This document shows, piece by piece, positions 1 to 32,000 of a DNA stretch of 32,000 nt (positions are counted from its first letter, which is position 1; each line of letters opens with the position of its first letter). A program made the translations under genes and the position numbers. Under the pieces are notes generated by a model. It ran no database searches, was not told the origin of the DNA, and saw nothing but the letters and a program-made list of their open reading frames with translations. Source of the stretch: Sedimentisphaera cyanobacteriorum (lineage in GTDB: Bacteria; Planctomycetota; Phycisphaerae; Sedimentisphaerales; Sedimentisphaeraceae); assembly GCF_001997385.1 (NCBI RefSeq), contig NZ_CP019633.1:330001-362000 (forward strand). The letters run 5' to 3'.

Positions 1-68
1 GGGTCTTCCGCAAGGCACGGAAAAGATGCAAAAAAACAGGCTGCACCAATAATTAAACAAATCTTCAT
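1..68 (-). CDS. 5' end of a secreted-protein gene; only the signal peptide is in the window and the gene runs off the left edge
   Basis: ATG at 68..66 (minus strand) with AAGGAG (reverse complement of 76..81) 7 nt upstream. Translation MKICLIIGAACFFASFPCLAED looks like a signal peptide. It is absent from the ORF track because it is truncated. Confidence 0.5.
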   Translation of the reverse strand, partial: MKICLIIGAACFFASFPCLAED

Positions 69-257
69 AAATGAACTCCTTAAAAAAAAGTGAACTGTTT
101 TGTTTTTTTTATCATAGCAGACTTGAATCGTTTTCTGATACAAAATTTTCCCAAAACCTTCTTTTTTTTAACCAAACTGGTAAAAATTCCTTTTGGCGGG
201 GCTTTTTATTGTTCTTTCCGCAATCAATTTCACATCTTGGAAGGCAGATTTTGCGTG

Positions 258-279
258 TGCGACAATATTTTCCGGCAAA
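258..279. repeat. Left arm of a perfect 22-bp inverted repeat (TGCGACAATATTTTCCGGCAAA)
   Basis: The exact reverse complement occurs at 809..830. This arm is also nested in a local palindrome (AGATTTTGCG at 246-255 against CGCAAATCT at 281-289). Confidence 0.9.
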
Positions 280-405
280 ACGCAAATCTTCATGCTGAAT
301 GCTTTGCAGAATTTATTATCTATTTACTGAGCCAGCGGTTCGCTGCTTAATAATGCAGCGTCGTACAGCGGTGTAATATGAAGAGTCTATTCGTTGTGTC
401 GGCTT

Positions 406-430
406 AGCGGGCGACTTGCGTCGCTCCGCT
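406..430 (+). repeat. REP-like hairpin element, copy 1 (AGCGG GCGAC TTGC GTCGC T CCGCT)
   Basis: Two nested stems are readable directly. The flanks CTTAGCGGGCG and CCGCTGTAGTA are shared with the copy at 21829..21860. Confidence 0.75.
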
Positions 431-457
431 GTAGTACGGGGGATGTTTAACATTGAG

Positions 458-480
458 CCTGTCCGCCGAAGGCGGAGAGG
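458..480. repeat. GC hairpin CCTGTCCGCC-GAA-GGCGGAGAGG
   Basis: 6-bp perfect stem TCCGCC/GGCGGA with a 3-nt loop, extended by 3 bp after one mismatch. It shares the CCGCC..GGCGGAGAG core with the hairpin at 758..782. Confidence 0.6.
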
Positions 481-528
481 TATCGGAGAAATGCAGATAA
501 ATGTTCGTTTCGTGAAATCGCAGCGAAG

Positions 529-563
529 TTTATTATCCACAGATAGCACGGATGGCACAGATG
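529..563 (-). repeat. 9-bp triplet module. Reverse complement reads CATCTGTGC CATCCGTGC TATCTGTGG ATAATAAA
   Basis: Three tandem 9-mers plus an A/T tail. 32 of 35 positions are identical to 20429..20463. Contains TTATCCACA at 533..541. Confidence 0.8.
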
Positions 564-609
564 TTTTTATGAGTGTAAAAGCTTGCGATAAAACAATTTA
601 TATCAAAAT

Positions 610-644
610 CCTTCGTGCCCTTCGAGCCCTTCGCGGTTTAAACC
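610..644 (+). repeat. 9-bp triplet module CCTTCGTGC CCTTCGAGC CCTTCGCGG TTTAAACC
   Basis: Three tandem 9-mers plus an A/T tail. Same architecture as 21996..22030 and 20375..20409 (reverse complement). Confidence 0.8.
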
Positions 645-711
645 AATTCCACGAGGATTAAAAAAATACCCGCCCAAAAATCTTTCTCCGCCTTTTCCTT
701 ATCAAATATCT

Positions 712-746
712 ATCCTGTCAATCCTGTAAATCCCGTCTAAAAAACC
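712..746 (+). repeat. 9-bp triplet module ATCCTGTCA ATCCTGTAA ATCCCGTCT AAAAAACC
   Basis: Three tandem 9-mers plus an A-rich tail. The tail and following CCCCT resemble 21902..21926 (CTGTCTAAAAATATCCCCTTAG). Confidence 0.7.
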
Positions 747-757
747 TCCCCTCTGTT

Positions 758-782
758 TACTCTCCGCCTCCGGCGGAGAGTA
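758..782. repeat. GC hairpin TACTCTCCGCC-TCC-GGCGGAGAGTA
   Basis: 11-bp perfect stem with a 3-nt loop, read directly from the sequence. Confidence 0.7.
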
Positions 783-808
783 AGCGGATAGATACGGCTT
801 TAAAAAGC

Positions 809-830
809 TTTGCCGGAAAATATTGTCGCA
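809..830. repeat. Right arm of the perfect 22-bp inverted repeat (TTTGCCGGAAAATATTGTCGCA)
   Basis: Exact reverse complement of 258..279. Lies about 95 bp upstream of the hflK start. Confidence 0.9.
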
Positions 831-923
831 TAGTATTTTGCTGTATCAGCGATTATTTTTTGTGTTTGCAGTTGTTTCTGTTAGAATAGCGGGAAATTAT
901 GAAATATAGACTAAGAGGTAGAA

Positions 924-1889
924 ATGGTAAAACAATTTTTTGATTCTGAAAGTAATTTCTCCAAGTATATCCTGCTTGGTATAGGTGCAGCGCTGATTAT
1001 AGGGATCATTAACGGGTCCTTCTATACAGTGAACACCGACGAACGTGCTGTAGTTACCAGATTCGGCAAGTTCAGCCGTACCGCCGAGCCCGGGCTTCAT
1101 TTCAAGCTCCCATTCGGTATTGAATCGGTATCAACCCCGAAAGTAACTACTGTATTCAAGGAAGAATTTGGCTTCAGGACGCTCAAGGCGGGCGTTGAAA
1201 GCCAGTACGACCGCCGCGATTATTCCAGTGAATCGCTTATGCTCTGCGGAGACTTGAGCGTTGCAGATGTCCAGTGGATTGTGCAGTACAGGATTATCGA
1301 TCCCCAGAAGTATCTGTTCAATATCAGAGACCATCGCAAAATGCTTCGTGATGTAGCAGAGTCGGTAGTTCGAAGAGAAGTGGGCGATTCATCGGTTGAT
1401 GAAGTGCTTACAGAGCGAAGGATGGAGATCAACGAGCTCGTTGAAGACGGTATGCAGAAGATCCTCGATGATTATGAATCAGGGCTCTTTGTGGTAACTG
1501 TTAAAATGCAGGATGTTAATCCGCCGGATCCGGTAAAGCATGCGTTTAATGAAGTTAATGCTGCCCAGCAGGAGAAGGAAAGGCTTATAAACAGCGCTAA
1601 GAAAGAGTACAACGAGATTATCCCCAAAAAGCGGGGCGAAGCGCAGAAGATGGTTCAGCAGGCCGAGGCTTACGCTGTTAAGAGGGTGAACGAGGCTGAA
1701 GGTGATGCCGGCCGATTCAGAGAGATATACAACAACTACAAAAACAGCAAAGAGGTTACAAGGACAAGAATGTATCTCGAGGCTATAAACGAAGCCTTCC
1801 CTGAGATTGGTCAGATTAATATTATGGACAAAGAGGTTGAATCTCTTCTGCCCCATATGAATATAAACAAGAAGGGGGAATCTAAATGA
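924..1889 (+). CDS. hflK: FtsH protease modulator HflK (SPFH/band-7 family)
   Basis: 321 aa. N-terminal TM helix (ILLGIGAALIIGIINGSF), SPFH core (VVTRFGKFSRTAEPGLHFKLPFGIESV) and a coiled-coil C-terminus. SD AAGAGG upstream. ATGA overlap with the next SPFH gene. Confidence 0.85.
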   Translation: MVKQFFDSESNFSKYILLGIGAALIIGIINGSFYTVNTDERAVVTRFGKFSRTAEPGLHFKLPFGIESVSTPKVTTVFKEEFGFRTLKAGVESQYDRRDYSSESLMLCGDLSVADVQWIVQYRIIDPQKYLFNIRDHRKMLRDVAESVVRREVGDSSVDEVLTERRMEINELVEDGMQKILDDYESGLFVVTVKMQDVNPPDPVKHAFNEVNAAQQEKERLINSAKKEYNEIIPKKRGEAQKMVQQAEAYAVKRVNEAEGDAGRFREIYNNYKNSKEVTRTRMYLEAINEAFPEIGQINIMDKEVESLLPHMNINKKGESK

Positions 1890-2845
1890 ATCCTACTAAA
1901 ATAGCAAACTACATCCTATGGGGCTTTATCGCCCTTTTTGTGGCGTTCAATCTTTTCTGCTATACGGTCAAGGAAACCGAGCAGGCTGTAATCACTCAGT
2001 TCGGGCAGTACAAGAGAGTTGAGCAGGACGCAGGCCTGAAATTCAAAATTCCTTTTGTCGAAAAGGTGAATATGTTTGAGAAACGCCTTCTCGAATGGGA
2101 CGGAACACCAACGCAAATGCCTACTGTAGAAAAGAGGTATATCAACGTTGACACCTTCGGACGCTGGAGAATCGTAGATCCACTCGAATTTATGAAAACT
2201 CTCCGCACTGAAACCGCCGCTCAGAGCAGGCTGGATGATATCATTAATTCTGCTGTTAGAAACAGGATATCAAGCAATCAGCTCATCGAAGCCGTGCGCA
2301 ATTCCAACAGAGAGATGTCGATGATGGTGGAAGTGAAGGATATTCGCGAGCAGGATGTTACCAGCATTTCAATGGGCAGGAACGCTATTGAGGATAAAAT
2401 TCTTAAGGAAGCGAAAGTTTCGGCCAAGGATTTCGGCATTGAGCTTGTGGATGTGCTCATCAAACGCATCAACTACACCGAACAGGTTCGTGAGAAGGTT
2501 TACGAGAGGATGGTGGAAGAAAGGCTTCGCGTGGCAGCGGAATACCGCTCTGAAGGTGAAGGCGAGAAGATGAACATTCAGGGTAAGATTGAAAATGATA
2601 CAAACCGCATTATCTCAGAGGCCTATAGAGAATCTCAGCAGATTCGCGGTTCAGCCGATTCAGAGGCCGTTAATATCTACGCCGAGGCCTACGGGCTAGA
2701 CCCTGATTTCTTCGCATTCTACAAAACCCTTGAGTCTTACAAGGACAACCTCAAAGGCGCAAACGCTGTTCTCTCAACAGACAGCGAATACCTGAAATAC
2801 CTTTCCTCAAGCACCGGAAAGCAAATGCAGGAAACAGCGGAGTAG
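1886..2845 (+). CDS. hflC: FtsH protease modulator HflC (SPFH/band-7 family)
   Basis: 319 aa. TM helix followed by VITQFGQYKRV..GLKFKIPFVEKV. Paired with hflK through a 4-nt overlap, which is the typical hflKC arrangement. Confidence 0.85.
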   Translation: MNPTKIANYILWGFIALFVAFNLFCYTVKETEQAVITQFGQYKRVEQDAGLKFKIPFVEKVNMFEKRLLEWDGTPTQMPTVEKRYINVDTFGRWRIVDPLEFMKTLRTETAAQSRLDDIINSAVRNRISSNQLIEAVRNSNREMSMMVEVKDIREQDVTSISMGRNAIEDKILKEAKVSAKDFGIELVDVLIKRINYTEQVREKVYERMVEERLRVAAEYRSEGEGEKMNIQGKIENDTNRIISEAYRESQQIRGSADSEAVNIYAEAYGLDPDFFAFYKTLESYKDNLKGANAVLSTDSEYLKYLSSSTGKQMQETAE

Positions 2846-2859
2846 GCGGAAGGCTTCTG

Positions 2860-3390
2860 ATGGCAGAGAAGATTTCCACTCCACTGGCAAAAAAGAAAGC
2901 AGAACAGCTCAGAGCAGGCGAAGAGGTGCTTATCTCAGGCATTATATACAGCGCTCGGGATATGGCTCACAAAAGACTCACGGAAACAATCGCCCGCTCT
3001 GAGCCTCTTCCGATTGATTTGGAAGGGCAGATTATATATTTTGTAGGCCCTTCGCCTGCCTCCCCGGGCAGGCCCGCAGGCTCTGCAGGCCCCACTACGT
3101 CCTCAAGGATGGATCCATTCAGCCCGATTCTTCTGGATAACGGCCTTGCCGGCATGATAGGCAAGGGATACCGCGGGGATGCTGTAATCAATTTCCTGAT
3201 TAAGAATAAGGCGGTGCATTTCAGCGCTGTAGGCGGGGCGGGGGCGCTTTTGAGCAAATCAATCGTCAAATCCGAAGTGGTGGCATATCACGACCTCGGG
3301 CCCGAGGCAATCCGCCGCCTTGAGGTGTTGGATTTCCCGGCAGTTGTTGCCTACGACTCCCGCGGCGCAAGCATATACGAACGCAAATGA
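2860..3390 (+). CDS. Fe-S hydro-lyase beta subunit (class I fumarate hydratase / tartrate dehydratase beta-type)
   Basis: 176 aa. Motifs GIIYSARDMAHKRL, IYFVGPSPA, AGPTTSSRMD, MIGKGYRG and AVGGAGALL are typical of the FumA C-terminal / TtdB family. No alpha subunit gene is adjacent. Confidence 0.8.
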   Translation: MAEKISTPLAKKKAEQLRAGEEVLISGIIYSARDMAHKRLTETIARSEPLPIDLEGQIIYFVGPSPASPGRPAGSAGPTTSSRMDPFSPILLDNGLAGMIGKGYRGDAVINFLIKNKAVHFSAVGGAGALLSKSIVKSEVVAYHDLGPEAIRRLEVLDFPAVVAYDSRGASIYERK

Positions 3391-3591
3391 TACTTTGTTA
3401 AGAGGTAATGGAGCTCTTATTTAATGAAAGGTATTTGATTTTATGAAGTGTTTTTGTAAAAACTTATCAGCTTTCAGAAATCCTATGCTGCTTGTTTTAA
3501 TCGCCGATTCTATTAGAAAAGTATTTGCAGCCGTTTAAAACAGAAATGTAAGATAAAATAATAACCAGCTTTTGAATTGAAATCCCTTTAT

Positions 3592-5064
3592 ATGTTTAAA
3601 AATAAAGAATACTGGCTCATAATATCAGCTCTTTTCTTTTTTTCGCTGCCCTGCATTGGCAAAGATAAAAAAGGCCCTGCTCAAATAGAGGTCTTCCCAG
3701 AAAAGAAAATCACCTCAATCAATCCAAACTTTTTCGGGACTTGCCCTTCATTTTTCAACCTAAGCAGCCGGCGAATGGCCGACGGCAAAGTCGCTCGGCA
3801 TCTCAAAAACCTGCCCATCCGCGTACTTCGTTTTCCCGGCGGAACCGATTCGGACAACTATCTCTGGGATGCCCACCGTGTACATGACCCAAACCGCTGG
3901 CCGGCCTACCAAGGCCCTGAATCCATGGATACCGACCGCTTTATCTCCCTTTGCCGCCAGATTAATGCCGAGCCCCTGATGGTTGTGAACACTGAGATCG
4001 CCTTCTTCGAAAACCCTAAGCGCTCTGTAGAATTGGCAGCCGACTGGGTACACTACTGCAACATCGAAAAAAATTACAATATCAAGTATTGGGAGATCGG
4101 AAACGAACCCTATTTCCACACTCGCTTTAACGCCAAAGAATATGCCCGTCTGTTCATCAAGATTGCAAAAGCGATGAAAGCCGTGGACCCAGACATCAAA
4201 ATCGCCGCTGTAGGTAATTGGAACATTGATTACCCGGGCCGCAAGGCCATGATATCGAGCAAAAATCTTGAAAAAGCCCAGCGGCTAGAAGTGAAATACG
4301 AAAATGGAAACTGGGATCTGTATGATAAGATCCATGAGCTGGAGACAGTGGAAAATCCTCCAAAATGGTGGTCAAACGTCTTTGATATTGCTGGCCCGCA
4401 CATAGACATCGTCTCTGTTCACTGGTATTTCAACACCCGCTACCAGCTGCCCAATATGCAAAAAAAACTCAACCGCCTAAAAAATCTTACACGCCAAAAA
4501 ATCCCTTCCAAAGAAATTCCTATAATCATCACCGAATGGAACGTTCATAAGCAGGGCGTCAAAAAAAACCGCCGACTGCTTGCTCTGGCAAAAGCTATTG
4601 GTAAATTCATTGACTCCGATGTGCAGATGGCTTTTTATTGGCCTTTATTCGGCTTTGGTAACCATCATCCAAGATCTCTACTAGATCATCGAGACAATTC
4701 CACCCTGCCCAACTACGAGCTGCTACACCTGTTCTCAAAAAATATGGGAACTCACCGAATCCAATCGACCGCTGCCTCCGAGAATGCCCCATACCATTTC
4801 GCATCAATCGCCAGAAAAAAGCAAATTTCCGTCTTTCTGGTAAATTCCAAAGAAAAGAGCCAAAAAATCAGCCTTGTGTTGCAGGGTTCACCCGCCAAAA
4901 ACTATCAGCTTACAACCCTCATTGCACGCAACACCCCAAAGCTGCACTTTGATACCCGCAAAAGAACAATGACCTTAAAATATTCCAGATCCCCTCTTAC
5001 CTTCGAGCTGCCCCCGCTTTCAATTACTCTCGTGAAAATTCCCTCGCCTGAAGTTGACCCATAA
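3592..5064 (+). CDS. Secreted clan GH-A (beta/alpha)8 glycoside hydrolase; family uncertain (GH39/GH51/GH79-like)
   Basis: The ORF is open from TTG 3577, but ATG 3592 gives a signal peptide (MFKNKEYWLIISALFFFSLPCIG). RFPGGTDSDNYLW, WEIGNEPY (acid/base NEP) and IIITEWN (nucleophile-type TEW) fit clan GH-A. Confidence 0.7.
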   Translation: MFKNKEYWLIISALFFFSLPCIGKDKKGPAQIEVFPEKKITSINPNFFGTCPSFFNLSSRRMADGKVARHLKNLPIRVLRFPGGTDSDNYLWDAHRVHDPNRWPAYQGPESMDTDRFISLCRQINAEPLMVVNTEIAFFENPKRSVELAADWVHYCNIEKNYNIKYWEIGNEPYFHTRFNAKEYARLFIKIAKAMKAVDPDIKIAAVGNWNIDYPGRKAMISSKNLEKAQRLEVKYENGNWDLYDKIHELETVENPPKWWSNVFDIAGPHIDIVSVHWYFNTRYQLPNMQKKLNRLKNLTRQKIPSKEIPIIITEWNVHKQGVKKNRRLLALAKAIGKFIDSDVQMAFYWPLFGFGNHHPRSLLDHRDNSTLPNYELLHLFSKNMGTHRIQSTAASENAPYHFASIARKKQISVFLVNSKEKSQKISLVLQGSPAKNYQLTTLIARNTPKLHFDTRKRTMTLKYSRSPLTFELPPLSITLVKIPSPEVDP

Positions 5065-5184
5065 GAGAAAACAGCGGGTAATTACTGCGAATAACTTGCC
5101 AAAAACCCGCTTCTTCTTTGCAGTATTATCGGAATTGCCTGTAACCCGGCAACATAAGAAGAATAAATAATCAAAGCCAGAAGC

Positions 5185-5388
5185 TCATTTTTTGCTGAAT
5201 TGCCCGTATAGCTGTCCTATAGCAACATTCAAAAACAGTGAGATCAGTATCTCCACACCTTCAAAATTAAGAATGATTTTGTTGTTTTCCTCAAGCAGAG
5301 ACTTGAGCTTGCTGAATAGTTTCTGGCCGTTATCTGAAGATACGCAGAGACTGCCTATAAATTCAGCAATTTTTATTTCTTTAGGCAT
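5185..5388 (-). CDS. Short STAS-like DUF4325-family protein, possibly truncated or frameshifted
   Basis: 67 aa. KIILNFEGVEILISLFLNVAIGQL matches the DUF4325 core as I recall it (x-LDFxGV..xSSFlxexxGxL). The ORF stops right after an A6 run, and family members are usually about 90-105 aa. Confidence 0.5.
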   Translation of the reverse strand: MPKEIKIAEFIGSLCVSSDNGQKLFSKLKSLLEENNKIILNFEGVEILISLFLNVAIGQLYGQFSKK

Positions 5389-5468
5389 AATACAAACCCT
5401 GTAAGTTATCGTTCTGTTCGCATCTTGTAACTGTATTCATCTGGATTAATTTACGGTCTGAGCAGATT

Positions 5469-6173
5469 TTACGCCCCGCCGGAGAATTTAAGCAGAAATG
5501 CAAGGCCGGCCAGCAGAACCATCACAACTATTGTTGCCGTGTTGAAATGCTTTTCGATAAAGTCTCTTGCCTTCTCGCCGAATAGGTAAAAGAGCAGGCC
5601 TTCTGTGCCGAAGCGAAGCGTACGGAAAACAAGGCTTATCAGCACAAATTTGACTACGCTCACCTTCGCAAGCCCACCGAGCCAGCTGAAAATCATATAA
5701 GGTACGGGCGTAAGGGCGGAAATCGATATCGCCCAGAAATCGTACTCTTCGTAAAGCTCAAGGGCCTTCTGCGTTTTCTCGCCAATGTGCATAAATTCAA
5801 TCGAGCTGAAAAAACCTATCACTCCATCGCCTATGAGCAGTCCGGCAAGAAGGGCGGTTGTCCCGCCGAGTACGGAGAAAAATGAGCAGATAAGGCCGTA
5901 TTTTATCCCCTGCTTAGGCTTTGCGAGGCTCATCCCCAAAACCATAACGTCCGCAGGCACGGGAACGCATATAGGTTCAAAAAATGCAAGCAGAACCAGC
6001 ACAGTCATTCCGTACTTTGTTTCCACCCATTTGAGAAACCAGTTGTAGAGCTTCTTGTGAATCTCCCATGATTTTATATTTTTCTTTGAGAGCCCTTCTG
6101 CAACGCTGCTTTCCGCATTTTCCGCCATAATTGCATTCCAATCAATTAAAAATTCTGCCGGCAAACCTTTCAA
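5469..6173 (-). CDS. YqaA/DedA-type (VTT domain) inner-membrane protein
   Basis: Multiple TM helices, with FFEPICVPVPADVMVLGMSL resembling the YqaA/DedA re-entrant motif. The start is uncertain: TTG 6173 or ATG 6128. Confidence 0.65.
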   Translation of the reverse strand: MKGLPAEFLIDWNAIMAENAESSVAEGLSKKNIKSWEIHKKLYNWFLKWVETKYGMTVLVLLAFFEPICVPVPADVMVLGMSLAKPKQGIKYGLICSFFSVLGGTTALLAGLLIGDGVIGFFSSIEFMHIGEKTQKALELYEEYDFWAISISALTPVPYMIFSWLGGLAKVSVVKFVLISLVFRTLRFGTEGLLFYLFGEKARDFIEKHFNTATIVVMVLLAGLAFLLKFSGGA

Positions 6174-6304
6174 ATCAGGCTGGCCTTAGAGCAAGCTCTA
6201 TATTTTTATAAAAATTTTGTTAAAATCGCCTCTTTAAGCGATGCCTTTCTAAAATCAGATTTCAATAAGATATATTTTTGCTGAAAAAACACAAAGGTTT
6301 TTCG

Positions 6305-7231
6305 ATGAGCGGCTGTAATAATCACCAAGAAAATAAGGGTATAGTGTTCGATTTTAAGCGATTCGCCGTCCACGACGGGCCGGGTATTAGAACAACCGTC
6401 TTTATGAAGGGGTGTCCGCTGAGGTGCAGGTGGTGTCATAATCCGGAGAGCTGGAGCATACGCCCTGAGCTGAGATTCGCCCCTAATCTCTGCATCAGAT
6501 GCGGCAGGTGCGTGGATGTGTGCCCGGAGCAGGCTATAAGCTGGAAGAACGGCCAGCCCGAAACTGAACCGGAAAAATGCACCGGTCAGGGCAGGTGCTG
6601 CGATGCATGCGCTGCGGACGCTAGGATACTGCTGGGCAGAGAATACAATCCGCAGGAGGTGCTGGAGGTTCTCGAGAAAGACAGGGTTTTCTATGAGCAG
6701 TCCGGAGGCGGGGTAACCTTTTCCGGAGGCGAGCCGTTTATGCAGCCCGAATTCCTGCTCAGCTCTCTTGAGCTCTGCAAAGAGGCAGGGCTCCATACCG
6801 CTGTTGATACCACACTTTGCGCAGATCCAAAACTGCTGGCAAAGTCTTTTGAGCTTGCTGATTTATTCCTTGTTGATATAAAACACACCGATTCAGAAAA
6901 ACACAGGGAATTTACAGGGGCAGACGCTGAGCAGATTCTTGATAATATAAAGATGCTCGGGGAATGCGGGGCTGAGATAATCGTGAGAATCCCGCTTATC
7001 AGAGGCTTTAACGATGATATCGCTATCATAAAAAAGGTAGCCAAAATTGCCAGGGCATCCAGCGTCAAACAAATTGACCTTCTCCAGTACAACGAAGGCG
7101 GGCTGGAAAAACAGAAAACACTAATCAGCTCAGGCGGGATATCAGGATTTGGCTCGGTAAGCGAAGAATTTTTCAACAAAGCTAAAACAGTACTTTCAGA
7201 ATCAGGTCTGCTCGGCACGGCTGGGGGCTGA
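6305..7231 (+). CDS. Glycyl-radical-enzyme activating enzyme (radical SAM, PflA/CutD-like with a ferredoxin-type insert)
   Basis: FAVHDGPGIRTTVFMKGCPLRCRWCHNPE (CX3CX2C), CIRCGRCVDVCPEQA (auxiliary 4Fe-4S) and GGGVTFSGGEP. ATG 6305 is preferred over the TTG at 6278. Confidence 0.85.
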   Translation: MSGCNNHQENKGIVFDFKRFAVHDGPGIRTTVFMKGCPLRCRWCHNPESWSIRPELRFAPNLCIRCGRCVDVCPEQAISWKNGQPETEPEKCTGQGRCCDACAADARILLGREYNPQEVLEVLEKDRVFYEQSGGGVTFSGGEPFMQPEFLLSSLELCKEAGLHTAVDTTLCADPKLLAKSFELADLFLVDIKHTDSEKHREFTGADAEQILDNIKMLGECGAEIIVRIPLIRGFNDDIAIIKKVAKIARASSVKQIDLLQYNEGGLEKQKTLISSGGISGFGSVSEEFFNKAKTVLSESGLLGTAGG

Positions 7232-7285
7232 TTTGTGCGCAAATTGGTTAATTTAAATACTTAAAATGGCTTTGAAAGCAGGTCG

Positions 7286-7408
7286 TTAATCATCTATCAT
7301 TTCCTCGAACGAAAGCATTGTTGAGAATTTATTAATCTGGCAGATAAACCGGAATACAGGGCAGTGAAAGACAGGCTCAGTAAATCGCTGCCTATATTTT
7401 TGAAATAG
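7286..7408 (+). pseudogene. Possible relic of a sulfatase gene 3' end
   Basis: One frame reads LIIYHFLERKHC*EFINLADKPEYRAVKDRLSKSLPIFLK*. This resembles the common sulfatase C-terminus (LYDLxxDPxExxNLAxxPEYxxVxxxLxxxLP) but carries an in-frame TGA at 7322, and no upstream ORF is present. Confidence 0.3.
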
Positions 7409-7427
7409 TATTTTATGAGGGGATAAT

Positions 7428-9854
7428 ATGAACAGACATTTGTCAATTTTCTTTTTGATTTTATTTGCTGCAGCAGGTTTTTCTTACGCTGATTCAGTTA
7501 ATATCAGCATAAACTGCGATGAAAAGAAAGCTGAAATCAGCGACCATTTATATGGAATCTTCTTTGAAGATATAAATTTTGCAGCAGACGGAGGGCTTTA
7601 CGCCGAACTCGTGCAGAACAGGTCTTTCGAGTACCACACTGTACCGGGAAGGAATCCACTGCGAGATAAGTATCACCCGCTTTATGCTTGGAAGAAAATT
7701 GAAAGAAATGGCAGCAAATGCAGACTAACTTCCGAGCGTGAGATACCTCTGAACAGAAACAATCACCATTATCTTACCGTTCATATTGACGAGGCAGGCG
7801 AGGCCGGAGTTATGAACACCGGCTACGACGGCATACCGCTGGACAGGGGGGCGAAATACGATTTCTCCGTTTATGCCCGAAGAGAAGGTAGGATTTCCAA
7901 GCTGAATATTGCCCTTGAAACGCAGGATGGTAAGGTTTGCGGAAACGCAGCTGTACAAGGCCTGCAGGCAAACTGGAAGAAATTTGAAACTACGATTCAA
8001 TCACGCATAACAACAGATAACGCAAGGCTGGTGGTAACCGCAGAAAACACCGGAAAGCTTCATCTGGATATGGTCTCGCTTTTCCCGCAGGACACATTCA
8101 AGGGAAGAAAAAACGGGCTCAGAAAAGACCTCGCCCAGGCCCTGGCAGACCTTGAGCCGAAATTTATGCGTTTCCCGGGCGGCTGCATCTCACACGGCCA
8201 CAGTCTCGAAAATGCCTATCGCTGGCCGGATACGGTAGGTGATACTGCAAGCCGCAGGGGCAACTGGAATCTCTGGGGCTACCATCAAACATACGGCCTC
8301 GGATTCTTCGAATATTTTCAGTTTTGCGAGGATATCGGTGCAGAGCCTCTCCCTGTAGTTCCTGTGGGAGTTTCCTGCGGGTTCAGGCCTCCGTATGAAT
8401 GTGCACCGATGGATGAGCTTGATGAATGGATTGACGAAGCTCTGAATTTGATAGAATTCGCCAACGGCGATACTAACACCGAATGGGGCAGCCTCCGTGC
8501 TGAGATGGGGCATCCGGAATCTTTCGAGATGGAATATATCTGTCTCGGCAATGAAGAGCACGACCGCCCCGAACTCCACGAGCGTTTTCCTCATTTCGTA
8601 AAGGCCATTCGGGAAGAATATCCCGATATAAAGATAATCGGCACCTCCGGGCTCGGCACGGAAATACCCCTTTACCCGCTTATGGACAAACTCAATGTTT
8701 ACAGCTCCGATGAGCATTACTATATGGCTCCGGAGTGGTACTTGAACAATGACACGCGCTTCGATGATTTCGACCGCAGCAAGCCGCTGATATTTGTTGG
8801 CGAGTATGCCTCGCAGGGAAATACGCATTACAATGCTGTTGCAGAGGCCGCCTTCCTTACAGGTGTCGAGCGGAACGCAGATATCGTAGATATGACCTGC
8901 TACGCCCCGCTCTTCGCCCACAAAAATCATACCCAGTGGAGAGCGGCAGACCTGATCTGGTTCGATAAGCGTGAGGTTGTCAAAACCCCGAACTACTATG
9001 TTCAGCAGATGTTCAGCAAAAACGCCGGCGATTATTATCTCGGCAATGAGGTTGAAGTGGCTAAAGACCGGGAGCCTGAAACTGTTAGCGGAGGCGTTGG
9101 CATTGGCACATGGAATACAAAAATTGAGGCAGCCGAAGCGAAAGTAAACGGCAGAAAGCTTGATCTTTCTCGTTTCGAAGAAAGCTCAGGTGATTTCGAT
9201 TTCAGCGCAGGCAGGCTCTCTCAGAAAGACGGCACAGCGAGGCCTGCAATAAGCTTTTCTCCAAAAGATTTCAGCGGCGAAAAAATAACCTACTCCGTCC
9301 GCGCACGCAAAACAGCAGGTGATGAGGGATTTCTGATAGTTTTCGGAGCTGAAGACAGCGATACATACTATTGGTGGAATATCGGCGGCTGGGGCAATTC
9401 CCAGCACGCAATCGAGAAAACCGTCAATGGACGCAAATCCGTGCTCACACAGAAAAACGGAAGCATAAAGCCCAACCGCTGGTATGAGATGAAAGTTGAG
9501 CTAATTCCCGGGCGCATCCGCTGCTATCTGGACAATAAACTCATCCACGATTACAGCCTCGAGAAGAAAACCTTGTTTGCATCAGCAACTTTAGATGAAA
9601 ATGCCGGCGAAGTGGTTGTGAAGCTGGTAAACTCCTCAGATAAGCCGGCAGATGCCCGAATTAAATTGAATAATGTTAGAACAGCTGCCAAAAGGGCGGA
9701 AGTGAAGCTCATTGCAGGCGAACGCGATGCTGAGAACACCTTCGAAAACCCTGAAAGAATAAAACCCGAAACAATGAAAATTAGAGCAGGCAGAGAGTTT
9801 GAATATAATGCTCCTGCAATGAGTGTGCAATTTATAAAAATTAAAGTAGATTAA
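7428..9854 (+). CDS. abfA: Secreted GH51 alpha-L-arabinofuranosidase with an N-terminal CBM-like module and a concanavalin-like module
   Basis: 808 aa. Signal peptide MNRHLSIFFLILFAAAGFSYA. RFPGGC, acid/base CLGNEE and nucleophile FVGEYA fit GH51. A YYWWNIGGWGN beta-sandwich module is present. SD GAGGGG upstream. Confidence 0.85.
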   Translation: MNRHLSIFFLILFAAAGFSYADSVNISINCDEKKAEISDHLYGIFFEDINFAADGGLYAELVQNRSFEYHTVPGRNPLRDKYHPLYAWKKIERNGSKCRLTSEREIPLNRNNHHYLTVHIDEAGEAGVMNTGYDGIPLDRGAKYDFSVYARREGRISKLNIALETQDGKVCGNAAVQGLQANWKKFETTIQSRITTDNARLVVTAENTGKLHLDMVSLFPQDTFKGRKNGLRKDLAQALADLEPKFMRFPGGCISHGHSLENAYRWPDTVGDTASRRGNWNLWGYHQTYGLGFFEYFQFCEDIGAEPLPVVPVGVSCGFRPPYECAPMDELDEWIDEALNLIEFANGDTNTEWGSLRAEMGHPESFEMEYICLGNEEHDRPELHERFPHFVKAIREEYPDIKIIGTSGLGTEIPLYPLMDKLNVYSSDEHYYMAPEWYLNNDTRFDDFDRSKPLIFVGEYASQGNTHYNAVAEAAFLTGVERNADIVDMTCYAPLFAHKNHTQWRAADLIWFDKREVVKTPNYYVQQMFSKNAGDYYLGNEVEVAKDREPETVSGGVGIGTWNTKIEAAEAKVNGRKLDLSRFEESSGDFDFSAGRLSQKDGTARPAISFSPKDFSGEKITYSVRARKTAGDEGFLIVFGAEDSDTYYWWNIGGWGNSQHAIEKTVNGRKSVLTQKNGSIKPNRWYEMKVELIPGRIRCYLDNKLIHDYSLEKKTLFASATLDENAGEVVVKLVNSSDKPADARIKLNNVRTAAKRAEVKLIAGERDAENTFENPERIKPETMKIRAGREFEYNAPAMSVQFIKIKVD

Positions 9855-9865
9855 GAGGTTAATTT

Positions 9866-11533
9866 ATGGCTTACACAATAGGACTGGACTTCGGTTCAAA
9901 TTCAGTAAGAAGCGTTATCGTTGATACAGCAGACGGAAAAGAGCTGAGCTCGAGCGTTTGGGTTTATGAGTCCGGCGAAGAGGGAATCCTTCTTGACTCC
10001 TCAGACCATAATCTCGCACGCCAAAACCCTGCTGATTATCTCAAAGGAATTGAAATAACAGTAAATGAGGCGATTAAAAAGGCTGAGAGCGACCCGCACT
10101 TTTCTGCTGATAAAATTGTCGGGATAGGCGTTGATACAACCGGCTCCACTCCGATGCCTGTTGACGCTGAAAACTGCGCCCTGAATGAGAACCCGAAATT
10201 CAAGGACAACCTTAACGCTTATGCTTGGCTCTGGAAAGACCATACCGCCCATAAGGAAGCAGAAAAAATCACCCAGACAGCACGCAGGGACTTCCCGGAG
10301 TATCTGGCAAAATGCGGCGGGACATACTCATCCGAATGGTTCTTCAGCAAGATATGGCACTGCCTAAATGCGGCGCCGGAGGTGTACAATGCAGCAGAAA
10401 GCTGGGTGGAAATTTGCGATTGGATTCCTGCTGTCATGTGCGGAATAACCAGCCCGAAGGATATAGTAAGAAGCAGATGCGCAGCAGGGCATAAGGCAAT
10501 GTTCAGCTCCCAGTGGGGCGGGCTTCCTTCAAATGAATTCCTCGAAAAGCTCTCGCCTGAGCTTGCCGGCCTGACCGATAAGCTCTACAGCGAAACCCTT
10601 ACAAACGATAAGCTCGCAGGCAGGCTCAGCGGCAAGTGGGCTGAGAAGCTCGGCCTAAAGCCCGGAATTGCTGTTGGAGTGGGCGCTTTCGATGCACATT
10701 ACGGAGCGATCGGAAGCGGCATAAGGACTGGAACTATGGTTAAGATTATGGGCACAAGCACCTGCGATATTATAGTTTGGCCGAGTGATAAGCCTCTTGA
10801 AGACATTCCGGGTATATGCGGAATCGTTGATGGTTCGGTTCTGCCTAACTGCTACGGAATTGAGGCAGGGCAGTCTGCTGTGGGCGATATCCTGAACTGG
10901 TATGTAAACTATCTCAAGCCTGAAGGTGATAAATGCTCTCATCAGGACCTCACAGAAAAGGCAGCCAAGCTCAAACCCGGCGAAACAGGCCTCCTCGCTC
11001 TGGACTGGAACAACGGCAACAGAACCATCCTTGTTGACCAGCGCCTCACAGGCCTGATTATGGGGCAGACCCTCCAAACAAGACCAGAAGAGATCTACCG
11101 AGCGCTCATCGAGGCTACTGCATTCGGAGCCCTCAGGATTATCAACCGAATAGAAGAATACGGCGTGCAAATTGAAAACCTCATTTGCTGCGGCGGGATT
11201 GCTGAGAAGAATCCTGTATTTATGCAGATCTATGCTGATGTGCTCGGACGCGAGCTGAAGGTTTCCAGCTCCAGCCAAACCTGCGCTCTTGGGGCAGCTA
11301 TGGGTGCAGCGGTTGCAGCGGGCGAATTTGCTGATTTCGATGAGGCCGCAAATGCTATGACAGGCGTTAGAGAGCAGGCTTACAAACCGAATCCTGAAAA
11401 CGGCAGGGTTTACCAAAAACTCTACGGGCTCTATTGCCAGATTCACGATCAGTTTGGAATCGGGCAGGGCGGCGATCTTGGAAACGTAATGAAAGATCTT
11501 CTCGAGATAAAGGAGAAGGCAGCAAATGCTTGA
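9866..11533 (+). CDS. araB: Ribulokinase (FGGY family)
   Basis: 555 aa. YTIGLDFGSNSVR N-terminus and GGIAEKNPVFMQIYADV near the C-terminus. The length and the adjacent araD fit AraB. SD AAGAGG upstream. Confidence 0.85.
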   Translation: MAYTIGLDFGSNSVRSVIVDTADGKELSSSVWVYESGEEGILLDSSDHNLARQNPADYLKGIEITVNEAIKKAESDPHFSADKIVGIGVDTTGSTPMPVDAENCALNENPKFKDNLNAYAWLWKDHTAHKEAEKITQTARRDFPEYLAKCGGTYSSEWFFSKIWHCLNAAPEVYNAAESWVEICDWIPAVMCGITSPKDIVRSRCAAGHKAMFSSQWGGLPSNEFLEKLSPELAGLTDKLYSETLTNDKLAGRLSGKWAEKLGLKPGIAVGVGAFDAHYGAIGSGIRTGTMVKIMGTSTCDIIVWPSDKPLEDIPGICGIVDGSVLPNCYGIEAGQSAVGDILNWYVNYLKPEGDKCSHQDLTEKAAKLKPGETGLLALDWNNGNRTILVDQRLTGLIMGQTLQTRPEEIYRALIEATAFGALRIINRIEEYGVQIENLICCGGIAEKNPVFMQIYADVLGRELKVSSSSQTCALGAAMGAAVAAGEFADFDEAANAMTGVREQAYKPNPENGRVYQKLYGLYCQIHDQFGIGQGGDLGNVMKDLLEIKEKAANA

Positions 11534-12215
11534 AGAACTCAAAGAACAGGTTTGCAGGGCAAATCTTGAGCTTTCAGAAAGCGGGCTTGTAATACTCAGC
11601 TGGGGAAATGTTAGCGGGATAGACCGAAACAAAGGCATATTCGCTATAAAGCCCAGCGGAGTTGACTACGCAAAGCTCAGGCCGGAGGATATTGTGCTTG
11701 TCAGACTTGATGGCGAGAAGGTGGAAGGGGATATGAAGCCGTCATCTGATACGCCCACCCATCTCGAGCTATACAGGCAGTGGGGCGGTATCGGCGGGGT
11801 TTGTCATACGCATTCCCCCTGCGCAACCGCTTACGCTCAGGCAGAAACCGAGCTGCCGTGCCTCGGTACAACCCATGCGGATCATTTTTACGGAACTGTC
11901 CCCGTTACAAGGAAAATCAGCAAAGAAGAAATCGAAAACGATTATGAGCTTAATACAGGCAAAGTAATCTGCGAACGCTTCAAAGGTATTGAACCTGAAA
12001 CAATACCCGCTGTTTTCTGCGCTGGCCACGGGCCTTTTACTTGGGGCAAAAACGCCGCAGAATCTGTAAAGAATGGAATTGTTTTGGAGATGGCATGCAA
12101 AATGGGCTTAGATACCATGAGCCTTTCCGGAAAAATGCAGGCCATTTCCCAAACACTCCTTGATAAGCATTACCTCAGAAAACACGGGAAAGACGCATAC
12201 TACGGGCAAAATTAA
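11526..12215 (+). CDS. araD: L-ribulose-5-phosphate 4-epimerase (class II aldolase fold)
   Basis: 229 aa. SWGNVSGIDR, IKPSGVDY and VCHTHSPCATAY motifs. 8-nt overlap with araB (ATGCTTGA). Confidence 0.85.
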   Translation: MLEELKEQVCRANLELSESGLVILSWGNVSGIDRNKGIFAIKPSGVDYAKLRPEDIVLVRLDGEKVEGDMKPSSDTPTHLELYRQWGGIGGVCHTHSPCATAYAQAETELPCLGTTHADHFYGTVPVTRKISKEEIENDYELNTGKVICERFKGIEPETIPAVFCAGHGPFTWGKNAAESVKNGIVLEMACKMGLDTMSLSGKMQAISQTLLDKHYLRKHGKDAYYGQN

Positions 12216-12259
12216 AACGCACTCAGTTCCCTCTGCAAATGTAGATATGGTTAGAAAGG

Positions 12260-12294
12260 GGCTGCCGGGATGTTTTTCCGGCAGCCTTATTTTA
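12260..12294 (+). terminator. Rho-independent terminator of the abfA-araBD operon
   Basis: GGCTGCCGG-gatgttttt-CCGGCAGCC (9-bp perfect stem) followed by TTATTTTA. Confidence 0.7.
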
Positions 12295-12408
12295 TGATAC
12301 AAGTTTGAAAAAGCTGAAAAAGATTTTGGTAATTTTAAGAATTATGCTATATTGAAACTGTCGTATATTAAATTTTGTATATAAATATTGTTTTGGGAGA
12401 TTTTTGAA

Positions 12409-13158
12409 ATGGGAAAAATAAGAGTTGTTCTGATTATAATTTCTGCATCAGTATTTATTTTCGCCTCATCTGCCTCGGCAGAGGAATATGGCGGAATTGA
12501 GTTTCCAAACGGCGAGCTCAGCTTTGCAGATGAGGTTATAACATACGACCCGCTCTACTCAGGCGGCCCCGCTTCAACATCAAATACAAATCCGCAGGAA
12601 GCTTTGGGAGTCCCTGATGATAACTATTTTGTTAGTTTGGGAAGAGGCGGTTTGATAGAGCTCAAGTTTGTTGACAACTTCCTCATAAACGACGGTACTC
12701 AAGAACCTGATATGCATATCTTTGAGATAGGGCCGGATGTAGAAGATACATTTGTTGCCGTGCGCCCTACGCAGGAGACAGCTGCTCTTCTTGCGGGGGA
12801 AGACTATGACAGCAACGACGACGGCTTTTATGAAATCGGCAAGGTTTCAGGCAGCACTTCATCGATAGATATTGATGCTTTTTTTGCCGGATATTCCGCA
12901 GGAGAGCTCCTGTTTGATGCTGTACAGCTGATTGATGATTATAACGAAGGCAATAACTCAGGTGCAACAGTTGGAGCGGATATTGATGCTGTTGGAGCGA
13001 TTGGTTCGGTGAGAAGCTGCGATTACGCTCTGCAGGGTGATATCAATATGGACTGCAAGGTCGATCTTTCTGATTTGGCAATTATGGCGAAAAACTGGCT
13101 TATCAACTGCAAGCAAGATCCGTCCAACCCAGCTTGCGAGCCCCTTAGTTCGGATTAA
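12409..13158 (+). CDS. Secreted protein of unknown function with a C-terminal dockerin-like Ca-binding repeat
   Basis: ATG 12409 with SD GGGAGA is preferred over TTG 12388. Signal peptide ..IFASSASAEE. C-terminus reads GDINMDCKVDLSDLAIMAKNWL (dockerin / EF-hand-like). Confidence 0.6.
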   Translation: MGKIRVVLIIISASVFIFASSASAEEYGGIEFPNGELSFADEVITYDPLYSGGPASTSNTNPQEALGVPDDNYFVSLGRGGLIELKFVDNFLINDGTQEPDMHIFEIGPDVEDTFVAVRPTQETAALLAGEDYDSNDDGFYEIGKVSGSTSSIDIDAFFAGYSAGELLFDAVQLIDDYNEGNNSGATVGADIDAVGAIGSVRSCDYALQGDINMDCKVDLSDLAIMAKNWLINCKQDPSNPACEPLSSD

Positions 13159-13300
13159 CTGAGAAGGATATTTCTCCAGCTATGATGCGGCAAATGATTT
13201 TTGACAGGTTTCACAGGATTTTATTTGCGTGTAATATGTAATTTTTACATTATTATATCAGCTGCTTTCCTGCAGCATCAATTAGAAATTATATACATTA

Positions 13301-13331
13301 AAAAAGCTCCTCAAGTTTCCCTGAGGAGCTT
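13301..13331 (-). terminator. Rho-independent terminator of the rRNA operon
   Basis: Minus strand reads AAGCTCCTCA-gggaaac-TTGAGGAGCTT followed by TTTTT, 6 nt downstream of the 5S 3' end. Confidence 0.75.
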
Positions 13332-13337
13332 CATAAA

Positions 13338-13440
13338 GCTGGCGATCACCTACTTTCGCTTAGACTATCATCGGCCTGAAGGGCTTAGCTTCTGAGTTCG
13401 GAATGGGATCAGGCGTTTCCCCTTCAGTATAGTCACCAGC
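13338..13440 (-). rRNA. rrf: 5S rRNA, unusually compact (about 103 nt)
   Basis: Reverse complement reads GCTGGTGACTATACTGAAGGGGAAACGCCTGATCCCATTCCGAACTCAGAAGCTAAGCCCTTCAGGCCGATGATAGTCTAAGCGAAAGTAGGTGATCGCCAGC. Helix I ends pair, and the CCGAACTCAGAAG and loop-E GATGATAGT/GAAAGTAGG signatures are present. Ends are accurate to a few nt. Confidence 0.9.
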
Positions 13441-13531
13441 AAGATTATTATAAGCTCAAATGAGCGTTATATTCAAAGAAAAAGAGACAGCGGATTAACG
13501 TTTACCTACGTTAAGTCAATCAATGATTGAT

Positions 13532-16340
<2,809 letters not shown>

Positions 16341-16472
16341 ACATCAATCATTAACTGACTAATGTGTTCGCCTTATTGAAAAAAACTAACTTAGGTATAT
16401 GTGTTAATCTACAGTGAAATTGTACCGCTTATTTGTATGGGTACAATTAACCTTTTCGCTATCTCTATTTAA

Positions 16473-16485
16473 TTGTTAAAGAACA
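16473..16485 (-). promoter_or_regulatory. boxA-like antitermination element in the tRNA-Ala/23S spacer (TGTTCTTTAACAA)
   Basis: 12 of 13 positions match the E. coli rrn boxA TGCTCTTTAACAA. Confidence 0.55.
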
Positions 16486-16486
16486 T

Positions 16487-16559
16487 TGGAGCTGGACGGA
16501 TTCGAACCGACGACCTTCTGGATGCAAACCAGATGCTCTCCCAGCTGAGCTACAGCCCC
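16487..16559 (-). tRNA. tRNA-Ala (anticodon UGC)
   Basis: Reverse complement GGGGCTGTAGCTCAGCTGGGAGAGCATCTGGTTTGCATCCAGAAGGTCGTCGGTTCGAATCCGTCCAGCTCCA. Cloverleaf folds, G3:U70 is present, anticodon loop is TTTGCAT. CCA is not encoded. Confidence 0.95.
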
Positions 16560-16569
16560 CTGATAACAG

Positions 16570-16643
16570 TGGGCCCGGAAGGACTCGAACCTTCGACCTC
16601 TCGCTTATCAGGCGAACGCTCTAGCCGGCTGAGCTACGAGCCC
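16570..16643 (-). tRNA. tRNA-Ile (anticodon GAU)
   Basis: Reverse complement GGGCTCGTAGCTCAGCCGGCTAGAGCGTTCGCCTGATAAGCGAGAGGTCGAAGGTTCGAGTCCTTCCGGGCCCA. Anticodon loop is CTGATAA. Confidence 0.95.
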
Positions 16644-16695
16644 ATATCTCTATGAGCCCAAGGGGTTAAACCCAAAAGCTCGATTCTGTCTCCGT

Positions 16696-16708
16696 TTGTT
16701 AAAGAGCT
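16696..16708 (-). promoter_or_regulatory. boxA antitermination element in the operon leader (AGCTCTTTAACAA)
   Basis: 12 of 13 positions match the rrn boxA consensus. Located between the candidate promoter and tRNA-Ile. Confidence 0.6.
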
Positions 16709-16837
16709 CCCTGTAACTTCCCGCTCTAAAGCGAGACACATTAATATAACTAAACTGAGCGTAATGTCAAGAAAGTTGTTTAGCTTTCTATTTCTCAACC
16801 GCACGCTTGAATTAGCCTATCAACGAGGGAACGGCGA

Positions 16838-16865
16838 ATTATAGGAACACCTGTCAATCAGTCAA
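16838..16865 (-). promoter_or_regulatory. Candidate sigma70-type rRNA promoter (TTGACT, 16-nt spacer, TATAAT) with an A/T-rich UP-like region
   Basis: Minus strand: TTGACT (16865..16860), spacer gattgacaggtgttcc, TATAAT (16843..16838). Upstream (16866-16910) is A/T-rich. About 190 nt upstream of tRNA-Ile. Confidence 0.55.
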
Positions 16866-17042
16866 TCACATTTTTTCAAAGTTTTGGTTTTTTTATAAAA
16901 AAACTGTTAAAACGCCGTTAGAAACCCTTTCAAAGAGGGTTAATTGTTAAAAGTAATTTGAAATTTTTAGAACAAAATCATCTCCTGAACAGAATTTAGT
17001 TTTAGAACTTATATTAAAGGTGTAGTTGCAAAAGGAGCAAAT

Positions 17043-18473
17043 ATGATTTATAAGGTGTTAATTATAGCAGCTGCGGCGTCTTGCGCAGCTTTCATTTTCG
17101 GATGCAGCAGGCAGTATAAGCCTCAGGCAGACAATGGAAGATATATTATTGATGATTTTTCGGGCGAAGGCACGAATAATTGGCAGTTTTTTACCGATCA
17201 GGTGATGGGAGGGGTGTCTGAGGGTAAAATGAGCAAGACTGAAGAGGGCAGGCTCAGAATGCAGGGCAGCGTTTCGCTGGAGAACAATGGCGGATTTATT
17301 TTAGTTCGTAAAGAGCTCAAGACAGATAAGGGATATTGCGATGCGAGCAGCTACGACGGGGTATGGATATCTGCAAGCGGGAACGGGAAAGAGTATTCTG
17401 TGCATATCAGAACCTCAGCGAACTGGTTTCCGTGGGAATTCTTTAAGCACGATTTTGCGGCTGCTGAGAAAAGCAAAACCCATTACCTGCCTTTCGATGA
17501 TTTTGAAAAGTACGGTACTTGGAGAAGTTTCAACCCTGCAAAAATTAAATATATTGCAGCAGCAGCGGCATTCGAGAAAATGCAGGCGGATATAGTAATT
17601 GAAGGAATCGGATTTTACAGGGAGCAAGAGATGTACAAAGAACTAACCGATAAGGAAAAGCGGGTAATTATAGACAAAGGAACTGAAAAGCCATTCACCG
17701 GAGAATACCACGACCATTACGAAGACGGGATTTATACCTGCAGAAGGTGCGGGGCGGCTTTATACCGCTCTTCGAGCAAATTCAAGAGCGGCTGCGGCTG
17801 GCCGAGCTATGACGATTCGATTGCTGGTGCAGTAAAGGAAACCCCTGATGCAGACGGCGTGCGTACAGAGATTACCTGCGCCAACTGCGGCGGGCATCTC
17901 GGCCACGTGTTCCGAGGCGAAGGCTTTACAGAAAAGAATACCAGACACTGCGTGAACTCTATATCTATGGATTTTGTCCCTGAGAGCAGGATTGAAAGGG
18001 CAGTATTTGCCTCAGGCTGTTTCTGGGGCGTTCAGCACCATCTGGGCAAGATAGACGGCGTACTTAAAACGAAGGCAGGCTACACAGGCGGTGATACCGA
18101 AAATCCTACGTATCAGCAGGTATGTTCCGGCGAGACTGGCCACGCAGAGGCGGTGATGGTAGAGTTCGACAGGGACAAAACAGACTACCAGACCGTTGCA
18201 AAGATCTATTTCGAAACGCACGACCCAACTCAGGTAAACAGGCAGGGGCCGGATATCGGAAGCCAGTACCGAAGCGAGATATTCTACTTCTCACAGGAGC
18301 AAAAGAAGACTGCCGAAAAACTTATCGGGATTCTCGAAGAAAAAGGGCTGGATGTGGCTACTAACCTTACCAAAGCGGGCCAATTCTGGGATGCTGAGAA
18401 ATATCATCAGCAGTACTACAAAAAGAACGGCAAAACCCCATACTGCCACACTTACCAGAAAAAGTTTGATTAA
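17043..18473 (+). CDS. msrBA: Exported (lipoprotein-like) tri-domain protein: CIA30-like domain + MsrB + MsrA methionine sulfoxide reductases
   Basis: 476 aa. Signal with AAFIFGC lipobox-like cysteine. CIA30 motif WQFFTDQVMGGVSEG..LENNGGF. MsrB: CRRCG, CGWPSY, CANCGGHLGHVF, RHCVNS. MsrA: GCFWGVQ, GYTGG, GHAEAV. SD AAGGAG upstream. Confidence 0.85.
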   Translation: MIYKVLIIAAAASCAAFIFGCSRQYKPQADNGRYIIDDFSGEGTNNWQFFTDQVMGGVSEGKMSKTEEGRLRMQGSVSLENNGGFILVRKELKTDKGYCDASSYDGVWISASGNGKEYSVHIRTSANWFPWEFFKHDFAAAEKSKTHYLPFDDFEKYGTWRSFNPAKIKYIAAAAAFEKMQADIVIEGIGFYREQEMYKELTDKEKRVIIDKGTEKPFTGEYHDHYEDGIYTCRRCGAALYRSSSKFKSGCGWPSYDDSIAGAVKETPDADGVRTEITCANCGGHLGHVFRGEGFTEKNTRHCVNSISMDFVPESRIERAVFASGCFWGVQHHLGKIDGVLKTKAGYTGGDTENPTYQQVCSGETGHAEAVMVEFDRDKTDYQTVAKIYFETHDPTQVNRQGPDIGSQYRSEIFYFSQEQKKTAEKLIGILEEKGLDVATNLTKAGQFWDAEKYHQQYYKKNGKTPYCHTYQKKFD

Positions 18474-18671
18474 CGTCGCGGCAATTTAGAAGGCTTATCT
18501 TTTCAAGCAGGGAATACTCTTCAAACAGGTTTTGTATTGATAAAAGGGTTGTTTTTATTACCATACACCTTTGCGCCGGATCTGATAGAGCGGGCTGCGG
18601 CAGCATTTTTGCCCGTATGCTCTGGAAGATTTAAATATATCAAGCTTTAAGGGTTACGCGAAAAGGTAATA

Positions 18672-19646
18672 ATGACTGAAACTTTCAAAGAAAGCAATTA
18701 TCTCCCGTTTGAGAAGGAGATAATGGAAATAGACAAACAGCTCCATAAGCTTAAAATAGAGAATGCTGAGAGCTCAGAGATCTACAGCCTTCATAAAAGG
18801 CAGGTAGAGCTGCTGCAGAAAACCTACAGCGAACTCAGCGCTTGGCAGACTGTGCAGGTTTCCCGTCATCCTAACCGTCCTATATTAGGCGATTATCTTA
18901 AGGATATGGTCAAGGAATTCAGCGAGCTGCACGGAGACAGGTGCTTCGGGGATGACAAGGCAATCGTTACAGGATTCGGCCATATCGGCATGGAGCGGGT
19001 ACTGATTGTAGGTCATAAAAAAGGGCGGGACGTTAAAGACAAGGTCGAATGCAATTTCGGCTGCGCCAACCCAGAAGGATACCGAAAAGCGCTGAAGAAT
19101 ATGAAGCTTGCAGCTAAGTTCGGCATTCCCGTTGTAACCCTGATTGACACGCCCGGGGCGTATCCCGGTATCGGCGCAGAGCAAAGGGGGCAGGCGCAGG
19201 CGATAGCTCAAAACCTTATGGAATTAGCACGTCTTCGCACGCCTGTAATATCAATCGTGATTGGAGAAGGCGGAAGCGGAGGAGCTTTGGGCATAGGCGT
19301 TGGAGACAGCTTTGCAATGCTTGAATACTCCTACTATTCGGTTATCTCGCCGGAGGGATGCGCAGCTATCCTCTGGAGAGACGGAAGCAAAGCCGAAGAA
19401 GCCGCAGAAGAGCTCAAGCTAACAGCAGACGATTTGAAAAAGCTCGGAGTGATACAGGATATAATTCCTGAGCCTCTCGGCGGGGCACACAGGGATAAAT
19501 ACACCGCTGTTTACAATGTAGAAAATTTTATACTCAGAAAGCTGAATGAACTGAAATACCAGAACATTGATCAGCTGCTCGAAAAAAGATACAAGAGAAT
19601 AACCTCAATCGGGCAGCCTTCTCAGTTTTCACCTGCAGGCGAATGA
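18672..19646 (+). CDS. accA: Acetyl-CoA carboxylase carboxyltransferase alpha subunit
   Basis: 324 aa. RHPNRP, NFGCANPEGYRKA, IDTPGAYPGIGAEQRGQAQAIA and GEGGSGGALG motifs. Confidence 0.9.
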   Translation: MTETFKESNYLPFEKEIMEIDKQLHKLKIENAESSEIYSLHKRQVELLQKTYSELSAWQTVQVSRHPNRPILGDYLKDMVKEFSELHGDRCFGDDKAIVTGFGHIGMERVLIVGHKKGRDVKDKVECNFGCANPEGYRKALKNMKLAAKFGIPVVTLIDTPGAYPGIGAEQRGQAQAIAQNLMELARLRTPVISIVIGEGGSGGALGIGVGDSFAMLEYSYYSVISPEGCAAILWRDGSKAEEAAEELKLTADDLKKLGVIQDIIPEPLGGAHRDKYTAVYNVENFILRKLNELKYQNIDQLLEKRYKRITSIGQPSQFSPAGE

Positions 19647-20206
19647 TGGATGTCCGAGAAAATCACGAAGAACTTGTAGAAGAAGTGCTTTTCACTGAAA
19701 AGCAGGTGCAGCAGGCCGCAGACCGATGCGCTGAATGGCTCCGCGGAATAATCCAAAACCAGAGCTGCGTTTTAGTGTTTTATATGCTTGAGGGATGCAG
19801 AAGATTTGCCGAGATGCTCAATCATAGACTGCTCAGGGCGGGCGTTGATAAAGAGCTTATACCCATTAGAACATCAAGCTATAACGAAACCACACAGTGC
19901 AGCGAAGTAGTGAAAATTGAGGACGACCATATCCAAAAAGACCAGCTCCAAGGCAGAACGATTGTGCTGATAGATGACATCCTTGATACCGGCGGGACAA
20001 TGAACTCCGTGCGGAAACGTATGCTGGAATACGGGGCAGACAAGGTGCAGATTTGCGTTCTGCTCGAACGGGAAATCGAACGGAAGGTGAATATCAAGGC
20101 AGATATGGCCGGCCTGAAAACTCAGAGAGCAGAATACCTCGCAGGCGTAGGGCTGGACTACAAGGGTATGCTTAGAGAGCTGCCTTACATTGCGGTTATT
20201 GAGTGA
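19643..20206 (+). CDS. hpt: Hypoxanthine(-guanine) phosphoribosyltransferase
   Basis: 187 aa. PRPP-binding loop IVLIDDILDTGGTM and C-terminal GVGLDYKGMLRELPYI. ATGA overlap with accA. Confidence 0.8.
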   Translation: MMDVRENHEELVEEVLFTEKQVQQAADRCAEWLRGIIQNQSCVLVFYMLEGCRRFAEMLNHRLLRAGVDKELIPIRTSSYNETTQCSEVVKIEDDHIQKDQLQGRTIVLIDDILDTGGTMNSVRKRMLEYGADKVQICVLLEREIERKVNIKADMAGLKTQRAEYLAGVGLDYKGMLRELPYIAVIE

Positions 20207-20305
20207 TTTAAGCAATCCAGCCGAGGCTATTGCGTTGCAGTAATGTATTAGTCAAACTAAGCCGGCTTCAATGCGCAGATTATACTTATCACGCGGATTT
20301 TGGGC

Positions 20306-20332
20306 TTTGTTTTACAACTAAGCCCGCTAAGG
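20306..20332 (-). repeat. 9-bp module (2 units). Reverse complement CCTTAGCGG GCTTAGTTG TAAAACAAA
   Basis: Read directly. Related to the plus-oriented module at 21921. Confidence 0.6.
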
Positions 20333-20374
20333 GGATATTTTATTGGTAAAATTTTTATCCACAGATTTTATGTG

Positions 20375-20409
20375 TTTTTTTACCACCAAGCACACGAAAC
20401 ACACGAAGG
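20375..20409 (-). repeat. 9-bp triplet module. Reverse complement CCTTCGTGT GTTTCGTGT GCTTGGTGG TAAAAAAA
   Basis: Three tandem 9-mers plus an A-rich tail. Confidence 0.8.
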
Positions 20410-20428
20410 GGATATGGTTTCAATTGAT

Positions 20429-20463
20429 TTTATTATCCACAGATGGCACGGATGACACAGATT
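20429..20463 (-). repeat. 9-bp triplet module. Reverse complement AATCTGTGT CATCCGTGC CATCTGTGG ATAATAAA
   Basis: 32 of 35 positions identical to 529..563. Contains TTATCCACA at 20433..20441. A single-unit relative lies at 20351..20369, with TTATCCACA at 20355..20363. Confidence 0.8.
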
Positions 20464-20485
20464 TTATTGGAATTAGTAAAGATAA

Positions 20486-20526
20486 GTGGCGAGCGGCGAG
20501 CGGCGAGTGGCGAGTGGCGAGTGGCA
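20486..20526. repeat. Heptamer microsatellite (GYGGCGA) in about 6 copies
   Basis: GTGGCGA GCGGCGA GCGGCGA GTGGCGA GTGGCGA GTGGCA. Confidence 0.9.
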
Positions 20527-20596
20527 AAATCATAAGCGAAAAATCTTTTCGAAAAGAATGCTTATGTGCCTCTCCCCTGTCTTTGAACAGTAATAA

Positions 20597-21421
20597 TTAG
20601 ACAAATTCCTTCAAACAGCAGTTTTTTCCTTTTGCCCCTTCAGAATTATTTTGAGGGGTGAAAGGCAAAAAACTGCGGACATACTCTACAGGAGTTTTCC
20701 CTCCCAGTGATTCGTGCCCACGCTCATAATTATATTCTATAAGCCAATCTAAAGTTAAATTACGAGCTTCTGATAAATTCTTAAAACTGTACATATCAAG
20801 TATATCCTCTCGATAACTCCGATTGAATCGTTCAATAAAACTGTTTTGCTGAGGCTTGCCTGCTTCTATACGGCGGTGCCTGATTCTGTTTCGGCAGCAG
20901 AACCTGCGAAATTGAAGGCTCCTAAATTCCGGCCCATTATCGCTGCGAATAAAGCGGGGGAAACCCCGATCAGAGCCTATTAATTCAAGGCTACGAATTA
21001 TGCGAAGCGAAGGTAAGCTCGTGTCGATCTCAATATCCAATGCCTCACGGTTAAACTCATCGATAACGTTGAAAGCCCTGAATGGCCGACCATTACTCAA
21101 ACTATCGCTCATAAAATCAATACTCCATATCTCATTAGCTCTCGTAGCTTCTGGCATAGGTTTACGCTCTATTTGCCTTATCAAATTCTTTTTACGGTTG
21201 TTAAGCTGAAATTCATTTTCCTTATAAACACGATAAACCTTTTTGTGATTCCAGCTATATCCCTTGCGGCGGATACTGTCGAATATCTTTGGAAATCCGC
21301 GTCGAGGACGGGAATCTATTACCAGCTCTATCTGTCTTTTTACCTCAGCATCATCGTTTCTTGAAGGAGTATAGTAAAAACTGCCCCGGCTGATGCCTGC
21401 TGCTTTACAAGATGATTGCAC
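20597..21421 (-). CDS. IS3-family transposase OrfB (DDE integrase core), expressed as an OrfAB fusion by -1 frameshift
   Basis: DDE residues in WSIDFM, RSDNGPEF and ERFNRSYREDIL. The frame stays open upstream of the listed start (..KKLLKPAERKDFARQAHSKGLCVQ) as far as the slippery site. Confidence 0.9.
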   Translation of the reverse strand: MQSSCKAAGISRGSFYYTPSRNDDAEVKRQIELVIDSRPRRGFPKIFDSIRRKGYSWNHKKVYRVYKENEFQLNNRKKNLIRQIERKPMPEATRANEIWSIDFMSDSLSNGRPFRAFNVIDEFNREALDIEIDTSLPSLRIIRSLELIGSDRGFPRFIRSDNGPEFRSLQFRRFCCRNRIRHRRIEAGKPQQNSFIERFNRSYREDILDMYSFKNLSEARNLTLDWLIEYNYERGHESLGGKTPVEYVRSFLPFTPQNNSEGAKGKNCCLKEFV

Positions 21422-21474
21422 GCATAAGCCCTTAGAATGTGCCTGCCTGGCAAAATCCTTTCGCTCGGCAGGCT

Positions 21475-21741
21475 TTAGAAGTTTTTTTCTATTAAATCCT
21501 TGAGAACGTTATTCTCTAATGATAAGTCCGCATACATCTTTTTGAGCTTGCCGTTCTCTCGCTCTAACTCGCGTAAACGCCTTATCTCACTGCCGCCAAT
21601 ACCAGAATACTTGCTCTTCCAGTTGTAAAATGTGGCACGGGATATGCCGTATTTCCTGGTCAAATCACTGACCTCTAAACCGGCTTCTGACTCCTTGAGA
21701 ATCGAAAGTATCTGGCTTTCACTAAACCTCGATCTTCGCAT
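21475..21741 (-). CDS. IS3-family transposase OrfA (HTH and leucine zipper)
   Basis: 88 aa. FSESQILSILKESEAG..VSDLTRKYGISRATFYNWKSKY and RLRELERENGKLKKMYADLSLEN. Confidence 0.9.
   Translation of the reverse strand: MRRSRFSESQILSILKESEAGLEVSDLTRKYGISRATFYNWKSKYSGIGGSEIRRLRELERENGKLKKMYADLSLENNVLKDLIEKNF
21481..21487 (-). promoter_or_regulatory. Programmed -1 ribosomal frameshift heptamer A AAA AAC
   Basis: OrfA frame reads GAA AAA AAC TTC TAA. The -1 frame continues AAA AAA CTT CTA AAG into OrfB without a stop. Confidence 0.75.
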
Positions 21742-21831
21742 TTTAAGTTCCTTTCTAAATATTTGAGTTGGTTTATATTATTCAGGAACCGTCTAATTTA
21801 AAGTGTTCAATTCTATGGGAGAGCTACACTT

Positions 21832-21856
21832 AGCGGGCGGCTTGTGCCGCACCGCT
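21832..21856 (+). repeat. REP-like hairpin element, copy 2 (AGCGG GCGGC TTGT GCCGC A CCGCT)
   Basis: Same architecture as 406..430. The inner-stem difference is compensatory (GCGAC/GTCGC against GCGGC/GCCGC). It directly abuts the IS target duplication. Confidence 0.75.
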
Positions 21857-21920
21857 GTAATATGAAAAACTTTCCCCTTATCATTGCCTTGAACTTTAAA
21901 AATTCTGTCTAAAAATATCC

Positions 21921-21957
21921 CCTTAGTGCTTCTTAGCGTTTCTCAGTGGCTGAAATA
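21921..21957 (+). repeat. 9-bp module CCTTAGTGC TTCTTAGCG TTTCTCAGTGG CTGAAATA
   Basis: Read directly. The third unit is 11 nt. Confidence 0.7.
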
Positions 21958-21983
21958 TCTCAGCGCTGCTCGTGGTTTAAAGC
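21958..21983 (+). repeat. 9-bp module (2 units) TCTCAGCGC TGCTCGTGG TTTAAAGC
   Basis: Read directly. The tail TTTAAAGC resembles TTTAAACC at 637-644. Confidence 0.65.
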
Positions 21984-21995
21984 AATTACAAAAAT

Positions 21996-22030
21996 TCTTC
22001 GTGCCCTTCTTGGACTTAGTGGTTTCAGCA
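21996..22030 (+). repeat. 9-bp triplet module TCTTCGTGC CCTTCTTGG ACTTAGTGG TTTCAGCA
   Basis: Three tandem 9-mers plus a tail. The first unit is nearly identical to that of 610..644. Confidence 0.8.
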
Positions 22031-22196
22031 CATGCAGCGTTAAATCCAAGTTGTAAGCGGGGCTTGCGGGCGGAAGCCGTTTTTTTTTGCAGGCTTTTTC
22101 CGCTCATAAGCAGCTGAATCTGAAAAATATTTTTGAAGAGTTGTTGACTAACTTTTCTAAGCCTTAAAATCTCTGCATTCTAAGACGAGGAATTAA

Positions 22197-23624
22197 ATGA
22201 ATAACTTACTCAAGAAAGCAGAGATAAAGGCGTCAGCCGCAGAGGTTCTTGCTGTAGCAATCCCGCTTATCATAAGCACTAGCGCTCATACTGTGCGAAC
22301 CTTCACAGACAGGGTGTTTCTGATGCGTTATGAGCCTCAGGCGATGAGCGGGGCTATGTTTGCAGGCCTGTGCTTTTTCTGCATTTGTGCATTTTTCCTC
22401 GGTATTGTTTCCTACGTAAGCACATTTGTAGCGCAGTACAACGGCTCAGGCCGTCATTACAGGATAGGCCAGTCTGTCTGGCAGGGGGTTTATCTGGCTG
22501 TCTTCTTCGGCTGCATCGGCAGTTTTGCATATTTTCTTGCAGAGCCTCTGTTCACTTGGATGGGGCACAGCAGCGAAACTCTCCGCTATGAAGTGATATA
22601 CTTCAGGATAATGTGCATATCTTTCATTCTGGTGCTTGTGGGGCAGGCATTCGCCTGTTTCCATATAGGCAGGGGGAAAACCAAAGTGGTGATGTATGTA
22701 AACATCCTTACCTGCGTGCTGAACATAATTCTCGATTATACGCTGATATTCGGTAATTTCGGAGCTCCTGAAATGGGCATACGCGGCGCCGGTTACGCAA
22801 CTGTCTTGAGTATTGCAGCCGGTACGCTTGTATATGCAGCGAGCTTCATCCGCAAAAAGAATCAGAGCCGGTATGGTGCTACCAGCGGCTATCCTTTCCT
22901 CTGGCCTCTAACAAAAAGGATACTCAGATACGGCCTGCCCAACGGCGTTAATTTTATGCTGGATATAGCGGCTTTTACGAGCTTTCTCGGCTTTGTCGGC
23001 CGATACGGGGAGGATATACACACCGCAGCCTCGCTCGTATTCAGCGTGAATATGATAGCTTTTATGCCAGTTATCGGTCTCGGGATGGCTGTGAGCGTTA
23101 TTACGGGCAAATATCTCGGTATGAACAAGCCCGGGCTTGCAGTGAGGAACGCCTGGATAGCCTATTCGATGGCCCTTGCGTACTTTATCTGTACGGGTTT
23201 GATGTATGTATTTGCCGGAAAGGTGCTTATAACCCCTTTCACAGGAGAGATGGCTGAGGAGCAGATAAATTCCCTGATGTCTCTTGCGTATCCTCTGATG
23301 TGTTTTATAGCGGCATTTTCGATAGCGGATGCCGGAGCGATTATATTTTCAAACGTGCTCAAGGGAGCCGGGGATACGAGGTTCGTAATGACTGTAACTA
23401 TCACCCTGTCATGGCTGCTTATGGTTCTGCCTTCTTATGTCTCTGTAAAGCTCTCGCTTCCGTACTTTATACCTTGGATTGGTTTGACAGTTTACATCTA
23501 CATGTTAAACTTTGCATTTCTTATTAGATTTTTGAAGGGCAGGTGGAAAAAGATGAGAGTTATAGAAATGGACGCGGTAGAAGATATTGGGGATAAGTGC
23601 GAGCTGCCTCCAGCGAAGATTTAA
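22197..23624 (+). CDS. MATE-family (MOP superfamily) transporter
   Basis: 475 aa, about 12 TM helices. N-terminal LAVAIPLIISTSAHTVRTFTDRVFL and a mid-protein repeat typical of NorM/MATE. SD GAGGA upstream. Confidence 0.8.
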   Translation: MNNLLKKAEIKASAAEVLAVAIPLIISTSAHTVRTFTDRVFLMRYEPQAMSGAMFAGLCFFCICAFFLGIVSYVSTFVAQYNGSGRHYRIGQSVWQGVYLAVFFGCIGSFAYFLAEPLFTWMGHSSETLRYEVIYFRIMCISFILVLVGQAFACFHIGRGKTKVVMYVNILTCVLNIILDYTLIFGNFGAPEMGIRGAGYATVLSIAAGTLVYAASFIRKKNQSRYGATSGYPFLWPLTKRILRYGLPNGVNFMLDIAAFTSFLGFVGRYGEDIHTAASLVFSVNMIAFMPVIGLGMAVSVITGKYLGMNKPGLAVRNAWIAYSMALAYFICTGLMYVFAGKVLITPFTGEMAEEQINSLMSLAYPLMCFIAAFSIADAGAIIFSNVLKGAGDTRFVMTVTITLSWLLMVLPSYVSVKLSLPYFIPWIGLTVYIYMLNFAFLIRFLKGRWKKMRVIEMDAVEDIGDKCELPPAKI

Positions 23625-23699
23625 TTTGTATGCAGAATCGGCATCCCTGCTTTCTGCAAACTTACCTTAACTGCTCTAAGTGTTTCTTGAGAATTATTA

Positions 23700-25586
23700 A
23701 TGGCAAAATCAGATAAAAGTCAAAATGCGGGAGCGGCTTCTAAAAAAGAGGCCGGAGCAAAAAGACCGCAAAAAAAGCCATTTATGACCATGGGGCCTAC
23801 CCTGCATTATAAACATTCAAATGTTGTGCGGGGCTGGTGGCTAGCTGTAATTGTTTACCTTATAGCCTGTCTGTTCTGGTCTAAGGTGCTATGGGGGAAT
23901 ATAGATTTAGTTTCATTCCAGCAGCTCAATTCAAACCTTGATATTTGGCTTGTAGGGCATCTGGTGAAAAATCCCGTGAGCATTTATGAATACCCGTGGC
24001 ATATTTTTGTTCTCGGGGGGCTTGCAGCTGTGATCACGTTCTTGCCGCTGATGATATCTCAGCTCTTGAGCTTCAGCTACAGCATCCTTCCGGTAATTTT
24101 CTGTTTTACTGTAGCAAGACTGCCCGGTCTTGCAGTAATGCTGCTTTTAGCGTGCTTTATGGTTGCAGCGAGGCCGCTTCGATTCCGTTCAAGATTTATT
24201 TCACTTGTTCTGTGCAGCAGTCCAGTACTGCTGTATTTTATAATCACGGGCAAAGCTCCCGATCCAGACCCGCTTAAATGGGGACTTTCATTTTCCCCTT
24301 GGCTTCTATCGTGGCTTTTGGGGCTCGGTCTTTGCGGTATAATACTCAGCGTGGGGCATTTTACACGCTACCGTCCCGGGCAGATATGGATAGCAGGGGC
24401 AGTAATGCTTATGCTTTCAGCTTTCATCTTCTTCGACAGAATCAGCTTTGCAGAATCGGACTACAAACTTTACATCCAGAGCAATTCTCCGGATTCTATA
24501 GAAAATTTCCAGACCCACGATATAAGCAGTATATTGGATAAGGCGGCAAGGAATCCGCTTTTTTCATCAGATGAGAGATTTGCATACGCACCGGACCCGC
24601 ATATCTACAGGGAGGAGCTGATTTATGAGCTTCAGGAAATGCTCTCTCTGGGCACTTGGCCTTTCTGGTTTATAGAAAACTGCGATTCGGATTTCTATGA
24701 TTACGAGAGAAAGAGGCGTGCTGTTATTGAGCAGTACGATTATTTCACCGCAGAACATCCTGGAAGCAGTCGGGTGGCTTCTGCGCTTTACTACAAGGCG
24801 ATTCTTAATGAGTATCAGCCGGACATCCCTGCTATAAAGGAGCTTGAGGTGCTTCGTTTTTACAGCGAATTCCCGAGGGCTGAGGTCTATCCGGACTGGA
24901 TTAAGCTTTATGCCAAGTATCCCGAAAGCGTGGAATCGCTGGAGGCAAGGTGGCGTATGGCGATGAATCTGGCAGGCAGGAAAAAATTCAATACTGCCGC
25001 GAGCCTTTGCAGAGAGGTCTTGGATCTAGCGGACAAGAAGAGAGAGATCGTTGAGAAAAATAGAAACGATGAAACGGAAATCTTTCAAAAGCCCCCGGAA
25101 ACCGTCGTTACACCTATGGATTTGCAGGGACTTCTGCATCGAACAAGATATTACCTCCGTTTTCTCAAGGGGGAGTATCTTGAAGCAGAACCTGCCCTTC
25201 TTGCGAAATTCATAAGGCTGGATAAACGCTCTATGGATTATCTCAGCAAGCTTAAATCTATAGAAAAAAGGCTGCCTGATGACAGCCCGCTTGCGGATAA
25301 TGTGAGGCTTGAGATACTTCAGAAGCAGTATTACGGCCTTTCTCTTGTTGAGAATCTCAAAAAGTTTGTGGAGAAATTTCCGCAAGCAGATGGGGCATTA
25401 GAGGCCAAATATCTTATGGGCAAAAGATATGCAAAGCTTGGGCTTGAGGAAAGCGATCCGGCGAAAAAGGCCGAATTTATAGATCAGGCTAATACCCTTC
25501 TGACCACTCTGATTGAGGATAACCCAGAGACCATCTTCGTAAAAGACATAAAGAAACTGCTTTCAAACCTTCCTAAAGAGGAGTAA
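23700..25586 (+). CDS. Hypothetical polytopic membrane protein with a large helical-repeat (TPR-like) C-terminal domain
   Basis: 628 aa. Basic N-terminus, about 6-7 hydrophobic helices within residues 45-250, then about 370 aa of helix-rich soluble sequence. I recognise no family motif. Its stop lies 3 nt before the waaA start. Confidence 0.5.
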   Translation: MAKSDKSQNAGAASKKEAGAKRPQKKPFMTMGPTLHYKHSNVVRGWWLAVIVYLIACLFWSKVLWGNIDLVSFQQLNSNLDIWLVGHLVKNPVSIYEYPWHIFVLGGLAAVITFLPLMISQLLSFSYSILPVIFCFTVARLPGLAVMLLLACFMVAARPLRFRSRFISLVLCSSPVLLYFIITGKAPDPDPLKWGLSFSPWLLSWLLGLGLCGIILSVGHFTRYRPGQIWIAGAVMLMLSAFIFFDRISFAESDYKLYIQSNSPDSIENFQTHDISSILDKAARNPLFSSDERFAYAPDPHIYREELIYELQEMLSLGTWPFWFIENCDSDFYDYERKRRAVIEQYDYFTAEHPGSSRVASALYYKAILNEYQPDIPAIKELEVLRFYSEFPRAEVYPDWIKLYAKYPESVESLEARWRMAMNLAGRKKFNTAASLCREVLDLADKKREIVEKNRNDETEIFQKPPETVVTPMDLQGLLHRTRYYLRFLKGEYLEAEPALLAKFIRLDKRSMDYLSKLKSIEKRLPDDSPLADNVRLEILQKQYYGLSLVENLKKFVEKFPQADGALEAKYLMGKRYAKLGLEESDPAKKAEFIDQANTLLTTLIEDNPETIFVKDIKKLLSNLPKEE

Positions 25587-25589
25587 TAC

Positions 25590-26873
25590 TTGCGCTGGCT
25601 TCTTAACTTACTATACTTTGCGGCATTCCTTTGTTTTCTGCCAGTTGGGATTTACAGATTCATCTTTCAGGGACGTTACAGAAAGGGACTGCAAAACCGA
25701 TTCGGTTTTGCAGCACGCAAGACAGCCAAAGAAAAATGCATTTGGATACACGCTGTGAGTCTTGGCGAGGTGAATGCGGCCAAAGGACTTATAGATATTC
25801 TCAAAAAAGACTGCTCTGAGGCGGAGATCGTTTTGAGCACAACAACCGATACCGGCTTCAGCAGGGCGCAGAAGCTCTATGGCGATGAGCTTTCAATATT
25901 CTTTTTTCCGCTGGATTTTTCATTCTTTATCAAAAGGGCGTTTTCTCGCATTAAGCCTTCGGTATGCGTGCTTGTGGAGTTGGAGATTTGGCCTAATTTC
26001 ATATTCACTGCTGATACCTGCGGCGCTAAGACAGTTGTCTTCAACGGAAGACTGAGCGATAAGAGCTTTCCGAAATATGAGAGGATTAAGTTCTTTATCT
26101 CTAAGATTTTCAAAAAGATTGATCTCTTTCTCGTTCAAACTGAAAAGTATGCAGACCGGTTCAAGGCTCTCGGTGCATCTGGGGATAAAATAACAGTTAC
26201 CGGCAGCGTGAAATACGATAATGCTTGCAGTCTTGAAGAGCTCAGCGGCGCGGAGGAGCTTTGCAGGCAGATTAACCTCAAGGAAAGTCAAATGCTTATC
26301 ACAGCAGGGGCGACAGGACCCGGAGAAGAGCAGATAATTCTGGATGTTTACAAAGAGCTCAAGGGAGAGTTCGACAATTTAAGGCTTGCTGTTGTGCCGC
26401 GGAAGCCGGAGAGATTTCAGCAGGTTCATAAAATTATCGAAAATGCGGGGTTTGGAGTCAAGAGATACAGCCGCATCAAGGAGGATGCTCTTGAAGAGGA
26501 TTTAGAGCCTTCAGATGTGATCCTCGGCGATACTATGGGCGATTTAAGGAAATTTTACGCCGCCAGCGAGCTGATTTTCGTGGGCAGGAGCTTATGCCCG
26601 ATGGGCGGTTCTGATATGATAGAAGCCGCAGCGCTTGGAAAATTCACCGCCTTCGGCCCGCATACATTCAACTTTTCCGAATCCGCCGAGCTGCTTGTCT
26701 CAGCCGAGGCAGCTGTTGAAGTTTCAGGAGGGCAGGAGCTTGCTGATACTTTCCGCAGGGCGGCTCAAGACCCTCAATACCGCCGCAAAACAGGGCAGGC
26801 AGCCAAGGAGCTCATAGATGCTAATAAAGGAGCAGGCAGGCTTTCTGCACAGGAAATTGAAGCCCTCTTATAA
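25590..26873 (+). CDS. waaA: 3-deoxy-D-manno-octulosonic acid (Kdo) transferase
   Basis: 427 aa. N-terminal anchor helix, WIHAVSLGEVNAAKGLIDIL signature, GT30-type C-terminal half. TTG start with SD AGAGGAG. Confidence 0.85.
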   Translation: MRWLLNLLYFAAFLCFLPVGIYRFIFQGRYRKGLQNRFGFAARKTAKEKCIWIHAVSLGEVNAAKGLIDILKKDCSEAEIVLSTTTDTGFSRAQKLYGDELSIFFFPLDFSFFIKRAFSRIKPSVCVLVELEIWPNFIFTADTCGAKTVVFNGRLSDKSFPKYERIKFFISKIFKKIDLFLVQTEKYADRFKALGASGDKITVTGSVKYDNACSLEELSGAEELCRQINLKESQMLITAGATGPGEEQIILDVYKELKGEFDNLRLAVVPRKPERFQQVHKIIENAGFGVKRYSRIKEDALEEDLEPSDVILGDTMGDLRKFYAASELIFVGRSLCPMGGSDMIEAAALGKFTAFGPHTFNFSESAELLVSAEAAVEVSGGQELADTFRRAAQDPQYRRKTGQAAKELIDANKGAGRLSAQEIEALL

Positions 26874-26884
26874 AGAATACTGCT

Positions 26885-28009
26885 TTAGCCCTGCTGCTGG
26901 AGCAGGCCGCGTTCGGTAAGCATAGCTTTGAGGTCCTCCACGACATGGTCAAAGTATTGCTGATAAGATTCGCATAGATAGTTCGGCTGAACGGGGTCTC
27001 CGTTTACAGGGATTCTGTCTTTGGGGCAGCCGCCGCGGCAGATGCTGTGGTGCCGGCAGAGAACGCACTTTTTCGGAAGCTTTGTTTTCCGCTGTCCGAA
27101 GGCCTTTTTCTTCTCACTGCGGGCAATATCCGCAATGTTCTTTTCCATAATATTGCCAAGATCCCAATTGTTTTCTACGAAGAAATCACAGCAGTAGGCC
27201 TCGCCGTTATGCTCTACTACTATATAATCGTCGCAGCGCTTTGCAAAGCTGCAGTTTGTATGCCGGCGGGTGAGCAGATAATTCATAGTTGAATCAAATA
27301 TCCGAACGCTCAGCTTCTCAGGGCCGTACTCTTTCCAGCGGTCGTAAATCCTGCACAAAAAACTCCCGAATTTCTCAGGATCTACGCTGAAATCTGTTAC
27401 CTCTCCAGTTTCCTCGTCGTATTCCACACACGGGACGAACTGCAGGAATTTTATTCCGTGTTCGTGAACGAAGAAATCAAAAATCTCATCCGGGTCCTGA
27501 ACGTTCAGGTTGTTTACCAGCACTAAAATATTGAATTGAACATTATGCCTTTTGCAGCGCTCTATAGATTCTACAACTCTGTCGTATGTACCGTTTCCGC
27601 CTTTGTCCACGCGGTAGTAGTCGTGGTATTTCTTCGGGCCGTCTAAGCTTATCCCAACGAGCCAGCCGTTTTTGCTGAGAAACTCGCACCACTCATCGTC
27701 AAGCAGAATCCCGTTAGTCTGAAGTGAGTTTGTAATCTGCTGGCCGTCTTTGGCGTATTTATTCTCAAATTTATGCAGCTTCTTATAGAAATCCAGCCCC
27801 ATCAAAGTGGGTTCGCCCCCTTGAAAAGCTATGGCATTCATCTCGAATCCTGCACGAAGATAATCACGCACCATAGTTTCCAGCACCTGCTCAGACATCC
27901 TGTGCTTCTGTTCGCCGAAGATGCTGGTTTTGCAGGAGTAGAAACAGTAATGGCAGGCGATATTGCAATCAGGGCCGGCCGGCTTAACTAACAGTGAAAA
28001 TGGGTTCAT
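26885..28009 (-). CDS. Anaerobic sulfatase-maturating enzyme (radical SAM / SPASM)
   Basis: 374 aa. LLVKPAGPDCNIACHYCFY (CX3CX2C) and C-terminal SPASM cysteines (CCDFF.., CVLCRHHSICRGGCPKDR). SD AAGGAAG upstream. Confidence 0.85.
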   Translation of the reverse strand: MNPFSLLVKPAGPDCNIACHYCFYSCKTSIFGEQKHRMSEQVLETMVRDYLRAGFEMNAIAFQGGEPTLMGLDFYKKLHKFENKYAKDGQQITNSLQTNGILLDDEWCEFLSKNGWLVGISLDGPKKYHDYYRVDKGGNGTYDRVVESIERCKRHNVQFNILVLVNNLNVQDPDEIFDFFVHEHGIKFLQFVPCVEYDEETGEVTDFSVDPEKFGSFLCRIYDRWKEYGPEKLSVRIFDSTMNYLLTRRHTNCSFAKRCDDYIVVEHNGEAYCCDFFVENNWDLGNIMEKNIADIARSEKKKAFGQRKTKLPKKCVLCRHHSICRGGCPKDRIPVNGDPVQPNYLCESYQQYFDHVVEDLKAMLTERGLLQQQG

Positions 28010-28113
28010 AGCTGCTTCCTTATTTGTTTTAATGATAATTGCAATTTAATTATACCAATAGCAGCTATTTCTGCAAACAGCTCTTGGTTCGTACTCTTGA
28101 AAATAAGGCTTTT

Positions 28114-29613
28114 TTAATCTCTGGTTATGTATTTCCAGCGGCTTGTCCGGAACGGCTGTGCGGGGTAGTCGTATCTGTTTTCGAGATTCGGCAGTTTCTC
28201 GTTCTCGCTAGTGAGGTTCCAGCCGTATCTGGCAGCTACAGGCTGTTCTACTTCCGGAGCGGAAAGAAGTATCGTATTTCTTTCGATAATAGCGTTTGCC
28301 GGGTGGTAAACTCTGTCTATACCTGCAATCTCAAATCCTTCTACTGCGCCAAATGACTGCGTAGTGAGCCCTCTGCCTACGTTATCAAAAAAGATTCTCA
28401 GCTCATTGCCTTCAATCCTCTTTCTGACGTATGTAGGCCCTTTATGCGGCGTATCCGGGAGACCGTAGTTGTATGCAAGAGCTGTTACAGAGAATCTTCT
28501 TCCCAGCTCCTGGCGATTGTCTTTATCAACATCGTAGCAAACAATAGGTGCAGTATTCTGATATTTTTGCGTTACATCAATCTGTGATTCCCAGAACTCC
28601 GGCATAAATTTCAGCTTTTCATCGGAATAGCCGTCAATCTGCGGCTGAACTGCGTACACGGGAAGCTGCGGGACGTCCCATTTTTCCCGCCAGTCCTCTA
28701 TTAATAGCCCGAGGATAAATCGGTACTGATATGCACGCTGCAGATTAGCATCAGCCTGAAAGAAAAAAGCTCCCTTAATTCTGTACGGAGCTAGGGGGCT
28801 CAGGGTAGAGTTATAGGTGGCCGAAGGCAGGTCTGTGTAGTCGAGATAGCTGGGTTCAGTTGGCCTTTGACCTTCTTCTGTTTCCAGCCACTGTTTGAAT
28901 TCCTCCGAAAATTCTATCTTCTTCCTGCCGTAATCTTCAAGTTTCGGGTATTTCTTTACCACATCAAGCATCTTGCGAGAGGATGTGATTGTTTCTTTGC
29001 TTATCCAAGCCTCTGCCGAACTGGAAGCGCAGGTGGCAGAAATGATGCCTACAGGTCTTCTGAGCTGGTCGAAGAGATGGTCGGCGAAATAGTAAGCCGC
29101 TGCGCTGAAGCTTCCGGTATTCATCCTGTTGGCGGCCTTCCATTTCCCAGCAACCTCTTCTTTCGGTGCTGCAGAAATGCTTTCAGGAGGTGTGAAGAAA
29201 CGTATTTCAGGGCGGTCGGCGTTTTCAATTTCCGCTTCAGCGTTCATTGCCATTGATACCGGCATCTGCATATTTTCATCCCCGCAGCACAGCCACACTT
29301 CGCCAGCAAGCACGTTTTTGATTGCCTTGAATTCGCCCGCTCCGGTAGTAACGGTAAGCTCGAGAGTGTCTCTGCTGGCCTCAGGGGTTTTTATATTTGT
29401 CTTCCATTCCCCCTCGCTGTCTGCTCTTGTCATCTTGGCCATGCCCATCCAAGAGCCCTTTATCTCCACCTTTTCGTATGCAGGGGCCTTCCCCCAAACA
29501 GGTACTGATGAGTCGGCCTGAATTATCATGCCGTTGGAGAACATTGAAGGCAGGCTGATCTCAGCCATAGCCGAAGAAAAAATAACGGAAAAAAGTATAA
29601 ATATGCAGCGCAT
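28114..29613 (-). CDS. Secreted sialate O-acetylesterase (SASA/SGNH) homologue, predicted catalytically inactive
   Basis: 499 aa. Signal peptide present. Collinear with the family along its length (LPSMFSNGMIIQ.., PYRIKGAFFFQ, RAYQYR, EDWREKW, AARYGW, PFRTSRW), but all SGNH blocks are substituted (see finding). SD AAAGGA upstream. Confidence 0.75.
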   Translation of the reverse strand: MRCIFILFSVIFSSAMAEISLPSMFSNGMIIQADSSVPVWGKAPAYEKVEIKGSWMGMAKMTRADSEGEWKTNIKTPEASRDTLELTVTTGAGEFKAIKNVLAGEVWLCCGDENMQMPVSMAMNAEAEIENADRPEIRFFTPPESISAAPKEEVAGKWKAANRMNTGSFSAAAYYFADHLFDQLRRPVGIISATCASSSAEAWISKETITSSRKMLDVVKKYPKLEDYGRKKIEFSEEFKQWLETEEGQRPTEPSYLDYTDLPSATYNSTLSPLAPYRIKGAFFFQADANLQRAYQYRFILGLLIEDWREKWDVPQLPVYAVQPQIDGYSDEKLKFMPEFWESQIDVTQKYQNTAPIVCYDVDKDNRQELGRRFSVTALAYNYGLPDTPHKGPTYVRKRIEGNELRIFFDNVGRGLTTQSFGAVEGFEIAGIDRVYHPANAIIERNTILLSAPEVEQPVAARYGWNLTSENEKLPNLENRYDYPAQPFRTSRWKYITRD

Positions 29614-29729
29614 TTATGTCCTTTATATGAAATTAGGTCTAAAACATTACTGTCTATTGGAAATAATAACATAACAAAGCTTCAAAGCAAGCTTTTAGAG
29701 CGTGAGTTTCTGCGCTGCAATACGAAAAA

Positions 29730-30839
29730 TTACACAATAGAGTTCAGTATATCTATGCCCTGCTTAATCTTCTCGTCTGAGGTGGCATAGCTTATTCTGA
29801 AATGGGTGTCTTTTTCGCTGAAAACGCTGCCCGGGATAATCAGCACATTATTCTCAATAGCCTTTTCCACGAATTCGCTTCCGCTCATTCCGGGAGCCTT
29901 CGGGAACATATAGAATGCCCCTTCAGGTTTTGCAATCTCGAATTTCCCCTTCAGTCCTTCATAGAGCATATCTCTCTTGCGGGCATACGAGGCCACCTTG
30001 TCGCTTATTTCGAAGTCCATAGCCTCGAGAGCTGCATACTGGAACGGGGTTGGAGCGCATACAAATGTGTACTGCTGGAACTTGGTCATCTCATTGAGCA
30101 GACCTTTTAGCTTATCCTGCACCGATACATAAGCCATTCGCCAGCCTGTCATTGCGTAGCTCTTGCTGAATCCGTTCATAAGGATTGTATTTTCCGAGTA
30201 GTCTGCTGCGCTTGGGCAGCGGCCTGAATATGAGAACTTATCGTATATCTCATCGCTCATAATCAGGATGTCTCTGCGGTTTGCGATTTCAGAGACCGCC
30301 TTAACGCATTCCTCGCTGTAAACTGCTCCTGTTGGGTTGGAGGGCGAATTGAGGATGATTATTTTCGTGCGGTCGGTGATTTTTTCTTCAAGCTTTTCGG
30401 GGTCTATCTGAAAATCAGGGTAGGTGTCGAGGTAAATGCAGCTCCCGCCCAGAACGTTTATAATATGCTTGTAGATAACGAAATACGGGTCAGGCACTAT
30501 AACCTCATCGCCCGGGTCTATAGTGGCGAGGAAGGTGAGCAGAAGAGCCCCGCTTACTCCGCTTGCAACGAGCGTGTCCGCCTTATCCCAGCCGTACTTA
30601 CTGCAAACCTCTGTGCTGATCTTTTCGCGAAGTTCAGGTATGCCTGCTGTAAGCGAATATCTGTTCTTGCCCTGATCGATTGCGTCTGCAGCGGCCTTTT
30701 TAATCGGCTGGGGCACATCGAAATCGGGCAGGCCTATAGAGAAGTTTATAGGGTTTTCCAGTTTGGCAGCGAGGTCGAAAACTTTGCGTATCCCGCTGGC
30801 ATCTATCAGACTGCTGCGCTGTGATAAAAAATTATTCAT
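29730..30839 (-). CDS. Class I/II pyridoxal-phosphate-dependent aminotransferase (AspC/AlaA-like)
   Basis: 369 aa. NPSNPTG, the SKSYAMTGWRMAY PLP-lysine motif, and a C-terminal RISYA. SD AAGGAG upstream. Confidence 0.85.
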   Translation of the reverse strand: MNNFLSQRSSLIDASGIRKVFDLAAKLENPINFSIGLPDFDVPQPIKKAAADAIDQGKNRYSLTAGIPELREKISTEVCSKYGWDKADTLVASGVSGALLLTFLATIDPGDEVIVPDPYFVIYKHIINVLGGSCIYLDTYPDFQIDPEKLEEKITDRTKIIILNSPSNPTGAVYSEECVKAVSEIANRRDILIMSDEIYDKFSYSGRCPSAADYSENTILMNGFSKSYAMTGWRMAYVSVQDKLKGLLNEMTKFQQYTFVCAPTPFQYAALEAMDFEISDKVASYARKRDMLYEGLKGKFEIAKPEGAFYMFPKAPGMSGSEFVEKAIENNVLIIPGSVFSEKDTHFRISYATSDEKIKQGIDILNSIV

Positions 30840-30961
30840 TTCTTTGCTCCTTAAAATTTGGCGAAAGTTTTATTTGCGCACAGAAAAGCCGCTTTTCCGC
30901 TAAACAGAAAAACGGCGCCATTTGCATAAGTAAGTGAAGGCTGGAATAGTTCCTCTGGGCT

Positions 30962-31141
30962 CTAGCCTTTCTTCTTGCCGGCTACAACTTTTCTGTTTGA
31001 AACTTTAGGAAGTCCTGTAACGAAGTCGCCTTTTTCCAGACGCCCCTCATCAATAAGCCTTTCAACTCTTTCTGCCCTTGAAAGCACATTTCTGTGTCTG
31101 TTGAGAGCATTAGACACCTTTAAAGAACGATCAACTGACAT
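30962..31141 (-). CDS. Small basic protein (59 aa; resembles the planctomycete/PVC small basic protein family, TIGR04137-like)
   Basis: Below the ORF-track length cut-off. ATG 31141 with SD AAAGGA 6 nt upstream. MSVDRSLKVSNALNRHRNVLSRAERVERLIDEGRLEKGDFVTGLPKVSNRKVVAGKKKG, stop TAG at 30964..30962. Confidence 0.7.
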   Translation of the reverse strand: MSVDRSLKVSNALNRHRNVLSRAERVERLIDEGRLEKGDFVTGLPKVSNRKVVAGKKKG

Positions 31142-31164
31142 TTTCTTATCCTTTTATAAACGTT

Positions 31165-31863
31165 TTAATTCATTTTCCTGCCGTAAGCATCCTGAAAAGG
31201 CGTTGAGCTGAATCTCTCATAGCCTTTTGGAGCGTTATACCCCAAGCCTATTTCTTTTATCTGCTCAAGGTACTGCCGGCCTCGGCTTCCTTCTGAAAAC
31301 CTCTCGAATTTTCTTGCTGTAACGAGAAAATAACGAGAGCCGATTTCAACTATTTTAAGCTGAATCCCGTTGGCTTCGTAATACTTCATTACCGGCTGGA
31401 GGTCTCGCCTGCTTCCGTACGAAGCCACTACAATCCTGTTTGAACCTTCCTGAGAAACCTCTTTCTCAGCTGGTTTTTCAGAACCGGACGGAGAATTATA
31501 CGAATTTTCCTGCTCCTTGTCCAGCAGAGATTCAGAATTTGATTCATTTTTTGTGCTGGTCGGGCTTTCTTTTTGCCCTTCCGCTTGGTAAGTTTCCCCG
31601 GCAGGCTGTTCGGTCTGCCCGGAAGACTTCATATCTATCAGAGAAAATGCAATAAATGCAGAAAGAAATACAACCGCTATCAGCCCTGTGAGATAGAGAA
31701 AGAGCTTTTTATTAGACCTTTCCCCGCTGCTTTGGCTCGTTTGTTTGCCGATGTCTATAGGCTTGCCGGTTTTTATATTAGCCGGCTTGCCCTCGTTCAT
31801 CAGCGAGCCCATACTCCCGCCGAGGGATTCATAAAGCGGTTTTTTATTCCTGTTGGAGGCCAT
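31165..31863 (-). CDS. Bitopic membrane protein with a low-complexity linker and a C-terminal SPOR-like domain
   Basis: 232 aa. One TM helix (LFLYLTGLIAVVFLSAFIAFSLI), an S/E/Q-rich linker, and a C-terminal RIVVASYGSRRDLQPVMKYYEANGIQLKIVEIGSRYFLVTA with a beta-alpha-beta-beta pattern like SPOR domains. Confidence 0.5.
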   Translation of the reverse strand: MASNRNKKPLYESLGGSMGSLMNEGKPANIKTGKPIDIGKQTSQSSGERSNKKLFLYLTGLIAVVFLSAFIAFSLIDMKSSGQTEQPAGETYQAEGQKESPTSTKNESNSESLLDKEQENSYNSPSGSEKPAEKEVSQEGSNRIVVASYGSRRDLQPVMKYYEANGIQLKIVEIGSRYFLVTARKFERFSEGSRGRQYLEQIKEIGLGYNAPKGYERFSSTPFQDAYGRKMN

Positions 31864-31867
31864 TTTC

Positions 31868-32000
31868 TCAGCTTAAATCATAAGTATTAAATGAGGCTCT
31901 TTCGTTTATCCCCAGTTTTTCAGGGCCTTCGGGAGTCTTTGCAGGGTATCCTATAGGAAGGATCACTCTTGCAATTTTGTTCTTCGGAACGCCCAGAATC
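31868..32000 (-). CDS. 3' end of a nitroreductase-family gene (continues off the right edge)
   Basis: Minus-strand frame reads ..ILGVPKNKIARVILPIGYPAKTPEGPEKLGINERASFNTYDLS*, which resembles a nitroreductase-family C-terminus (G.P.....v.llp.GYPa). Stop at 31870..31868. Confidence 0.45.
   Translation of the reverse strand, partial: ILGVPKNKIARVILPIGYPAKTPEGPEKLGINERASFNTYDLS

Follow-up and report, generated by a model that had tools for sequence, protein, structure and literature searches.

The FB foldback elements of Drosophila have arms made of tandem sub-repeats, and the STRR repeats of heterocystous cyanobacteria are long homogeneous tandem arrays of 7-nt units in intergenic DNA. Among enzymes, I-Ssp6803I is a PD-(D/E)XK homing enzyme, and S23p, whose ORF is carried by intervening sequences (IVS) of rRNA, is a four-helix-bundle protein. 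MraZ boxes comprise about three repeats with a period of ~10 bp, and to our knowledge MraZ is absent from archaea. MraZ typically has one operator per genome, located upstream of mraZ, as reported for M. genitalium (PMC8475190). The IVS in the 23S rRNA of Coxiella, with its S23p ORF, is ~430 nt long, is bounded by 28-bp terminal repeats and shows a sporadic spread suggesting horizontal transfer (PMC4990558). REP units are described as imperfect palindromes featuring GTAG or CGTC as a tag at one end (PMC3733652). Here, we compare with these systems a group of short modules in the planctomycete Sedimentisphaera cyanobacteriorum.

The window analysed is a stretch of 32,000 nucleotides, and the genome that carries it measures 2.95 Mb. 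Island B occupies the spacer between the end of hpt (20206 in window coordinates) and the start of the MATE gene (22197); its neighbouring genes are hpt, accA and MATE. The sequence and position of every module quoted in the original prediction are exact, and the heptamer array, small palindrome, REP-like hairpin and IS insertion that it had described in this spacer are all present, with the palindrome in the centre of island B. The further occurrence of the same module family in island A (529-563, 610-644 and 712-746) was confirmed. Table 1 lists the modules together with the other parts of the spacer. The module at 13196-13220 had been overlooked earlier.

Table 1. Modules and other features in the window (units are separated by spaces, and the tail follows the plus sign).
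Feature	Position	Strand	Remarks
REP-like hairpin, second copy	402-436
Island A left module: CATCTGTGC CATCCGTGC TATCTGTGG + ATAATAAA	529-563	-
Island A module: CCTTCGTGC CCTTCGAGC CCTTCGCGG + TTTAAACC	610-644	+	Near-consensus CTTCGTG arm, 2 core mismatches
Island A module: ATCCTGTCA ATCCTGTAA ATCCCGTC + TAAAAAAC	712-746	+	1 mismatch to cross-phylum ATCCTGT arm consensus
Two-unit module: AATCCTGTG AAACCTGTC + AAAAATC	13196-13220	-	Between ORF 12388-13158 and 3' end of 23S-5S operon
M1: CCTTAGCGG GCTTAGTTG + TAAAACAAA	20306-20332	-	CTTAGYG core, 2 units and tail; in duplicated block 1
M2: single unit AATCTGTGG + ATAAAAAT	20351-20369	-	Includes perfect TTATCCACA; in duplicated block 1
M3: CCTTCGTGT GTTTCGTGT GCTTGGTGG + TAAAAAAA	20375-20409	-	CTTCGTG-type arm
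M4: AATCTGTGT CATCCGTGC CATCTGTGG + ATAATAAA	20429-20463	-	Orthologue of the single left module of S. salicampi
Heptamer array	20485-20525	+	Period 7, 5.9 copies, AGTGGCG/AGCGGCG
Heptamer array with end GTGGC + AAAATCAT	20485-20535	+	Plus-oriented partner of M4
IS3-family insertion	20565-21828	-	TG...CA ends; orfA 21741-21475, orfB 21421-20597
REP-like hairpin CTTAGCGGGCGGCTTGTGCCGCACCGCTGTAATA	21829-21862	+	Target of the IS3 element
Single-unit module: AATTCTGTC + TAAAAAT	21901-21916	+	ATCCTGT-type end; absent from the original prediction
R1: CCTTAGTGC TTCTTAGCG TTTCTCAGTGG + CTGAAATA	21921-21957	+
R2: TCTCAGCGC TGCTCGTGG + TTTAAAGC	21958-21983	+
R3: TCTTCGTGC CCTTCTTGG ACTTAGTGG + TTTCAGCA	21996-22030	+	Degenerate CTTCGTG type
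Terminator-like hairpin and T9	22061-22088	+	Separates the plus modules from the promoter-like TTGACT/TAAAAT of MATE

Window modules agree with an arm layout of 2-4 tandem units with a 7-nt core and a period of 8-10 bp; the last core is followed by G (GTGG/GCGG) or C (TGTC) and then by an A/T-rich tail, as in the cross-phylum arms described below. At least four unrelated core types occur together in the 700-bp spacer of island B, and ATATCCCC precedes R1, M1 and M3. The end of the heptamer array, together with GGCAAAATCATWAGYGAAAAAT after it, is also kept in S. salicampi. The IS3-family element is a later arrival that lies outside the repeat family. Its ends are unrelated to the modules, and a 4-bp target duplication, CTTA, brackets it at 20561-20564 and 21829-21832.

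The window holds eight clusters that are self-similar at lag 9 (at least 13/18), compared with 0.44 in shuffles, and each of the other lags from 4 to 15 yields 0-2; five of the eight are modules of islands A and B. A module pattern was then defined as at least two cores of the form [ACT]T[CT]NG[CT]G at 9-10 nt, a G after the last core and at least 6/8 A/T thereafter. The control with 100 dinucleotide shuffles, which the original prediction had proposed, gave a mean of 0.08 matches and a maximum of 1, against four in the window, all of them inside islands A and B. The bare GTGN6GTGG alone is in no significant excess in the window (3 vs 1.4). These counts speak against simple-sequence slippage, chance or a DnaA-box cluster without kinship to arrays elsewhere, an explanation that is largely refuted already and that we rate as extremely improbable. 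Unit number does vary in some arrays (at least 15 units in L100), periods of 7, 8 and 10 are also seen, with heptamer arrays accompanying the 9-mers in the window and elsewhere, and three perfect TTATCCACA boxes lie inside modules. Unit count, end base and tail are nonetheless fixed across phyla, a DnaA box is made only by the ATCTGTGG-ATAA subtype and not by other ends, and neither dnaA nor dnaN is among the annotated ORFs of the window.

Several other identities were considered and rejected. An oriC or DnaA-box cluster was discarded since each of the three perfect boxes is the end of one module subtype and the window has no GC-skew switch. For an intrinsic terminator, the order of T-run, stem and A-run is the reverse of that in a bidirectional terminator. 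A MITE would call for a target-site duplication or a parent IS with the same ends and a transposase, and neither was found. The modules are direct repeats and not palindromes, which sets them apart from REP/BIME sequences; the REP-like hairpins are separate from them. Resemblances to Chi, rut, boxA, parS, the tRNA T-arm and 16S h24 were dropped as numerology or as unfit for archaeal hosts.

The original prediction had described island B as a large imperfect mirror with all tails pointing away from the centre. In islands A and B as well as the orthologous spacer of S. salicampi, every module left of the centre is indeed minus-oriented, with its tail pointing left, and every module right of it is plus-oriented, with its tail pointing right. 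The best left/right matches in island B cross and do not nest; therefore, the island is a mirror by orientation only and not a folded palindrome. Its left and right partners carry differing core types. The left half is a ~77-bp block of two modules duplicated in tandem, which means that the four left modules are not independent. The modules at 529-563 and 20429-20463 are about 85% identical and 20 kb apart. The island after hpt is retained in two Sedimentisphaera species. In S. salicampi, a single orthologous module stands on the left and the gene downstream is a different one, and module number and sequence turn over between the two sister species.

Outside Sedimentisphaera, the same architecture, with three 7-nt cores at a 9-bp period, an end GTGG or TGTC, an A/T-rich tail and a head-side inverted partner, was found in at least 15 phyla, including Methanoperedens/Methanosarcinales archaea. 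Searching with ATCCTGTNAATCCTGTNAATCC returned at least 120 stretches from genomes of at least 15 phyla plus archaea, compared with ~1 expected, and searching with CTTCGTGNNCTTCGTGNNCTTCGTG returned at least 120 metagenome stretches. Selection on architecture, suggested earlier from the window, is supported by these independent arrays: the third core is followed first by G in 122/148, next by T in 122/148 and then by an A-rich run. The other class ends in TGTC in 98/117 arrays, followed by [T/A]AAA. Of 117 and 148 arrays, respectively, 55 and 62 have an inverted partner on the head side and 6 and 2 have one on the tail side, and adjacent arrays are arranged (-,+) 97 times versus (+,-) 5 times. 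Conservation between paired arms of the same type covers the cores; spacer complementarity, at 16/48 positions (33%), is at the chance level, indicating selection on the phased cores and not on a hairpin. Flanking sequence is rich in T on the left side and in A on the right side, which extends the inverted symmetry. Short-gap pairs and solo arms without a gene are far commoner than the gene-bearing form, and lineage-specific copies have common centres (L013/L043 and L190/L197/L222).

Neither target-site duplications nor other direct repeats flank the pairs or cassettes. No transposase family is enriched near the arrays, and between distant arms there is no transposase, only a PP-loop protein, HipA, a DUF4143 ATPase and a Zn-ribbon membrane protein. 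Arms also border ordinary genes, such as those for RbfA and HipA. A viral scan gave 58 stretches, some of which may be collagen-like G-X-Y coding repeats, as in Neobacillus L010, and its loci hold no GxxExxY gene. Rfam covariance models detected only rRNA and tRNA above gathering scores in the window and gave no credible match at E<=5 in islands A and B. Overall, no described repeat family in Rfam or in the literature searched matches the modules.

The folding data bear on an RNA-level role, in which the modules would operate within transcripts, either by forming extended hairpins that serve as RNase III sites or stabilise mRNA, on the model of rRNA intervening sequences, or as anti-Shine-Dalgarno or Shine-Dalgarno-like repeats tuning the translation of neighbouring genes. 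Folding is strong in same-type pairs elsewhere (z -6 to -8) but does not surpass that of shuffles in the left/right pairs of the window (z -1.7 and -0.5), and the spacer positions show no compensatory pairing. Arms read inward are purine-rich (GAAGG, AGGA) and abut start codons, the plus modules of islands A and B alike are followed by plus-strand terminators, and the 28-bp terminal repeats of the ~430-nt Coxiella IVS constitute an RNase III stem (PMC4990558). Solo arms are common, however, Rfam offers no matching family, and orientation to genes is unconstrained. We consider such a role quite improbable; a structured RNA, one of the candidates first put forward, is unsupported at this locus.

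Orientation also bears on the idea that the modules are outward-facing promoters, with GTGG and the T(A/T/G)AAA(T) end serving as an extended -10 element (TGn-TAAAAT-like) that fires away from the centre. Many ends do read TGG followed by TAAAAT, TTAAAT or GATAAT, and in 43 cases a start codon is found 10-55 nt from the tail side. A larger number of tails (60) point to the 3' end of a gene, and some tails are only 7 nt from the ATG. A promoter scan shows no excess in the islands (2 vs 3.8 and 2.1 in shuffles), MATE has a TTGACT/TAAAAT of its own, read directly in the sequence and not listed by the scan, and the archaeal hosts use a different promoter grammar. This explanation is very unlikely.

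The arrays are associated with a gene. The largest cross-locus protein cluster near them matches PF13366 (E 1e-35 to 1e-43) and also TIGR04256; its GxxExxY proteins share an invariant D...ExK and belong to the PD-(D/E)XK nuclease family. All GxxExxY genes in the fetched DNA (11/11) sit exactly in the interval between a minus arm and a plus arm, the two arms being 376-661 bp apart, and homologues picked by protein alone are likewise placed between a minus and a plus arm (5/5). Protein clades co-vary with core type, a correlation partly confounded by shared descent because the loci were found through the arrays. The core types next to these genes are CTTCGTG, ATCCTGT and CTTTGCG. The CTTCGTG type is present in the window at 610-644, 20375-20409 and 21996-22030, and thus M3 has the core type that flanks GxxExxY genes in other organisms; the ATCCTGT type is present at 712-746, 13196-13220 and 21901-21916. 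At the fetched loci, neither the ATCTGTG/ATCCGTG core, the CTTAGYG core nor heptamers were seen beside a GxxExxY gene, and no ORF lies between heptamer arms in the sample. The window contains no GxxExxY gene or remnant even at E<=10, nor do ~100 kb of Sedimentisphaerales DNA. Cassettes are placed between host genes, even within operons, as at the GAF-kinase|response-regulator junction of L311 and the MoeA|MoeA junction of L313. The GxxExxY/PDDEXK_3 family comprises 21,061 representatives at 50% identity and at least 7,984 close matches, and PADLOC and PHROGs gave no match. Transfer of this protein family across domains, among bacteria, archaea and viruses, is documented (PMC3424549). The literature, searched by sequence and by concept, contained no description of its association with the arms.

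In our assessment, it is somewhat more probable than otherwise that the window modules are gene-less, partly decayed arms of widespread small selfish cassettes of ~450 bp. In the complete cassette, which is observed in other organisms, the left arm consists of a T-rich tail, CCAC and three cores rich in purines (CACGAAG or ACAGGAT) that are spaced with a 9-bp period. The middle is the ~123-aa GxxExxY gene, encoding a predicted PD-(D/E)XK nuclease (PF13366/TIGR04256), and the right arm has three cores, CTTCGTG or ATCCTGT, followed by GTGG or TGTC and an A/T-rich tail. The ~450 bp thus carry two inverted arms with their tails outward. In their behaviour, gene-less short-gap pairs and solo arms resemble miniature derivatives. 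On this reading, arms with several kinds of core have gathered in Sedimentisphaera on both sides of an old pair, M4 and the heptamer array. They show the family polarity (minus left, plus right), were increased in number by the local 77-bp tandem duplication and lie in one spacer with the REP-like hairpin and the IS3 element. The nuclease would recognise the phased 7-nt cores, three per arm, and would cut at or near the GTGG/TGTC boundary beside the A/T tail. Such cutting may drive copying or insertion of the cassette, and gene-less arms would be either mobilised in trans or relics. We infer cassette mobility only from distribution. Of the functions listed in the original prediction, a mobile repeat family is the best supported, with the same module types present in many phyla as arms of a small gene cassette.

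If the modules are such arms, they would have no dedicated host function at the hpt/MATE locus. This reading is opposed by one in which they are operator-like arrays for a ring- or filament-forming host DNA-binding protein of the AbrB/MraZ or ribbon-helix-helix kind, which would bind the three phased cores and organise or insulate the hpt-MATE spacer. The conserved cores with free spacers, the fixed three units at a period of 9-10 bp and the persistence of the island after hpt in two species fit such an operator, and the direct repeats that make up MraZ boxes have GTG in their core, AAAGTG[T/G] (PMC8475190). We regard it as unlikely in view of the unrelated core types in a single 700-bp spacer, the same cores beside unrelated genes in more than 15 phyla plus archaea, the turnover of modules between sister species and the lack of an orientation preference relative to flanking genes (43 sense vs 60 antisense). 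Only one protein is consistently tied to the arms, namely the nuclease of the cassette itself. The annotated ORFs of the window, which are a subset of all its ORFs, include no mraZ. The earlier suggestion of phased protein-binding sites holds for probable recognition of the arms, as judged from their conserved cores and free spacers; we infer that the candidate binder is the cassette's own nuclease and not a host regulator.

A broader proposal is more tentative, and we put its chance somewhat below even. GxxExxY genes and phased-heptamer inverted arms may together form an undescribed cross-domain class of mobile elements, with three phased cores in each arm as the recognition site of a minimal ~123-aa PD-(D/E)XK nuclease. 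This enzyme would mobilise a ~450-bp cassette without target duplications and, in trans, gene-less arm pairs by the thousand. In that case, the islands of Sedimentisphaera would be graveyards or landing pads. GxxExxY/PDDEXK_3 is a very large family whose function is listed as unknown, and the link to the arms makes a single testable unit of two things that had been anonymous, a "hypothetical protein" and an intergenic repeat. It also explains a class of intergenic repeats at which metagenome assemblies break; most members of the family are on contigs of 1-3 kb. Spurious ORFs running through the arrays and predictions of fused "two-domain" proteins are explained as well. Caution is needed not to read such modules as host regulatory sites or DnaA boxes.

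Comparison with known systems reveals partial likenesses. As in STRR, tandem 7-nt intergenic repeats accompany the 9-mers in island B and elsewhere, whereas the arms have three units with a defined end, a tail and an inverted partner. MraZ boxes are likewise direct repeats with a GTG(G) core (PMC8475190), but the MraZ operator has no inverted partner and no A/T tail, and the window modules do not adjoin mraZ. GxxExxY resembles free-standing homing endonuclease genes in being a small, predicted nuclease-only gene found between host genes in unrelated genomes; homing genes, however, normally lack inverted arms of their own and do not leave many gene-less arm pairs behind. REP/REPIN sequences with RAYT are also short intergenic repeats, single or in inverted doublets, without target duplications and with one nuclease-type gene family, and REP-like hairpins share the islands with the modules here (402-436 and 21829-21862). 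The modules differ in being direct repeats, and RAYT is an HUH/Y1 enzyme that is not located between arms. MITEs and foldback elements share with the modules short, non-coding, multi-copy intergenic arms and inverted arms of tandem units around a short variable centre. The differences are the absence of a target-site duplication and a DDE transposase, a linked gene for a 123-aa PD-(D/E)XK protein and the recurrence of identical cores across phyla. The IVS occupies helix 45 of 23S rRNA and RNase III excises it from the RNA, its ORF family (S23p) differs from the GxxExxY PD-(D/E)XK nuclease, its repeats are not built of phased 7-nt cores, and the window has arms alone with no ORF. Nevertheless, the GxxExxY cassette matches the IVS of Coxiella and Leptospira in size (~430-450 nt), in its ~120-aa ORF and in its ~28-bp terminal inverted repeats.

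The ten modules quoted in the original prediction were all recovered with the same coordinates and sequence. The proposed orientation, in which modules to the left are minus and those to the right are plus, holds for island B (the spacer between hpt and the MATE gene), for island A (the module cluster near 529-746) and for the post-hpt spacer of S. salicampi. The host, Sedimentisphaera cyanobacteriorum, belongs to the Phycisphaerae (Planctomycetota) and has a 2.95-Mb chromosome. A formal module was defined as at least two cores [ACT]T[CT]NG[CT]G at 9-10 nt, a G after the last core, and then at least 6 of 8 A/T. This definition gave 4 matches in the window, all within islands A and B, whereas dinucleotide shuffles averaged 0.08 and never exceeded 1. 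Self-similarity clusters numbered 8 at lag 9, whereas other lags gave 0-2 and shuffles 0.44; the bare GTGN6GTGG pattern was not significant in the window.

Island B had been described as a large imperfect mirror. It is a mirror in orientation and not a palindrome: the best left/right matches are crossing, not nested, and its folding showed no excess over shuffles (z -0.5 and -1.7). By alignment, its left half is a ~77-bp block duplicated in tandem, composed of an ATCTGTG-type module, ATATCCCC and a CTTNGYG-type module. The minus module at 20429-20463 (M4) has a near-identical counterpart in island A, 20 kb away. Both Sedimentisphaera species keep the core of island B, in which M4, an ATCYGYG module, faces a plus heptamer array ending GTGGC-AAAATCAT; S. 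cyanobacteriorum carries 3 additional modules outside M4, derived from the 77-bp duplication. Synteny ends exactly at island B, where the gene after hpt is the MATE gene in S. cyanobacteriorum but encodes a Glug-domain protein in S. salicampi. In more distant relatives, the syntenic region holds few modules or none. The modules turn over and duplicate locally. One S. salicampi module is split inside a unit by a hairpin, in a pattern resembling nested insertion of another tiny repeat.

The window's REP-like hairpin, with its terminal tag, resembles the GTAG-tagged REP superfamily (PMC3733652). Because the IS3 element sits exactly at the 5' edge of the second hairpin copy, a REP-targeted insertion is suggested. 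Three perfect DnaA-box 9-mers occur where ~0.24 are expected in 32 kb. DnaA boxes are nevertheless excluded, since all three arise at the junction of ...ATCTGTGG with ATAA in one module subtype. Automated annotation could misread them as an origin or as a site of DnaA regulation.

Coordinates of features in the window and in fetched loci (L-numbers; L001, S. salicampi)
Feature	Position	Strand	Details
REP-like hairpin, two copies	402-436; 21829-21862		GCTTAGCGGGCG.CTTG.G.CGC.CCGCTGTA(G/A)TA; CTGTAG/CTGTAA tag at end
GC hairpins enclosing island A modules	461-480; 760-780		GTCCGCCGAAGGCGGAGAGG; CTCTCCGCCTCCGGCGGAGAG; mirror orientation
Perfect DnaA-box 9-mers	533-541; 20355-20363; 20433-20441		TTATCCACA
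tRNA-Ile, tRNA-Ala, 23S, 5S operon	13337-16643	minus	no adjacent 16S gene
boxA-like sequence	near 16690	minus	GCTCTTTAACAAA, upstream of tRNA-Ile
accA	18672-19646		AccA 100% identical to S. cyanobacteriorum protein, 94% to S. salicampi protein
Genes flanking island B	hpt end 20206; MATE gene start 22197		msrAB, accA, hpt, MATE gene
Spurious 85-aa ORF	20343-20600	plus	array read-through
IS3-family element	20565-21828	minus (orfA/orfB)	TG...CA ends, 4-bp duplication CTTA
Synteny break	20206/22197 vs L001 3704/4247
CTCCGC 9-mers	L001 3934-3963		upstream of ATCCTGT modules
Split ATCCTGT-type module	L001 4040-4110		27-nt GC-rich hairpin (TGCCCCGTAGCCAAAGCGGTTCGGGGC)
Mirrored arm pairs, 7-nt or 10-nt period	L060 5252-5327; L022 5396-5454; L111 3064-3150; L115 1037-1113		cores GGAGATT, GGGATTA, ACGAATG, GCAGATNAAC
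Collagen-like G-X-Y coding repeats	L010 200-400		Neobacillus; match the ATCCTGT pattern
398-aa protein gene	L051 222-1477		between minus and plus ATCCTGT arms

The same architecture recurs widely. Scanning one genome per species with ATCCTGTNAATCCTGTNAATCC gave at least 120 stretches, with ~1 expected by chance. The matches listed come from hosts in at least 15 phyla: Chloroflexota, Verrucomicrobiota, Kiritimatiellota, Planctomycetota, Lentisphaerota, Chlamydiota, Acidobacteriota, Bacteroidota, Chlorobiaceae, several Desulfobacterota lineages, Gamma- and Betaproteobacteria, Leptospirales, Armatimonadota, Bacillota, Poribacteria, Latescibacterota, and the archaea Methanoperedens and Methanosarcinales. 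A metagenome scan with CTTCGTGNNCTTCGTGNNCTTCGTG added at least 120 stretches. The array architecture is fixed across hosts. The third ATCCTGT core is followed by C in 98/117 arrays and then [T/A]AAA; the third CTTCGTG core is followed by G in 122/148 and T in 122/148, then [T/G/A]AA. The predicted terminal GTGG and A/T tail are reproduced here on independent data. The fixed end and tail, together with the shuffles (0.08 vs 4), exclude chance or slippage. Within the 834 kb fetched via ATCCTGTNAATCCTGTNAATCC, lag 9 gave 233 clusters against 1-18 at most other lags, and non-seed arrays, whose period is sometimes 8 or 10 nt, used the window's restricted core set (CTTCGTG, CTCTGTG, ATCCGTG, ATCTGCG, ATTCGTG, CTTTGCG). 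By architecture and cores, the window's modules belong to this family.

Several side observations emerged from these scans. The mirrored arm pairs of 7-nt or 10-nt period come from Chloroflexota, Verrucomicrobiota and others, and no gene lay between them in the sample. Four groundwater/sediment metagenome loci of one lineage (L190, L197, L213, L222) share a conserved hairpin, GGTTGCGGCTT(C/T)GCCGC, ~20 nt past the tail of CTTCGTG arm pairs; the unit including it is ~130-bp and multi-copy, with similar loops. The ATCCTGT pattern also matched 58 viral contigs (L125-L182), giant-virus bins among them; these yielded no GxxExxY gene.

Arrays have a consistent polarity. An inverted partner lies on the head side, opposite the A/T-rich tail, in 55/117 and 62/148 arrays, and on the tail side in 6 and 2. 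Neighbouring arrays at most 150 bp apart are arranged (-,+) 97 times and (+,-) 5 times. The next gene boundary is a median of ~50 nt from the tail side and ~130 nt from the head side, also for solo arms. Tails do not favour gene starts (43) over gene ends (60), which contradicts a role as outward promoters. Strict same-type pairs have perfect 7-nt cores, and only 16/48 positions of their 2-nt spacers are complementary from one arm to the other; the maintained feature is therefore the phased cores, not arm-arm pairing. A role at the RNA level would agree with the strong folding of same-type pairs elsewhere and with the precedent of the rRNA intervening sequence, but not with the mixed-type pairs of the window. 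It is possible that a host protein binds the phased cores, although four core types in one spacer, cross-domain recurrence of arrays and rapid module turnover fit poorly with this reading.

When ORFs lying up to 1.5 kb from arrays were clustered, the largest cross-locus cluster consisted of 123-166-aa proteins, all matching PF13366 (PDDEXK_3, E 1e-35 to 1e-43) and TIGR04256 'GxxExxY protein', with D...ExK invariant. An HMM search of every reading frame in all fetched DNA gave 11 members. All 11 genes have a minus arm on the left and a plus arm on the right, separated by 376-661 bp; arms reach up to the start and stop codons of the gene, which can lie on either strand. As an independent test, five homologues were picked by protein similarity only (L307, on a 2.69-Mb contig, L309, L310, L311 and L313), and all five showed TTCAC-CACGAAG-NN-CACGAAG-NN-CACGAAG ... 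gene ... CTTCGTG-NN-CTTCGTG-NN-CTTCGTG-GTGAA. Gene and arms are thus associated in other organisms. By sequence identity, the proteins group according to the core type of their arms: those with ATCCTGT arms make up one clade (48-64% identity within, 30-41% to others), most of those with CTTCGTG arms another (59-91%), and a protein with CTTTGCG 8-mer arms is separate from both. The family has at least 7,984 matches at E<=1e-10, mostly on short contigs, and 21,061 50%-identity representatives; sequence searches of PADLOC, PHROGs and PDB returned no member.

Because stop codons are scarce in arrays and the period is 9 nt, ORF callers read through them. The gene ends of L007 and L035 show the result, GxxExxY proteins with NPVNPV tails, and 266-295-aa 'two-domain' predictions may have the same origin. 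The 398-aa protein of L051 has an N-terminal zinc ribbon and membrane segments and is without a Pfam match; the next gene begins 12 nt past the tail.

Islands A and B contain arms only; neither the window nor ~100 kb of related Sedimentisphaerales DNA yielded a detectable GxxExxY gene or remnant. Most economically, the window's modules are read as gene-less, decaying arms of GxxExxY-type cassettes, our name for the gene between inverted arms. The nuclease would recognise the phased cores, and the cassette or its arms would be mobile. Arms would have accumulated in a spacer where a REP-like hairpin and an IS3 element are tolerated too, and would be without host function at this locus.

Neither a described repeat family matching the arrays nor an account of their link to GxxExxY genes was found in Rfam or the searchable literature; the curated TIGR04256 family notes may contain a prior mention. 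The closest described architecture to the cassette is the 23S rRNA intervening sequence of Coxiella/Leptospira, an element of ~430 nt in which 28-bp terminal inverted repeats enclose a single ~120-aa ORF (PMC4990558). MITE/foldback elements and REPIN-RAYT are functional analogies to the arms; target-site duplications and a transposase, which define MITEs, were absent from the arms when tested, as was the palindromic tagged unit of REPs from the modules. We rate GxxExxY cassettes and their arms among small selfish ORF-bearing elements and their miniature derivatives, with the window holding orphan arms only.
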